From: an uncultured Chloroflexia bacterium
Lineage (GTDB): Bacteria > Chloroflexota > Chloroflexia > Thermomicrobiales > UBA6265
Assembly: GCA_963741805.1 (NCBI GenBank)
Contig: CAVUJR010000059.1
Span: forward strand, 9,242-73,241
Reading direction: 5' to 3'
Length of the DNA stretch: 64,000 nucleotides
Part shown: positions 1-64,000 of the stretch, in pieces
How the letters are laid out: the number at the start of each line of letters is the position of its first letter
Position numbering within the stretch: position 1 is the first letter of the stretch
Made by a program: the position numbers and the translations under genes
The notes under the pieces: generated by a model
What the model was told of the DNA's origin: nothing
The model's database searches: none
Seen by the model: only the letters and a program-made list of their open reading frames with translations

Positions 1-211
1 CGCTTTCCAGAACGCATGGATTACGGAAATGGTTACAGGCATGCCTGCGGTAGCGCCGACCCGCAGTGGCCGACGGTGGGCGACGCCTGCCCAGGCACGA
101 ACCGGTCAGCGCTCCCCGGCGTTCCGGAGCGCGTTGCGCTCCTCCAGCCACGGAGCTACCGGTGATCGCACGCGACCGGGGCCCGGCTCTACGAAGGGGA
201 AAAGCTACCGG

Positions 212-1318
212 CTACCGAAGGGACGAGACGAGGTCGCCAAGGTCGTCGGCGGACGTGCCGACCGGGGGTTGGGCGAGGAAGACGTGCGTGATGCCCATCT
301 CGCGCATGTCCTCGAGGCGGGCGCGGACATCCGCCAGCGGGCCGGCGACAACGAGCTCACGCATGAGGTCGTTCGGGATCGCCCGTTTCGCGGCGGCGAG
401 GTCCCCGGCGCGGCGCAGATCGGCGAATCCCCCACCCTTCGCCAGGACCTCTTCGGTCCGCATCGCGACGCGGACCTCGGCAATAATGCGGTCCACATCG
501 TGGCCCGGGCTCATCAGCAAGCGCTCCATGTGCGGCAGTGCATGGATCATCGCGACGGTCGCCTTGCGCTTCTCGTAGGTCGCTTCCGGGTCATCCGTGA
601 CGAGCACCTGCGCCCGCGCGGCGAAGACGAATCCGGATGAATCGCGCCCGGCCTCCTCCGCGTGACGGCGGACGTCGGCAATCGCCTCGCGCATGAACTG
701 CATGGACGAGAGATCGTTGAAGATGACCCCGTCGGCGTGCTGGCCGGCGATGCGCATGGCGGTCGGGCCAACGGCGGCGAGGTAGATCGGCAGGTGCCCC
801 TGCAGCGGCCGGATGCTTCGCTCCCAGCCCTGCACGGGTAGCTCCGTGGCGCCGTCCGGAGCGCTTGCGCGCATCTCAGGCGACCACCACTGGCGCAGGA
901 GGCCGATCGACTCGACCAGGCGGCGGGTCGGCTTGCCGGTGTCCATGCCCATCGCGATGCGGTACCACTCGTCCTGCCCGCGACCGAAGCCGAGGAACGC
1001 GCGGCCGTCACTCAGCATGTCGAGCGTCGACATCGCCGCGGCGATGAGCGCGGGATGCCGGTAGTACGGGTTCGTGACGCCGGTGCCGAGGCGGATCCGG
1101 TCGGTTTGGCGGGCGATGGCGCCGAGCACGGCGAGCGCGTCCCAGCCGTCGGGATCCTCCAACAGCCACAACGAGTCGATGCCGGCCTGGTCACCGATGC
1201 GGCCGAGCTCGATGGTCCACTCGACGGCGCGGCGAATCGCATTGCGGTCACCCTTGCGCTGGGCAGAGCTCCATGGGCCTGGAGCGGCGTCAAGGCAAAA
1301 GGCGAGAGATGACGGCAT
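212..1318 (-). CDS. LLM-class (luciferase-like) flavin/F420-dependent oxidoreductase
   Basis: Long ORF with a luciferase-like pattern (DSLWLLEDPDGWDALAVLGAIA, RIRLGTGVTNPYYRHP, GRAFLGFGRG). I chose the ATG at 1318 because it abuts the stop of the upstream ORF. Confidence 0.8.
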   Translation of the reverse strand: MPSSLAFCLDAAPGPWSSAQRKGDRNAIRRAVEWTIELGRIGDQAGIDSLWLLEDPDGWDALAVLGAIARQTDRIRLGTGVTNPYYRHPALIAAAMSTLDMLSDGRAFLGFGRGQDEWYRIAMGMDTGKPTRRLVESIGLLRQWWSPEMRASAPDGATELPVQGWERSIRPLQGHLPIYLAAVGPTAMRIAGQHADGVIFNDLSSMQFMREAIADVRRHAEEAGRDSSGFVFAARAQVLVTDDPEATYEKRKATVAMIHALPHMERLLMSPGHDVDRIIAEVRVAMRTEEVLAKGGGFADLRRAGDLAAAKRAIPNDLMRELVVAGPLADVRARLEDMREMGITHVFLAQPPVGTSADDLGDLVSSLR

Positions 1319-1320
1319 AT

Positions 1321-1617
1321 CTACTCCATCCCTCCGTCGACCCAATCGAGGAAGGCGAGCACTTCCTCCCAGCCGTTCCCATCGGCGAGGGCATTCTCGG
1401 AGAGCATCGTGTCGCGAATGTAGCGGCTGAGGGAAAGTCGCAGCTCGGCGCGGGACATGTTCTCGACGGCACGGACGCAGCGACGATGGAGTTCGTAGGC
1501 ATCGTCCTCGTAGCGTTCGCGGGGCGTCATGTTGAAGAGGCGCTCGAGTGCTGCCCAGGTCTCGTGATGATCCATATGCTCCTCCCCCTGCCCGACGATA
1601 CGCCGCCAGTCAGTCAT
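1321..1617 (-). CDS. hypothetical protein (98 aa)
   Basis: ORF whose stop abuts the LLM start. GC3-biased codons. No family recognised. Confidence 0.45.
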   Translation of the reverse strand: MTDWRRIVGQGEEHMDHHETWAALERLFNMTPRERYEDDAYELHRRCVRAVENMSRAELRLSLSRYIRDTMLSENALADGNGWEEVLAFLDWVDGGME

Positions 1618-1744
1618 GACGCATGTCGTCTCGAGCCCTGTGCCCGAGACCTGCCGGGCAGCGGCAGAAAAGGCGCCGAGATCGACCTTCGGCCCCAGAC
1701 CCGGGCAGAGGGCCCCGGTCTACGGGGACGACATCCCCATCAGG

Positions 1745-2335
1745 TTACTGCTCGGTGATCACGAGTGGGCGGCGCTGGTCGCCTTCGGCGCGGAAGAAGC
1801 GCATCAGCATGGTCGTGACGGAATCGAGGTACTTCACGTCGGCGTTATCGAGGCCGGTGACCGGATGGACGTCGCCACTCGGCGCATAGACACCGAGCAT
1901 CTCGTTCAACGTCGTCGTCCGCGCGTAGACGCCGCCTTTGTAGCCCGGGTCGTCGAAGAGGCGCCGGCGCCATTCCAGCGCGCAATACGCATCCGACTCG
2001 AAGCGGAGGAAGAGACCGCCATCCGGCGCGGTGATGGTGCCCGTCGCGCCAGGCGGCATGCCGTTCGGGTCGTCGGTCCATGGTCGGAGGCCCATCGGGT
2101 TGTTGTCTTCCGGCTGGATCAGGATGCCGGTGGTCTTCCACTGGTTCTCGAGCCACGCCTGCGCCCAAAAGAGCGCCGAATGGGGCGACGTGACGAGGTG
2201 CGTGTCCCGGCCGGTCTCGAGCATTGGCGAGCCAACGTCCGCCAGCATCGGCTCGACCACGGCGTACGGCACGTCGCCGATCTTGCGGTAGTCCCGATTG
2301 ATCATCGCGATGTTCGTCATGGCCGCTCCGTCCAT
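1745..2335 (-). CDS. hypothetical protein with possible glucosaminidase-like (GH73/FlgJ-type) peptidoglycan hydrolase domain
   Basis: ALFWAQAWLENQWKTT...NNPMGLRP...FLRFESDAYCALEWRRRLF...VYARTTTLNEML resembles the GH73 pattern (A..ESGWG, NN.FG, F..Y.s, YAtd). The match is from memory only. Confidence 0.4.
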   Translation of the reverse strand: MDGAAMTNIAMINRDYRKIGDVPYAVVEPMLADVGSPMLETGRDTHLVTSPHSALFWAQAWLENQWKTTGILIQPEDNNPMGLRPWTDDPNGMPPGATGTITAPDGGLFLRFESDAYCALEWRRRLFDDPGYKGGVYARTTTLNEMLGVYAPSGDVHPVTGLDNADVKYLDSVTTMLMRFFRAEGDQRRPLVITEQ

Positions 2336-2359
2336 CGCCTCCGGTGCGCAGCGCGTGAG

Positions 2360-2662
2360 CTACGGCTCCCGGAAGTACACGATCCGGCCGCCCTGGCGCT
2401 CGTCGCCGAGACCGACGACGACCCCATCCACTTCCGGGTAGCCCGTCCACGCGTCGCCGCGCTTGGCCGACTCCGCCTGCTCCGGATCGACGAGCTGGGC
2501 ATACATGCCATGTCGGCCGCAGTACCAGACCTGGTCGGCGCCGTCGACGGGGCGCATACGATGGCGGTCGCGCGGGTGGCGCATGCCAACCTCGCAGAGC
2601 GGATTCGGGCCACTGGTCGTTGTCGAAGACATCGTTTGTCGCTTGCTCCCTGATAGAAACAT
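2360..2662 (-). CDS. hypothetical protein (about 90-100 aa, start uncertain)
   Basis: ORF upstream of and co-directional with 1745..2335. No family recognised. Confidence 0.35.
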   Translation of the reverse strand: MFLSGSKRQTMSSTTTSGPNPLCEVGMRHPRDRHRMRPVDGADQVWYCGRHGMYAQLVDPEQAESAKRGDAWTGYPEVDGVVVGLGDERQGGRIVYFREP

Positions 2663-2789
2663 CGTCTCTCGGCTCAGTATACGCAGAACCCCGGCCAGCC
2701 CTTACTGATCGCCTTGCCCGGGCAGCGTGGTGGACGGATACTGGGATCAGGGCACGATCGGTATCGCCATGGCGTCGAAGGAGACCCTC

Positions 2790-3164
2790 ATGCGCTACAG
2801 ATTTTCCTTTAATATCCCCAGCCGCGTCATTTTCACACTTCTCGGTGCCGGACCGTCCCAGTCATGGATCGATGTGCGCCCGGACGAAATCCACGGCCAG
2901 CTGGGCTGGACCGGGAGCGTCACGATCCCTCGGGTCAGCGTGCTCACCGCCGAACGGGTTAACCATGTGCCGTGGTGGCTCGGGTTCGGGTTGCATGGCT
3001 TCATGGGGACCTGGGCGTTCAACGCGGCGATGGGCAACGCGGTGAAGCTGACGCTGCGAGACGGCGCGCGGGGCCGGGTACTCATCTTCCCGATGCGCCC
3101 GAAAACGTTGTACCTCAGCCTGGAGAAACCGGACGAGTTCATCCACGAGCTCACCCGCGATTAG
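2790..3164 (+). CDS. hypothetical protein (124 aa)
   Basis: ATG at 2790 lies 6 nt downstream of an AAGGAG Shine-Dalgarno. The ORF runs to 3164. Confidence 0.5.
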   Translation: MRYRFSFNIPSRVIFTLLGAGPSQSWIDVRPDEIHGQLGWTGSVTIPRVSVLTAERVNHVPWWLGFGLHGFMGTWAFNAAMGNAVKLTLRDGARGRVLIFPMRPKTLYLSLEKPDEFIHELTRD

Positions 3165-3248
3165 GGGCGTCGTCGCGGCATGGCTTCTGCGGCGAATGGG
3201 GGCACGACGTTCCGCATCCATGCCGACATTGCCGGAAAGGACCGCTCC

Positions 3249-3914
3249 ATGTCCCGTCACTTGAGCCGCCGCACCCTGCTCGCTTCAACCGCCCTTTCGG
3301 CGGTAGCGCTGCCCGGCATCGCCGTCGCGCAGTCCACCCCGACCGCATCGGGGACGCCACCAATGAGCGAGTCGACGTCCGTCCGGAGCCGGAACCCGTA
3401 CGAGTTCCTCTCGGAGCTTCCCCGCTTCGACGTGACGAGCGACGATGTCGCCGAGGGCGAGGCATTGCCGACGCCGCAGATGAGCGGGCTCTTCGGGGCA
3501 GGGGGTGAAGATTCATCGCCGCATCTCGCCTGGAGCGGACAACCGGAGGGCGTCGCCAGCTACGTCGTCACCATGTACGACCCGGACGCCCCGACGCCGA
3601 GCGGATTCTGGCACTGGGCGGTGATGAACATCCCCGGCGACACGACTGAGTTGGCCTCCGGGGCCAGCACGCCCGATGGATCGAGCCTGCCGGATGGCTC
3701 TGTCGAGCTCCGGAACGATGCTGGCGTGACGCACTTTGTTGGCGCCGCTCCGCCACCGGGCCCGGCGCACCGCTACTTTATCGCGGTACTCGCGCTCGAT
3801 GTGCCGGAACTGGAGGTTTCTCCAGACGCGTCTCCGGCACTGATGAGCTTCATGACGCTGGGCCACATCCTTGGCTACGGCCTGATCATCCCGACCGCAT
3901 CGACCGAGGGGTAA
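3249..3914 (+). CDS. YbhB/YbcL family Raf-kinase-inhibitor-like (PEBP) protein, Tat-secreted
   Basis: N-terminal SRRTLLASTALSAVALPGIAVAQ twin-arginine signal. PEBP motifs YVVTMYDPDAPTPSGFWHW and HRYFIAVLALD. Confidence 0.85.
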   Translation: MSRHLSRRTLLASTALSAVALPGIAVAQSTPTASGTPPMSESTSVRSRNPYEFLSELPRFDVTSDDVAEGEALPTPQMSGLFGAGGEDSSPHLAWSGQPEGVASYVVTMYDPDAPTPSGFWHWAVMNIPGDTTELASGASTPDGSSLPDGSVELRNDAGVTHFVGAAPPPGPAHRYFIAVLALDVPELEVSPDASPALMSFMTLGHILGYGLIIPTASTEG

Positions 3915-4092
3915 CGCGAAAGGTCCGGTACCCTTTCCGCCACTAATGGAATCGCTCCGGTAGCGTCAACCACTCCGGATCGGCGGCGGGCATGGCACGC
4001 ATTGGCTCGCACTCTCGGCCATCACAGGGCCGGGGCTACTGGCATGTCCTCGCGAATACCATTCGGTGAGTGACACGCGCATATCGACCTCC

Positions 4093-4172
4093 GTTCGAGG
4101 GGTCGCTCCCGCTTTGGCTCCGCTGCGCAGAGCCACCCGGTGCGTCGCACATTGCAGTGCGACGCACCTACG
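4093..4172. repeat. REP-like element (CGCAGAGCCACCCGG + hairpin GTGCGTCGCAC-ATTGCA-GTGCGACGCAC + CTACG)
   Basis: Perfect 11-bp stem at 4140..4167. Related copies at 20190..20335 and 38418..38446. Confidence 0.7.
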
Positions 4173-4925
4173 TCACTCTTCCTGGATGGCGGTGCGGTAG
4201 GCGCTCCGTGCGGCGTCAAGCCACGTTTCCTCGTTGACGCCACGGTCGACGGCGCTCCGGGCAAGCGAAGCGAGCGCGGACTGCATATCCTGCGGCAGCG
4301 ATCCGTCCTCTTCGGCCTCCTGGGACGCTTCTCCCAAGGTCTCCTGCTGTGCGGCGGCGTCGACCATCGCCTTCGTGAGCTTCCCGGCTCGCTCGTAGGC
4401 GTCGCCGAGGTCCCCCTGGATGCGAGGATCCAGCTTGGCGGCGGCGAGCGCGACGGTGGGCGTAATCTGCCCCTCGGCGAGACCGATGAAGAGGCGGCGT
4501 TCGAGACGGGAGAGGGTCTCGCGCGTCCCGATCGTAGAGCTCGTCATGCCGGTCAGCTCGGGAAGCTTGCGGCGGTCGACGCCGGACCGTTCCAGCGCGC
4601 GCAAGGCCCACAGCTCGGTCACGTAATTGCCGGCGCGGAACTGGTTCGTCAGGAGCGTGAGCTGGGCTGCGTCGGCCTCGGTCGCCTCGGCAATGACCCG
4701 CGCCGGCACGATGTCGACCTCGGCCTCCCGGGCGGAGGCAACGCGCCGGTTGCCGTCAACGATGCCGTAGGCCAGCTCTCCTTCTTCACTAACGATCTCA
4801 CGCAGGATCACCGGGACCACAACGCCATGGCGACGCACGCTCTCGACCAACCTGTCCGACGGGCGCGGACCAACGGTGTGCTCGATCTCCGCCACCGGCA
4901 CATCACGACTGATGAGCTCAACCAC
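4173..4925 (-). CDS. ParB/Srx-fold N-terminal domain protein (ParB-like paralogue 2)
   Basis: HGVVVPVILREIV..GIVDGNRRVASAR (ParB GxxRxxA box) followed by an HTH-like region. The GTG start overlaps the upstream stop by 8 nt. Confidence 0.8.
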   Translation of the reverse strand: MVELISRDVPVAEIEHTVGPRPSDRLVESVRRHGVVVPVILREIVSEEGELAYGIVDGNRRVASAREAEVDIVPARVIAEATEADAAQLTLLTNQFRAGNYVTELWALRALERSGVDRRKLPELTGMTSSTIGTRETLSRLERRLFIGLAEGQITPTVALAAAKLDPRIQGDLGDAYERAGKLTKAMVDAAAQQETLGEASQEAEEDGSLPQDMQSALASLARSAVDRGVNEETWLDAARSAYRTAIQEE

Positions 4926-5895
4926 TGACCGCTCCCCTTGTAGCTTTCATCGTGGACTCCGCGTGCCGATATGCAATCGTCAGGGTCTCAACGAGAACTT
5001 CGAGCTTTATTCCTCGAGAGGAGGCCATCCGCGCTATCTCCTCGACCGCGTGCTCAACATCTTGTCCCAAGCCATCGGCCGGCGACGCATCCTGATGCGG
5101 GGCCGGGACGGCCAGGATCGTCGTACGCTCTTCGCGTTCCCCGGTAGGCGTGTATGTAGACGAGCTCGTCTGTTCAAGCGACGCCACCGTCGGGCATTGT
5201 GATAGTGCCACAGGGCTCGTCGCCAATCGCGGATCGCCAGATGTCTGTTGAGAAACCGGCCGGGCACCGGGGCCAACCGGGAAATCATTGGTAGACATCG
5301 ATCGCGCCGATCTGCGCGGCCCCGCCACGCGCTCGACATCCGCTGTCAGCACGCGCCCCGTCCGCGAAAAGAGATCGCCCAACTGCCGCTGTCGATCAGG
5401 GGACATTCGGGAAATCCTGTTCGCAACCGTCGCCGCAATCTTTCCCTCCGCGAAGCCCACAAATACCCTGCGATCAAGCGTCGACCAGCGGTTACGGCTC
5501 TCCAGATACTTCGCACTGATGCCTGCGTCATCCGCGATACAACTGCGGGATTGGCCGGAGCGCTCAAGGTGCTTGATCGCCCAGAACTCAGTGATGTCGT
5601 TGGCGGAGCGAAAGTTGTTGGCCGTGAGTGTCAACCGCGCAGCTTCGTCGGAACTGATATCCGTAAGGACCCGCGCCGGGACATCGGCATGGCTAAGGTG
5701 ACGAGCGGCCGCAACCCGGCGATTCCCGTCGATGATGCCGAACTGCAACTCCCCGTCGTCGGACACAACCTCCCGAAGCAGCACCGGCACCACGATTCCA
5801 TGGCGGCCCACGTTATCCATAAAGCGTTCTACCGGACTGGGGCCTACAGTCTTCCCGATCCGCGACAAAGGAACACGGCAATCCACGATCTCCAT
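4918..5895 (-). CDS. ParB/Srx-fold N-terminal domain protein (ParB-like paralogue 1)
   Basis: MEIVDC..HGIVVPVLLREVV..GIIDGNRRVAAAR aligns along its length with the downstream paralogue. A GGGGAGAG RBS precedes the ATG at 5895. Confidence 0.8.
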   Translation of the reverse strand: MEIVDCRVPLSRIGKTVGPSPVERFMDNVGRHGIVVPVLLREVVSDDGELQFGIIDGNRRVAAARHLSHADVPARVLTDISSDEAARLTLTANNFRSANDITEFWAIKHLERSGQSRSCIADDAGISAKYLESRNRWSTLDRRVFVGFAEGKIAATVANRISRMSPDRQRQLGDLFSRTGRVLTADVERVAGPRRSARSMSTNDFPVGPGARPVSQQTSGDPRLATSPVALSQCPTVASLEQTSSSTYTPTGEREERTTILAVPAPHQDASPADGLGQDVEHAVEEIARMASSRGIKLEVLVETLTIAYRHAESTMKATRGAVSG

Positions 5896-5951
5896 GAATG
5901 CTCTCCCCTGTTCTTTTTGCCAGTCGCCACAAGACGATCCTAACATGATCG

Positions 5952-5963
5952 GAACAAATGTTC
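5952..5963. promoter_or_regulatory. LexA/Cheo-box-like palindrome GAACAAATGTTC in the divergent promoter region
   Basis: Perfect GAAC-N4-GTTC adjacent to TATACA/TATAGA -10-like hexamers. It lies 57-68 nt upstream of the ParB-like start. Confidence 0.45.
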
Positions 5964-6070
5964 TATACATAACCAGGCGTAATTTGTTTAGGATCGGCTC
6001 TGCTAGACTCGCGCTACGGGCTGGCTCCCCATCGTCCTTGTCGGTCTTCTTTCCTTAGAAGGAGTCCTCT

Positions 6071-6667
6071 ATGAACGCCACCCTCTCCCGCCGCGCGTTC
6101 AGCGCGGGCCTCGCCCTTGGCCTTCCGGCCTCCTTACTCGGGACCACCGTCACCGGGCAATCGATCCTCGACCCCAACGGCACCGGCCTGGACCTCGAAA
6201 GCGCCCTGCTGCGCGTCTCACCGCACTACCTGCGTGATCTCCTGCTTTCCGCCCCGTTCACGGACGGCTCTACCTCCCGCCGCTGGGCGGATGTCGGCGA
6301 CACACCGTACTTCACCTCCGTCGGCGGGATATCCGTGCTCCGCGCCGGGTCAGACGTCGAGCTCGGCGCCTACAGCGTCTATCTCGCGCCCGCTGGCAGC
6401 CGCGCCGGGTCATATCTCGGCAAGCGCGCCCTGGAAGACACGACATCCGAGATCGTGGCGCGCGATATCGGCGGCTACACAGCCGACGTGCTGGTCTACA
6501 CCGACAGCGAGGACCGCGCATTGGCGCAAGTTACGATCGGGAACGTGATGGTGCTGGGGTACGACGTCGACGAGGCCGGCGCCTCGACAGCAGACGTTGA
6601 GCAGGCCGCCGCCAACGCCGACGTGCTCGTGGCGCATCTCCGCCAGCTGTTCGCGACAACCCGCTAG
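6071..6667 (+). CDS. secreted hypothetical protein
   Basis: AGGAG RBS and an N-terminal SRRAFSAGLALGLPASLLG signal-like segment. No family recognised. Confidence 0.6.
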   Translation: MNATLSRRAFSAGLALGLPASLLGTTVTGQSILDPNGTGLDLESALLRVSPHYLRDLLLSAPFTDGSTSRRWADVGDTPYFTSVGGISVLRAGSDVELGAYSVYLAPAGSRAGSYLGKRALEDTTSEIVARDIGGYTADVLVYTDSEDRALAQVTIGNVMVLGYDVDEAGASTADVEQAAANADVLVAHLRQLFATTR

Positions 6668-6874
6668 TCCCTGCCGCCGCCCCAGGCGAACTCCTGACGC
6701 AGCGCATGTCACGCGCGGACGCCCTTCGCGTCGCGTGATGCCGGCATGCGCGCCGTTATCCGGCCCTGACGCCGTTGCGGGATTCCGGATATCCCCTACA
6801 ATGCTCCCTGGCGCTAGCCTCAGTTTGGGGACAGCGCGTCGATATTTCGCCTGCTCCCTGGATCGATCTCCTCC

Positions 6875-7537
6875 ATGAAACGCTACGCGATCGTCGCGGC
6901 GGTCATCGCCGTCCTCATCCTGGTCAGCTTCGTCGTCGTCGAGGCGCTGGGCATCCGCTTGCTCACCGATCCGTCGGAGGACATCCGGGCCGGAGGATGG
7001 CTGGCAGCGGCGATCGGTGGCGGTCTGCTGTTAGCGGACGTGTTCATCCCGATCCCGTCGAGCGTGGTCATGATCGCCCATGGCGCGGCGTTCGGCGTGC
7101 TCGGCGGCTTCCTGTTGTCGCTCGCGGCGAGCGTCGGCGGGGCGATGATCGGCTGGTGGGTCGGTCACCGGGGGAGCCGGGTGATGGACCGTGTCGTCAG
7201 CCCGGAGGAGAAGCGGCAGGCGAACGCGTTCATCCGGCGCTACGGACTTCTGGCGATTATCATCTCGCGCCTGTTGCCGATCGTTGCCGAAACGGTCTCG
7301 ATCATGTCCGGCACGACCGACATCGGCTGGCGGCGCGTGCTCGTCGCGACCACGATCGGGGCGATCCCGCCGGCGCTGATCTACGCGGTCGCCGGATCGG
7401 CGACGACCGACTTCGCCAGCGGCGCGCTGGTCACGGTCGGGGTCGTGCTCGTTGCCGGCATCGCCTGGCTTATCGGGCGGCGCCTGATGCCGGAAGAGCC
7501 CGCTGAAGGCGACACCGCTCCGGCTCTCGATTCATAG
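6875..7537 (+). CDS. DedA / VTT-domain (TVP38/TMEM64) family membrane protein
   Basis: Multi-TM protein with FIPIPSSVVMIAHGAAFG and RLLPIV..VSIMSGTT motifs typical of SNARE-associated/DedA proteins. Confidence 0.8.
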   Translation: MKRYAIVAAVIAVLILVSFVVVEALGIRLLTDPSEDIRAGGWLAAAIGGGLLLADVFIPIPSSVVMIAHGAAFGVLGGFLLSLAASVGGAMIGWWVGHRGSRVMDRVVSPEEKRQANAFIRRYGLLAIIISRLLPIVAETVSIMSGTTDIGWRRVLVATTIGAIPPALIYAVAGSATTDFASGALVTVGVVLVAGIAWLIGRRLMPEEPAEGDTAPALDS

Positions 7538-7564
7538 TTTTCGCACCACACGAAAGGTCATTGC

Positions 7565-8878
7565 ATGTCCTGGGAACAGGGTTACTCCCGGTCCGAGCTC
7601 GGACCGGTTACCAGCGTCGCGACCGGATTCGACTTCCCCTCCAGCCTCGCGTTCGACCATACGGGCAACGCCTACGTCGGCGAGACGGGCATCGGGTTCG
7701 CGAAGACGCCCCGCGGCGGACGCGTCTGGAAGGTCACGTCTGACGGCGTGCGCTCGCAGCTGGCCGACGGCTTCGGCCTGATCACCGGCCTTGTGTTCCA
7801 CGACGGCTCGCTCTGGGTCTCGCAGGGGTCCGGACGGATCGACCGACTGGAGCTCGATGGCACGGTCACGAACGTGCTCGACAACCTGCCGACCGGCGGC
7901 AATTACCACACCGGCGAGGTTGCCTTCGGCCCGGACGGCAAGATGTATTGGGGCCAGGGCTCGATGACCAATATGGGCATCGTCGGACTCGACGCGTTGA
8001 TCATGGGGTGGCTGAAGAAGCTCCCGCACAGCGTCGACATCCCCGGATACGACATCGAGCTGAACGAGGTGCGGGTGGAGACGCGCGACCCGTTCACCAT
8101 CGATGACCCGGATGCGACGATCGAGACCGGCCCGTACACGCAGATCGGCGAGGTCCTGCCGCAGGGGACACGCATCGCCGGGCAGGTACCGGCAACGGCG
8201 GCGATCCATCGCGCGAACCCGGACGGCACCGGGATGGAGCTGGTCGCCTGGGGCGTGCGGAACGCCTTCGGGCTGCGCTTCCTGCCGGACGGCCGCCTGC
8301 TGGCGATGGACCAGGGGCCGGACGATCGCGGAAGTCGTCCGATCGGCAACGTGCCGGACTACCTCTGGGAGATCAAGCCGGGCGCCTGGTACGGCTGGCC
8401 AGACTTCATGGGCGGCATCCCGGTGACGGACGAGCGCTGGAAACCCGAAACCGGCGAGCACCCGACGTTCATCCTCGCCAACCACGACGACCTGCCGGAG
8501 CCGGAGAAGCCGTTGGTGGCCTTCTACACCCACACGGCGGCGACCAAGTTCGACGTGGACCCGCGCTCGAACGGCAGCGTACTGGCGGCGGCGCTGTTCG
8601 GTGACGAGACGCCGATGACGGCCGCGCCGGGCTTTCCGACGGTCGGTCGCGCCCTCGTCCTGATCCGCACGAGCGACTGGACGCAACATGTGCTGCTGAC
8701 GGACGAGATGAAGCGGCCGATCGATGTGCGCTTCAACCCCGTCGACGGCTCGCTATGGGTGCTCGACTTCGGTGACTTCGAGATGGAGCACCGGCACTCG
8801 GGCGTCGAGGTTGTCGCTGAGCCCGGCTCCGGCACGATCTGGCGGGTCGAGAACCGCCCGGAGTTCCCGGCAGAGTAA
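7565..8878 (+). CDS. PQQ-dependent sugar (glucose/sorbosone) dehydrogenase-like beta-propeller protein
   Basis: FPSSLAFDHTGNAYVGE and AWGVRNAFGLRFLPDGRLLAMDQGPD motifs of the sorbosone dehydrogenase family. Confidence 0.8.
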   Translation: MSWEQGYSRSELGPVTSVATGFDFPSSLAFDHTGNAYVGETGIGFAKTPRGGRVWKVTSDGVRSQLADGFGLITGLVFHDGSLWVSQGSGRIDRLELDGTVTNVLDNLPTGGNYHTGEVAFGPDGKMYWGQGSMTNMGIVGLDALIMGWLKKLPHSVDIPGYDIELNEVRVETRDPFTIDDPDATIETGPYTQIGEVLPQGTRIAGQVPATAAIHRANPDGTGMELVAWGVRNAFGLRFLPDGRLLAMDQGPDDRGSRPIGNVPDYLWEIKPGAWYGWPDFMGGIPVTDERWKPETGEHPTFILANHDDLPEPEKPLVAFYTHTAATKFDVDPRSNGSVLAAALFGDETPMTAAPGFPTVGRALVLIRTSDWTQHVLLTDEMKRPIDVRFNPVDGSLWVLDFGDFEMEHRHSGVEVVAEPGSGTIWRVENRPEFPAE

Positions 8879-9059
8879 GGCGTCCTCCTTCGAAACCCCA
8901 CAAGCGACCGGCCGGCCCCTAACCCGGGCGGTCGCTCCGTTTCCGGCAGACCGGCCCCTGTGTTGCCACGGTGCGGAACTTGCCATAGGGTAAGCAACAT
9001 ACCGGCGCATTGTTAACGCGCCCTCTTCCCTCCGGGACAGCCGCCAACACAGGTTTCGC

Positions 9060-10323
9060 ATGAGTCAGCTCAGTGCCTTCCGTCAGCGGACGTTCGCGTC
9101 GCTGACCAATCGCAATTTCCGCCTCTTTTTCATCGGCCAGGCCATTTCCATGTCCGGGACATGGATGCAGACCGTCGCCCAGGGCCTCCTGGTCCTCCAG
9201 CTCACGGGATCAGGCACGGCGCTGGGTATCGTCACGGCGCTGCAGGCGCTCCCCGTGCTATTCTTCGGCGCATGGGGCGGGTTGGTCGCCGACCGCCTTC
9301 CGAAGCGCACCATCCTCTACGCCACCCAGGCGATCTTCGGCCTTTCCAGCCTGCTCCTCGGGTTCGTGATCCTTGGCGGATCGGTGCAACTGTGGATGGT
9401 CTACGGCCATCGCGCTGCTCAACGGCTTCCTGAAGGTCTTCGACAACCCGACGCGCCAGACGTTCGTGCGCGAGATGGTCGGCACGGAGCGACTGACGAA
9501 CGCCGTCGCGCTGAACTCGACGCTGATGAACTTCGCGCGCATCATCGGCCCGACGATGGCCGGCATCTTCGTCGCCACGCTCGGGCTGGCCGCCTGCTTC
9601 ATCATCAACGGCCTCTCATATGTGGCGATCATCTTCATGCTGGCGCGGATGCGGGCGGACGAGCTGCACCCGGCGCCGGTGATCAAACGCGCCAGCGGCC
9701 AGCTCGCCGAGGGCCTGCGCTATGCCTGGTCGACGCCCGCGATCCGCAACACCCTGCTGATGATGGCGATCATCGGGACGTTCACGTACGAGTTCAACGT
9801 CACCCTGCCGCTGCTGGCGGAGTTCTCGCTCGACGCCGGCGCCAGCGGCTATGCGGCGCTCACCTCCGCGATGGGCATCGGCGCGGTTATCGGCGGGCTT
9901 TTCACCGCCGGACGCCGCACCACCAACGCGGGCATGCTCATGCTCGCCGCCGCGCTCTTCGGCGTCTCGGTGACGCTCGTCTCGTTCGCTCCGACACTGC
10001 ACCTCGCCTTTGCCGCCATGCTCGTCGTGGGATTCTTCTCGATCACGTTTACCTCGATGGCCAACGTCACCCTGCAGACGACGAGCGATCCGACGATGCA
10101 GGGCCGGGTGATGTCGCTCTGGTCGATCGCCTTCCTTGGCACGACGCCGATCGGCGGACCGATCATGGGTATCATCGGCGAGCATGCCGGTGCCCGGTGG
10201 AGCTTGCTCATCGGCGGCATTGCGGCCATGCTCGCGGCCGTGCTCGCCCTCCAGGCACGACGCCAGCAAGCCTCCCGCCTGGCGACCGCGCATTCAGTCG
10301 CGACGGAGCGAACGGCCGGCTAA
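9060..10323 (+). pseudogene. MFS transporter (EntS/MFS_3-like) with an apparent +1 frameshift near 9405
   Basis: The N-terminal 115 aa are in frame 9060 and the remainder in frame 9373. Deleting one G at TAC-G-GCC-ATC restores ..LWMVYAIALLNGF... Confidence 0.8.
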
Positions 10324-10386
10324 CCGGCCCCGTTCGTGCACCGGATGGCGTCACGAACCGTTTTCGACGACGGAGGTCCACGCCAC

Positions 10387-11409
10387 ATGCTCCCCCGCCT
10401 GCTCTCCACCTTGTTCGCGTTCACACTTCTGCTCCCCGGGTGGGCTGCACCTACGTCAGCGGGCCGGGAGGTCCGTTGCGGCGACGCTATCTCTGGTCTC
10501 GCACCTCCTGCCGCCGGACAACCCGGCCAATGGACAACGTTGACGCCCATGCCGCGGCCGCGCTCCGAGCTGGCGGCAGCCGTGGTCGACGAGTGGATCT
10601 ATATCGTCGGCGGATTCGGCGGCCTGGCGCAGGTGGAGTGTTTCCACCCCGCGCCCGGAACGTGGGCGGCCGCGCCAGACCTGCCCGAAGGTGTTCATCA
10701 TCCCGGCGTGGCCTCGCTCGACGACGTCGTCTTCGTCGCGGGCGGGTACACGGAAGACGGCTCGACGACCGATGCGCTGTGGGCGTTCACTCCGCGAACG
10801 GGCACATGGGAGGCCCGCGCGCCAATGCCGACCGCGCGCGGTGCGCTCGGGCTGGCGGCGGTTGACGGCAGGCTCTACGCAATCGGCGGCGCCGAGGAGC
10901 GGTTGAACGGGCCAGTCACCGGTGCGATCGAGATCTACGACCCGGCGACCGACTCGTGGTCGGCTGGTAGAGGAATGCCAACGCCCCGCGAGCACCTGGC
11001 CGTCGTGGTCGGGGATGGCACCATCTACGCCGTGGGCGGACGCGCAAACGGCGACGAGGACGAGCAGTACGCCTCCGCGGTCGAAGCGTACGACCCGGTG
11101 TCGGACGCCTGGAAGACTCTCCCTTCCCTGCCGACACCACGCGGCGGATTCACGGGCGTCTTCATCTCCGGTCACGTCGTGGTGGTGGGCGGTGAGCGCG
11201 GATCGACGACGTTCGACGCCGTGGATGCCTATGACGTGGCGACCGGCCAGTGGACCTCGCTGCCGCCGATGCTGACCGCGCGGCATGGCGTGGCGACGGC
11301 GGTCATCGGCGACACGGTCTACGCGATCGGCGGGAGCACGCTGGCTGGCCGGGTCCAGAACACCGGCGCGGCCGAGGCGATCACCTTGCCAGAGGAGGCC
11401 TTCCCGTGA
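10387..11409 (+). CDS. Kelch-repeat protein, secreted
   Basis: Signal-like MLPRLLSTLFAFTLLLPGWAAPTSA. Six repeats of the IYxxGG type (IYIVGGF, VFVAGGY, LYAIGGA, IYAVGGR, VVVVGGE, VYAIGGS). Confidence 0.8.
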   Translation: MLPRLLSTLFAFTLLLPGWAAPTSAGREVRCGDAISGLAPPAAGQPGQWTTLTPMPRPRSELAAAVVDEWIYIVGGFGGLAQVECFHPAPGTWAAAPDLPEGVHHPGVASLDDVVFVAGGYTEDGSTTDALWAFTPRTGTWEARAPMPTARGALGLAAVDGRLYAIGGAEERLNGPVTGAIEIYDPATDSWSAGRGMPTPREHLAVVVGDGTIYAVGGRANGDEDEQYASAVEAYDPVSDAWKTLPSLPTPRGGFTGVFISGHVVVVGGERGSTTFDAVDAYDVATGQWTSLPPMLTARHGVATAVIGDTVYAIGGSTLAGRVQNTGAAEAITLPEEAFP

Positions 11410-11913
11410 GCGATATCGTGACTTTCACGCTGGACGACGACGGCACATTCCCGAACAACCGCCTGCCGATGCTCGTGTATCCCCAGGCGATCGCGCCGGG
11501 CGCTGACGACCCGTGCACGGCGTTCGAGGAGCGGTTCCGCGCGAACGGCTGGGGTGGCACCTGGCGCGATGGCATCTTCGACTACCACCACTACCACGCG
11601 ACCGCGCACGAAGTACTCGGCTGTGCGCAGGGCTGGGTGCAGGTGCGGCTTGGCGGCCCAAACGGGCGCGAGGCGCGGCTCAACGCCGGGGACGTCGTGC
11701 TGCTGCCGGCCGGGACGGCGCACCGGAATCTCGGGCACAGCGCGGACTATCGGATCGTTGGCGCGTATCCGCCAGGGCCAGCACCCGGACATGAAGTACG
11801 GCGAGCCGGAGGAATACGAGGCGGCGAAGGCGTCTATCAGCCAGGTACCAGTGCCGGAGCGGGATCCCGTGCATGGAAGATCTGGCGGGGTGTTGCACGA
11901 GTGGCAGTCGTAA
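11406..11913 (+). pseudogene. Cupin (YjlB-like) protein with an apparent +1 frameshift near 11778
   Basis: The GTG start overlaps the Kelch stop. ..YRIVGAYPPG continues in the next frame as QHPDMKYGEPEEYEAAKASISQVPVPERDPVHG. The extra base is in GGG-C-CAG. Confidence 0.7.
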
Positions 11914-12053
11914 TCACCACCTGAGCGATGCAGCCACTCGAGGAGGACATTGCGGCCAATCATTGAATGGCAACATGCTTGGCGCGGTCGTATGTCCTCC
12001 GCTACGAGGGCATATCCTGTGGAGTCGAGGAGCTGGACGGATCGGGAACAGGC

Positions 12054-12398
12054 CTAATATCGCTCCTGGAGGACTCTGTCGATTTGCTCCACGAGTTTCG
12101 GCAGTGAGATCGTCACGGTCTCATAAAGAATCACGTGATCGATCTCGTCATAGGAATGCACGATTCGGTTGCGAACGCCGACAGACACGCGAAGATCCGG
12201 GATCGCTTCTTCGAGCGTTGCATCCATCCTTCGCGCCGCGTTAAGCGCTTCTCCGATCACCTCGATCGTGCGCTCGACGATGAGCTTGACCCCTTCGTTC
12301 TTCAGATACGCATCCAGCGTCAAATCATCCACGAAACGCCTGGCTGTTTCCGCATAGTCACGGGCATGACGCAGCCGACGTTCCGGATTATCAGGCAT
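12054..12398 (-). CDS. hepT: HepT-like (DUF86) ribonuclease toxin
   Basis: RNRIVHSYDEID contains the Rx4HxY motif. The start overlaps the upstream MNT stop by 8 nt. Confidence 0.85.
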   Translation of the reverse strand: MPDNPERRLRHARDYAETARRFVDDLTLDAYLKNEGVKLIVERTIEVIGEALNAARRMDATLEEAIPDLRVSVGVRNRIVHSYDEIDHVILYETVTISLPKLVEQIDRVLQERY

Positions 12399-12699
12399 AC
12401 ATAGGGGTCCGCTGGCGTTCTACTTCCGCCCGGAATTCCTCGCTCCCAATCGAGCGCTCGGTCAGCAGATCAACGCTCCGCCCGAACAGACGCTCCAGAT
12501 CGTCTGCCAGATCGAGATAGCGGTACAGGATACCCTCTCGGGATGATCGAAGGTGACAAGGAAATCGAGGTCACTGGAATCGGTCGTCGAAGGCTCCGGT
12601 CGCGGCCGGAGCCAAAGAGGTCCAGACGCTGGACGCTGTACTTCCGGCAGAGCGGCCATGATCTCCTTCCCGTTTCTGCTCGACGATCTCGGCGACCAT
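12391..12699 (-). pseudogene. mntA: MNT-type nucleotidyltransferase antitoxin, multiply frame-disrupted
   Basis: Recognisable pieces lie in three different frames within about 180 bp: MVAEIVEQKRE / EIMAAL / CRKYSVQRLDLFGS / AATGAFDDRF / SDLDFLVTFDHPE / GILYRYLDLADDLERLFGRSVDLLTERS. Confidence 0.65.
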
Positions 12700-12817
12700 G
12701 GCGACCTCCGCGCGTATCCATTCGCTCACGTATGTCCATCATACAGAACGACGGGACAGCCCGGCTGCGCGAGGAGCCGACGCTCATGGGTCAGTTCGGG
12801 ACTACCGTGTGCGCCGG

Positions 12818-13507
12818 CTACGTCGTCGTGCCGGACTCCGGGCCGTGACCGTGGCCATGCCACAGGTTCCGCGCGATCAGGTAGACGCCATAGCCGACAA
12901 GCGCGACGGGCCAGACGTAGTTCCACGCCTCGAGGATCGTCGTGGCGTTGATCGCGAAGAGCACCGAGAACACCGCCAGCACCCCGGCGACCGGGAGCGG
13001 CCAGCGCATACGGCGCCCCTCGACGTGGACGGTGGACAGCGCGGCGAAGGTCAGCGCGAGACCGGCGAAGAACACCGCGACGGAGCCCATATCGCCGAAC
13101 ACGCCGGTCGCGGCGATCAATGCGGCGATGGCGAGGAGCGCGCCACCGGGGATGATGCCCCACCAGTTCTCAGGTGTGCGGGCGTAGACAGCGAGGAAGC
13201 CGAGCCCGAGGACACCGAGGAACAGGGAAGCGCCGTACGCGTCGGCCGAGTCGCTGGCGATCAGTGCCCAGACCATCAACCCGCCAAGCCCGAGCAGCGC
13301 CCCGGCCGGAATCGCCGCCCACCAGTTCGCGCGGCTGATGATGAATCCGTAGGTGAACACCGCGCCGGCGCCGAGGAAGATCGCCGCCCAAACGGCCCCG
13401 GGCATCGGTTGGTCCATCACCATATCGAGGAACCAGAGCACGCCCGCGACGATCGCGAGCATCCCCCACCACAGATTCCACCGCTCCATGCTGCGTTCCC
13501 GCTTCAT
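12818..13507 (-). CDS. polytopic membrane protein, unknown function
   Basis: About 7 hydrophobic segments with recurring NWW/ENWW motifs and a His/Gly-rich C-terminus. Confidence 0.6.
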   Translation of the reverse strand: MKRERSMERWNLWWGMLAIVAGVLWFLDMVMDQPMPGAVWAAIFLGAGAVFTYGFIISRANWWAAIPAGALLGLGGLMVWALIASDSADAYGASLFLGVLGLGFLAVYARTPENWWGIIPGGALLAIAALIAATGVFGDMGSVAVFFAGLALTFAALSTVHVEGRRMRWPLPVAGVLAVFSVLFAINATTILEAWNYVWPVALVGYGVYLIARNLWHGHGHGPESGTTT

Positions 13508-13640
13508 CGGGAGCCTCCTGTCGTGTCCGGCAAGGCGATACCAGGCGGTATCGCCGTCCTACTTCAGCATAGGCAGCAGGCATGACAAACGCGTCCCGGC
13601 GGCCGGACAGCGCCGTGCCAGCCGCGTAACGGGACAGGCG

Positions 13641-15641
13641 TCAGGACGCCGGAATGGACGCGATGCCGGGCTCCGCCTCCTCATGATGCGGCCGCCCTTC
13701 CAGCAACGCGTGGACCGCGGCCATATTGCCTGGCGGCGTGAGGATGGTCACGAGGTCCCCGGTCTGCAGGACGGTGGCCGCCGTCGGGTACATCGTCTCC
13801 CGGTTGCGACGCACGGAGACGACGAGCGTGCCGGCTGGCAACCCCGTATCGCGAAGCGGCTGCCCGGAGAGCGATGATCCGCGCCGGACCGTGCCCTCGA
13901 CGATGAGCGAGGAGGCCGGCATCGCGCGAGCCCGGCGCACGCCACGCTGGAGCATCAGCTTGTACGAGGCGAGCGCGTCTCGATTGGTCAACTCGCCGAT
14001 CACCTGCCCGCCGTCTACCACGACGGCCCGCGTCGTGCCGGACTCCGCGAGCTGCTGCATCGCGTCATCCAGCGGCATCGCCGCGTCCACCGAAATGCCT
14101 TCGACGGGCGTCCCTTCCTCGTCAGGCAACCGCTTCCGCATCGCGTCCCGCGCGCAGAGCGCCGAGAGCAACGGGAAGCTCATGCGGATGCGGTGGGCCG
14201 GTGCATGGGTGCGATCCGGGAGCTGCGATCGGTAGATGGTGGCGTCGCCGACCAGCGCCGACGCGACCGCGACGGTGATCATCGCCGGGGCGAGCAGCGA
14301 AAGGTTGCCAGTCATCTCGGCGACCATCAACATCACCGCGAAAGGCGCGTGGGCGATGCTCCCGAAGAGCCCCATCATGCCGATGATCACGAACGGCGCG
14401 GGGCTATCCGGCATATGCGGCAGCGTGCCCTCGCCCAACCGCCAGGCGGCCGCGCCCAGCATGCCGCCAACGACCATGCCAGGGCCGAAGATGCCGCCGG
14501 CGCCACCGCTGCCGATCGAGAAGGACGTCGCCAGGATCTTCGCGAAGGGCAGGACAAGGATCGTCCACAGGGGCAGGTTGAAGATTTCGTCGGTCATCAC
14601 CATCTGCACCCAGCCATATCCGGTGTGCAGCGAACCGGCAACGAACAGGCCCATGATCCCGACGAGCAGGCCGCCGACGCCCGGCTTGATCCAGAGCGGA
14701 ATGCGCAGGCGGTGGAAGGCGGCCTGGATGCCGTAGAAAGTGCGCGAGTAGAGCAACCCGCCGAGCCCGAGTACCAGACCAAGGACGACATACCAGACGA
14801 GCGTCATCGGATCCGAGAAGCCGAGGCCCGGCTGGGCCCCGAAGATCGGCTCCCAGCCGTTGAAGTAGCCGTAGACGCTGTAGCCCACGATCGATGAGAT
14901 CAGCGCCGGCAGGAGCACCTCCACCTCCAGATCGTGGAGGTAGAGGATCTCGGCGGACATCAGCGCGCCGCCGAGCGGGGCACGGAAGATGGACCCGATA
15001 CCGGCGCCCATACCGGCCGCGACGGCGATGCGGCGGTCCTCCGGGCCGAGCTTCAGCCAGCGGGAGAGCATGGAGGCGAACCCGGAGGAGATCTGCGCGG
15101 TCGGGCCCTCGCGTCCACCCGAGCCACCGCTGCCGATGGTGATCGCCGAGGCGACCAGCTTGATCGGCGGGATGCGCGGGTTGATCTCGGCGCGCTTGTG
15201 GTGGATGGCCTCGATGGCGGCGTCGGTGCCGTGGCCTTCCGCCTCCGGGGCCCAGCGGAAGACGATGAATCCCGCAATGAGGCCGCCGACCGTGGTCACG
15301 ATCGGGATCATCCACGGACGACCGATATCCATCAATCCGTGGTCGCCCTCTCCCGCAGGCGACGGTGGCATATAGCCGGCAAGCCGTCCGAGGAAGAACT
15401 CTGTGCTGGTTTCAATGGCCCAGGTGAACAGCAGCGCGCCGAGGCCGGCGACGACGCCGATGATGGTGCCGAGGACGATCCATTTGAGAAGAAAGCGAGA
15501 GCTTTCGAACTGGGCCAGCTCATCGAAGCGTACGCGGTCGCGCGAGGCGCGGAAGAATGAGGTCCACCGGGGGCCACGATCGGACTCCCGTGCCTCGTCG
15601 GACGGGCCGGAAGGCATGGTCATAGAAAAGGTTCCTTTCAT
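13641..15641 (-). CDS. ClC-family chloride channel / H+-Cl- antiporter with C-terminal CBS and TrkA-C-like domains
   Basis: GSGGSGGREGP and GIFGPG selectivity-filter motifs. The long cytoplasmic tail ends in a TrkA-C-like segment. The start may be ATG 15623. Confidence 0.9.
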   Translation of the reverse strand: MKGTFSMTMPSGPSDEARESDRGPRWTSFFRASRDRVRFDELAQFESSRFLLKWIVLGTIIGVVAGLGALLFTWAIETSTEFFLGRLAGYMPPSPAGEGDHGLMDIGRPWMIPIVTTVGGLIAGFIVFRWAPEAEGHGTDAAIEAIHHKRAEINPRIPPIKLVASAITIGSGGSGGREGPTAQISSGFASMLSRWLKLGPEDRRIAVAAGMGAGIGSIFRAPLGGALMSAEILYLHDLEVEVLLPALISSIVGYSVYGYFNGWEPIFGAQPGLGFSDPMTLVWYVVLGLVLGLGGLLYSRTFYGIQAAFHRLRIPLWIKPGVGGLLVGIMGLFVAGSLHTGYGWVQMVMTDEIFNLPLWTILVLPFAKILATSFSIGSGGAGGIFGPGMVVGGMLGAAAWRLGEGTLPHMPDSPAPFVIIGMMGLFGSIAHAPFAVMLMVAEMTGNLSLLAPAMITVAVASALVGDATIYRSQLPDRTHAPAHRIRMSFPLLSALCARDAMRKRLPDEEGTPVEGISVDAAMPLDDAMQQLAESGTTRAVVVDGGQVIGELTNRDALASYKLMLQRGVRRARAMPASSLIVEGTVRRGSSLSGQPLRDTGLPAGTLVVSVRRNRETMYPTAATVLQTGDLVTILTPPGNMAAVHALLEGRPHHEEAEPGIASIPAS

Positions 15642-15965
15642 CGATCACACAGGAGACGGTGCGATGAAAGGTGTCTACGGTCCGTTACGGGCGCGGAGGC
15701 AGTTCCAGCGGCGGCGGCGATGGCGCGGAGGCAGCGCGAGCACGCCGTAGCAAAAAGGTTGCACGGCGGTTCGGGATGGCAGGTTGGCTGCGATCCGAAG
15801 GGCGCTCACGAGGGATTTCTCCGGTCAATGCGAGGATCGGGGAGATTTTCCCCTCATTTAGTATGGGTCCTTTTGGAGAAGATGTCGAATCGGCCGGACG
15901 GACTCGGTACCCGTGACTAGTCGGTCGAAGTGACACACAGCGTATACCTATCTTCCCCCATGAGT

Positions 15966-16560
15966 TCATACCGAAGGCAAACGGCATGCCGGACCGGGAC
16001 GCCCCTCGCCGTGGGGCGAGGGGCGTCGACGGGGCGCACACTTGGGGAAACGGCACTGGGACCAGAGGCGCCTGGTGGCGATCTCGGCGCCTTGCGCAAG
16101 CGACTCGAGCTTCGCCCAGGCGATGTGCTCGTGGATGCACCCGCCGAGGCCGCAGTCCGTACTGGCCATGACATTCTCGCGCCCGACCAGCCGCGCGAAG
16201 TTCTCGATGCGGTCGGCAACCAGCTCGGGGTGCTCGACGACGTTCGTCGCGTGGCCGACCATGCCCGGGATCAGCACCTTGCCTTCCGGCAACTTCACGT
16301 CCTTCCAGACCTTCCACTCGTGCTCGTGACGCGCATTGGCCGCCTCGAACGAGTAACCCTGCGCGTTGATCTGGAGCACGAGGTCCACGATGTGCCTCAA
16401 CTCGATGTCCGTCGTATGCGGGCCGTGCCAGGAGCCCCAGCAGATGTGGATGCGGACCCGGTCCTCCGGGATGCCCTGCAGGGCGTGATTGATGGCGTCG
16501 ACGCGGATCTGGGTGAATTTGGCGTTCCCGGATTCATCGTATCTCCGGCGATGAACGATG
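15966..16560 (-). pseudogene. 5'-truncated remnant of a cobalamin-independent methionine synthase (MetE C-terminal/UROD-like) family gene
   Basis: Only the C-terminal half is present (RVRIHICWGSWHGPHTTD..EAANARHEHEW..ASTDCGLGG). The open frame upstream lacks a start and runs into the neighbouring gene. Confidence 0.6.
15998..16028. terminator. perfect 13-bp GC-rich stem-loop (GACGCCCCTCGCC-GTGG-GGCGAGGGGCGTC)
   Basis: Seen directly. It lies in the tail of the MetE-like remnant ORF and may be a terminator or a REP element. Confidence 0.4.
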
Positions 16561-16645
16561 GTCCGGCGCCATGGCCACCCCGCATGCCGACTCGCATTTT
16601 CGACACCGTGAGGGAGCCCCCTGGCCCAAACATGCTGGATGCCGG

Positions 16646-17743
16646 TTAGCGCGGATCCTGCGCGAGAAGGACGTGATACTGGCGTGTCGCGGCGACAGGT
16701 TCCACGTGGTGGAAGACCCGCGACATGCGCTTGCCATAGGCGAGGAAGGCGTTGGCGACGATGAGGAGCGAGCCGCCGGGACGAAGGTGCGCCGGGGCCT
16801 GGTCGATCAGGCGGTCGGCGACGGCGGTGTCGACCTCCTTGCCGCGGTGGAACGGCGGGTTGCTGATGATGAGGTCGTAGTGCTCATCCGGCACCGCGCT
16901 ATAGACGTCGCTGGCGAGCGCGCGGCCGGGCACACCGAGGCGCCGGAGATTCCGCGCGGCGGCCTCGACGGCGAGCAAATTCGCGTCGACGAGATCGACA
17001 TCCGATGCCCCAAGCGCGTGCGCGAGGATTCCGATGATTCCAGCGCCGCAGCCGACGTCGAGCACGCGCCCCGTGTCAGGCACGGTGAGATGTTGGAGAA
17101 GGAGCGCCGTGCCGGCGTCGAGCCGGTCGCCCGCGAAGACACCCGGCTGGGTTTCCAGATCGAGCGAGACACCGCGTGCCTCGACGGCGAAGCGCTGCCA
17201 GCTCCCCGGCTGCACACCGGCCTTCTTGCTCCAGGCAGGAAGATCGCGCTCGGCTTCCTCGCGGACGAATCGCGCATGGCGATGCTTCTGCCGGTACCCG
17301 GTGTCCAGCGCGTGCCCGAACACGCCCTGCGCGTCGGCGATAACCGACTTCGCCCCGGCCACGTTCGCCCCGGCAATCAGGAGATCGCCACCGGACACGA
17401 GCGCTTCCCGCGCCGTCAGGATGAGGCGTCGCGCAAGGTCGCGATCCAGCGGGACGGGTAGCAGGACGCGTCCGTACGCATCCTGAAACACGTTGTCTCT
17501 TACGACAACACCCGGGCCGGCATGCTCGCGCTCCGTGACGAGGAGCGGACGCCAGTGGACGACGTGCCCCTCCTCAGCCAGCGCGTTCGGCAGCGCCGCC
17601 TCACCGCCGAGCACGAGCCACGGTCCGGCGGTTTCGCTGGCAAGCGCCTCTTCGATCAGCAGGGAGGTGACAGGTTCCACAGGGACTCTCGCGCATAGGA
17701 TGCGGACGGTCGTTGCGGCAATGCTAGCACCGCCGGTTGGCAT
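16646..17743 (-). CDS. Class I SAM-dependent methyltransferase, RsmC/RlmG-like (rRNA m2G type)
   Basis: VLDVGCGAGIIG SAM motif and the NPPFH catalytic motif. The start is placed at Met63 to avoid overlap with the divergent gene. Confidence 0.75.
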   Translation of the reverse strand: MPTGGASIAATTVRILCARVPVEPVTSLLIEEALASETAGPWLVLGGEAALPNALAEEGHVVHWRPLLVTEREHAGPGVVVRDNVFQDAYGRVLLPVPLDRDLARRLILTAREALVSGGDLLIAGANVAGAKSVIADAQGVFGHALDTGYRQKHRHARFVREEAERDLPAWSKKAGVQPGSWQRFAVEARGVSLDLETQPGVFAGDRLDAGTALLLQHLTVPDTGRVLDVGCGAGIIGILAHALGASDVDLVDANLLAVEAAARNLRRLGVPGRALASDVYSAVPDEHYDLIISNPPFHRGKEVDTAVADRLIDQAPAHLRPGGSLLIVANAFLAYGKRMSRVFHHVEPVAATRQYHVLLAQDPR

Positions 17744-17839
17744 CGGTTCTGCTGCGAAGAGTGATGCCGGAGCGAAGCGTTTCCTCCGGCTCGCCCGCCC
17801 CAGGGCCGACCGCGCGAACCGATGTGAGAAAGGGACGAT

Positions 17840-18157
17840 ATGAAGTTCTACTGTGAATTCACCTGGTTCCCCGGTACCACGCGTCGGGATGTGGCCGAGC
17901 GCATCGTCCAGCAACATGAGGCCGGGCACAACAACCCGGATCGGATCACGGGTTGGTACAACCTCGTCGGCGGGGGTGCTGGCTTCCTGATCGTCGACTA
18001 TGACGACCCGAAGGAGCTGACCGCCTTCCTCCAGCCGTACATGGACGTCATGAGCTTCGATGTCCGGGCCATCACCGAGAACAGCTACGAGGACACGGTG
18101 AAGGAGATGCGGGAGATCCTCGAAACCGTCGAGGACACTCAGCCGATCGCGTTATAG
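17840..18157 (+). CDS. DUF3303-family protein
   Basis: MKFYCEFTWFPG...WYNLVGGGAGFLIVDYDDPKELTAFLQPY is typical of DUF3303. Confidence 0.7.
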   Translation: MKFYCEFTWFPGTTRRDVAERIVQQHEAGHNNPDRITGWYNLVGGGAGFLIVDYDDPKELTAFLQPYMDVMSFDVRAITENSYEDTVKEMREILETVEDTQPIAL

Positions 18158-18243
18158 GCGCTGGATCGAAGGGCGGAGTGATGTGCATGTTGCCCGTCGT
18201 TCCGTCTCCAGGAAGCCGAAGCAGACGCGGGTGGCGTCGCGTC

Positions 18244-19347
18244 CTAGACGACGAAACGGCCGTCCTTCTGGAACAACTCGCCGTCAACGGTGACCTGCCC
18301 GCCCTGGCGAAGGTCGCAGATCATGTCCCAGTGGATCGCCGATGCGTTCGTGCTGCCCGTCTCAGGGTAGCCGCGCCCGACCGCCATATGTACCGTGCCG
18401 CCGATCTTCTCGTCGAAGAGGATGTTCTTGATGAAGCGCTGGATGTCGAAGTTCGTGCCGAAGGCGAATTCGCCAAGCGTCCGCGCGCCCTCATCCGTGT
18501 CCAGCGTCCTGATCAGGTAGTCCTCGTTCTTCGCGGCGGTGGCGTTCACAACGCGGCCATCACGGAACTCGAGCCGGATGTCCTCGATCTGCCGGCCGGC
18601 GGTCACGACCGGGAACGAGAACCGAACATGGCCGTTGACGGAGTCCTCGACCGGACTGGTGAAGATCTCGCCACTCGGGAAGTTGCGACGACCGTCGGAG
18701 TTGATCCAGCCCCGGCCGGCGACGGACAGGGTCAAATCCGTGCCCGGGCCGGTGAGATGGATCTCGCTCTTGCCGTCAAGCCAGTCTATGAGGCGCTGTT
18801 GCTCGACACGGAGCTCTGCCCAGGCGGCAACCGGGTCGTCACGGTCGAGCTTGCAGGCACGCATGACGAAGTCCTCGAACTCCTGCGTGTCCATGTCGGC
18901 GTCCTGCGCATAGGCATCCGTGGGAAAGAGCGTGAGCGTCCAATCCAGCTCCCCGTCGGCAGCGCGGCGCATATAGGCCTCGGAGAGATGCGTGCGTGCG
19001 GCGGCGTAGAGCGCCTGCCGGGCAGGATCGACCGCGCTCAGGCGACGCGTGTTCGTCTCGGCGCGGATATTGATCACAGCATCCGCGTGGAGGCGCATGA
19101 ACTCCTCCATGGGAGAGATGTACTGCAGCTGCTCGTCCGAGCCATGGAGCAGGAGGTCTGCGGTTATGCCCTCCAGCTGCGGCATCACGACCGGGTGCCC
19201 ACCCCGGGCGACGACCTCTTTCGCTACCTCGCGGATCAGCGGTTCAGCGGCCGGCTGGCCCACGATCGCGACCGTCTGGCCCGGCTGCACATCCACCGAG
19301 TAGCCCACAAGGGCCTTCGCCCATTTCTCCATCCGTGGGTTCGCCAT
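18244..19347 (-). CDS. Aminopeptidase, M29 (AmpS/PepS) family
   Basis: Full-length similarity pattern to thermophilic aminopeptidase T/S (MEKWAKALVGYSV.., FAFGTN.., IHWDMI). Confidence 0.85.
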   Translation of the reverse strand: MANPRMEKWAKALVGYSVDVQPGQTVAIVGQPAAEPLIREVAKEVVARGGHPVVMPQLEGITADLLLHGSDEQLQYISPMEEFMRLHADAVINIRAETNTRRLSAVDPARQALYAAARTHLSEAYMRRAADGELDWTLTLFPTDAYAQDADMDTQEFEDFVMRACKLDRDDPVAAWAELRVEQQRLIDWLDGKSEIHLTGPGTDLTLSVAGRGWINSDGRRNFPSGEIFTSPVEDSVNGHVRFSFPVVTAGRQIEDIRLEFRDGRVVNATAAKNEDYLIRTLDTDEGARTLGEFAFGTNFDIQRFIKNILFDEKIGGTVHMAVGRGYPETGSTNASAIHWDMICDLRQGGQVTVDGELFQKDGRFVV

Positions 19348-19727
19348 CGCCTCACATCCCTTCTGCTCATTGGCTCGACCTGTTGCCAATCATGCTATCC
19401 CGAATCCATCTTCGCCACCGCCCCCCGACCGTGACGCAGTGGCACCAACGATCGTCAAACGCCGAAAACCGATTAAAGAAGCCGTTCAACGTCATGATGT
19501 TGTCGTGCCCGCCGCATGAACGTCCATGCTGAACGTTCAAGGCAACAACACGACCGCCCAGAAATGCCCGGAAACTGCCCTCCGGGAAAGCCGTTCGTAT
19601 ACCTTTTCAGCGCATCCGACGCCGGATTAGGATTCTTGCGGGATGATCGGGACCACCGATCGGGCAAGCCGCTAGCCCGTGCCCCCGCACAGCGGCATGT
19701 CCAGGGTGATTGTGAGGGAGAGATGGC

Positions 19728-19991
19728 ATGCTGACGCTTCGGGAAGCGCGGCAACGGCGACATTTGTCGCAACAAACGTTGGCGGATCGTGCCGGTGTGG
19801 CACGTGTGACGGTATCGCAGATCGAGCTGGGCAAGTCCGAGCCGCGGCCACACATTGCGCGGAGACTGAGCCAGGCGCTGGATATGCAGCCGTCGGACAT
19901 TCGCGAGTTTAGCGGAGCCGCCCGTAGCATGCGCCTTCCGACTCCGAGCATCCTCGCGTCGATCGACGGCGAGAACCCGGAGATCAGCTAG
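19728..19991 (+). CDS. XRE-family helix-turn-helix transcriptional regulator
   Basis: LSQQTLADRAGVARVTVSQIELGK is a classic HTH_3 motif. Confidence 0.8.
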   Translation: MLTLREARQRRHLSQQTLADRAGVARVTVSQIELGKSEPRPHIARRLSQALDMQPSDIREFSGAARSMRLPTPSILASIDGENPEIS

Positions 19992-20017
19992 CAACAACGA
20001 TCACGGACACGTGACAC

Positions 20018-20051
20018 GGCCGGTGAGTGGCGCTCACCGGCCGTTCTTCTT
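20018..20051 (+). terminator. intrinsic terminator downstream of the XRE gene
   Basis: GGCCGGTGAG-TGGCG-CTCACCGGCC stem followed by the T-rich GTTCTTCTT. Confidence 0.6.
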
Positions 20052-20189
20052 GCCGCATATCCAACAGCGAGCCGGGCAGAACTACCCGCCCTGATATCGA
20101 ACCTTGGGCGTCCGAGAATGCCCTGCGGCTTGATCGGGCAGAAGGCTCGCCGAGGTGAGTCCGAAGGACGAAAACGGGACGCATTCGCT

Positions 20190-20335
20190 TTGTCTCTGCT
20201 CCGCAGAGCCACCCGGGCGACAGCGACCCTTTCGCTTCTCGCCCATTACATGGGCTCGGCCGAGGGGTCGCTTCTGCTTTTCGCCTTCCATGCAGGCTCA
20301 CCCGGCAACCCTTCGGGGTCGCCCCCATACACAGG
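20190..20335. repeat. REP-like elements (CGCAGAGCCACCCGG-type)
   Basis: Shares CTCCGCAGAGCCACCCGG and GAGGGGTCGCT segments with 4093..4172 and ends in ..CCCCCATACAC. Confidence 0.55.
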
Positions 20336-20360
20336 ATGATCAATTTCCGCGATCACGGCG

Positions 20361-21317
20361 TTAGCTGTGCAGCAGCTCCGCGTAGCGGTTGAGGTCCATG
20401 TTGCCGCCGGAGATGAGGATACCGACACGCTTGCCCGCGACATCCAGCTTCTTCGTGAAGACGGCCGCGGCCGCCAGCGCGCCGGTCGGCTCGACGACGA
20501 CCTTCATCCGCCCGGCAAAGAACCGCATCGCCTCGACCAGATCCTGGTCGCTGACGGTGAGGATGTCGGTGACATGCTCCTTGATGATCGGGAAGGTGTG
20601 GTCGCCCAGGCGCAGCGTCTGCGCGCCATCGGCGATCGTGCGGGGCGTCTGGATGGTGACGAGCTGGCCGGAGCGGAAGCTCTGCTGGCCGTCGTTGCCG
20701 GCCTCCGGCTCGACCCCGTAAACGACGCAGTCCGGGTTCAGCGCCTTCGCCGCCAGCACGGAGCCGGCGAGCAGGCCACCACCACCGAGCGGCGAGACGA
20801 GGATGTCCATCGGCCCCGCATCCTCGAACAGCTCCTTCGCGGCCGTCCCCTGCCCCGCGATGACGTCCGGATGGTCGAACGGCGGGATAAGGGTCATCCC
20901 GCGCTCCTGCGCCAGGCGCTGGCCGATCTCCTCGCGGCTCTCGTTGTAGCGGTCGTAGAGCACGACCTCGGCGCCGTAGCCCTTCGTCGCCGTGATCTTC
21001 ACCGCCGGGGCGTCCTTCGGCATCACGATGACGGATGACGTGCCGAGCAGGTTCGCGGCGAGCGCGATCGCCTGGGCATGATTACCTGAGGAGTACGCGA
21101 TCACCCCTCCCCGCTTCTGCGCGTCGTCCAGCTTCGCAATCGCATTGTAGGCGCCGCGGAACTTGAACGCGCCCATGCGCTGGAAGCTCTCCGCCTTGAA
21201 GAAGAGCTCCGCGCCGGTCATCCGGTTCGCGGTCGTGGACGTCAGCACCGGCGTCCGGTGTGCCACGCCGGCGATCCGCTCGTGCGCCGCCACCACATCG
21301 TCATAGGTCACCGTCAT
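20361..21317 (-). CDS. PLP-dependent threonine/serine ammonia-lyase (serine racemase-like fold type II)
   Basis: ESFQRMGAFKFRGAYN PLP-lysine motif and the SSGNHAQA motif. Confidence 0.85.
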   Translation of the reverse strand: MTVTYDDVVAAHERIAGVAHRTPVLTSTTANRMTGAELFFKAESFQRMGAFKFRGAYNAIAKLDDAQKRGGVIAYSSGNHAQAIALAANLLGTSSVIVMPKDAPAVKITATKGYGAEVVLYDRYNESREEIGQRLAQERGMTLIPPFDHPDVIAGQGTAAKELFEDAGPMDILVSPLGGGGLLAGSVLAAKALNPDCVVYGVEPEAGNDGQQSFRSGQLVTIQTPRTIADGAQTLRLGDHTFPIIKEHVTDILTVSDQDLVEAMRFFAGRMKVVVEPTGALAAAAVFTKKLDVAGKRVGILISGGNMDLNRYAELLHS

Positions 21318-22609
21318 GTAGCTGCTCCTTCTGCTCGTCGCGGCGGCTTCACGACCGCCATCACGATCGCCCCGGCGATGGGAAGCACCAGCAGGGACAT
21401 GATCGCGATTCCATAGTCACCAGTGAGATCGTACGCGAAACCGAACGGCAAGGGGCCAACCGCCGCGCCAACGACGCTCAGCGAGAACCCAACACCGCGA
21501 ATGCTGCCAAGCTGCTTGCGGCCGAAGAACTGCGGCCAGGCGACATCCGAGCCGACCATCCACAGCGCGGACGATGCCCCACGCATCATCGCGTAGACAT
21601 ACGAGAGCCAGACGCCATGCGAGAGCAACAGCGCGGTCATCGCCAGCGCCAGCGCGACCTGCCCGCCGATCAGCACGAATTTGGCCGGATAACGATCGAG
21701 GTACCAGCCAACAGCGATGGTGACGATCACCTGGAAGATTGACTCGACGGTGAACGTCGTGGCCGTCAACGTCTCAGGCAGGCCGCGATCCGTAAAAATG
21801 GCGACCTGGTTGAACGTCAGGCCCGTGACGACCAGCGAGGGCACCAGCCCGGCCGAGACGATCGCCCAGAACATCGGCGTCCGAAGCGCCTGCTGCAGCG
21901 TCAGACCCTCGTCGGCCGAGACATGGACCTCGAGATCGAGCTCGGGCTTGTCTCGCTGACGCCGCGCCTCGTACGCCGCGATATCGGTGATACCGACGTC
22001 TGAGGGCCGGTTGCGCACGAAGATGATGAACGCCGGGAGCAGGACCGCCAGCAGCAGCACCGCGTCGAAGCGCCAGGCGCCGCGCCAGCCAAGCCGTTCG
22101 ACGGTCTGGCTATGCAGCAGCGGGAAGAGCGCCAGGCTGGCGGCACTGGCAAACCCGAGCACGGAGAACGCGAAGCCGCGACGGCGGATGAACCAGTGCG
22201 GAATGATCGTCTTCGCGGCGAGGGTCAGGACGCCCTGCCCGCTCATGCGCAGGAGGGAGAACCCGGCGAGCAACCAGATCGGTCCCTGGGCGGCGCTGAG
22301 CAGGACGAGGGCAGAGGCAAGACCGATCGAGGCGGTGATGAGGATCTTCCGCTCGCCGATCCGGTCGATGAGGCGGCCGATGTAGATGAGCGATGCCGCG
22401 CTGACAAGGGTGCCAAACGAATACGTCATCGAATAGAGGGAGCGGCTGATCCCCAGTTCGTCGATCATCGGGTCGACGAAGGTGGATACGCCATAGGTCT
22501 GGCCAGGGCCGGAGAAGAAGACCGCGAGGCTCGCGATCATGAGGATGGTCATTGCCCATCCGGGTTTCTGGAACGATCTCCTGGGCGGCACTGGCATCAT
22601 CTCTCGCAA
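21314..22609 (-). CDS. MFS transporter
   Basis: 12-TM pattern with a GRLIDRIGERK loop motif. A 4-nt overlap couples it to the dehydratase gene. Confidence 0.8.
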   Translation of the reverse strand: MREMMPVPPRRSFQKPGWAMTILMIASLAVFFSGPGQTYGVSTFVDPMIDELGISRSLYSMTYSFGTLVSAASLIYIGRLIDRIGERKILITASIGLASALVLLSAAQGPIWLLAGFSLLRMSGQGVLTLAAKTIIPHWFIRRRGFAFSVLGFASAASLALFPLLHSQTVERLGWRGAWRFDAVLLLAVLLPAFIIFVRNRPSDVGITDIAAYEARRQRDKPELDLEVHVSADEGLTLQQALRTPMFWAIVSAGLVPSLVVTGLTFNQVAIFTDRGLPETLTATTFTVESIFQVIVTIAVGWYLDRYPAKFVLIGGQVALALAMTALLLSHGVWLSYVYAMMRGASSALWMVGSDVAWPQFFGRKQLGSIRGVGFSLSVVGAAVGPLPFGFAYDLTGDYGIAIMSLLVLPIAGAIVMAVVKPPRRAEGAAT

Positions 22610-22739
22610 TAGCCCTCAACCACATCGGTCCCTATTGTCACCGCATCCCTTGTATGGGACCACTCCTGCGTCCGCCACTGCTATGATCGGAATACACACA
22701 GCGCCAGCGTGACCCCACCACCAGGACAAGGAGACGATT

Positions 22740-23516
22740 ATGTGTCACGAAACGTGTCCGCACCCCATCTCCGGTGGCGACCACCTCCGGGAAGCGCATC
22801 TCACGATCCCGGTCGGCGATGAGCAACTGCCGGTGTTCGTGGTGACACCGGATCAGACCCCCGCCCCAGCGGTGATGATCATCCATGACATCTACGGCCC
22901 GGGCGCGTTCTACCAGGACCTCGCGCGGCGCCTCGCCGATGCCGGGTATATCGCGGCGCTGCCGGACTTCTTTTTCCGGCAGGGCACGATCGATGGACGC
23001 GACATGGCCGCCGCCCGGGCGCGAGGCGGGAAGGTCGTGCAGGCGGACACGTTCGACGACATGGCCGCGACGCTGGAATGGCTCAAGACGCATGAGGACA
23101 GCACCGGCATGATCGGCACGATCGGCATGTGCTGGGGCGGAAGCATGGTCATGCTCCAGGCGGCCCGGCAGCCGCGCCCGGACGCCAGCATCCCCTTCTA
23201 CGGTTTCCCGGTCCGCGAGCGCACGGAGAACAACCCGATCCTCGCCATCGATGACGAGGAGGTCGCGACGGTCGATTCCCCGATGCTGGCCTTCTGGGGT
23301 GACCAGGACCACGGTGTCGGCATGGACAACGTTGCGGCATACGACAACAAGCTCAAAGCAGCCGGGAAGGCACACGAATTCGTGATCTACCCGGGGATTG
23401 GTCACGGATTCCTGACGTTCGATCCGGAGGCGGATGCCTTCGAGCCGTCGCAGGAGGCCTGGCGGCGCACGCTTGCCTTCCTTGCCGAGCACCTGGGGAC
23501 GCCGGAAACGGCATGA
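22740..23516 (+). CDS. Dienelactone hydrolase family protein
   Basis: VMIIHDIYG and GMCWGG nucleophile motif, with C-terminal YPGIGHGF. Confidence 0.8.
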   Translation: MCHETCPHPISGGDHLREAHLTIPVGDEQLPVFVVTPDQTPAPAVMIIHDIYGPGAFYQDLARRLADAGYIAALPDFFFRQGTIDGRDMAAARARGGKVVQADTFDDMAATLEWLKTHEDSTGMIGTIGMCWGGSMVMLQAARQPRPDASIPFYGFPVRERTENNPILAIDDEEVATVDSPMLAFWGDQDHGVGMDNVAAYDNKLKAAGKAHEFVIYPGIGHGFLTFDPEADAFEPSQEAWRRTLAFLAEHLGTPETA

Positions 23517-24136
23517 GCACCGATCTCCTCGCGTTCTTTCGCGCCATCGAGAACCTGAAACGGACGCCGCGCACGGGATGGCTGGATCGCGGCATCCCGG
23601 CAGCCGAAACAGAGTCCGTGGCCGACCACACACTGCTGACGGCGTTGATCGCATGGACGCTGGCGCTGGAGGACCCGTCCCTCGACGCCGAGCGGGTGCT
23701 GAAGCTGGCGGTGGTGCACGACATTGCTGAGGCGGTCGTTGGCGACATCCCGCCCTACGCTTCGGAAGATATCCCGGACGGAACCGATCCGGAGGCATTG
23801 GAGGCGTTCTTCGCGGTCCGGAAGCAGGCGTCACCGGAGGCCGCGGCAGAGAAGCATGCGACCGAGCAAGCCGGCGCGGCCGGTTTATTCGCGTTACTCC
23901 CGGCGAGGTCAGCCGCAGAGTTCCGCACCCTGTGGGACGAGTACGAGAGCCGTGCGACGCCCGAAGCGCGGTTCGTGAAGGACGTCGACCGGCTGGAGGC
24001 GTTCCTCCAGTCGCGCACGTATGCCAGAACGCACCCTGATAAACCGCTTCTGGGGTTCACCGATATGGCGTTGCAAGCCATCTACCATCCGGTGCTCCAG
24101 GCGCTCCGGGACCGGGAGCTGGCGTCGCCGGAGTAG
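23513..24136 (+). CDS. HD-domain hydrolase (YfbR-like 5'-deoxynucleotidase family)
   Basis: LKRTPRTGW..ESVADHT...VHDIAEAVVGDIPP motifs. Confidence 0.8.
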   Translation: MSTDLLAFFRAIENLKRTPRTGWLDRGIPAAETESVADHTLLTALIAWTLALEDPSLDAERVLKLAVVHDIAEAVVGDIPPYASEDIPDGTDPEALEAFFAVRKQASPEAAAEKHATEQAGAAGLFALLPARSAAEFRTLWDEYESRATPEARFVKDVDRLEAFLQSRTYARTHPDKPLLGFTDMALQAIYHPVLQALRDRELASPE

Positions 24137-24155
24137 CCGACGCCCTTCCGTCTCC

Positions 24156-24668
24156 CTATCCCCTGTGGCCGTCGAGCTCCACCGTTGCGGTGATGATCAC
24201 CGCCGCGTTGCCAGCGAGGGTGGAGGCACCGGGAGTCGAGCGCGCGTGCGTACCGATCTCCGGGCCGAAGAGGTCGATGATGAAATCGGAGAAGCCGCTG
24301 ATGACGTAGGACGTCCGCGCGAAGCCGGGATCGGCATTGACGAAGCCGATGACGTTGAGCCAGGCGGAGATTCGGTCAAGGTCGCCAATGGCGCGCTGGA
24401 GCTCGGAGAGGATCGTCAAACCGGTCAGCCGCGCGGCCTCGTGCGCCTCTTCCGGCGAGATCTCGGATGGCACCTTGCCCTTCGCGGGGTAGGACGTGCC
24501 GTCCGGGTTCCGGGCGGAGTGACCGGAGACGTAGGCGATGTTCCCGCGCACGAGCACGGGCACAGGCGGCCCCTCGACAGACGGCCTGTAGGTCGCGGGC
24601 GCTGGCAGGACCAGCCCCATCTGTTCGAGCTTCGCTTCGATGTTCATGGATTCCCCATATTTCGTCAT
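24156..24668 (-). CDS. RidA/YjgF family protein
   Basis: YjgF-like pattern (VRGNIAYVSGH..., ARSTPGASTLAGNAAVIITATVEL). The start is uncertain (24668 or 24647). Confidence 0.8.
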   Translation of the reverse strand: MTKYGESMNIEAKLEQMGLVLPAPATYRPSVEGPPVPVLVRGNIAYVSGHSARNPDGTSYPAKGKVPSEISPEEAHEAARLTGLTILSELQRAIGDLDRISAWLNVIGFVNADPGFARTSYVISGFSDFIIDLFGPEIGTHARSTPGASTLAGNAAVIITATVELDGHRG

Positions 24669-24732
24669 ATCGCCGGATCTTGTGTCCGGCGATCGATGCG
24701 CTGCGCCGGACACAAGATCCGACGGTACGAAA

Positions 24733-26214
24733 TCACCCCGTCACGGATGCGATCCTTGCGTCGCGCTGGACATCAGCCTCCTTGAGGCTTGCGCGGTCGG
24801 TGGCGAGGGCGTCGCAGTCCGCCTGGAGGCGTTCATTGGCCTCCGCCACGGCCGTGCGCGTGGTCTCCGGGGCCGGTCCGCCGGGCAGCGTGCGTGCGTT
24901 GACGAACGCCCATGGGTCGAGCGCGTTGTGCACGAACGCGTCGTCGACCGAGAGGGGCTTGCCAAGGACCTCGCCGCTGATCTCGTTCACCAGCGCGGCC
25001 GTGATCGTGGAGTTCTCCCTGGTCGTTCGGGTGACAAGACTCGAGGCGATGGCGTGCGCGGAGCGGAACGGGATGCCGTTCTCCTTCACCAGAGCGTCCG
25101 CCAGGGCGGTGGTCGTCGTGTTCCCCTCCCCCGCCTTCGCGGCCATGCCGTGGACGTTGAACGACGCGCTCTCCAGCACGGCCGTCAGCAAGGTAACGAC
25201 GCTCTCGAACGAGTCGAAGGCGCGGTTGAGCGGCACGAACATCGGGTCCTCGACGTCGTTGGTGTCCCCGAACGCGGCGTTGTGGACGATCGTCTCGACG
25301 GTCGAGGCGTCACCGTAGACCCATCCCATGCGGATGCGGACATGCTCCAGCACGACCGGGTTGCGCTTCTGGGGCATGATCGAGCTGATCTGGATGAAGG
25401 CATCGTCGATGCGCAAGATGTCCTCGGAGCGTCGCGCCCAAACGAGCAGCTCATAGACGAAGCGCGAGAGCGAGCCGATACAGTTGACCAGCGCCTGCGC
25501 CGATTCGAGCAGGTGGTCGCCCGTGCCGACGGCGTCGTAGCCGTTCTCGACCAGGCCGTCGAAGCCGAGAAGATCCGCCACGAGGGCGCGGTCGATCGGG
25601 AAGCTGGTGGTCGTGAACGCGGCGACGCCGAGCGGGCTGCGGTTCGTGCGCGCGTAGGCGCGGGCAAGACGGTCGCTATCGCGCTCCAGCGGGCCGAGCA
25701 CGCCGAGCAGGTAGTGGGCGAGGGTCGTCGGCTGGGCGGGCTGGGTGTGCGTGATGCCCGGCATAAGCGTGTCGATGTGCTGCCCGATGAGGTCCGTGAG
25801 CACGGCGCGGAGCGCCAGGACCTGCTCGCGCGCGGTGAGGATGCGGTCGCGCAGCATCATCCGGCTCATGCCAGCGGCGAGATCGTTGCGGGAGCGGGCG
25901 ATCTGGAGGTCGCCGCCCGCCTCGACCCCGGCGAGCTCGATGAGTTTGCCCTCGACGGCGAAGAAGAGATCCTCGATCTGCGGGGCGTACGCAAACGCGT
26001 CCGGCCCGCCCTCCTCCACCTCGCGCAGCGCCTTCAGGAGCCGCGCGGCCTGCTCGTCCGGGATGATGCCGCAGGCGGCGAGCATCAGGGTGTGCGCCTC
26101 GTTGGCGGCGATCATATATGGGAAGAGGTGCCGCTGCGCGTCGACGAACTGCGGCTCCAGAACGTATTTGGCATAGGCTGGATGCGGGAAGGTTCCGGGT
26201 GTGTCGTGGGGCAT
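24733..26214 (-). CDS. Argininosuccinate lyase-like fumarate-lyase superfamily enzyme
   Basis: SSIMPQKRNP lyase signature and SRNDL motif. Confidence 0.85.
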   Translation of the reverse strand: MPHDTPGTFPHPAYAKYVLEPQFVDAQRHLFPYMIAANEAHTLMLAACGIIPDEQAARLLKALREVEEGGPDAFAYAPQIEDLFFAVEGKLIELAGVEAGGDLQIARSRNDLAAGMSRMMLRDRILTAREQVLALRAVLTDLIGQHIDTLMPGITHTQPAQPTTLAHYLLGVLGPLERDSDRLARAYARTNRSPLGVAAFTTTSFPIDRALVADLLGFDGLVENGYDAVGTGDHLLESAQALVNCIGSLSRFVYELLVWARRSEDILRIDDAFIQISSIMPQKRNPVVLEHVRIRMGWVYGDASTVETIVHNAAFGDTNDVEDPMFVPLNRAFDSFESVVTLLTAVLESASFNVHGMAAKAGEGNTTTTALADALVKENGIPFRSAHAIASSLVTRTTRENSTITAALVNEISGEVLGKPLSVDDAFVHNALDPWAFVNARTLPGGPAPETTRTAVAEANERLQADCDALATDRASLKEADVQRDARIASVTG

Positions 26215-26315
26215 GGTGGCTCCGATTGGTTTCGGTAGCCCCGGCCCTGTGGTGGCCGGGGTTGGTGCGCGAAAACCCCGGCCATCACGAGGCCTGGGCT
26301 ACCGGACTGTGTCCT

Positions 26316-27251
26316 CTACCCCTTCAGGCCGGCGAGGGCGATGCCCTTGATGATGTGCCGCTGGAAGATCAGGAAGATGATGATCACCGGGATGGTCGCG
26401 AGCGCCGCGGCCGCCATGATCAGGTGGAACGCGCTGCCGGATTCGCTGGAGAAGAACGCGATGCCGACCGGCAGCGTGCGCATCTCCTCGGAGCGGATCA
26501 CGATCAGCGGCCAGATGTAGGCGTTCCAGTTGCCCAGGAACGTAAAGATGCAAAGCGCGGCGACCGCCGGCTTCACCAGCGGCAGGGCGATATTCCAGAA
26601 GATGCGGAACTCCGAGAAGCCATCCAGCCGGGCGGCGTCGATCAGGTCGTTCGGCACGCCGAGGAAGAACTGCCGCATCAGGAACACGCCGAAGGCGCTC
26701 ATCACACCGGGGAACATCACGCCCCAGTAGGAGTCCGTCCACGACATCTCGATCGACATCACGTACCACGGGATGACAAGCATCTCCGTCGGCACCATCA
26801 GCGTGCTCAGGATCAACACGAAGATGATCGTCGCGCCAGGGAACTTGAACTTCGCCAGCGTGTACCCGGCCAGCGAGTCGAAAAAGGCGACGCTGAGCGT
26901 GGTGATGCCGGCCACAACAATGCTGTTGATAAACCAGCGGACGTAGCTGGTCTCCTGCAGCACAGTCGTGTAGTTGTCCAGCGTCGGATTCGGCGGCACG
27001 ATCGAGAGCGTGTAAATATCCTGCGCATTCTTCAGCGACGAGGCGATCATCCAGACGAACGGGAAGATCATGAAGATGGCGCCGATGAGCAGGATGATCG
27101 CGAGGATAACCTGCGCGAACGTCTTCTTCCGCTTCTCGCGGCGCGAGCGCGCCATCGCGTCGGCAAAGATGTCGGTGCGGCCGCCGGCCGGTGTGGAGAG
27201 CGCGCCCGGCGTGGCGATCGTTGACTGGAGGGGTGTGGTGGTTTGGCTCAT
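26316..27251 (-). CDS. Carbohydrate-type ABC transporter permease
   Basis: 6-TM MalG-like protein with an EAA-like loop (DLIDAARLDGFSEFRIFWNIALP). Confidence 0.85.
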   Translation of the reverse strand: MSQTTTPLQSTIATPGALSTPAGGRTDIFADAMARSRREKRKKTFAQVILAIILLIGAIFMIFPFVWMIASSLKNAQDIYTLSIVPPNPTLDNYTTVLQETSYVRWFINSIVVAGITTLSVAFFDSLAGYTLAKFKFPGATIIFVLILSTLMVPTEMLVIPWYVMSIEMSWTDSYWGVMFPGVMSAFGVFLMRQFFLGVPNDLIDAARLDGFSEFRIFWNIALPLVKPAVAALCIFTFLGNWNAYIWPLIVIRSEEMRTLPVGIAFFSSESGSAFHLIMAAAALATIPVIIIFLIFQRHIIKGIALAGLKG

Positions 27252-28135
27252 TCCGTGTCCCGTTGCAGTACTTTGAGCTGGAAGATCGTGATCAGGAGGA
27301 TCATCGCGAAGAGCACGACGGTCATCGCCGAGGCATAGCCCATCTTCGACGGCAGCGACTGGAAGGCCTGCTGATAGACGTAGAGGACGACGCTGATCGT
27401 GCTGTTCAGCGGTCCACCGGTGCCGGCCGAGCTCATCTGCCGGATCTGGGTGAAGACCTGCAGGTTGCTGATGACGCCCGTGACGACAAGGAAGACGATC
27501 GTCGGATTCAATTGCGGAATGACGATATCCCGGAACTTCTGCCAGCCGCTCGCGCCGTCGAGCGACGCTGCCTCGAGATAGTCCCCGGGAATGCTCTCCA
27601 ACCCGGCGAGGAAGATCACGACCTGGAAGCCGAGCCCGTGCCAGACGGTTGTCGCGATGATGGAGTAGATCGCCGTGTCCGGGCTACCGAGGAACTTCGA
27701 GTTCAGCCCGACCCAGCCAAGGACATCGTTGAACAGGCCATTCGGCATGTACATCCAGCGCCAGACCCAGCCGACCGCGACAAGCGATGTGATGTAGGGC
27801 AGGAAGTAGAGCACACGGAAGAACCCGGTGAACCGGATCATGCGCTGCAGGCCGAGGGCGATGAGCAGGCTGAAGATCAACCCGGCGGGCACGCCGACGA
27901 GGACGTAAACCCACGTGTTGCGCATGGCCTTCCAGAAGACCTCATCGTGGACCATGTCGCGATAGTTCTCCAACCCGATATAGGGTCGGTCGAGCGCGAT
28001 AGGATCCCACTGGTGAAGGCTCATCCAGAACGCATACAGTGTCGGACCGATGCGGATGGCGAGAAAGAATAGCAGCGGGATGGCGATAAAGGCATAGGCC
28101 CAAATCCATCGCCGCCGCTCGAGCGTCAGGTGCAT
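27248..28135 (-). CDS. Carbohydrate-type ABC transporter permease
   Basis: MalF-like protein with an EAA loop (YLEAASLDGASGWQKFRDIVIP). It overlaps the downstream permease by 4 nt. Confidence 0.85.
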   Translation of the reverse strand: MHLTLERRRWIWAYAFIAIPLLFFLAIRIGPTLYAFWMSLHQWDPIALDRPYIGLENYRDMVHDEVFWKAMRNTWVYVLVGVPAGLIFSLLIALGLQRMIRFTGFFRVLYFLPYITSLVAVGWVWRWMYMPNGLFNDVLGWVGLNSKFLGSPDTAIYSIIATTVWHGLGFQVVIFLAGLESIPGDYLEAASLDGASGWQKFRDIVIPQLNPTIVFLVVTGVISNLQVFTQIRQMSSAGTGGPLNSTISVVLYVYQQAFQSLPSKMGYASAMTVVLFAMILLITIFQLKVLQRDTE

Positions 28136-28222
28136 ATTGGTTCTTCCAGAGGGTCGTACGATTGCCCCGGTCGGGTGGTGTGGCGAGACCGAAGCCGATC
28201 TCGCCACACCACCGCGGAACGA

Positions 28223-29615
28223 CTAGTCGAACTGCGCCCAGTACTCGTCGAGCTGGGCCTGGACCTTGTCCTGCGCCTCCTGGATAGCGGCCTCGGAGTC
28301 AACGCCGGTCAGCGTGACCTGGTCGAAGGCATCCATTACAGCCTGGCGGAGGTCCGCCTCGTTCACCATGAACGTCGCGTAGGAGTAATCCAGCGACTCG
28401 ATGAACGGGGCCAGCTTCTCGTCGGCCATGAGGGCCGGGTCGCCAGCGAGCGCGGCGCGAGCCGGGAGCTCACCGACCGCCGGGGTCCACTGCTGCTGGA
28501 CACCAGCGGACGAGAGGAAGTCGATCCACTTCGACGCCGCGATGAGCTTGTCGCCCTCGGCGGCATTCCGGGTGATGGTGTTCGCCCAGAAGGATGCGAA
28601 GCGACGCCTTCTCCTTGTGCTCCGGCAGCGGCACCACGCGGTAGTTAAGGTCCGGCGCGTCGCGCTGGAGTGAGCCGAGGCGGTAGGAGCCATCGACGTG
28701 GAGCGCAGCCTTGCCGGACGCGAACGCCGTCGGGCCGTCTGTCTGGAAGCCGGACTGCGTGACCTCATGCTCCATGAGGAAGCTGGTGAGGTAGTTGAAG
28801 GCCTCAACCGCCTCCGGCGTCGTCCACTGCAGCTCGCGATTGTCGTCGCTCATCGGCTGGCCACCGTTCTGGCGGATCAGCGCCTCGCGCCACCAGTTGT
28901 GGCCCTGGCCCCCGATATCCCATGTCATGCCGACAACATCGAAGTTGTCACCGTCCTTCTGGACGGTCGCCTTCGCCACGTCGACCGTTTCTTCCCAGTT
29001 CGTCGGGGGTTCGACGCCGGCGGCATCGAGGAGGTCCATGTTGCAGAAGAGCGCGAGCGTGCGAACAGCGGTCGGCAACGCGTAGTACTCATCCTGGATC
29101 TTCGCCGCCTGAACGGTCGGGAAGAACTGGCTCTCGATCTCGTCGTGCGGGAAATAGTCCTGCGGGATCGGGACCAGGAACTGCTGCTGCACGTACGACG
29201 GGATCCAGCCGAAGTAGACGTTCAAGACGTCCGGACCCTCGCCGGCCTGCACGGCCGCCGCGACCTGTTGACGGAAGTCGTCATACGGGAAGTTCACGTG
29301 GTCGATCGTGATGTCCGGGTTAGCGGCCATGAACTCATCTTTGAGCTTGTTCACGATCTCGGTCTTGGCGGGCAGCTCATACTGCCAGTATTGGATCGTG
29401 ACCGGCCCGCTGACCTGGAGATCGGCGGTCCCGAAGTCCTGCGGGCCCTCGATCGCGGCCGGGGACGCGGCTGGCGACGCCAGGTCCTGCGCGCTCGCGC
29501 CGATCAGGCGGGAGGCTCCGGCGAGGCCAGCGGCACCGGCGCCAAGCTTCATGGCGCGGCGGCGATCCAGCGATCGCGCGAGAACGGTTTTCGGGTCGAA
29601 TCCTGAAGAACCCAT
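28223..29615 (-). pseudogene. ABC transporter extracellular solute-binding protein (Tat signal) with an apparent frameshift near 28601
   Basis: RRRAMKLGAGAAGLAG signal. ..VVPLPEHKEKAS continues in another frame as FASFWANTITRNAAEGDKLIAASKWIDF... Confidence 0.8.
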
Positions 29616-29800
29616 CGTGTCCTCCTCTTCGGCGCATCCGGTCTTCCGACGCGCCCCTACTGCGCGGGAATAATCTTCCCGACGCGAACATTGATATGCA
29701 CCCGGACGTCATGGCGACGCCCGTATAGTCCTGCGTTGACTGCGGTCATGATGCGCGAAGTTGGCCGTTATCGCAAGACAACGACGGCCCGATCGGGATA

Positions 29801-30610
29801 TCAGGCCATGGCGACGAGGATATTCGCCTCCATCGTGTAGCGAATACCGTCCGATACGCGCACCGCCTCGATCTCCGGAGCAATTCGTTCCATCAGGGCA
29901 GCGATCGCGTCGTCCCGCTCAGCCTCACTCAGGGTCCCCAACGCCGGCACCGCCGCCGATGCGCCGATCACCAGCATGCGGACCATGCGCTCGGCCGAGG
30001 ACTCATGCATCTCGCGCCCAACAGTCTCCACGCGGATGTCATTGAACCCGGCATCGACGAAGAGCTGGCGCAGGGCGTCAGGATCGCCGAACGAGTATGC
30101 GACGGCCGCGGCCGGCCCGAACATCTCCCGCAGGGCAAGCAGGAGCGCGCCTTTCACCGACTGGTGTTCCGGACCACGCCAGACGCTCACGCCGACCTGC
30201 CCGCCAGAACGGAGGACTCGCTGCATCTCGCGCGAGGCCGCGGGGCGATCGGCAAAGAACTGGATGCCCTGCTGGCAGAGCACGACGTCGAACTGTCCAT
30301 CGTCGAACGGTTGGTCCTCGGCGCGGCCCTGCACCCACGAAAGCGGCGCGGTGGCGGCCCCCGGTAGGGTCCGCGCGGCCTGGAGCATGACCGGGTTCGG
30401 GTCCAGCCCCGTGACGGTGCCCTCCGCGCCCACCCGCTTCGCCGCTTCGAGCGCGACGATCCCGGTGCCGCAGGCAACGTCGAGGACGTCGTCTCCTGGA
30501 CGCAGGTTTACGCGGTCGAGCAACTCGGCCGACCACGGCGCGAACTCCGTCGGTACCATGTAGCGCTGATAGGCCTCGATCGGACTTCTGACATCGTCGG
30601 ACTGAGCCAT
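29801..30610 (-). CDS. Class I SAM-dependent methyltransferase (type 11)
   Basis: VLDVACGTGIVALEAA motif I and a DVVLCQQGIQFF post-I region. Confidence 0.8.
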   Translation of the reverse strand: MAQSDDVRSPIEAYQRYMVPTEFAPWSAELLDRVNLRPGDDVLDVACGTGIVALEAAKRVGAEGTVTGLDPNPVMLQAARTLPGAATAPLSWVQGRAEDQPFDDGQFDVVLCQQGIQFFADRPAASREMQRVLRSGGQVGVSVWRGPEHQSVKGALLLALREMFGPAAAVAYSFGDPDALRQLFVDAGFNDIRVETVGREMHESSAERMVRMLVIGASAAVPALGTLSEAERDDAIAALMERIAPEIEAVRVSDGIRYTMEANILVAMA

Positions 30611-30785
30611 GCACAGCTCCCTTCACGCCGGACGTGCACCCGGCGCCGCGACCATGCCGGGTAGGGAGCGATGTATACCGCATCGCTCCCTCACCTGCTG
30701 TCTCGTATCACCACAGGTCCCGACCTCACGTCGAGGTGGTAGGGCACGTCTCCATGCTACAGGGATGGGTGGCCGTACGGAACGG

Positions 30786-31787
30786 TCAGGCTTCGTCGGT
30801 CGCGCGCGGGACGTCGATCTCGCCCAGCGAGACGTTGAGGAGGCGCGCCGCGTTGCCGCCGAAGATCATCTGCAGATGCTCATGTGGCATGTTCATGAAG
30901 CGGCAGATGCGGAGCTGGTCCTGCAGGTAGCGCAGGGCGAAGCCACGCGGGAACCAGCTGGAATCGCTGCCGAACAGGATCCGCTCCGGCCCAATCGTCT
31001 CGTAAAACTTGCGGAAGAGATCGTCCAGTGTGAGGTCGTACGGCATCCACCGGACCCACTGGTTCGAGCCGGAGGAGTCGACGACGACGTTCGGGCAGGA
31101 CCAGCAGAGGAAGAGCAGGTCCTTGACGTGCTGGATGCCGAAGTGCGGGATGATGAAGTCGACCGTCGGGAAGTCCCGCGCGACCGGCTCCAGCACGGCC
31201 GGGGAGATGTTCGGATGGTAGGACACGCCGCCGGCCGCGCCGAGCATGCCGAAGTGGATCAGCGCGGGGATGCCGAGGCGCTCGCAGGTCTCCCACACCG
31301 GGTAGAGACTCTTGTCGTTGATGAGCACCGGGATCGTCGGCGCAAGCAGCTTCAGGCCCCTGAGGCCGAGCTGGGTGACCGCTCGCTCGAGCTCTTCGGC
31401 GGCGTCCGGGCGCGTGATGTCGAAGTGGGCGTAGCCGATGAAGCGATCGGGGTACTGGGAGCAGACGTCGGCCAGCGCGTCGTTGCCGCCGCCGGTGACG
31501 AAGCCGATCTTCTCGATGCCGTGCTTGTCCAGCTCGGCGAGCCAGCGCTTGGCCTGGACGTCGGCTGGCTGCATCTCGCCTTCCGGCTCGGGGAAGTCGA
31601 ACGCCATCCGCCAGTTGTGGCGCATGCGCTCGAGGCCCTGCCCCTGCTCCTCCTGCCGCGCCGCGACGGCCGGGTTCTCGATTGGGCCGGTCTCGCGGGT
31701 GCGGAGCTTGCCGCCGCCGATGCCACCGAGCCCGTTCTTTACGGGGAAATGGGCGTGAACGTCGAAGATGTGCAGGTCCTGGAACAC
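30786..31787 (-). CDS. Amidohydrolase-2 family metal-dependent hydrolase
   Basis: IFDVHAHFP metal motif. The GTG start at 31787 is preceded by a GGAGG RBS. Confidence 0.7.
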   Translation of the reverse strand: MFQDLHIFDVHAHFPVKNGLGGIGGGKLRTRETGPIENPAVAARQEEQGQGLERMRHNWRMAFDFPEPEGEMQPADVQAKRWLAELDKHGIEKIGFVTGGGNDALADVCSQYPDRFIGYAHFDITRPDAAEELERAVTQLGLRGLKLLAPTIPVLINDKSLYPVWETCERLGIPALIHFGMLGAAGGVSYHPNISPAVLEPVARDFPTVDFIIPHFGIQHVKDLLFLCWSCPNVVVDSSGSNQWVRWMPYDLTLDDLFRKFYETIGPERILFGSDSSWFPRGFALRYLQDQLRICRFMNMPHEHLQMIFGGNAARLLNVSLGEIDVPRATDEA

Positions 31788-31896
31788 TGGTCGCCTCCAT
31801 TTTGCGCGGTGCGATGACGCACCGGTCACTGTGGTTTCCTCGGGAGGCATCGTACCAACGTCCCCGGATTTCCGATAGAGAGGTACTGCCGCCGGC

Positions 31897-33024
31897 CTAC
31901 GCCTCGTCGGTGTCGTAGACGTAGCCCCAGTTGCGGCTGTCGAGCATCATCGCCGGCGAGATCTCCATGTCGATCTCCGTGTAGGGCCACATATGGTCGT
32001 TCAGGTTGTGGCCGTGCATGGCGCCGCTTTCCGGCTCGTAGACCTGGCCGTGGCGCGCGAGCCACATGCTCCAGATGCGGTCGACATTGGCGTGGTGCAA
32101 GAAGAAGACCGGATCGTTCGGCGAGGAGTTCCAGGCCATCGTGCCGTATGGACCTTCCTTTTCCTCGTGCCCGCCCTCGTGCGAGAAGATCATCTCGCCC
32201 GACACCCAGAGGTGCACGCGGTTGTGCATGTCGTGGGACCCCGCGCAGTTCGGATAGTCGGTCGAGCCGTCAATCGAGCAGGTGCTCGGGCTGCAATCAC
32301 GCCAGCCTTCGAGATAGTTACGGAAGCTGGCCGCCGGGTCCGCCTGCTCGTTCCATGGCGCGGCGTCGTACTGCGTGATGGCGAGCCCCTCCTCCAGCTG
32401 CGCAGCAGTCGGGAGGTCCGGCGCCATCACGCCCTTGCCGATGTTGCGGATGAGATGCGGGAACTTCTCGTCGTCCGTCTCGTCGAAGATGGTGATCTCC
32501 CAGGCATCCTTGCGGAACGGGCCGGTGTGGACGGCGTAGTCCTCATTCGGGTCACCGCTTCCGCCCATCAGGTCCTCGTGCCAGACGTAGGAGTCGGGTT
32601 CCTGGTCGACGGTCCAGTCCCAGTACGGCAGCGAGATGGAGGTATCCACCGTGCGCAGCTGCTCCTCGAAGAGATGCAGGTACATCCGGTGCCAGGGGAA
32701 GAACGCCGGGCCCATATGCGCCGCCATGACATCGCACTCGAACGCATCGCGATGCCACAGCACGAACTGGTCGTAGGTGCTGACACCCTCGGTCCACGGT
32801 GACGGCGTCGCCTTGAGGGCAAGGATCGCGTCGGTGAACGCCTTTTTTTCGTCCACCGTGAGATCTTTCGCGTTACGCCGCACGCGAAGCTCGCCGGCGG
32901 GAGACGCGACCGGCGTCGCCATCGGGGTGGCGTCCTGCGCGAAGACGTCACGGACCATAAGCGACGTCGCGACGGCCCCGGTGAGCGCGGCGAACTGGCG
33001 ACGGGTGACACGATTGGGCTGCAT
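31897..33024 (-). CDS. Tyrosinase / polyphenol oxidase (type-3 copper), Tat-secreted
   Basis: TRRQFAALTGAVA Tat signal. CuA motif HMGPAFFPWHRMYL. CuB motif HNRVHLWV..FFLHHANVDRIW. Confidence 0.9.
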   Translation of the reverse strand: MQPNRVTRRQFAALTGAVATSLMVRDVFAQDATPMATPVASPAGELRVRRNAKDLTVDEKKAFTDAILALKATPSPWTEGVSTYDQFVLWHRDAFECDVMAAHMGPAFFPWHRMYLHLFEEQLRTVDTSISLPYWDWTVDQEPDSYVWHEDLMGGSGDPNEDYAVHTGPFRKDAWEITIFDETDDEKFPHLIRNIGKGVMAPDLPTAAQLEEGLAITQYDAAPWNEQADPAASFRNYLEGWRDCSPSTCSIDGSTDYPNCAGSHDMHNRVHLWVSGEMIFSHEGGHEEKEGPYGTMAWNSSPNDPVFFLHHANVDRIWSMWLARHGQVYEPESGAMHGHNLNDHMWPYTEIDMEISPAMMLDSRNWGYVYDTDEA

Positions 33025-33356
33025 GCGGTTCTCCTCTTGCCGGACCGATCATCCGGCGCGGTGCGGTGCGACGTCGCCCAGACAGACGACGGCGAATCGA
33101 TGGGCCCCGATTCCCACTGGATGAATCACCGGTCACGACAAAGCACCGGGCATGATCGACCGGCGAGCACTGCGCGCTCGCCTCTTATCGTTCGGGACCC
33201 GCTGTCGTCGACCCGTCGTCTATCGCCGGGAATCGATCTATCGTAGCCGAGAGAGCACGGCACCGGAAGCCCCTGATCGCGATTTCCGAATAGACGAAAG
33301 CGCCGAGGCATCCGTCTGGATGCCTCGGCGCTCATCTCGGATGCCGATGTGTGTTT

Positions 33357-34466
33357 CTAGTCGCCCCCGGCGAGCGACCCGATGTTGGCGTAGCAGCCGC
33401 GCAGTCCGTCGTCGAAACCGAGCCAGAACGCTTCCAGGCGCTGGTCGGACGTGCCGTGGGCCCCCTGACGATCCCAATTGGAACCCTCGGCATCGCCGAT
33501 CCAGACGGAGAGATCCTCGATGGCGAGCACATCGCGGTTGCGGATCTCGCCACGTGCCCGAACATCCTGCGTGAAGACGGCGGCGAAGCAATCGGCCTGG
33601 AGCTCGTGCTCGATGGAATAGACGCCGCCGTAGATCTCGGGGTCGAGCGAGGTGAACTGTCCGAGCAGCTTCTCGATGTGGTGGCCCCACTCGTGGGCAA
33701 TGACGTGCGACCAGGCGTATTCGCCGAACTCCCCGATAAACCAGTCGCGGAAGTCGATGTCGAAATAGATCGTTTCGTCGAGACCGCAGTAGGCCGCCGC
33801 CGCTCCCTGCAGGTCCTCCTTGGTCATCTCGCCGCCGCACGGCATGCGTAATGGGTAGTTGTTGATGCCGACCATGTCGATCGGCGAGCGGTAGGGCGCG
33901 CCATAGTCGGAGAAGACCTGCGCCCAGAACATGTCGAGCTGGCGGTACATCTCCGTCTGGAAGAGGCTCTCGTAGTCGACCGTGAAGTCCTCGTTGTCGT
34001 TGGCGATTGTCTCGATGTCGTCTTTCGGCATGGTCAGGAACCACCGCCAGGTGACGCCGTCGCTGGCGAGCATCATCTCGCGCGACTCAGTGTCGCCGCC
34101 TTCCAGCGGAACCGTGAATGTGACGAACGCGAGGTCGCGGTAATCCGTCCCGGTCACCTCGTACTGGCCATCATCGAACTCGACGGAGTCGATCTCCGGC
34201 GGGGCGGCCGGCACCGGGTTCTCCTGATCCTTGAACCAGGAGACGAACGCCTGGCGCGGCAGCATATCGCGCGATTCAGGTGCCATGTAGTCGTAGAGCA
34301 GGTTGTAGTCGCCGTTCTGCTCGGCGCGGACAAGGTCGATCACCACGCGTTCGACCGCGGCCTCATCGTCCTGCTGGGCGGCCACGCGAGGCGCACCAGT
34401 GACGGTCCATGCCGCCATCCAGATGACCATCACAGTGGTCGCGAGGCGGCTCCAAAACGTTCGCAT
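33357..34466 (-). CDS. Putative neutral zinc metallopeptidase (YpfJ-like)
   Basis: HVIAHEWGHHIE HExxH motif. Signal/TM segment MRTFWSRLATTVMVIWMAAW. Confidence 0.75.
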   Translation of the reverse strand: MRTFWSRLATTVMVIWMAAWTVTGAPRVAAQQDDEAAVERVVIDLVRAEQNGDYNLLYDYMAPESRDMLPRQAFVSWFKDQENPVPAAPPEIDSVEFDDGQYEVTGTDYRDLAFVTFTVPLEGGDTESREMMLASDGVTWRWFLTMPKDDIETIANDNEDFTVDYESLFQTEMYRQLDMFWAQVFSDYGAPYRSPIDMVGINNYPLRMPCGGEMTKEDLQGAAAAYCGLDETIYFDIDFRDWFIGEFGEYAWSHVIAHEWGHHIEKLLGQFTSLDPEIYGGVYSIEHELQADCFAAVFTQDVRARGEIRNRDVLAIEDLSVWIGDAEGSNWDRQGAHGTSDQRLEAFWLGFDDGLRGCYANIGSLAGGD

Positions 34467-34686
34467 TATCGTCTCCCGGAAGATCTGGGCCGGACACATC
34501 GGGGTGCCCCACGGGGTCAGTGCCTGTTCGTGGCGGCGCTCATACCGGATAGACGTTCGCGTGGGCCAAAGCGTTCCCGGTTCGGGCGAATTGACTACCT
34601 CCCGACCCGCACCTATACTGATACTCCGTATCATTTCATACTCGTCGGCAACGCTGCCCGATCCCTGCCCTGGAAGGTCTTGGCCC

Positions 34687-35667
34687 ATGTCCCTCTCGCG
34701 ACGCTCCTTTACCCGCTCCACCGCCGCCCTCATCGTAACCCCGGCGGCGCTCGCATCGATCCCGCAACGGGCGATCGCAGCTGATGGCCCGCGCGTCGTC
34801 GCCTCCTTCTCGATCCTCGCCGACTGGGTCGCGAACGTCGGCGGTGATCACGTCGAGGTGACCTCGATCGTGCCGGCGAACGGCGACGCACACACGTTTG
34901 ATCCGGACCCATCGACGGTAGCTTCGATCGCCGACGCGGGTGTGGTCTTCACGATTGGGCCGAGCTTCGACGGGTGGATGGAGGACGTGATCGACTCATC
35001 CGGGACTGACGCGACCGTCGTGACATTGCTGGACGCGCTAGATGTGCACCAGCCACGGCACGACCATGACGGTGAAGCCACCGCACCACCTGACAGCGCC
35101 CCGGTCGATGACGGGCACGATCATGGTGACGATGATCCGCACATCTGGGGTGACGCGATGCTCGCTGCCGCGGCGGCGGAACTCATCGGGCAAAGGCTGG
35201 CCGAGGCCGACCCGGACAACGCCGAGGCATACACCGCGAACACCGAGGCATATGTGGCCGAGCTGCGCGACCTCGACGCCTGGATTCACGAGCAGGTCGC
35301 GACGATCCCGGAGGCGAATCGGAAGATCGTCACCAGCCACGACACACTGGAGTACTACGCCGCGGCCTACGGGTTCGAGATCATCGGCACGGCGCTCGGC
35401 TCGCTCTCGACGGAGTCCGGCGACCCATCGGCGGGCGACATCGCGAAGCTCGTCGGCCAGATCGAGGAGGCTGGGGTGCCGGCGATCTTCGCGGAGAACG
35501 TCATGAACCCGGACCTCATGCAAGCGATCGCCGACGAGGCCGGCGTGGAGCTCGCGCCCCCGCTCTACAGCGACGCGCTGAGTGACGCGGACGGAAACGC
35601 CGCGACGTACATCGACCTGATGCGCGCGAACACGTCCATCATCGTGACGGCGCTCGGCGGGAACTAA
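34687..35667 (+). CDS. Metal (Zn/Mn) ABC transporter substrate-binding protein, ZnuA/TroA family
   Basis: Cluster A-I SBP pattern with a His/Asp-rich loop (HDHDGEATAPPDSAPVDDGHDHGDDDPH) and a Tat-like SRRSFTRS signal. Confidence 0.85.
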   Translation: MSLSRRSFTRSTAALIVTPAALASIPQRAIAADGPRVVASFSILADWVANVGGDHVEVTSIVPANGDAHTFDPDPSTVASIADAGVVFTIGPSFDGWMEDVIDSSGTDATVVTLLDALDVHQPRHDHDGEATAPPDSAPVDDGHDHGDDDPHIWGDAMLAAAAAELIGQRLAEADPDNAEAYTANTEAYVAELRDLDAWIHEQVATIPEANRKIVTSHDTLEYYAAAYGFEIIGTALGSLSTESGDPSAGDIAKLVGQIEEAGVPAIFAENVMNPDLMQAIADEAGVELAPPLYSDALSDADGNAATYIDLMRANTSIIVTALGGN

Positions 35668-35780
35668 CCCCCAACAGCCGGCGTTTGACGCCCGGTGCCC
35701 GATCCGCCACGATTGCGCGTGTATCGAACCTCGCAGGGCCTCATTCCTGCCCCACCCTCGTGCCCCGGAGAACCGTCCCG

Positions 35781-37115
35781 ATGTCGATGTTGTACAGCTC
35801 CTCGTCCTTCCGCGCCGATGTGATGGAGCTTGCCCCCGTGACCCGGCCCGTCGTCGGCACGGCATGGGTGCCCGGCTCGAAGAGCATCACGAACCGCGCC
35901 CTGCTGATCGCCGCCCTCGCCGAGGGGCAATCGATCCTGACCGGGGCGTTGTTCAGCGACGACACCCGCTATATGGCCGCCGCGCTGAACATGTTGGGTA
36001 TTCGCGTGGCCGGAGACGAGGCCGCGCAGAGCTTCGTGGTGCAGGGATGCGGCGGGAAGATCCCGGCGACGGAGGCGGATCTGTTTGTCGGCAACTCTGG
36101 CACGTCGATGCGCTTTCTCGCGGCGGCAGTCGCGCTCGGGCATGGCACCTACACACTGGACGGCGTGCCGAGGATGCGAGAGCGTCCGATCCAGCCGCTG
36201 CTCGACGCGCTGCAGAAGCTGGGCGGCGACGCGACCAGCGACGAGGGCACCGGCTGCCCGCCCATTACGGTCGTCGCCGATGGACTGCGGGGCGGTTCGA
36301 CATCGCTCGCCGGGGACAAGAGCAGCCAGTACTTCACCGGACTGCTGATGGCCGCGCCATACGCGCGTGAAGGCATGACGATCGAGGTCGAAGGCGAGCT
36401 GGTCTCCGCCCCGTATATCGAGATCACCGCCGATGTGATGGCCGCGTTCGGCGTGGATGCGGAGATCGACGACGAGAACTGGTCATGGTTCCGGGTTGAA
36501 GCGGGGCAGCGCTACACCGGGCAGCACTATGCGATCGAGCCGGACGCCAGCAACGCCTCGTACTTCTTCGCGGCGGCGGCGATCACGGGCGGAGAGGTGC
36601 GCGTGGACGGGCTCGGGACGGACTCGCCACAGGGTGATCTCGACTTCGTGGACGTGCTGGAGGCGATGGGTTGCGAGGTGACGATGTCGGAGACGGAAAC
36701 GGTCGTGCGCGGGCCGAAGGACGGCCAGTTGCGCGGCGGCGACTTCGACATGGGCGAGATCTCCGACACGGCGCAGACGCTGGCGGCTATCGCGCCGTTC
36801 GCGGATGGCCCGGTGACGATCCGCGGCGTTGCGCACAACCGCATCAAGGAAACCGACCGCATCGCGGCGGTCGCCACGGAGCTGCGCAAGCTCGGGCAGG
36901 AGGTCGAGGAGTTCGAGGACGGCATGACGATCACGCCGCGCCCGGTGACCCCGGCCGAAGTGGAGACGTATGACGACCACCGCATGGCGATGAGCTTCGG
37001 GGTGACGTCGCTCCGCGCGGCCGGCATCCGCATCCTCGATCCGGAATGCACGGCCAAGACCTTCCCGGGGTACTTCCAGCGCCTGATTGAGCTGACCGGG
37101 GCCGAGCGCATCTAG
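35781..37115 (+). CDS. aroA: 3-phosphoshikimate 1-carboxyvinyltransferase (EPSP synthase)
   Basis: VPGSKSITNRALLIAALAEG and the DHRMAMSF motif. Full-length. Confidence 0.9.
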   Translation: MSMLYSSSSFRADVMELAPVTRPVVGTAWVPGSKSITNRALLIAALAEGQSILTGALFSDDTRYMAAALNMLGIRVAGDEAAQSFVVQGCGGKIPATEADLFVGNSGTSMRFLAAAVALGHGTYTLDGVPRMRERPIQPLLDALQKLGGDATSDEGTGCPPITVVADGLRGGSTSLAGDKSSQYFTGLLMAAPYAREGMTIEVEGELVSAPYIEITADVMAAFGVDAEIDDENWSWFRVEAGQRYTGQHYAIEPDASNASYFFAAAAITGGEVRVDGLGTDSPQGDLDFVDVLEAMGCEVTMSETETVVRGPKDGQLRGGDFDMGEISDTAQTLAAIAPFADGPVTIRGVAHNRIKETDRIAAVATELRKLGQEVEEFEDGMTITPRPVTPAEVETYDDHRMAMSFGVTSLRAAGIRILDPECTAKTFPGYFQRLIELTGAERI

Positions 37116-37804
37116 GCCGTGACCGCGACGATCGCGATCACGGCGAGAGCGGTCAGGACCACCGCGAGCCACAGCGGGGATCCCGCTGGCGGAAGGACCC
37201 GGTGCGGCTCTTCGTGCGGAGCGGCGATCGCCATGGCGGTCGATGACGCCGGAACAATTGCAGCGACCGGCGCCAGCCGGCGGGGCGGGGCCGGGACAAG
37301 GGCGGCAGCGGCCACGACGGCCGCCTCCTCTTTCTGGTGCGCCCGTTGCTCGCCCTCGGCGATGCGCCGGCTCGCGGCGAGGAGCGCGGTGCAATCCCGC
37401 TTCTGCCGGGCAAGCCAGAGCGGATAGTGCCCGACCGGCGCCCGGCCAAGGTCGGCCCACGCCGGCGCCCAGTCGATCTCCCGGCACTGGGCAGCTTCCT
37501 CACGGGTAAAGAGCCAGCTCCGGTCGTGGAGGATGCGCATGGCATACGACGGGATATCCCCACCTACGACGATGCCCTGGTATTTGAGAAACGCTACACC
37601 GTTCGGATGTATTTGCCATAAAGCGACACCCGCACGAAGGCTTCGTTTGGTATAGTATGTTCCGTACGTACGATGTTGATAGAGTTTCGCCACGTTCCCC
37701 ACACCCCATCTGCATCTCTTGCCTTTTCCGGTTCCCCACTTTCGGATCATATCGCATATTCTGTGTGACGCATAGTCACCTGGGGAACATAAACGCGAAT
37801 GCAC
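37112..37804 (-). CDS. hypothetical protein with C-terminal TM anchor (start uncertain, possibly 37540 or 37750)
   Basis: The ORF has a C-terminal LWLAVVLTALAVIAIVAVTA helix. Its 5' third lies in an atypically AT-rich patch and may be non-coding. Confidence 0.4.
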   Translation of the reverse strand: MHSRLCSPGDYASHRICDMIRKWGTGKGKRCRWGVGNVAKLYQHRTYGTYYTKRSLRAGVALWQIHPNGVAFLKYQGIVVGGDIPSYAMRILHDRSWLFTREEAAQCREIDWAPAWADLGRAPVGHYPLWLARQKRDCTALLAASRRIAEGEQRAHQKEEAAVVAAAALVPAPPRRLAPVAAIVPASSTAMAIAAPHEEPHRVLPPAGSPLWLAVVLTALAVIAIVAVTA

Positions 37805-37808
37805 GGCA

Positions 37809-37840
37809 AACGCCCCGAACGGGTAGGCGTCCGGGGCGTT
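37809..37840 (-). terminator. stem-loop downstream of the darA-like gene
   Basis: AACGCCCCG...CGGGGCGTT 9-bp stem with a weak U-tract. Confidence 0.35.
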
Positions 37841-37871
37841 GCGTGGCGTTTCAGGGTGTGAGGTCGGCGGC

Positions 37872-38168
37872 CTAGAGTCGCTGGTACTCCTCGAGGTCGA
37901 GGACGAAGACGGTGGCCGCGGCCGGGATGGACTGTTGCGCGCCCTGGCCTTGCGGCGCGGTGCCGGCGTGGGCGTGCTGCTTGATGAGTTCGAGGACCTG
38001 GTCGACCTGCTCCTCGTCGGCGCCGATCATGAGGGTCGTGTTGCCGCGGCGGAGGAATCCGCCGGTGCTGGCGAGGCGGGTCGCGCGGAAATCATCTTCC
38101 AGCAGCGCGTCCACGACCGCGTCGGCATCCTCGTTCTGCACCACCGCAATGATCAGCTTCTTCATCAT
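37872..38168 (-). CDS. darA: Cyclic-di-AMP receptor, PII-like (DarA/PstA, DUF970)
   Basis: MKKLIIAVVQNEDADAVVDALLEDDFRATRLASTGGFLRRGNTTLMIG closely follows the DarA consensus. Confidence 0.8.
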   Translation of the reverse strand: MMKKLIIAVVQNEDADAVVDALLEDDFRATRLASTGGFLRRGNTTLMIGADEEQVDQVLELIKQHAHAGTAPQGQGAQQSIPAAATVFVLDLEEYQRL

Positions 38169-38417
38169 TCCCTCTCCGCTGCAGATCCGCTCGTCATCCG
38201 GGTGCGCCCGGGCCCTGGGGCCGTCGAGGCGCGGGTCTTCCTGGCTGCGCCGTATATGGCGCGGTGCTGGTCTGTCGGGTCACGCTCCTGTTGGCGTTCA
38301 TGCTATCACGGAACGCCCGTATGCGGCGGGGAGATCAACCTGCGGTCGATGCCTCGCCCATCGCGGTGCCGGGTCGATACGCGGTCGACCCCAACCAAGG
38401 GTGCGGACCGGAGGTCG

Positions 38418-38446
38418 GTGCATCGCACATTTCAGTGCGATGCTAC
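38418..38446. repeat. REP-like hairpin (GTGCATCGCAC-ATTTCA-GTGCGATGC + TAC)
   Basis: Variant of the 4140..4172 hairpin. It is preceded by a GGGTCGA-TACGCG-GTCGACCCC hairpin at about 38374..38396. Confidence 0.6.
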
Positions 38447-38452
38447 TGGGCT

Positions 38453-38890
38453 TCACCGCTTGCGGGATTTCTTCCAGCGCTGGTTGTCGATGAAGCCCTG
38501 GAGGATGACGGCGGCGGCCATGGCGTCGATGTGGTCCCTGCGCTTGCCGCGGCGGGTGCCCTGGCTGACGAGGGCCTGCTCGGCGATGGAGGACGACATG
38601 CGCTCGTCGTAGTACTCCAGCGGGATGCCGAGCGCGGCGCCGAGCTCCTCGGCGAAGTCGCGCGTGGCCTGCGCCTGCGGTCCCTCGCGGCCGGAGAGCC
38701 CGACCGGGAGGCCAATGACCAGCGCGGCCGGCGTGTAGGTCGCGACGAGCTTGCGGAGCGCGGCGACGACGTCGGACTTGCGCGGGATGGTGGCGACGGG
38801 GCTGGCGATGCTGCCGAGCTCGTCGCTGACGGCGACACCGATGCGGACCTCGCCAATATCCAGGCCGAGATAGCGATCACCCATCATCAT
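38453..38890 (-). CDS. ruvX: Holliday junction resolvase-like RuvX (YqgF)
   Basis: YLGLDIGEVRIGVAVSD and ..DERMSS..A....IDAMAAAVILQ YqgF motifs. Confidence 0.9.
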   Translation of the reverse strand: MMMGDRYLGLDIGEVRIGVAVSDELGSIASPVATIPRKSDVVAALRKLVATYTPAALVIGLPVGLSGREGPQAQATRDFAEELGAALGIPLEYYDERMSSSIAEQALVSQGTRRGKRRDHIDAMAAAVILQGFIDNQRWKKSRKR

Positions 38891-40596
38891 GCTCCACCCT
38901 CCTCAGCTGTGGCGTCCGGCGTGGAGGCCGGAACCGGTTGACGCTCGACGGTGATGGTGACGCGGTCGGGCGCCTGCGGCAGCCGGTTCGGCCACCAGCC
39001 CGGGCTCGTCTCGATGTGCCAGGCGGCGATCTCCGGCGTGGTGGAGAGGCGGTTCTCGGCGGCGGACCAGGACGACCCGGCGAGGGACTCGGCCAGGCGC
39101 TGCTGCTCGCCGTCGGTGAAGTCGGCGTTGGCGATGGCGCTCGCCTCGACCATGTACTGGACGTTATCCGGGGCCTCGGCGATGGACTGCGGCTCGGCGA
39201 GGACGACGGACTCCGGGTCGAGCACGAAGCCTTCCGGCACCTGCGCCTGGAGCGACTCCTGGAAGAAGGCGCGGGTCTGCTCATCGACCACGGACTGGTC
39301 GTAGACGAGGCCGGTGACGTCGACCGTGCCGGTGGCGCTGATCTCTTCCGCCTCCTGGCCCGGCTGGGCGTCGATCTGGACGTCTGGCTGGCCGGTCTGG
39401 ACGGAGGGGGCGACGACGGCCTGCCCCTCCGGGAGCCGGGATTCCCACCCCTCGGCGGCGGCGCGCTGGAGGTCCAGCGGGACACGGTCCTGCAGGGCCT
39501 GGACGTCCGCCTCGGCGACGACGGCGACCTCGATATCGGTGCCGCCCTCGATGGCCGCGTCGCGGTTGCTGTAGAAGACGCCGAGATCCGGCACGCGGCC
39601 GGTGAGCATGCCCTGCTCGACATTGCCGGCGGCGCCGGGCGCGGTGGCGGTGACGTCCACGGTCGCCTCGCCAGCCTCGCCGTCGGACGCGGCGGGAACC
39701 TCCACGTCGCCCTCCGTGGTGAAGGTGGGGCCGGCGTAGACGCTGAGCTCGGTGCCGGCGGGAACCGTTACGGCGGCATCGGTCGGGTTGCGGAAGAGGA
39801 CGCTGCCGGTCGCCGTCTGGTCCGGGGTGCGGTCCACGCCGGTGGTCTTGATGGTGATGGTGAACGGGACGGTGGCGCTGCCCTGCTCGGCGTCGGCGGT
39901 GAAGGCGATGTCGCTGGGGAGGGACGCGCCGGGGGCGGCGACGCTGTAGAGGACGGTGCTGGAGATCGGCTGTTGGGCAAGCGTGGCGGTGACCTTCACG
40001 CCGGGCATGTAGTACCAGCCGGCGGCGATCAGGAGCAGGCCGACGACGATGAGCACGGCGACGAGGCGCCCGAGGTTACGGGCGGTGAGCCAGGTCGGGT
40101 GGGTGTCCTCCAGGTACTCCAGGGTCGTGGGCTCCGGGGTCTCGACCGGGGCCGGGGGTGGCGAAGCGAGCTCATCGGCGGCGCGGCGACGCCGGCGGCG
40201 GGCATGGAAGCCGACATCGTCGCCCTCCTCGTCCTCCTCGTCGCCGTCCTGTTGCCAGGTGCCGAAGGCGCGGGGGGAGCCGAGCATGGTCTGGGGCGGG
40301 CGCCAGTCCTCATTGGCGCGTTTGGCGGCCTCGGCGACGTTGCGGATGCCGAACATGGTCGCGAACTGGGAGCGGAGGCGGTCCTGCGAGTCCAGCGCGA
40401 GGCGGATTTTTGCGCGGTCGGCGGCCTCCTTGAGGGTGCGGAACTCGGCGGCGGTGAGGAGGACGGGGCAGTGGTCCGGGATGACGACCACGACGGCCTC
40501 GCCGCTATGCTCGCGGACCTTCTCGATGATCTGTGGCAGGGAGTCGTCCGGATGGACCTCGACGCGGGTTGGTGCGGGCCTGTTTCGATCCGTCAT
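38887..40596 (-). CDS. conserved hypothetical single-pass membrane protein
   Basis: 570-aa ORF between alaS and ruvX. It has a charged linker, then the TM segment LGRLVAVLIVVGLLLIAAGWYY, then a large extracytoplasmic region. It overlaps ruvX by 4 nt. Confidence 0.6.
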   Translation of the reverse strand: MTDRNRPAPTRVEVHPDDSLPQIIEKVREHSGEAVVVVIPDHCPVLLTAAEFRTLKEAADRAKIRLALDSQDRLRSQFATMFGIRNVAEAAKRANEDWRPPQTMLGSPRAFGTWQQDGDEEDEEGDDVGFHARRRRRRAADELASPPPAPVETPEPTTLEYLEDTHPTWLTARNLGRLVAVLIVVGLLLIAAGWYYMPGVKVTATLAQQPISSTVLYSVAAPGASLPSDIAFTADAEQGSATVPFTITIKTTGVDRTPDQTATGSVLFRNPTDAAVTVPAGTELSVYAGPTFTTEGDVEVPAASDGEAGEATVDVTATAPGAAGNVEQGMLTGRVPDLGVFYSNRDAAIEGGTDIEVAVVAEADVQALQDRVPLDLQRAAAEGWESRLPEGQAVVAPSVQTGQPDVQIDAQPGQEAEEISATGTVDVTGLVYDQSVVDEQTRAFFQESLQAQVPEGFVLDPESVVLAEPQSIAEAPDNVQYMVEASAIANADFTDGEQQRLAESLAGSSWSAAENRLSTTPEIAAWHIETSPGWWPNRLPQAPDRVTITVERQPVPASTPDATAEEGGA

Positions 40597-40663
40597 GCGG
40601 CACCCTGCACCGATAGAACGCCGCACCGGGGGCCGCCCACGAGGGGCGGCCGTACGGAATGGG

Positions 40664-43328
40664 TCATTGGGCGGCCTGGGCCTTCACGACGTCGGCGACG
40701 GCGGCGATGGCGGCGGGGACGCCGTCCGGGTTCTTGCCGCCGGCCTCGGCGAGCTCGGGGCGGCCACCGCCGCGCCCGTCGACATGCGGGGCGATGGTGC
40801 GGATGATGTCGCCGGCCTTGACGCCCTTCTGGACGATGTCCGGCGTGACCATGGCGAGGAGGGCCGGCTTGTCGTCCACGACGGTGCCGAGGACGATGAC
40901 GCCGGACCCGAGCTTGTCGCGCAGGCGGTCGCCCATCTGGCGGAGGGCGCCGCGGTCCGGCACCTCGACGCTGGCGGCAAGGACGGTGATGCCGGCGATC
41001 TCGGTGGTCTCGGAGAGGAGGTCGCCGGATTTGGCGCCGGCGAGCTGGCCACGGAGGTTCTCGATCTCGCGCTCCTGGGTTCGGAGGCGCTCCTGCAGGC
41101 CCTTCACGCTGGTGGGGACTTCCTGCCAGGTGACCTTGAGGTCGCGACCGAGGTCCTCCACGAGGCGCTGCTGGCCCATGATGCGCTCGATGGCGGCGTT
41201 GCCGGTGAGGGCCTCGATGCGGCGGATGCCGGAGGCCACGGAGCCCTCGGAGGTCACGACGAAGGGGCCGATCTCGCCGGTGCGGGAGACATGCGTGCCG
41301 CCGCAGAGCTCGCGGCTGAAATCGCCGACCTGGACGACGCGGACCTTCTCGCCGTACTTCTCGCCGAAGAGGGCCATGGCGCCGGTGGCGATGGCCTCCT
41401 GCTGGTCCATGACGGCGGTCTGGACCGGGATGTCGCGGGACACCTCGTTGTTGACGATGCGGGTGATGGATGCGAGCTGCTTCGGCTCGGGCGCGTCCAT
41501 GGTGGTGAAGTCGAAGCGCAGGCGGTCGGGCGCGACGAGGGAGCCGGCCTGGTGGACGTCCTCGCCGAGGATGGTGCGGAGGGCCTTGTGCAGCAGGTGG
41601 GTCGCGGTGTGGTTGCGGCGGATGTGCATGCGGCGGTCGGCGTCGATGCGGGCGTGGACGGGCTCGCCGACGCGGATGAAGCCCTCTTCCACCGTGCCGC
41701 GGTGGACGAAGAGATCCGGCGCGGGCTTGCGGGTGTCGTCCACGTTGACGTGGCCGGCCTCGGTGTAGAGGTCGCCGGAGTCGCCGACCTGGCCGCCGGA
41801 CTCGCCGTAGAAGGGGGTCTTGTCCAGCACGACCTCGACCTGCTGGCCGGCCTCGGCCTGATCCATGGCGCCGTCGGGGCCGAGGATGGCGACGATGGTG
41901 GCGTGCGCCTCCGTCTCGCTATAGCCGAGGAACTCCGTGCGCGGCTGGATGCTGGCGTAGAGATCGGCGCGGTCGCGGCCCTCGGCCTTGAAGGCGGCGC
42001 CGGAGCGGCTGGTTTCGCGCTGGCGCTCCATGGCGATGCGGAAGCCGTCCTCGTCCACGGAGAGGCCCTCTTCGGTGGCCATCTCGGCGGTGAGCTCGAG
42101 CGGGAAGCCGTAGGTGTCGTAGAGGCGGAAGGCTTCCTCGCCGGGGATGACGGTTTGGCCGCTCTCCAGCATCTCGCTGACGAGCGCGTGGAGGCGGGTC
42201 ATGCCGGTGGCGATGGTGCGGCCGAAGCTGGCCTCCTCGTAGGCGATGACCTTGGTGACCTGGCCCTGGCGCTCCAGCAGCTCCGGGTAGGCGCCGCCGA
42301 ACTGCTCGATGACGACGCGGGCGAGATCGGCCATGAACTCGGTCTTGATGCCGAGGAGGTGGCCGTGGCGGATGGCTTTCCGCAGGACGCGGCGCAGGAC
42401 GTAGCTGCGGCCCTCGTTGCCGGGGAGGACGCCGTCGCCGATGAGGAAGACGGAGCCGCGGACGTGGTCGGCGATAACGCGGAGGGACTTGTCCTGGATC
42501 GGGTCGGTGCCGTAGGCGATGCCGGCGAGCTCGGCGGCGCGGGCGATGATGGGCTGGTAGAGGTCGGTCTCGTACATGGTGCGGGCGCCCTGCATGAGCA
42601 GGACGAGGCGCTCCAGGCCCATGCCGGTATCGACGCTCGGCTTCGGCAGCGGGGTGCGCGTGCCGTCGGCGGTGGTGTTGTACTGCATGAAGACGTTGTT
42701 CCACAGCTCGAGGTAGCGCGGGCAGTCGCAGCCGGGGGCGCAGCTGTCCTGGCCGCAGCCCCATTCCTCGCCGCGGTCCACGTAGATCTCGCTGTCGGGG
42801 CCGTTCGGGCCGGTGGGGCCGGCGGCCCACCAGTTGTCTTCCAGCTTGAAGATGCGGGATCTCGGGGACGCCGACCTGGTCGCGCCAGATGGCGTAGGCC
42901 TCCTCGTCGTCGGGGTGGACGGTTGGGTAGAGGCGGTCTTTCGGGAAGCCGACCCATTCGGTGAGGAACTCCCAGGACCAGGCGAGGGATTCCTTCTTGA
43001 AGTAGTCACGCACGGAGAAGTTGCCGAGCATGAGGAAGAAGGTGCTGTGGGACTCGTCGCCGACCTCGTCGATATCGACGGTGCGGAAGCACTTCTGGAC
43101 GGAGCACATGCGCACGGATGGCGGGGTTTCCAGGCCGAGGAAGTATGGGGTCATCTGCTGCATGCCGGCGGTGGTGAGGAGGACGGAGGTGTCTCCCGCC
43201 GGGGGGACGAGGGAGGAGCTGGGCATGTGGAGGTGCTGCTTGGACTCGAAGAAGTCGATAAACATCTGGCGGATGTCGATGCCGGACTTCCATTGGAGCC
43301 CGAGATCGGAGGTTTGCTGGGTGGACAT
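40664..43328 (-). pseudogene. alaS: Alanine--tRNA ligase, interrupted by an apparent 1-nt frameshift near 42860 (probably a sequence artefact)
   Basis: The N-terminal 156 aa (MSTQQTSD..FFLMLGNFS..WRDQVGVPE) are in one frame. RIFKLEDNWW..CGGTHV.. through the C-terminus are in another. Confidence 0.9.
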
Positions 43329-43647
43329 GGGGGTGTCTCCGGGTGCGGTGGTGGCGTGGTCGGTGGTCGGGTTGGGCGCGGTGGCGGCGGCGTCTGTCGC
43401 GGCCTGCCGCGCTGGGTAGCCTCGGCCTCGCCCCCGAAGGATGTGGTGGTGTGGGTGGTGTCGGGGTGGCGGTCGGCGGGCATGGGAGCTCCGATGGGTG
43501 TGGCGGCATGACAAGAGGCCCGGCGTGGTGCCGGGATGCCTGCCCATTGTGCCAAAGGGGACGCATGCGCGGCAATCCGGGGCGGGATGCGTGGGGTGGC
43601 AAGGCGATCAGGATCATGGTCAATCACGTGTTTGCGGGGGTGGTTGC

Positions 43648-43703
43648 CATAAGGAAGATGTTCAGAACTCCTGTATATGGGGGTTTTGAACATCTTCCTT
43701 ATG
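43648..43703. repeat. palindromic repeat copy a (subfamily 1)
   Basis: CATAAGGAAGATGTTCAGAAC-loop(..TGTATATGGGGG..)-TTTTGAACATCTTCCTTATG. Near-identical to copy f. Confidence 0.85.
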
Positions 43704-43861
43704 TTGGGTGGTTGGGGGCGTTGATGAGGGCAGGGCGCGCCGGCAGGGGGCGAGATGGGCAGCGTCGGCGTACTCCCCGGCCACCGCGGGGCCGGGGCTA
43801 CAAGGCGGGAGATGGGTGCCGAGGCAATGACGCCGTGCGATGCGGCGATGGCTGCAAGGTG

Positions 43862-43908
43862 TCAAGATGTTCAGGTTTTGCCGTATACCGGAAACCTGAA
43901 CATCTTGA
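43862..43908. repeat. palindromic repeat copy b (subfamily 2)
   Basis: TCAAGATGTTCAGGTTT-TGCCGTATACCGG-AAACCTGAACATCTTGA followed by TTTCG. Confidence 0.85.
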
Positions 43909-43964
43909 TTTCGGGTGGGGGTTTTTGGCGTGGTTGCGGGGTTTTCGGGGTGTTAGGGCAATGG

Positions 43965-43983
43965 AGAAACCTGAGCATCTTGA
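43965..43983. repeat. palindromic repeat half-copy c
   Basis: GAGAAACCTGAGCATCTTGA equals only the right arm of subfamily 2. Confidence 0.6.
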
Positions 43984-44034
43984 CGCGCGGGGATATCGAC
44001 CCTTGGGCACCCGAAGGTGACCTGCGGATCGATT

Positions 44035-44061
44035 GGGCAGACATCAGAGTCTGCCCCTACA
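44035..44061. repeat. REP-like hairpin (GGGCAGAC-ATCAGAG-TCTGCCC + CTACA)
   Basis: Hairpin plus CTAC tail, the same architecture as the other REP copies in the window. Confidence 0.6.
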
Positions 44062-44557
44062 CAAGCGAGGGCATGGGGATGGGATGGAGGCAGGGTGCAT
44101 TCCGGTCGGGATGCGGCGGTTGGGTATCGACCTGCGGTCGATCGGCTTCGCCGGGGGATTCCTCCCTACGGTCGGAATGACGGTTTCTTTTTGGTGGGAG
44201 CAAGGTCGGCGGTCGACCCTTACCGAGAGAGGATGGCGGGGCGGGATGCGGCATCTGGGCACGGACCCCGGCCACTGCGGGCGCCACGGTGTGGCTACGC
44301 GGTGGATCTCCGGTACGGAGGGAGCCTGATTTGGTGGGAGGTATGGTGGCGCACTTTGGCGTTGCCGATGTGTATTAAGGGTAGAGGGATCTGTATGAGG
44401 TGGGTATGGGGGGAGTGTGTCCATCGCCGTTAAGGGTGTGTTTAAGGACGGGTTTGGGGTGGCTTCCCTCCCCTGCCCCTGTTCCGGGATGGCCGGGCGT
44501 TTTTCGGCCGGCGGTACGGCGGACGGGCAGAAGGACGAGGGATGTCGGGCAAGATGG

Positions 44558-44604
44558 TCAAGATGTTCAGGTTTCAGGTATATAGGAAAACCTGAACATC
44601 TTGA
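44558..44604. repeat. palindromic repeat copy d (subfamily 2)
   Basis: TCAAGATGTTCAGGTTT-CAGGTATATAGGA-AAACCTGAACATCTTGA followed by TTATCG. Confidence 0.85.
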
Positions 44605-44718
44605 TTATCGTCAATGCCCTGCCTCCCTGGCCGGTGCGTGGCGGGTCCGGGGTGGCGCTGCAGGGCGCTATGAATACCGCCCGTACAGGCGATGCCGGGC
44701 AACAGGGGCCGACATAAA

Positions 44719-44765
44719 AGAAGGTGTTCAGAAGTGTGTGTACAGGGAACTTCTGAGCATCTTGA
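44719..44765. repeat. palindromic repeat copy e (diverged)
   Basis: AGAAGGTGTTCAGAAGT-GTGTGTACAGGGA-ACTTCTGAGCATCTTGA followed by TTTTCG. Confidence 0.75.
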
Positions 44766-44859
44766 TTTTCGTCCCTGGCTTCCGGCCCTCCCTCGCCGGT
44801 GCGTGGCGGGTCCGGCGTTGGTGCGGGATCGGCGTCCTGCCCGCCATGGGTGAGCATGA

Positions 44860-44916
44860 CATAAGGAAGATGATCAGAACTCATGTATATAGGGGGTTTT
44901 GAACATCTTCCTTATG
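44860..44916. repeat. palindromic repeat copy f (subfamily 1)
   Basis: CATAAGGAAGATGATCAGAAC-loop(..TGTATATAGGGGG..)-TTTTGAACATCTTCCTTATG. Confidence 0.85.
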
Positions 44917-45052
44917 GCGACATGCTTCTCCGGCCCTTCCCTCGCCGGTTCGTGGCGGGGCATCGCTCCTGCGATGGGCGTGCGGCAGATGGCGCGGAGC
45001 CTGGCGGGCGATGGACGCGACGCTGGCGGCGAGCGATACAGGAGCGGGAACG

Positions 45053-45307
45053 ATGAGTGACGTGGACACGACGCAGGGGCATGGCGAGGGTCTGGAGCCG
45101 GTCGAGGCGGCGCAGCGGTATGTGGACGAGCGGATCCCGAACTCGGGGTGGAAGGTGGACGAGGTCGCGGGGAACATCGATTTCGGGATGGTGACGGTGG
45201 TGCTGGGGCAGTACCTGAAGTCGGGGGATGTGGAGCACCGGGCGGCGGGGAAAGAGGGTCATGGGCCGACGATCGAGGCGGCGGTGGATGATGCGTTGGC
45301 AAGATAG
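45053..45307 (+). CDS. hypothetical protein (84 aa)
   Basis: AGGAG lies 8 nt upstream of ATG 45053. Strong G/C third-position bias. No family recognised. Confidence 0.5.
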   Translation: MSDVDTTQGHGEGLEPVEAAQRYVDERIPNSGWKVDEVAGNIDFGMVTVVLGQYLKSGDVEHRAAGKEGHGPTIEAAVDDALAR

Positions 45308-45558
45308 CAAAGGACCCACAGGGCTGCACCCATGCGTAGGCGAGAACAATTCGTTCCGCCCTTCGATACGAACCCTCTGCCGACCAAGCATCACATATGT
45401 AATTTGGAGACGGGACGTCCAAACCACGAACCAAGCGAGTGGATGAGTTGGACGTCCTAGAGAGTCTTTGCTTTCACGAATGACGCAGCTAAGTACCTAG
45501 CTGCATCTATAGCAGCCGATTAGGTATGGCTCAGATCTATGCTGTTCAGATCAGATGG

Positions 45559-46431
45559 TCAGTCGTCACCCGAAGCTGGAATAGATTCGCTCATCTTTGG
45601 CGCCCCTCGTGACCGAAACCGGGTATCAACACGCTCCAGAAGCGAGCGAACGCGGCCAATGGAATAGTCGGTCTCGGTTGAGATTTCGCGGATGGATCGG
45701 CCAGATTCGTAGGCGTCCTTCAGGGTGTATGCGACTTGCTGCTGCTCGGCATCAGATAGTCTGCCGAAGAGTGGGAGTTGCGGCACATTGATCTCACCAC
45801 CCGCATAGCCCTTATGCACCTGGCCACGCGGGGCGACCTCTTCGGGGGCCTCGTCGCCCCATACGGCCCACGCGGGCTGCGGATACCGGGCAAACATCTC
45901 CAGATATGGGCCAGGTGAGCATGCCTCGATGAGCGGATATTGCTCATCGGGCTTCCGGGAATGCTCACGCTTGCGGGTCTCGATCATATTGACTTGGGAG
46001 CGTGCGGGAGCAAGGGTCCGCATGCTTCCCCGTACACCGAACAGCAAGAGTTCGGTAACGTTGCGAAAGTAGAAACCAACGCCACGACCGTCCGGTCCTC
46101 CGTCTTTACGCCTCTTTGCCCAGACGACATTTGAGACATAGCGAAAGCCCCATGCCTCCATCACCTTCAGGCCCTCGGGAAGCAACGCATTCGGTACCCA
46201 AAGGTAGAGATGGGCATTCTTCGCGATGACATCTTGCACGCGGAGATCGCAGATATCCTGCAACTCCATGGTGGAGTACCGGTCGAGGCGACGATGCTCA
46301 GGAGCAACCTTGCCGGTACGGTTTGAGAATCGCCAAGGAGGATCGGCGAGGACGGTTTGAAATCCACCTTCGACGGTCGGCAGCGGTGGAGGCGGCTGGA
46401 ACTCGCGAAGCGGCGATGCTTTCTGTGCCAT
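45559..46431 (-). CDS. MT-A70 family DNA N6-adenine methyltransferase with C-terminal HTH domain
   Basis: VLADPPWRF (DPPW catalytic motif), HLYLWVPNALL, and EHSRKPDE. The C-terminal GRSIREISTETDYSIGRVRSLLER is HTH-like. Confidence 0.85.
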   Translation of the reverse strand: MAQKASPLREFQPPPPLPTVEGGFQTVLADPPWRFSNRTGKVAPEHRRLDRYSTMELQDICDLRVQDVIAKNAHLYLWVPNALLPEGLKVMEAWGFRYVSNVVWAKRRKDGGPDGRGVGFYFRNVTELLLFGVRGSMRTLAPARSQVNMIETRKREHSRKPDEQYPLIEACSPGPYLEMFARYPQPAWAVWGDEAPEEVAPRGQVHKGYAGGEINVPQLPLFGRLSDAEQQQVAYTLKDAYESGRSIREISTETDYSIGRVRSLLERVDTRFRSRGAPKMSESIPASGDD

Positions 46432-46447
46432 GGGTTTCCCCGGATTC

Positions 46448-46475
46448 AGATCTTCAGTTTCAATGATTTAGATCT
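46448..46475. promoter_or_regulatory. pair of AGATCT palindromes 22 bp apart in the REase-MTase intergenic region
   Basis: TTCAGATCTTCAG (46448..46453) and TTTAGATCTTAGC (46470..46475) lie immediately upstream of the MTase start. Confidence 0.4.
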
Positions 46476-46502
46476 TAGCACAGATGAGCTGTACGTGCGC
46501 TA

Positions 46503-47195
46503 CTACCAGATGCTCCTACTTTGATCGAACGCATCCCGGATTATCTCGAAACCGGTGACACGGTCGGGCTCAATACCGACGACGATCAGAGGACATTCGC
46601 CTCCACCACCCAGATTGATACGTGGAACGAGCTTCTCCCAATGCGTTGTGGAAGAGCCGTATTTGACGCTTGCCGTGCGCTCGCCAGTTTTGACCGTGCC
46701 ACCGATCACCCGCTGCAACTCGGGACCGCGCGTCACGATGACGCCTACGGCCAACGCGCCCTCCCGGTGCAACGCCATGAAGTTGAGCAGGTCGCGGTCG
46801 AAAAACGGATCCTTATTGTTCCACTCCATCTCGACGGCGATACCTGGGTAAGGGTCACCTGATGACCCGACCGCGAACATGTCGATCTCATGGCCCCGCG
46901 TGGCATGGATCAGTTCGTCATCGATACGTTTTGAGATGGTGATGTTCCGCTTCCCCCACCCCCGCTGCTCGAGAAGAGAGTCAAAACGGCGAGTATGGGA
47001 AGCGCGGCTGCCGCCCCCGGAAAGGATCTCATGGACATCGATATGGAACTCTTCGAGGGCTTCACAAAGATCGCGGAAGTGATGGGGAAAAGCATCACGG
47101 AGGATGAGGTCTGCGTACCTCGTGACACCATAGGCATACCCTATCGGAAGTCCTTCGACGCTAGGTTCACGCACTACCCCTGGCGGATCAGACAT
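46503..47195 (-). CDS. Type II restriction endonuclease, BamHI/BglII-like fold (start uncertain; ORF open to 47363)
   Basis: EIDMFAV..GIAVEMEWNNKDPFFDRDLLNFMAL resembles the D...E-x-E/Q catalytic core plus following helix of BamHI (VGMEFETGN..) and BglII (LVEVQFSNYPF..). Confidence 0.6.
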   Translation of the reverse strand: MSDPPGVVREPSVEGLPIGYAYGVTRYADLILRDAFPHHFRDLCEALEEFHIDVHEILSGGGSRASHTRRFDSLLEQRGWGKRNITISKRIDDELIHATRGHEIDMFAVGSSGDPYPGIAVEMEWNNKDPFFDRDLLNFMALHREGALAVGVIVTRGPELQRVIGGTVKTGERTASVKYGSSTTHWEKLVPRINLGGGGECPLIVVGIEPDRVTGFEIIRDAFDQSRSIW

Positions 47196-47280
47196 GCCTT
47201 CAACCGGGCCTATCAGATCGTCGCTGTTCACGAAGCCACCTCTCCCCCAGATTTCCCTTGATCGGTTCCCAGCGATCTCA

Positions 47281-47709
47281 TTATGGATCCAAGAACGAGG
47301 ATACGCGAACTTTATCGGTGCTCCATCGAGGGAAGGCACCGCGTACCTGCCCTGTCCAGGCATTCGGGCTGACGAGGTTCTGGAAGAACGAGAGGCGGTC
47401 GGCGAGGTTGGTGATCGGGACGGCGGTTTCGGGGGTGAGCCGCGCGACGACGCGGACCTTCAGGCGGCAGGGAAAGTCGTCTTTCCAGATCGAGTGGGTG
47501 GTGTCCTTGTAGGGCGCGGAGACGACTTCGAGGATGCCGACGAAGCGGGAGACGCCGGTGAGGTAGCAGAGCATGTAGTCGCCGACGGCGACGCGTTGGA
47601 CCTGGCTCCAGCGGTTCTCGCGAAAGCCGGTGACGGAGGCTCCTGCGTCGAGGAACTCCTGCCACGTGCCGATGGAGAACAGGTTCAGCCAATACGACCG
47701 TGCCGCCAT
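47281..47709 (-). CDS. EVE (PUA-like) domain protein
   Basis: YWLNLFSIGTWQEF..GDYMLCYLTGVSRFVGILEVVS..FPCRLKVRVV is typical of EVE/ASCH-type PUA-like modified-base readers. Confidence 0.75.
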   Translation of the reverse strand: MAARSYWLNLFSIGTWQEFLDAGASVTGFRENRWSQVQRVAVGDYMLCYLTGVSRFVGILEVVSAPYKDTTHSIWKDDFPCRLKVRVVARLTPETAVPITNLADRLSFFQNLVSPNAWTGQVRGAFPRWSTDKVRVSSFLDP

Positions 47710-47981
47710 GCGTTTCTTCCTGGTTTCGTCGATTCCCGTACCGGCAGTTTCGCATAGTGGTGGAGGATATGGAAGTGTAGCCCTCGCATCGTAGGGGTCG
47801 TACCGTGTGTCGACCCCACCGGGTGGCCCTGCGAAGCAGGGCCAGAGCGAGAGCGACCCCTCGAGCCGCAGGGCACCCTAGCAGTGTCCACGGGACGATA
47901 CCCACGACGCGCAAGGGACCGATTCGCGGTCCTGCACGGCGCCCGGTTATCGACATTCGGTGACCAGGAGGCCACCTTCAT

Positions 47982-48027
47982 GTCGATGGGGTCGACACGG
48001 TCGTGGCTACGGCGGTCGACCCCTACG
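47982..48027. repeat. REP-like element GTCGATGGGGTCGACACGGTCGTGGCTACGGCGGTCGACCCCTACG
   Basis: Near-identical copy at 52223..52267. Related GGGGTCG..TCGACCCC hairpins at about 47795..47822 and 38374..38396. Confidence 0.8.
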
Positions 48028-48296
48028 CGGGATGGGGGACGGTTGGTACGAGGGCGCGGTGGTTGTGGCGCGGGGTTCGGCTTCGCCTGGGGCACCTTCG
48101 CGTTCGCTCAGGGTGACGTCCCTCTTGGGTGCGAGCGGGGTTGGCGGGAGCGGTTTTGGGTGCCGGTGGGAGGACATTCCCTTCGGGAAGTACCTATGCT
48201 ACGGAGGGCGGGGCGCGCCAGATTCGTCCGGATTATTAGCTGATATGATGGATGATAGTTCAGGCGACGAGTTGCAACGTCGCTGAAGGAGGCGCT

Positions 48297-48635
48297 ATGT
48301 CCAGGGCTGTATCAGCCAACGAGGCCAAGAACCGATTGGGATCGCTGCTACGCTCCGTGAGCGCGGAGGGCGAAGAAGTGATCGTGGAGAGCCACGGCAA
48401 GCCCAAGGCGGTGCTGATCTCGTTCGAAGCGTACGAGGAAGTGCTGGCGCTGCGGGAGCAGAAGCGACGGGCCGATGCGCTGGCGGAACTGCGGGCGTTG
48501 CGGGACGAGGTGCGGGCGCGGAACGCATCCATGGGCGCGGACGAGGTGGAGGCGCTGGCCGACCGCGTGTCGCGGGAGATCGTAGACGACCTGGCGGCGT
48601 CGGAGGCGGTGACGTTCGAGCGGGACGGGCGTTAG
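48297..48635 (+). CDS. Phd/YefM-family antitoxin
   Basis: VSANEAKNRLGSLLRSVSAEGEEVIVESHGKPKAVLISFEAYE is the classic Phd/YefM N-domain. Confidence 0.8.
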   Translation: MSRAVSANEAKNRLGSLLRSVSAEGEEVIVESHGKPKAVLISFEAYEEVLALREQKRRADALAELRALRDEVRARNASMGADEVEALADRVSREIVDDLAASEAVTFERDGR

Positions 48636-48638
48636 CCA

Positions 48639-49085
48639 ATGGCGATTCGCGCATTGCTGGATGCGAACGTCTTCATCAGTTACCTCCTCTCCCCTGACGG
48701 GTCCTCGGCGACGATCCGGACCGTAGAGGGCGCGTTTACGGGGGCGTACCAGATGTTGCTGCCCGAGGGGGTGATCGCGGAGCTGCGCGGGAAGACGGCG
48801 ACAAAGCCGTGGTTAGCGGCGCGGATTCGGCCCGAAGAGACGGAGCGACTGGTTCGGCTGCTGACGGCGGTTGCGGAGGTGGTGCCGGAGATCGGGGAGC
48901 CGTTGCCGGAGGTCGGGCGGGACCGGAAGGACGATTACCTGTTCGCGCACGCGGTGGTCGGGCGGGCGGATTTCCTGGTGTCCGGAGACAAGGGCGTGCA
49001 GGCGGTCGGCCAGATCGGCACGGTGCGCGTGGTGAGCCCAGCGGGGTTTCTCGATGCGATCGAGGGCGATGCGGCGGGCACGTAG
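48639..49085 (+). CDS. PIN-domain toxin (TIGR00305-like)
   Basis: LLDANVFISYLL, DRKDDYLFAHAV and DFLVSGDKG are PIN acidic motifs. It starts 3 nt after the antitoxin stop. Confidence 0.85.
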   Translation: MAIRALLDANVFISYLLSPDGSSATIRTVEGAFTGAYQMLLPEGVIAELRGKTATKPWLAARIRPEETERLVRLLTAVAEVVPEIGEPLPEVGRDRKDDYLFAHAVVGRADFLVSGDKGVQAVGQIGTVRVVSPAGFLDAIEGDAAGT

Positions 49086-49178
49086 CGGCAGTCGGTCGTC
49101 GTTCAGCGGGCGCTCTACAGGGAGGGTGAGTGCTTGAAACTCACCCTCCGTCAGTTCACCTGCGTGCGGGATCTCGTG

Positions 49179-49472
49179 TCAGCCAAGCTGGTCGAGGATG
49201 CCCTGCGTCTCACTTTCGTCGAAGGCGCGGAGGGTCCGGGAGCGGATGTTTCCGGCGCCCGCGAGCTGCAGCAGGATCGCTGCGACCGTGGCGTCGTCCG
49301 GGGCATTGAGGACCCCGACGAGGTCGAACTCGCCCAGCGTCCAGTAGAGCGACTCGATGGTGACCCCGCGGGATTCCCAGGCGGCGCGGGCCTGGGCGGC
49401 GCGCTGGACGCTGTCCGAGGCGTTGCGGACGCCCTGGTCCGTCCAGTTCATGAGCACGACATAGCGGGACAT
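49179..49472 (-). CDS. GYD-domain protein
   Basis: MSRYVVLMNWTDQG...YWTLGEFDLVGVLNAPDDATVAAILLQLAGAGNIRSRTLRAF. Confidence 0.8.
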   Translation of the reverse strand: MSRYVVLMNWTDQGVRNASDSVQRAAQARAAWESRGVTIESLYWTLGEFDLVGVLNAPDDATVAAILLQLAGAGNIRSRTLRAFDESETQGILDQLG

Positions 49473-49777
49473 GGCGGATCTCCTGGCGTAGCCCCGTGTG
49501 CGGCCTGCCATGGCCGCGCAGGCCATGTCGCCAGCGTATCACCCGCCGTGGCGGATCCTTACGTCGTGGCACCTTTCGCCCTTCGCGGGGTGACGAGGGG
49601 GGCAGCCCTTTGGCGGGAGGTGTTCCGGGCGCTCGAGCGGGAGGGCAGAAAGGGTCGCTACCGCTTTCCGGCCGAGCGCGCAGCGGCGTGATGGGCCGAT
49701 TGCGGGTTGATGCGAGGGTCCGTCGGATAACGGGCCTGTTCATGCGCGCGTGCATGCATGTGGCCGCACGACCTCCC

Positions 49778-50980
49778 CTACGCGGGCAAGGGTTGCGGGG
49801 TCGGGGTCAGCCAGGCGAGGAGCACGGACGCCAGGCCGACCAGCGCCATGACGACGCCGACGACGGCGAACCCGCCGGCGGCGAGCAGGATGCCGCCGAG
49901 GCCAGCGCCGGCCGACGCGCCGATGTTGAGCAGCGCGGAGTTGAGCACGAGCGTGGTGCCGGCGCCCACCGGGGTCTCCTCGGTGATCAGGGAGGTGAGC
50001 GCGACCCAGCCGACGGCGGCGGCGAAGGCGGCGACCACGACGGCGGCGATCGTGATGACCAGGTCGAACGCGGCGGTGAACGCGAGCAGCAGCGCGATCG
50101 CCATGACGAGGTTGCTGACGGCGAGCAGGCGGCGGGGCGGCAGGCTGGCGAGGCGGCCTCCGCCAATGAGGCTGCCGGCGAGGTAGCCGGATCCGCCGAG
50201 CATGTAGACGAGCCCGATCTGCCCGGTGGAGCGGTCGAACTCGTCGGCGAGCAGGGCGCCCAGGTAGGTGATCAGCCCGAGCCAGGTCACGGCGCGCGTG
50301 ACGGTGCAGCCGAACAGGCGGCGCATGCCGACGTCATGGAGGAGTGGACGGTAGGTGCCGAGGACGCCGCGCCAGCGGAACGGCCCGCTGACCGGGCGTG
50401 GCTCAGGCGGGAGCCAGGTAGCGACGAGGACGGTGGCCACGACCGTCGCGGCGCCGGCTGAGAGGAAGGCGATGCGCCAGCCGGCCGCGTCGCCGATGGT
50501 GGTGAGGATCGGGACCCCGATGATCGGGGCGCTGGCGAGGGCGCCGACGGTCCAGCCGATCGCCCGTCGCGATTCCGGGCCGGAGAAGCGGGTGCCGGCG
50601 ATGGCCAGCGAGAGGCCGGGGACGGTGGCTTCGGCGATGCCGCCGGCGATGGCGGCGATCAGGAGGACGGAGAAGACCGGCGCCAGCGCGAAATCAAAGA
50701 GGCTGAGGGCGGCGGCGGCGAGGCCGGTGACGATGAAGCGCCTGGGGCCGAGGTGGTCCGCCAGGGGGCCGACGACGAGGGCCAGCGCGGCGCTCATGAT
50801 CATCATGGTGGCGGTGACCTGGCCGAGCAGGCCGACGCTGACGCCGAGATCGTCGGAGATGGCGGGGAGGAACGGGGCCGGGGCGGCGAAGGTGAGCGTG
50901 GTGACAAAGGAGCCGATGCAGAGGGCGGGCAGCACGAACCGGCCGCGGGTCGGTCGGGCTGGCTCGATGGCATGATCCAT
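49778..50980 (-). CDS. MFS transporter
   Basis: 12-TM pattern with a GPLADHLGPRR loop motif. Confidence 0.8.
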   Translation of the reverse strand: MDHAIEPARPTRGRFVLPALCIGSFVTTLTFAAPAPFLPAISDDLGVSVGLLGQVTATMMIMSAALALVVGPLADHLGPRRFIVTGLAAAALSLFDFALAPVFSVLLIAAIAGGIAEATVPGLSLAIAGTRFSGPESRRAIGWTVGALASAPIIGVPILTTIGDAAGWRIAFLSAGAATVVATVLVATWLPPEPRPVSGPFRWRGVLGTYRPLLHDVGMRRLFGCTVTRAVTWLGLITYLGALLADEFDRSTGQIGLVYMLGGSGYLAGSLIGGGRLASLPPRRLLAVSNLVMAIALLLAFTAAFDLVITIAAVVVAAFAAAVGWVALTSLITEETPVGAGTTLVLNSALLNIGASAGAGLGGILLAAGGFAVVGVVMALVGLASVLLAWLTPTPQPLPA

Positions 50981-51192
50981 GGCCAGGTCCTTGGATGATG
51001 GGGAGTTTGGTCGTGGGACCCACCGTTAGTCTATCGCCGGCCGGGGCGGATTGCACCTGTTGGCATGGCCAACCGAGCGACGCGGGGGCTGATCGCGGCA
51101 CGGCTTCTGCGTTTGGTGTTCGCAACCGAATGTTCGGCAGGGACGGCGGGTCGATCCGGGCCGGTGTCCCTCACACGAAAGGGTCTTTTTTC

Positions 51193-51348
51193 ATGGCAAC
51201 GATTATCTGGTGGATTATCGCGATCATTATCATCTTCTGGATCATTGGCCTGGTCGGGAGTATCGGCGGAAGCCTGATCCACCTGTTGCTGGTGGTTGCG
51301 CTGATCCTGCTGGTCTTCAACCTGGTCACGGGGCGCCGCGGCGTCTAG
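51193..51348 (+). CDS. Lmo0937-family small membrane protein
   Basis: MATIIWWIIAIIIIFWIIGLVGSIGGSLIHLLLVVALILLVFNLVTGRR matches the family consensus. Confidence 0.7.
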   Translation: MATIIWWIIAIIIIFWIIGLVGSIGGSLIHLLLVVALILLVFNLVTGRRGV

Positions 51349-51445
51349 CTCTCGCGAGACGATAGCGCGCACAGGGGTGCGGGGCATGGCCGGGTGACCG
51401 GCTGGCCTCGCGCCCCTTTTTCGTGTGCGGGTGGCGGAAGGGTGT

Positions 51446-51796
51446 TTACGATGCGTCCGAATCCCCAAGCAGCGCCCGAAGTTCTTCCTGGATGTTCGGG
51501 ATGTCGGTTTTGGCTATGGCCCAAATGATGACGGGGTCCACGCTGGTGTAGCCGTGGATGAGGCGGTTCCGCATGTCGACGGCCAGCTGCCGGTCTGTAA
51601 CCACATCGCTTAGCGACGGGTCATGCTGCACCACCTTGTTGAGGGCTTCTCCGAGGACGGCGAAGGCATAGTAGGTTGCCCGCTGGCGCATGGTGTCCGC
51701 CAGGAATCCTTCGAGATCAACACTCCCGGTATCCGCGAGGATCTCCTCTGTCGCGGTGAGGGCATCATGCAGCAGCTTGCGCGTCTGCCGGTCCAT
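51446..51796 (-). CDS. hepT: HepT-like (DUF86) ribonuclease toxin
   Basis: RNRLIHGYTSVD (Rx4HxY). A GAGGAGG RBS lies inside the 3' end of the upstream MNT gene. Confidence 0.85.
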   Translation of the reverse strand: MDRQTRKLLHDALTATEEILADTGSVDLEGFLADTMRQRATYYAFAVLGEALNKVVQHDPSLSDVVTDRQLAVDMRNRLIHGYTSVDPVIIWAIAKTDIPNIQEELRALLGDSDAS

Positions 51797-52094
51797 AGAC
51801 CAGCCTCCTCGTCTCCATAACTTCATCCCGGAGGTACGGATTCCCCAGCGCATTCACGGTGATGAGGTCGACTGGCCGTCCGGTAAGGTCTTCCAGGTCG
51901 TGTTGGAGGCCAAAGAAGCGCCGGTGGATGCCGTCATCGTAGTCGCCGAGGTCGACCAGGACGTCGATGTCGCTGGTTTCGGGCTTCCATGCGTCCCTGG
52001 TAGCGGAGCCGAAGACCCAGAGGGCCTTGACGCGGTGCGTGCGGCAGAGGTCGGCGATGGCGTCGCGGTTGTCCTCGATGATGGGGGCGAGCAT
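51765..52094 (-). CDS. mntA: MNT-type nucleotidyltransferase antitoxin
   Basis: LWVFGSATRDAWKPETSDIDVLVDL (GS..DxD NTase motif). Intact. Confidence 0.8.
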   Translation of the reverse strand: MLAPIIEDNRDAIADLCRTHRVKALWVFGSATRDAWKPETSDIDVLVDLGDYDDGIHRRFFGLQHDLEDLTGRPVDLITVNALGNPYLRDEVMETRRLVYGPADAQAAA

Positions 52095-52222
52095 GGCGGC
52101 TCCTCTCGGGCGGGTACGTGTGCGCGGTTCCATGATAGCGGAGCGGCCGGCCGGGAATTGTCGCACGTGAGGCGATGACGAACATCGCCCCTACGATACC
52201 GGGGCGAGATGGGCGGACGCCA

Positions 52223-52267
52223 GTCGATGGGTCGACACGGTCGTGGCTACGGCGGGCGACCCCTACG
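52223..52267. repeat. REP-like element, second copy of 47982..48027
   Basis: GTCGATGGGTCGACACGGTCGTGGCTACGGCGGGCGACCCCTACG. It overlaps the serpin stop codon. Confidence 0.8.
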
Positions 52268-53549
52268 AGGGGTTGGTGACGCGGCCGAGGAAGAGGATGG
52301 CGCCGGTGCGGTCGTCGCGGATGGCGAAGAGGAACGGGCGATCGATGCGGAGCTCGAGGGGTTCTTTCTCCGGCGCGGGGGCGCCCTCCCCGACCATGAT
52401 GACGACGGTGGCGGCGGCGGCCTCGGTGCCGTTCTCGTCGACGGCGATGAAGGCCTTGTGGAGGACGTCGCCGATGGCGAGGGTGTCGTCCGGCGGGGTG
52501 GCGGTCGTCGGCGATCATGCCGGAGAAGTCGGCGCGGTCGGGGTCGAAGGCGTCGGTCATGCCGAGGGCCTGCAGGGTGTCGGCGAGGCTGGCGGAGGTG
52601 TCGAACTCCCATTTCGGCAGGTAGAGGTGGATGCGGGTCCAGGCGAGGGCGTCGATGGCGTCCTGCAGGGTGCCGGGGTCGAGCGATGCCTCGACGGCGT
52701 CGAACTCGCCCTCGTCCGGGAGGATGATCGTCATGCCGAAGCCGGGGGCGGCGTACGGGAGGTCGACGACCTGCATGCCGTCGAGGGCGGCGTAGGCGAA
52801 CGACTCGGTCTGGCGCATGAAGGGCACGTCGACGGGGGTGCCGTCGAGCGGGTGGAAGGGCTCGTCGGCGGTGTTCTCCTCGTCGAAGGTGTTCTGCCAG
52901 GCGCCGTAGAACCAGATGGCGTTGGCGAGGACGAGGCGGGTGAGCGCGGTGATGGCGCCTTCGGGGACGATGTCCTGGATGCGGCCCTCGGTCCCCTCTT
53001 CCACCCAGGCGTTGATGTCGTCGCGGGCGGCGTCGGGCTCGTTCCTGAAGTCTTCGAGCTCGATGCCGGCGCCGTAGGTGGCGTCCAGCGCGTCGATGAA
53101 GGCGGGGTCAAACGGGAAGGTCTGCTCGCCGAAGAGGGCGTTCGCGATGCGGAGGCCGCTTTCGGCGGTGCCGCGATCGGGGTCGGCTTCCTGGTTGCCG
53201 CGGTCGAGGAGATCGGCGGTGAGGGCGGCGAAGGTTTGTGCAGGGTGTCCGCCGGCACGGTGAAGCCGAGGGTGGTGGCCATTTGGGTTGCGGTGTCGCC
53301 ACGGGCGCCGGCGGAGGTCATGGCGAGGGCGAGGGCGATGCTGTAGGGCGAGATGATGAGGTTGCCGGAGCCGGATTCGGCGCGGAGCTCGCGGTAGAGA
53401 TCGAGCGCGAAGCCGGTGAGGCCGCTGGCGAGGGTCGCCGGGCCGGGAATCGGCTCCGGGGAGGCGTCCTGGGCGGTGGCGCGGGTCGCGATGGTGGCGG
53501 CGAGGGCGCTGGCGGCGATGAGGGCGCGGCGGTCGATGGTGTGGTGCAT
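52263..53549 (-). pseudogene. Serpin-family protease inhibitor with Tat-type signal, two apparent frame disruptions (about 53233 and 52491)
   Basis: Three pieces lie in three frames: RRALIAASALAATIATRATAQD..NLIISPYSIALALAM; FAALTADL..DINAWVEEGTEGRIQDIV..LANAIWFYGAW; and LHKAFIAVDENGTEAAAAT..IDRPFLFAIRD. Confidence 0.8.
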
Positions 53550-53808
53550 GGTGGCCTCCGGGGTTGGCGCGGATGGGCGGTCTCTTATGGAAGAACGATC
53601 CGAATCGTCACGCCGTTCCGCATACGGTTATGTATGCCCAAACCAGCATTGACTTTTGATCTGGCGTAAACTTCCGAAAGGACGACACAACGGCGGCGCG
53701 TCGCCATGTTTTCCTGGCGACGCCAATACAGCCACAGGACGAGACGCCCGCGACTGGTTGAGGAGCCGCGCGGGGCCCCGGCCGGCGGCCACGACAGGGA
53801 GCGCACGG

Positions 53809-55818
53809 ATGCCATACACGCCGACCTCCGCCACGGATGCCGCGACAGCCACGCTTGACCGCCTCTCGCAGCTGGCGGGAACGCGGTTCGAGTCGCTGGA
53901 GGACGCGACAGAGGCCGTGCTCGTGACAATGACGGATCTGCTCGGGATGCGGACGTCGTGGGTCACAGAGCTGGACAGCGCGGCGTGTGACCTGACGGTG
54001 AAGCACTCGCACAAGGAACCGGGCGGGTTCGATATGCCGCGCGGTGCCGCGGCACCGGTGGCCGCGACATTCTGTAGCGCGATCATCAACGCCGTCGAGC
54101 CACGGCCGTTGATCATCGAGGACGTCCGCAACGACCCGCATTTTTCCCAATGCCTGGCGGCGAAGACATTCCCGCGCGTGGGGTCGTATGTCGGCGTGCC
54201 GATCATGCTGAGCGACGGGACGCTGCATGGAACGCTCTGCGCGAGCGATGCGGCGCCAACGCGGATCACGCCGCAGCAGGCGCAGTTGCTGTCCGTGCTG
54301 TCGCGGCTGTTGGCGACGCAGATCGAGCGCGACGGGGAGTTCGCGGCCCGCGTCCAGGCGGAGGAGCGCTTCCACGCCTTTATGGATCACACGCCGGCGA
54401 TCGGGTACATGAAGGACCCCGAGGGGCGCTACGTGTTCGCGAACCGGCCCTGGTCCGACGCGTTCGGGCATGAGCCGGGATGGATCATCGGGAAGACGGA
54501 CGTCGACTGGCTCGACGCGGAAACGGCCCGGCAGGTACGCGAGAACGACGCGGCCGTGTTGCGATCGGGGCAAGTACAGAGGCTCTACGAGACGTCTCTC
54601 GACCCGGACGGGAGGCCTCGCTACTGGTACTCGATCAAGTTCCCGGTGACGGACGGCGACGGGGCGGTCTATCTCGGCGGGGTGTCGGCGGACATCACCG
54701 ACCAGCGCGAGCAGGAACTGCAGCGGGCGCTGCTTGCGGAGATCGTCGACAACACGCAGGACGCGATCTACTCGAAGACGCTCGACGACGTGGTGCTGAC
54801 GTGGAACCGCTCGGCGGAACGGCTCTATGGCTACACGGCGGAGGAAATAATCGGGCAGCGGCTGGATATCCTGCTGCCGGCGGACCTCGCGGACGACCTG
54901 GCGCGTATTCATGAGCGGCTGGAGCGTGGTGAGCGCGTGACGCAGTACGAGACGCGGCGGTGCACGAAGGACGGCCGGACCATCGATGTGTCGCTCACGC
55001 TGTCGCTGATCCGGGACGCCGAGGGCGAGATCGCGGGGGTTTCGACAATCGCGCGGGATATCACGGAGCACAAGCGGCTGGTCGCCGAGCGCGACCGGCT
55101 GTACGGCGAGCTGCGCGAAGAGGTGGCGCGGGCGGCGGAGATCCAGGCGCACCTGCTGCCGACGTCGGTGCCGCGGATAGCGGGGTTCGAGTTCGCGGCG
55201 ATATGCCGGCCCGCGCGCGAGGTGGGCGGCGACTTCTTCGACTGGGCGGAGACCGACGACGGCGTGCGACTGGTGCTGGCCGACGTGACCGGCAAGGGCA
55301 TGGCGGCGGCGCTGCTGATGGCGACCACGCGGGCGGCGTTGCGGGCGGCGTCACACCTGCCGGTGGACGAGGCGATCACGACGGTGAACCGGACGCTGAT
55401 GGCGGACCTGGCGTCGTCGGACGCGTTCGTGACGATGTTCCACGCCGAGGTCCGGCCAGACGGTCGGGTGACGTTCACCGACGCCGGCCACGGCATGGCG
55501 CTGATCATCCGGCGGGACGGGGCGGTGGAGCCGCTGCGGCATCGGCAGGTGCCGATCGGCATTATGCCGGAACCACCATATACTGCGACGGAGACGCAAC
55601 TGGAACCGGGCGACACCCTGCTCGTCTATAGCGACGGCCTTCCGGACGCCCGGCCCGACCTGGAGCTCGACCACCCGGCGAACGTGGCGGCGCTCTGCGG
55701 TCGCGGCGGCGACGCGAGGCAGATGCTGGCGTCACTCGAGCGCGTGACTGAGGGCCATGGTCCTCGACCTGACGACCTGACCCTCATCGCCGTTCGACGG
55801 CAGGAGCACCGCGTGTGA
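53809..55818 (+). CDS. GAF-PAS-PAS sensor fused to a PP2C (SpoIIE/RsbU-type) serine phosphatase
   Basis: GAF (..YVGVPIMLSDGTLHGTLCASD). Two PAS S-boxes (..YWYSIKFPV.., ..TIDVSLTLSLIRD). SpoIIE motifs (GGDFFDW, LADVTGKGMAAAL, YSDGLPDA). Confidence 0.85.
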   Translation: MPYTPTSATDAATATLDRLSQLAGTRFESLEDATEAVLVTMTDLLGMRTSWVTELDSAACDLTVKHSHKEPGGFDMPRGAAAPVAATFCSAIINAVEPRPLIIEDVRNDPHFSQCLAAKTFPRVGSYVGVPIMLSDGTLHGTLCASDAAPTRITPQQAQLLSVLSRLLATQIERDGEFAARVQAEERFHAFMDHTPAIGYMKDPEGRYVFANRPWSDAFGHEPGWIIGKTDVDWLDAETARQVRENDAAVLRSGQVQRLYETSLDPDGRPRYWYSIKFPVTDGDGAVYLGGVSADITDQREQELQRALLAEIVDNTQDAIYSKTLDDVVLTWNRSAERLYGYTAEEIIGQRLDILLPADLADDLARIHERLERGERVTQYETRRCTKDGRTIDVSLTLSLIRDAEGEIAGVSTIARDITEHKRLVAERDRLYGELREEVARAAEIQAHLLPTSVPRIAGFEFAAICRPAREVGGDFFDWAETDDGVRLVLADVTGKGMAAALLMATTRAALRAASHLPVDEAITTVNRTLMADLASSDAFVTMFHAEVRPDGRVTFTDAGHGMALIIRRDGAVEPLRHRQVPIGIMPEPPYTATETQLEPGDTLLVYSDGLPDARPDLELDHPANVAALCGRGGDARQMLASLERVTEGHGPRPDDLTLIAVRRQEHRV

Positions 55819-57992
55819 CGCGACGACATCGCCCTGGAATAGACCTTTGCATCCTTGTCATGGTGCTCGGGCTACTACTGGTCCCTTCGTCCCGCCAGCT
55901 CATGGCGCAGACGCCGCAGGCGACGACGCCAGTCGCGTCACCGGTCGTTCCAGCTGACGCGGCGGGCAGTTTCGCGGCGTTCGGCTACGACGATGTGACG
56001 GCGCGAGGCATGTTCGCCTCAACGACCTACACGTTCCCGCTGCCGCTCGCCACCTCGGCGCCGAGCGGGGGCCGCCTCGACCTCCTGTACCGCCACTCCC
56101 CGCTGCTGGTCGGCGATCTCTCGACGATGACCGTGCTCGTCAACGGCCAGAGCGTCGATAGCGTGCACCTCACGGAGGACACGGCGGTATCCGGCCGGCT
56201 GGCGGTCGACCTCCCACCGCTGGAGGACGATGCGGACGCTGTACAGGTCACGCTCTCCTTCCACTTGCGGCTGACGCGCGAGGCGTGTGAGATCCCGGAC
56301 GACCCGGCGCTGTGGGTGACGATCGACAAGGCATCGACGCTGACCTTACCGACGGGGTCCGGCGAGGCGGAGGTCCACGTCGTGGACGCGCCGTCGCTGC
56401 TTCGCCGGAGCGCGCAGGAGACCGGCGCCGGTCCGGTGATCGTCATGCCGGATGCGGGGGCGCTGGATGCGGCGGGCGTGGTGAGCTACCAGCTCGGACA
56501 ATGGTCCGGGATGGCGAACACGCCGGTCTCGCTCGGTGATGTGGTGACCGACATGCCGGCGAGCGACCAGGCGGCGGTGATCGTCGGGACCGGCGGCACG
56601 CTGGAGCTGGGCGACGGCTGGGGCCCGCTCGCGTGGGATGGCGAGCGGTTCACGCTGGATGGCGTGGCAGTGCCGGAGGGCCATGGCGTGCTGGCGATGC
56701 GGCAGCAGCCGGTGCCGCAGATCCTGGTCAGCGGGGCGAACCCGGAGGCGGTGCGACTGGCGGCACGTGCCTTGTCGCGGCCGATGGATTGGCCGACGTT
56801 CGATGCGCCGGTCGTGATCGTTAGCGGCGAGCTGGCGGAGGCGAGCCCGAGCCGCTACGCGTGGCGAGAGGGAGCCGCGAGCTTCGCCCAACTCGGCGGC
56901 TATCGGCAGGACGTGACCGGACCCGGCGAGCACTTCATCGACCTCCCCTACCAGCGGCCGGCGGACTGGGTGCTCCGGGACGGTAGCCAACTGACGCTGG
57001 ACCTGCAGGTCTCTCCGGCTGTGCGGGCCGAGACCTCGTGGGTGCGGGTGACGGTGAACGGGCAGGATATCGGCACGCAACCGCTGCGCGCGCATGAGGA
57101 CGGCGTGCAGACGTACACGTTCGACCTGCCGGCCGACCGGCTGAATGTGGACCTGGACGGGCAGCCGGAGCGGGACCTCATGGTGCAGGTGCGGCTGTTC
57201 CTCGACGACCCGCGCGAGACATGCGAGTCGATCGACCCGGCGGCGACGTGGGCGGCGCTCTTGCCGACATCGGCGATCTCCTTGCCGCATGACAGCAGCG
57301 ACGAGCCGGATCTCGGGCGGTTCCCGGCCGGATTGACCTCCGACGACGATCCGGCAGCAATGACCGTCGTGGTGCCGGACGAGGCGACGGCCGAGGAGCA
57401 GCAGGCGGCGCTCCAGACCCTGGCGGCGGTCGGGCGCTGGAACGCCTGGTCAGCGCCGGTCGAGCCGGACGTGATGACCGCCGGTGAGATCTCCAGCGAG
57501 GCGCTGCAGGGCCGGTCCGTGATTCTGATCGGCGGGCCCGAGCGAAACGGCGCCGCGAGCGAGCTGGGCGACGAGACGCTGCAGGCGATCGCGCCTCCCG
57601 CCTACGCCGAGGTCGACGCGCCCTATGGCGTGCTGGCGCTGGGCGACTCACCATGGTCGGACGGCGACATGGCGCTGCTCGTGGCGGGCTCCAACGACGA
57701 TGGCGAGGGCGTCCTGCTGGCGGCGGCGGCGCTTGGCAACCAGGATGTACTCGCCAGCGTGCGGGGCACGCGCGTCGCGATCACGGGCAATCTCGGGCCA
57801 CAGACGATGGCCGGGGCCGAGCCGTCGAGAGCGATGCGGTCCGACCTCGCGCCGCAGGTGTTGCCGGACGAGCGCCCGTGGATCGAGCGCATCGACGCGT
57901 GGCAGGTCGTCGGGGCGATCGTGCTGGTCGCCTTCCTCGCGCTGGTAATCGGCGTGGTCCAGCTGCGCTGGCTCCGCGGCGGTCGGCGCTAG
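55815..57992 (+). CDS. bcsB: Cellulose synthase regulatory subunit BcsB-like protein
   Basis: N-terminal signal/TM, then RLDLLYRHSPLLVGDLSTMTVLVNGQSV (BcsB repeat pattern), then a C-terminal TM anchor. The GTG overlaps the PP2C stop (GTGA). Confidence 0.7.
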   Translation: MTRRHRPGIDLCILVMVLGLLLVPSSRQLMAQTPQATTPVASPVVPADAAGSFAAFGYDDVTARGMFASTTYTFPLPLATSAPSGGRLDLLYRHSPLLVGDLSTMTVLVNGQSVDSVHLTEDTAVSGRLAVDLPPLEDDADAVQVTLSFHLRLTREACEIPDDPALWVTIDKASTLTLPTGSGEAEVHVVDAPSLLRRSAQETGAGPVIVMPDAGALDAAGVVSYQLGQWSGMANTPVSLGDVVTDMPASDQAAVIVGTGGTLELGDGWGPLAWDGERFTLDGVAVPEGHGVLAMRQQPVPQILVSGANPEAVRLAARALSRPMDWPTFDAPVVIVSGELAEASPSRYAWREGAASFAQLGGYRQDVTGPGEHFIDLPYQRPADWVLRDGSQLTLDLQVSPAVRAETSWVRVTVNGQDIGTQPLRAHEDGVQTYTFDLPADRLNVDLDGQPERDLMVQVRLFLDDPRETCESIDPAATWAALLPTSAISLPHDSSDEPDLGRFPAGLTSDDDPAAMTVVVPDEATAEEQQAALQTLAAVGRWNAWSAPVEPDVMTAGEISSEALQGRSVILIGGPERNGAASELGDETLQAIAPPAYAEVDAPYGVLALGDSPWSDGDMALLVAGSNDDGEGVLLAAAALGNQDVLASVRGTRVAITGNLGPQTMAGAEPSRAMRSDLAPQVLPDERPWIERIDAWQVVGAIVLVAFLALVIGVVQLRWLRGGRR

Positions 57993-57993
57993 G

Positions 57994-60060
57994 GTGGCCC
58001 TGGCGGAGGTCGACGAGGCCGGGAGCGACGCGATACCGGAGCACGCCCGGCGCGATATGCGCGTGCGACAGTACGCGATCCGCGTGCTGATCGTCGCGAA
58101 CCTCCTCCTTGGCACCTACTACATGGTGTGGCGCTACACGGCGTCGATCAACTGGGCGTTCTGGCCGCTGGCGCTGGCACTGCTGGCGGCCGAGACGTAC
58201 AGCTTCATCGACTCATGGCTGATGGGCGCCAGCATGTGGAAATGGCACCGGCGCTTCATCTCGCCCCCGCCAAGGGGTGACGAGACGGTCGATGTCTTCA
58301 TCACCTGCTACAACGAGCCGGTCGATCTGGTCGAGGAGACGGCCCGGGCGGCGTTGAAGCTGAACCATCCCTGCACGGTCTACGTCTGCGACGACGGCGA
58401 CAGCGCCGAGATGCGGGCGATGACGGAGCGGATCGGCTGCAACTACATCACCCGCGCGGCAGTGTGGAAGGGCAAGGAACGCCACGCCAAGGCGGGCAAC
58501 CTGATCAACGCCCTCGACCAGACCGACGGCGAGTACCTGCTCATCCTTGACGCCGACCAGGTGCCGATGCCGGAACTGCTGGACGAGACGCTCGGCTACT
58601 TCAGCGACCCGTCGGTCGCCTTCGTGCAAACGCCACAGTGGTTCAAGAACGTTCCGGAGGGTGACCCGTTCGGGAGCCAGGCGCCACTGTTCTACGGCCC
58701 GATCCAGGAGGCGAAGGACGGCTGGAACGCGGCGTTCTTCTGCGGTTCGAACGCGGTCCTGCGACGGGACGCACTGCTTCACGCCGGGCTGGTGAACTAC
58801 GCCCGGGACCTGCGCGTGCAACTGCAGAACATCCTCAACGAGGCATCGCCACAGCTCGACGCGCTGGCACTCGACCTCGAGACTCGTGGGCAGGAGGCCT
58901 ACCTGCCCGCGATCCGGGAGCTGCAGGACGCGGTGCGTGAGGCCAGGGCCGCGCTCTCCGCCAAGGCACCGCTGGCGGAGCTGACCTACCGCTTCCAACG
59001 GCGCGCGCAAGAGGCCGGGCGACAGATCGTCGGGCAGGACTTCGCCGCGATCGCCGCCGAGCTGGACGACATTCCCGGTCTGGACCCGGAGATCGAGATT
59101 CGTGACAAGATCGAGGGCTTGCTGGAGGACCCTGCGGTACTCGCGGGGTTGACCTCGCGCGAGACCTCGCCGCTGCAGGCGTTCGCCGAGGTTCAGCAGC
59201 TCCTGCTGCGGGTGGACGTCGACCGGGCGTTCGAGGCGATGCCGGTGATGTCGCTATCGACCATCTCGGTCACGGAGGACATGGCCACTGCGATGCGGCT
59301 GCACTCGCTCGGGTACCGTTCGGTGTACCACCCGCGCGTGCTGGTCTACGGGCTGGCGCCGGAGGACTTGCGCACGGCGCTCCAGCAGCGGCTACGGTGG
59401 GCGCAGGGCACGATCCAGGTGATGCTGCGCGAGAACCCGCTCTCCTACCCCGGCCTTAAGCCGATGCAGCGGCTGATGTATTTTGCGACGATGTGGAGCT
59501 ACCTCTCGGGATTCTTCGCGGTCGTCTACCTCATCGCGCCGATCCTGTATCTGTTGTTCGGGTGGCTGCCGGTGAACGCGCTCTCGGACGAGTTCTTCTG
59601 GCGGCTGATCCCCTACCTCATCGTCAACCAGTTACTGTTCACCGTAATCGCGTGGGGCCTGCCGACATGGCGCGGTCAGCAGTACAGCCTGGCCCTGTTC
59701 CCGATCTGGATCAAGGCCGTCACGAGCGCGATCGGAAGCGTCCACTTCGGGCAGAAGCTCGGGTTCGTGGTCACGCCAAAGACGCGCCAGGGCGGCGTGT
59801 CGCTGCAAATCGTGCGGCCGCAGCTCGTATTCATGGGATTGCTCGTCGTCTCCGTGATCGTTGGCGTCGGGCGGCTTGCGCTGGGGCTGACGAACAACGG
59901 GATCCCGGTGCTGGTCAACGTGGTGTGGGCGATCTATGACCTTGTGGCGCTCAGCGTCGTGCTGGACGCCGTGTTCTATCATCCGCCGGAAGATGCGGAC
60001 CTGGTGCCGCTCGAAAGCGCGGCGAGTGTTCACGGGCGCGCCGGCACTGGCGGCAAGTAA
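57994..60060 (+). CDS. bcsA: Cellulose synthase-like family-2 glycosyltransferase (BcsA-like, no PilZ domain, internal insertion)
   Basis: Motifs VFITCYNEP, CDDG, LILDADQVP, FCGSNAVLRR, TEDMATA and QQRLRWAQG (QxxRW). The C-terminus is TM helices only. About 155 extra aa lie before TED. Confidence 0.85.
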   Translation: MALAEVDEAGSDAIPEHARRDMRVRQYAIRVLIVANLLLGTYYMVWRYTASINWAFWPLALALLAAETYSFIDSWLMGASMWKWHRRFISPPPRGDETVDVFITCYNEPVDLVEETARAALKLNHPCTVYVCDDGDSAEMRAMTERIGCNYITRAAVWKGKERHAKAGNLINALDQTDGEYLLILDADQVPMPELLDETLGYFSDPSVAFVQTPQWFKNVPEGDPFGSQAPLFYGPIQEAKDGWNAAFFCGSNAVLRRDALLHAGLVNYARDLRVQLQNILNEASPQLDALALDLETRGQEAYLPAIRELQDAVREARAALSAKAPLAELTYRFQRRAQEAGRQIVGQDFAAIAAELDDIPGLDPEIEIRDKIEGLLEDPAVLAGLTSRETSPLQAFAEVQQLLLRVDVDRAFEAMPVMSLSTISVTEDMATAMRLHSLGYRSVYHPRVLVYGLAPEDLRTALQQRLRWAQGTIQVMLRENPLSYPGLKPMQRLMYFATMWSYLSGFFAVVYLIAPILYLLFGWLPVNALSDEFFWRLIPYLIVNQLLFTVIAWGLPTWRGQQYSLALFPIWIKAVTSAIGSVHFGQKLGFVVTPKTRQGGVSLQIVRPQLVFMGLLVVSVIVGVGRLALGLTNNGIPVLVNVVWAIYDLVALSVVLDAVFYHPPEDADLVPLESAASVHGRAGTGGK

Positions 60061-60089
60061 CGACATGAAAGCGGAGGAGAATACAGACC

Positions 60090-60443
60090 ATGGCGACCTC
60101 GATGACAAGCTCGGTGGACGCGGGGCGGACCGGGATCAGCGTGGTGCATCTCGGCGGGCGGCTCGACATCGCCTCGGCGGCGGAGGCCAAGCGCCTCTTC
60201 GCGGAGACGGTGCAGGGCGGCGTGGCGCGGCTGATCGTGGACCTCGCCGGGATCACCTTTATCGACAGCTCCGGGCTCAGTGCGCTAGTCAGCGGCTTGC
60301 GCTCCTGCCGGCAGGCGGGTGGTGACCTACGGATCGCGGCGGCGGGTGAGCAGCCAACGGCGGTGCTCGCGCTGACATCGCTCGACCAGGTCTTCCGGCT
60401 CTACCCGACCGTGGCGGAGGCAGTCGATGGGTTTGCAGGCTGA
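60090..60443 (+). CDS. STAS-domain anti-sigma-factor antagonist (SpoIIAA/RsbV-like)
   Basis: LIVDLAGITFIDSSGLSALV carries the conserved phosphorylatable Ser in the DSSG motif. Confidence 0.85.
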   Translation: MATSMTSSVDAGRTGISVVHLGGRLDIASAAEAKRLFAETVQGGVARLIVDLAGITFIDSSGLSALVSGLRSCRQAGGDLRIAAAGEQPTAVLALTSLDQVFRLYPTVAEAVDGFAG

Positions 60444-60894
60444 GCACCCGCTTGTCCAGATCGAACGCGACGTGAGCGCGAGCCTCGACGGACTTGCGAC
60501 CGTGCACGAGGCGCTGGATGACTACTGGAACGCGATCGAGGTTGCCGGTGGTCCCCATGTCGATAGCATGCGGCAGGTTCTTTTCGCCTCCGCGGTCGCA
60601 GAGATCGCCGGGAACGTCGTGCGCCATGCCTATCCGGACGCAGGCGCCGACGCCACCTTTCGCATTCGCCTGCACTACTTTCCGGACAGGCTGGTGGCGA
60701 CCTTGCTCGACCACGGGTTGCCGTTCGACTTCACCCCGCCGACGCGCACGGCCGATATGCGGGACGCGCTCGACGATCTCGACCTCGACCACGGCTGGGG
60801 GCTGCCGATCGTCCAGGCGGCGACCGACGAGCTGGACTATGCGCGTTTACCGGACGGATCGAATCGATGGCGGCTGGTTAAGCTGCTGTCGTGA
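60427..60894 (+). CDS. RsbW/SpoIIAB-like anti-sigma serine kinase (HATPase_c_2)
   Basis: AVAEIAGNVVRHAY (N-box) and DHGWGLPIV (G-box). It overlaps the STAS gene by 17 nt. Confidence 0.8.
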   Translation: MGLQAEHPLVQIERDVSASLDGLATVHEALDDYWNAIEVAGGPHVDSMRQVLFASAVAEIAGNVVRHAYPDAGADATFRIRLHYFPDRLVATLLDHGLPFDFTPPTRTADMRDALDDLDLDHGWGLPIVQAATDELDYARLPDGSNRWRLVKLLS

Positions 60895-61047
60895 GCCAGC
60901 TCGCCGACAGTATCACCAGGATTGAGCCGCCGACCTGGCAATCTCCGCTTCGGCTGGATTCCGCGCTCGCACGACATCGCCCTATACTGCCAGCGGGTCT
61001 CCGGGAACCGGCCGGCATATCGCCCCCTTCCATAGAGGTGTGCACAG

Positions 61048-61497
61048 ATGGTGAATGAACACGAGGCGCAGGCGCCGACGTGCCGGGTGATCCGGTCGGC
61101 GGAGAGCTACATCGGCAAGCAGGGCCCAGAGTATACAGGGGCGATCAGCGCGGAGAGCGTTGGGTCGCGGGGACTCTGGTTCGGGCTGATCCGGATTCCG
61201 CCCGGCGGGCGAACGAAGGCGCATTTCCACGAGGCGCACGAGACGGCGCTCTACATGCTCGAGGGCATGGTGGACATGTGGTACGGGGAGCAACTGGAGC
61301 AGTACGCGGAATGTCGCGCCGGGGATTACATCTATATCCCGGCCGGGGTGCCGCATGTCGCCGCGAACCGGAGCGAGTCCGCGCCGGCGCTGGTGGTCGG
61401 GTCGCGGACGGACCCGAACGAGCAGGAAAGCGTGGTGCTGACGCCGGAGCTGGAACGATTCCTGCCAAAGCGTTACCAGGAGCCCGCCGACCGCTAA
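61048..61497 (+). CDS. Cupin-domain protein
   Basis: GGRTKAHFHEAHETALYMLEG...GDYIYIPAGVPH are cupin motifs 1 and 2. Confidence 0.75.
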   Translation: MVNEHEAQAPTCRVIRSAESYIGKQGPEYTGAISAESVGSRGLWFGLIRIPPGGRTKAHFHEAHETALYMLEGMVDMWYGEQLEQYAECRAGDYIYIPAGVPHVAANRSESAPALVVGSRTDPNEQESVVLTPELERFLPKRYQEPADR

Positions 61498-61654
61498 TGG
61501 TCAGCGGGCGCGTTGACAGCACCTGTGACGGAGTGCGAGATTTGCCCATCGGACGTGGCCGGATGAGGGCCTGTCAGGATATGACTCTCCCTGGAGGGAC
61601 GCCATGGGCGGCAGGAGCGACGCGAATCCCGGCAAACGCGCAACGCCGGAACAG

Positions 61655-62035
61655 ATGATCCGCAAGCATGTGTACGTGGTGAACGGATCACCGGTGTTCC
61701 TCGATATCGTCCGGCAACTGTTGCAGGACGAAAGCTACAACGTCACGACGACCAACTTCGTGCCGCTGTCGTTCGAGACGATCGAGGCGGCGCGGCCTGA
61801 CATGATCATCATCGACCTGGTGCTCGGCGAGCATGCCGGATGGGATCTGCTGAGCCAGTTGCGATCGGCGGCAACCACGCGGGATATCCCGTTACTCCTG
61901 ATCTCGACGACGCCGGAGTTGCTGGCCGAGGTGATCGAACGACATGAAGAGTTCGGCGGCGACCGGCACCTGCTGAAGCCGTTCGACCTGGACGACCTGC
62001 TCGAGACGATCCGGGAGCTGATCGGCGACGCGTAG
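61655..62035 (+). CDS. Single-domain response-regulator receiver (atypical acidic pocket)
   Basis: PDMIIIDLVL, LLLIST and LLKPF are conserved, but beta1 reads VYVVNGSP instead of the usual DD/ED pair. Confidence 0.75.
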   Translation: MIRKHVYVVNGSPVFLDIVRQLLQDESYNVTTTNFVPLSFETIEAARPDMIIIDLVLGEHAGWDLLSQLRSAATTRDIPLLLISTTPELLAEVIERHEEFGGDRHLLKPFDLDDLLETIRELIGDA

Positions 62036-62059
62036 TCGGCACGCTCGGGCGTTGAGGGG

Positions 62060-62428
62060 ATGGTGATGGAGCAGCGGCCAGCGGATCCGGATAGTCGCGC
62101 GCGGACGCATCTCGCCAACGAGCGGACGTTCCTGGCGTGGCTGCGAACCGGGTTAAGCCTCGTGGCGCTGGGGCTGGCGGCGGCGCAGTTCCTGGAGCGC
62201 GATCTCGTGCCGGGGTTTCCGGTGACAACGATCTTCGCGATCTTCCTTATTGTGGCGGGGGTCACGATGACGCTGCTCGGCGGGGTGCACTACCTGCACG
62301 CGCGCCAGGAGATCGAGGAAGGGCACTTCCTGCCGTCGACACGAGCGGTGATCCTGGCGATCAGCGCGGCGCTGGTGTCGGGGTTGCTGGCGCTGGTGCT
62401 CGTCGTGCTGCTACGGACGCGGGGCTGA
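62060..62428 (+). CDS. DUF202 (YidH) family membrane protein
   Basis: LANERTFLAWLRTGLSLVALG is the DUF202 signature. Confidence 0.75.
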   Translation: MVMEQRPADPDSRARTHLANERTFLAWLRTGLSLVALGLAAAQFLERDLVPGFPVTTIFAIFLIVAGVTMTLLGGVHYLHARQEIEEGHFLPSTRAVILAISAALVSGLLALVLVVLLRTRG

Positions 62429-62533
62429 GTCCCGCCCCTGTCCGCGCCAGAGGCGACGTCTCCTTCGACCAATCGATACATGAGATCAGGGCGGTCCCGG
62501 GCGTTCTTCCCGGGGGCCGCCCTTTCTGCGCGT

Positions 62534-63319
62534 TCAGGCGATACCGTCGATGAGGTCGGCGACAGAGTCGACGATGCGGGTGGGCTGGAACGGGAAGCGG
62601 TCGGCGGTCTCGCGTGTGGAGATGCCGGTGAGGACGAGCACGGTCCGCATGCCGGCCTCCATGCCGGAGATGATGTCGGTGTCCATCCTGTCGCCGATCA
62701 TGACGCTCGTCTCGGAGTGGGCCTCGATGGCGCGCAGGGCTGACCGCATCATGAGGGCGTTGGGCTTGCCGACGTAGTACGGCTCGACGCCGGCGGCGCG
62801 GGAGATCATGGCGGCGACGGAGCCGGTCGCGGGGATGATGCCCTGCGGCGACGGGCCGGTGTTGTCCGGGTTGGTGGCGATGAAGCGGGCGCCCTCGGTG
62901 ATCAGGCGGATCGCGTGGGTGATGCGCTCGAAGCTGTAGGTGCGGGTCTCGCCGAGCACGACGTAGTCCGGGTTGTGCTCGGTCTGGGTGTAGCCGGCCT
63001 CGTAGAGGGCGGTGGTCAGGCCGGACTCGCCGATGACGAAGGCCGTGCCGTTCGGGCGCTGGTCGGCGAGGAAGCGCGCGGTGGCGAGGGCGGAGGTCCA
63101 GATATCGTGATCGGTGACGTCCAGGCCGATGCGCTGGAGGCGGGCGACGAGGTCGCGCGGGGTGTGGCGCGAGTTGTTCGTGAGGATGAGGAAGGGGTTG
63201 CCCGCCTCGCGGAGTCGCGCGATGAAGCGGTCGGCGCCGGGGACGAGGTTGTCCTCGCGGACGATGACGCCGTCCATGTCCATGAGGTAGCTGGCAATGG
63301 GCCTGGGGTCGGTGGTCAT
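62534..63319 (-). CDS. HAD-IIA family hydrolase (NagD-like)
   Basis: YLMDMDGVI (DxDG), FLILTNNS, and GDRMDTDI motifs. Confidence 0.85.
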
Positions 63320-63468
63320 GGGAACGGCCTCCGTGCGCGATCGGCGTATCGATGCCGGTATTCTCGCATGGAGGCGCGGGATGTCGGGCGAGGACCATCG
63401 CCCGGTTCGCGAACCGTCCGGACCCGGAAACGAGGTCCAGGTCTACGGACGGAAGGCGACGTGTTCGG

Positions 63469-64000
63469 CTAGTGGGCGGCGACGACCATGTCCCGGGCGG
63501 GCTCCCCTGACTCGGTGGCCTCGGGGGAGTCCGTGGCCCCGGCGCCGGCAGGCTCCGGGCGCTCGCCGGTCTTGAGCGGGATCTCGCGCAGGAAGAACGC
63601 GATGACGAGGCCAACGAGGACGACCGGGATGGCGACGATGAAGAGATCGGTGATGGCGTCCGTGTAGGCGCCGAGAACGATGCCCTTCAGCGGCTCCTCG
63701 AGCTGCTGCATCGCCTGGATGCTGTTTGTGGCCTCGGTGGAGGCGGCTACCTGCGGGGCGTTGCTGCCCACCGCGGCGAAGCCATCCGCGAGGTGCGTCG
63801 CCAGCCGGCTGTTCAGGATCGCACCGAAGATCGCGGTGCCGATCGCCGAGCCAAGCGAGCGCGTGAAGGTCACGGAGCTGGTCGCGGCGCCCATGTCGCG
63901 GAACGGCACCGAGTTCTGCACGGCAACCATCATCGGCTGCATCGTCAGGCCAAGGCCGGCGCCGAAGACAAAGGCCGAGATGGCGATGTACCAGTACGGC
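63469..64000 (-). CDS. MFS transporter (DHA2/EmrB-like), 3' portion; gene continues beyond the window
   Basis: C-terminal TM helices (..VQNSVPFRDMGAATSSVTFTRSLGSAIG..). The frame is open to the window edge. Confidence 0.75.
   Translation of the reverse strand, partial: PYWYIAISAFVFGAGLGLTMQPMMVAVQNSVPFRDMGAATSSVTFTRSLGSAIGTAIFGAILNSRLATHLADGFAAVGSNAPQVAASTEATNSIQAMQQLEEPLKGIVLGAYTDAITDLFIVAIPVVLVGLVIAFFLREIPLKTGERPEPAGAGATDSPEATESGEPARDMVVAAH

Follow-up and report, generated by a model that had tools for sequence, protein, structure and literature searches.

Genes at the synthase locus

The analyzed stretch of DNA, 64,000 nucleotides from an uncultured Chloroflexia bacterium (hereafter the window), contains a gene for a BcsA-like processive GT2 synthase which lacks a PilZ domain and carries an insert (57994..60060, + strand, 688 aa; identified by Pfam, phmmer and Foldseek). 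Upstream of it lie a gene for a serine phosphatase of GAF-PAS-PAS-SpoIIE (PP2C) architecture, which provides the signal input to the cassette (53656..55818, + strand; Pfam SpoIIE 5.7e-38, together with PAS and GAF), and a gene for a periplasmic BcsB-like subunit anchored in the membrane by its C-terminus (55815..57992, + strand; Pfam BcsB 5.9e-55). Downstream follows a gene for a single-domain STAS protein of the anti-sigma-antagonist type with a DSSG serine (60090..60443, + strand; Pfam STAS 2.1e-21), whose end is overlapped by the start of a gene for an RsbW/SpoIIAB-like GHKL serine kinase (60427..60894, + strand; Pfam HATPase_c_2 9.5e-13). Over 82 STAS proteins from such cassettes, the sequence DSSGLGAL reached a conservation of at least 90%, and the N-box (E..N..H) and G2 box of the kinase were conserved in 77 homologues. 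The three regulators thus match those of the RsbU-RsbV-RsbW and SpoIIE-SpoIIAA-SpoIIAB systems, including the phosphorylatable serine and the kinase boxes. Unlike in those systems, however, no sigma factor gene was found in the window locus (ORFs, Pfam) or as a recurrent neighbour of the cassette across the loci examined; what stays invariant next to the switch genes is the synthase. Beyond sensor kinases, no further conserved cassette genes were detected across the loci.

Pfam matches of the synthase ORF, to GT2 and Cellulose_synt, fell into two segments apart from each other. In a phmmer search against PDB sequences, residues 27-265 were aligned to residues 197-447 of E. coli BcsA and residues 422-654 to BcsA residues 450-683 (7lby, E 1.5e-58). 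All catalytic motifs are present (CDDG132, DAD186, FFCGS248, TED427 within a VTED beginning at 426, and QRLRW465), and the gating-loop motif FxVTxK, conserved across the insert-bearing family, occurs as FVVTPK at 591-596. The motif assignment of an earlier, sequence-only reading of this DNA was therefore correct. The AlphaFold2 model of the full-length protein (pLDDT 81.3, pTM 0.79) gave BcsA as its top Foldseek match (4e-28). The cut-offs of two curated equivalog models were not reached, namely that of TIGR03030 (CelA), with 337.4 instead of 699.1 bits, and that of NF008558, with a score of 256 instead of 992. PilZ (PF07238) was not found in the synthase by Pfam, as the same reading had stated, and the chain ends about 30 residues after the last transmembrane helix. 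Being devoid of PilZ, the enzyme therefore lacks this c-di-GMP receptor.

The closest known counterparts are the BcsA-BcsB complexes of Rhodobacter sphaeroides (4HG6/4P00) and E. coli (7LBY/9FMV), with which the window synthase shares the GT2 and transmembrane core, the motifs D, DxD, FFCGS, TED, QxxRW and FxVTxK and also the adjacent BcsB gene. It differs from BcsA by the missing C-terminal PilZ domain and by an insert of 156 residues at a site where BcsA has two or three. Moreover, neither BcsZ nor BcsC belongs to the cassette, and members from Actinomycetota have no detected BcsB.

The insert in the catalytic domain

The insert comprises residues 266-421 (58789..59256, + strand) between the FFCGS segment and TED, as delimited by phmmer alignments to BcsA and CesA. 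Since the alignment to 7lby stops at residue 265 and resumes at 422, its approximately 156 residues fill the site of the two or three residues of BcsA. An insertion immediately ahead of TED had been proposed from the letters of the sequence, at 58789-59259 or residues 266-422; it is real, and these limits are right within one codon. Its description as rich in Ala, Leu, Glu and Arg also holds, as these residues make up 50% of the insert versus 32% of the remainder of the synthase. No match to the insert was obtained in Pfam, NCBIfam or PDB sequences, and when an insert profile was compared with every PDB chain, those of CesA among them, the best hit had an E value of 0.15 and concerned designed helical repeats. 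Searching 1.84 billion representative proteins with the profile yielded 59 clusters, the tested ones of which were GT2 synthases or fragments. Two weak matches to Wzz (E 3e-5 and 1e-4) were attributed to the composition bias of coiled coils. The clusters also included P0162, a protein of 623 aa that has no Pfam match.

AlphaFold2 predicted a stalk of three long antiparallel helices (258-297, 301-322 and 327-358; 58765..59067, + strand), the first of which prolongs the RRDAL helix of the GT core. The helices were modelled with pLDDT values of 80-90 in the full-length protein and above 90 in the insert alone (80-97 over both models), so the helical character suspected at the outset was recovered in each case. 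The stalk is followed by a C-terminal lobe of short helices (359-421; 59068..59256, + strand) with low to moderate confidence (pLDDT 42-56 when modelled within the full-length protein, 56-73 with the insert alone). This lobe runs directly into the TED finger helix and harbors the most conserved motifs of the insert. One of them, R389-E-T-S392-P393-L394 (59158..59175, + strand), opens a helix at 393-405 in the full-length model and may therefore be a helix N-cap, a contact site or a phospho site. A second one, VDVDRAFEAMP (407-417; 59212..59244, + strand), lies just ahead of TED with D408, D410, R411 and E414 conserved; it is absent from the Chloroflexus variant. Within 85 sequences, T331 and the pair S392-P393 were the only strictly invariant residues of the insert, while Y269, F334, Q335 and R336 were nearly invariant. 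Foldseek searches with the insert-only model disclosed generic or designed helical bundles only, none at E 1e-3 or better, and mimicry of a sigma-factor domain was rejected because no specific fold was matched.

The insertion point is identical to that of the class-specific region (CSR) of plant CesA and CslF6 proteins (PttCesA8 6WLB, soybean CesA 8VHT, CslF6 8DQK), which likewise extends from the equivalent of FFCGS to TED. Residues 159-263 of the synthase were aligned to 442-555 of 6wlb and residue 425 to 685, and the same pattern was obtained with 8vht, 8vi0, 8vhz, 7d5k and 8dqk. The segment at this site is about 129 residues long in PttCesA8 (chain 555 to 685) and about 137 in soybean CesA3. 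The plant CSR is partly flexible and located near the active site (PMC8892547), and the same applies to the modelled window insert. Unlike plant CesA, the window synthase possesses neither a P-CR nor an N-terminal zinc-finger domain, and its insert shows no sequence similarity to the CSR. As the best E value against the PDB was the 0.15 mentioned above, both elements probably have independent origins.

Distribution of the insert and of the cassette

Patterns derived from the family matched more than 598 species-level loci, and 89 synthase genes were examined in detail. The insert HMM matched all 89 of them, in Chloroflexota as well as in Actinomycetota. Because the insert could be aligned in every member and in two phyla, it is neither an accidental expansion nor one private to a lineage; judged by these alignments, it is conserved under selection across both phyla. 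Among the matched genera are the cultivable Arthrobacter, Nocardioides, Kocuria, Cellulomonas, Rhodococcus, Roseiflexus and Chloroflexus. The sequence-only reading had left room for a common feature of an already characterised GT2 subfamily, such as a known accessory domain. The subfamily turned out to be large but uncharacterised, with no known domain matched by the insert, and we found no published account of it.

The same reading had raised the question of whether such inserts co-occur with STAS and RsbW neighbours, and at most loci they do. The gene order with PP2C, STAS, kinase and synthase was kept across 88 loci. Within 5 kb of the insert-bearing synthase, a STAS gene was detected in 83 of the 89 cases (directly downstream in 78), a PP2C gene in 81 and an RsbW-like kinase gene in 78. 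Three of the six carriers without STAS in this range are situated at contig ends, while at two loci (L005 and L035) sequence is present on both sides of the synthase. Conversely, four loci (L008, L014, L019 and L020) have kept STAS with neither kinase nor PP2C close by. STAS is the partner that accompanies the insert-bearing synthase most regularly and at the shortest distance. In the cluster P0080 (30 sequences; L001, L002), synthase, insert and a C-terminal STAS domain are even fused in a single protein, whose STAS part closely resembles the free STAS protein of the window. BcsB was detected in only 11 of the 89 loci. These belong to Roseiflexus, Chloroflexus, the window and relatives, all within Chloroflexota, whereas no Actinomycetota locus gave a hit.

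For comparison, insert-less homologues of the same phylum were inspected. None of 20 had STAS, kinase or PP2C genes as neighbours, as judged by HMMs built from cassette members, which very divergent STAS or kinase genes could escape. Of nine among them that were tested, six carry PilZ instead. In a tree of the synthase core from which the insert had been removed, carriers were split from non-carriers with a support of 0.986. Neither GGDEF nor PilZ domains were detected in the genome of the window. A loss of c-di-GMP signalling, although true of this genome, was nevertheless rejected as the general driver of the family, because other insert carriers have many GGDEF genes.

Possible role of the insert

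The prevailing view is that c-di-GMP activates bacterial BcsA-type synthases via PilZ. In the family described here, the insert might well be a docking and transduction module for a phospho-switch that replaces PilZ and c-di-GMP, most likely by way of unphosphorylated STAS, a reading to which we give slightly less than an even chance. According to it, the sensor-linked PP2C phosphatase would remove the phosphate from the serine in the DSSG motif of STAS, and the unphosphorylated protein would dock on the insert. Via the lobe, which passes without a break into the finger helix, docking would then make the active site productive, until the RsbW-like kinase re-phosphorylates STAS and thereby turns synthesis off. 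Insert, STAS, kinase and PP2C would together do the job of PilZ and c-di-GMP in canonical BcsA. The binding itself, its partner and the direction of the effect are what we infer here; what the analysis shows is the insert with its helical fold and its conservation, its occurrence exclusively with the cassette, and the fusion to STAS. A regulatory docking surface, which the sequence-only reading had suggested for a module it supposed on the gating-loop side of the active site, is strongly favoured by the comparative evidence, since the cassette accompanies most carriers versus none of the 20 insert-less homologues, P0080 joins the synthase to STAS, and most of the insert-less relatives tested bear PilZ. 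The conserved DSSG serine and kinase boxes, the missing sigma factor gene and the lack of GGDEF and PilZ hits in the window's genome also fit docking of STAS, whereas the low model confidence of the segment next to TED and the carriers L005 and L035 speak against it.

Control of enzymes by STAS-type proteins has parallels in SiaABC-SiaD and HsbA-HsbD of Pseudomonas aeruginosa, BgrV-BgrR of Sinorhizobium meliloti, HenR/Alr3423/All4160 of Anabaena and SypA/SypE of Vibrio fischeri. These systems resemble the cassette in that PP2C, STAS and a GHKL kinase, with no sigma factor, are encoded beside an enzyme that makes matrix or polysaccharide, or are fused to it. The STAS-like SiaC activates the cyclase SiaD by binding to a helical stalk (PMC8457831), and the STAS-fused glycosyltransferase All4160 of Anabaena is subject to a serine-phosphorylation switch operated by HenR and Alr3423 (PMC13555669). 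The window system differs from these by its target, a membrane-embedded processive BcsA-type synthase, and by the presumed receiver, an insert in the catalytic domain. Neither of the two is described for any of the systems listed, and the paper on HcyA-D (PMC9127174) has no content on glycosyltransferases.

Instead of STAS, the kinase could be the partner of the insert. In such a classical partner switch the synthase would stand in the place of the sigma factor, the kinase dimer would bind the insert and keep the synthase inactive, and dephosphorylated STAS would free the enzyme by capturing the kinase. Sigma factors are bound by anti-sigma kinases at helical surfaces, and the cassette is the exact RsbU/RsbV/RsbW gene set with the sigma factor gene absent. 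In favour of STAS, its distances followed the synthase core best (mirror-tree, r 0.88); after control for the core by partial Mantel tests, the correlation of the insert was marginally highest with the kinase (partial r 0.12, p 0.006) and 0.10 with STAS, both values being too small to point to either partner. Yet the fusion that occurs in nature links the synthase to STAS and not to the kinase, which is the least constant partner (78/89) and is gone from places where STAS stays. Furthermore, insert and kinase are both strongly acidic (net charges of -11 and -13, respectively), and the insert-only model matched neither a sigma-like nor any other specific fold. We consider binding of the kinase to the insert unlikely.

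A similarly low probability is assigned to an architectural or oligomerisation function, in which the insert, like the plant CSR together with the P-CR, would provide contacts within a multimer, to BcsB or to the envelope and the switch would act elsewhere. Long helical hairpins often mediate self-association, the fold of the insert is a generic helical bundle, and the insertion site is that of the CSR. This explanation, however, leaves unexplained why the insert is confined to synthases with the cassette and never found alongside PilZ, and Actinomycetota loci, in which no BcsB was detected, have the insert just as well.

Plant CesA proteins are phosphorylated in their variable regions, and phosphorylation sites in the CSR modulate CesA. 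That kinase and PP2C act in an analogous manner on T331 or S392, the insert itself being the phospho-acceptor, would suit the fact that its strictly invariant residues are just a Thr and a Ser-Pro pair, but it is very improbable, as kinases of the RsbW/SpoIIAB type are specific for the STAS fold, a STAS protein with the canonical DSSG serine is kept throughout, and S392-P393 lies N-cap-like at a helix start in both AlphaFold2 models.

Returning to docking of STAS, we see an even chance for the wider proposition that the insert is a new receiver domain by which a partner switch based on phospho-serine directly gates a processive, membrane-embedded glucan synthase, as a protein-phosphorylation counterpart of PilZ and c-di-GMP, and that it was acquired once, at the site of the plant CSR, and spread in Chloroflexota and Actinomycetota. 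If the insert is indeed such a receiver, it would constitute a second post-translational control route for exopolysaccharide synthases as well as a non-sigma output of partner switching, as sought for SypA, Hcy, Hmp and similar systems. It would also offer a tractable bacterial model of how an insert at the plant CSR site tunes the active site of a cellulose synthase, and would suggest that enzymes of the cellulose-synthase type are generally controlled at the loop that precedes the TED finger helix. Irrespective of the mechanism, there is a large PilZ-less BcsA-like family in which an insert in the catalytic domain stands alongside a PP2C/STAS/kinase switch instead of PilZ. The input domains of PP2C differ by lineage (GAF, REC or CHASE-PAS). 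The family points to an uncharacterised putative glucan, both in soil-dwelling Gram-positives and in filamentous phototrophs; the hydrolases encoded near the synthase, among which no BcsZ (GH8) was seen, vary by locus and comprise GH26, GH3 and GH16-like enzymes.

Insertion site and fold of the insert

The synthase gene of the window (57994..60060, plus strand) encodes a BcsA-like GT2 protein of 688 aa, in which the Pfam match to the GT2 and Cellulose_synt families was split into two separated pieces. A phmmer comparison against all PDB sequences paired residues 27-265 and 422-654 with residues 197-447 and 450-683 of E. coli BcsA, respectively (7lby, 9fmv; E about 1e-58), and Rhodobacter BcsA gave the same two-block alignment. 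Because the blocks stop at 265 and restart at 422, residues 266-421 (nt 58789-59256, plus strand) are an insertion relative to canonical BcsA, which has two or three residues there. The catalytic signatures CDDG132, DAD186, FFCGS248, TED427 and QRLRW465 are all intact, and the gating-loop motif is FVVTPK591. Ala, Leu, Glu and Arg make up 50% of the insert versus 32% of the remainder of the synthase. Thus, the sequence-only reading had located the insert and the motifs correctly and had rightly described its composition. Pfam did not disclose a PilZ domain in the synthase, which has approximately 30 residues beyond its last membrane helix. The C-terminal tail HGRAGTGGK (residues 680-688; window 60031-60057) is near-invariant among the Thermomicrobiales-type homologues (alignment A1) and was modelled as disordered. 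Six database calls of the synthase gene (P0005, P0008, P0011, P0013, P0017, P0018) have an N-terminus longer by about 80-90 aa. Set against window 55815-57992, this extra part looks like the membrane anchor at the BcsB C-terminus ('ERxxAWQV'); these calls probably cross the bcsB-bcsA junction to a start codon upstream of the true one.

The full-length synthase was modelled by AlphaFold2 with a family alignment of 87 sequences (pLDDT 81.3, pTM 0.79). In this model, three long helices (258-297, 301-322 and 327-358; pLDDT 80-90) account for the first 100 residues of the insert, and the first helix is a continuation of the RRDAL helix in the GT core. Residues 360-427, predicted with low confidence as short helices (pLDDT 42-56), run straight into the TED finger helix. 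A model of the insert only, built with 85 sequences from two phyla, reproduced these three helices with pLDDT above 90 and added three short helices at 56-73, so that the helical nature suspected earlier was recovered in both predictions. Foldseek ranked BcsA first for the full model (4e-28), followed by plant CesA; for the insert alone its matches were confined to designed or generic helical bundles, none of them reaching E 1e-3. Neither Pfam nor NCBIfam contained a match to the insert.

The alignments place the insert at the position of the class-specific region (CSR) of plant CesA, an equivalence established in this analysis. Synthase residues 159-263 pair with 442-555 of poplar CesA8 (6wlb) and residue 425 with 685; since the alignment leaves 6wlb at 555 and re-enters at 685, CesA8 has about 129 residues at this place. 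The same site spans 638 to 775 in soybean CesA3 (8vht) and 508 to 630 in barley CslF6 (8dqk). Sequence homology to the CSR was not detectable: against PDB sequences, the insert profile matched nothing (lowest E 0.15).

Distribution and conservation of the insert

A search restricted to the insert yielded 24 close relatives, all of them full-length GT2 proteins of the Thermomicrobiales type, and a search with the full-length synthase yielded 3,919 matches. Among the best 120 of these, a motif scan located FFCGS, TED and QxxRW in 91 proteins, including members from Roseiflexus and Caldilineaceae; in all 91 the spacing from FFCGS to TED was 163-199 residues, versus about 25 in BcsA. With each species represented by one genome, a scan revealed at least 598 family loci; many of the best 80 belong to Actinomycetota (Nocardioides, Arthrobacter, Pseudarthrobacter, Kocuria, Cellulomonas, Gordonia, Rhodococcus, Prescottella, Williamsia, Microbacterium, Geodermatophilus and Pseudonocardia). 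The insert HMM matched within the synthase in 89/89 genes (88 loci). Judged from these sequences, the insert is a trait of the whole synthase family. Its sequence has diverged more quickly than that of the core (on average 31% vs 60% identical to the window), yet the insert is kept everywhere. In 85 non-identical inserts T331, S392 and P393 are strictly invariant, and Y269, L281, A317, V346, D349, L357, R389, L394, E414, A415 and P417 nearly so.

Against 1.84 billion representative proteins, the insert profile matched 59 clusters only, and those tested were synthases of the window type or fragments of them. The proteins P0176 and P0178 are Wzz chain-length determinants weakly matching the profile (E 3e-5 and 1e-4), probably through coiled-coil bias, and P0162 is a 623-aa protein without Pfam match that fits it at 2.4e-10. 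The insert has a patchy distribution among the 401 Chloroflexota genomes sampled (18 genomes, 6 of 218 genera). It also occurs in MAGs labelled Pseudomonadota (L017, which additionally has STAS and kinase) and Myxococcota (L018), occurrences that could reflect mis-binning or horizontal transfer. In three Chloroflexus MAGs (L012, L013, L016) the insert (about 10730-11125) matches profile positions 2-138 only and carries 'LIPLLVNEAMDYLPIS' in place of the VDVDRxDEAxPVMP motif; PP2C, BcsB, STAS and kinase are retained there.

The phospho-switch cassette as an alternative to PilZ

In the window, genes for a GAF-PAS-PAS-PP2C protein, BcsB, the synthase, STAS and an RsbW-like kinase follow each other, overlapping or abutting. 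The order PP2C, (BcsB), synthase, STAS, kinase recurs in annotated contexts of distant homologues from Roseiflexus, Caldilineaceae and several metagenome-assembled genomes. Purpose-built HMMs detected STAS within 5 kb of 83, kinase of 78, PP2C of 81 and BcsB of 11 of the 89 insert-bearing genes, counts that are descriptive rather than statistical tests, close-kin genomes not being independent. The proposed co-occurrence of the insert with STAS and kinase genes was thereby borne out. STAS lies directly downstream of the synthase in 78 of the 89; of the six genes lacking a nearby STAS, three are at contig ends. The regulatory proteins look functional, to judge by their motifs: across 82 STAS proteins the conservation of DSSGLGAL is 90% or higher, and the N-box and G2 box are conserved in 77 kinases. 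The PP2C sensor domains vary, with GAF in most Actinomycetota tested, REC in Arthrobacter and Roseiflexus, GAF-PAS-PAS in the window and CHASE-PAS elsewhere. No other conserved gene, in particular no sigma factor gene, was found around the cassette across the loci. Arthrobacter sp. NPDC093139 has two synthase-STAS-kinase sets about 6 kb apart on one contig (L029:9312-12699 and L029:18155-21966), each with a PP2C gene nearby, and upstream in L012 a single stop-free frame comprises Hpt, REC, GGDEF, REC and SpoIIE domains.

As controls, 20 BcsA-like genes without insert were taken from the same phylum sample, recognised by a family-model match that is interrupted at positions 271 and about 425-430, with 0-6 residues separating the two parts. 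With HMMs derived from cassette members, no STAS, kinase, PP2C or BcsB was detected within about 7 kb of any of them, and six of nine examined have a C-terminal PilZ domain. In a maximum-likelihood core tree without the insert, one split (support 0.986) parts 75 carriers from the 20 non-carriers, a pattern compatible with one acquisition event. These data show that the insert goes with the cassette and that the two are an alternative to PilZ. The genome of the window (assembly 94.5% complete) revealed no match to GGDEF (PF00990) or PilZ (PF07238); c-di-GMP control is thus apparently not available at all in this organism, which may be devoid of c-di-GMP signalling altogether. As a general reason for the family this was rejected, since five other insert-bearing genomes gave 1-17 GGDEF matches.

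The insert as a candidate receiver

In P0080 (804 aa, a cluster of 30 sequences), encoded in one Thermomicrobiales-type lineage at L001:5625-8039 and L002:1911-4325, the synthase with its insert is followed by a C-terminal STAS domain in a single reading frame. This domain closely resembles the free STAS of the window (common DLRIA and LDxVFRxYPTVEEAV) and takes the position that PilZ has in BcsA. The insert of this lineage has 141 aa and lacks the 'DLAxIxAELxxIPG' segment; BcsB was not detected at its loci.

The most economical mechanism, which we propose tentatively, is that STAS docking on the insert gates the synthase while kinase and PP2C set STAS phosphorylation. Unphosphorylated STAS would dock on the helical insert and, via the conserved lobe leading into the TED finger helix, make the active site productive; phosphorylation of STAS by the kinase would switch the enzyme off, and PP2C, coupled to its sensor, would switch it on. 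HsbA-HsbD is one precedent for such a mechanism. Another for partner-switch proteins acting on an enzyme is SiaC-SiaD (PMC8457831), and for All4160, a STAS-fused glycosyltransferase, direct partner-switch action was shown in 2026 (PMC13555669). In the classical alternative, the kinase would bind the insert in the way that anti-sigma factors bind their sigma factors. A mirror-tree analysis did not separate STAS and kinase as candidate partners. We consider kinase binding unlikely: the fusion partner in P0080 is STAS, STAS is the most constant partner, no sigma-like fold was recognised in the insert, and the charges of insert and kinase are unfavourable. A purely architectural insert is improbable too, leaving the exclusive co-occurrence with the cassette unexplained. 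Direct phosphorylation of T331 or S392 is very unlikely because of the substrate specificity of this kinase type and the retained STAS serine.

Enzymes that make polysaccharide or c-di-GMP are known to be direct targets of partner-switch proteins. Full-text literature searches brought up no study of this synthase family, nor any that dealt with STAS, SpoIIE or anti-sigma genes together with an enzyme of the cellulose synthase type. New here are the recognition of the insert as a candidate receiver that defines the family, the finding that it pairs exclusively with the cassette, and the mutual exclusion of insert and PilZ in the genes sampled. The product may be cellulose or another beta-glucan, possibly a polymer other than plain cellulose. 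No GH8 BcsZ was seen at the loci. GH26 genes lie upstream at the P0080 loci and a GH3 gene downstream in L007, and a GH16-like ORF (WPAVWMLG, EIDIVE) precedes the cassette at L037:8635-9855 and at 11 other actinobacterial loci (12 altogether).
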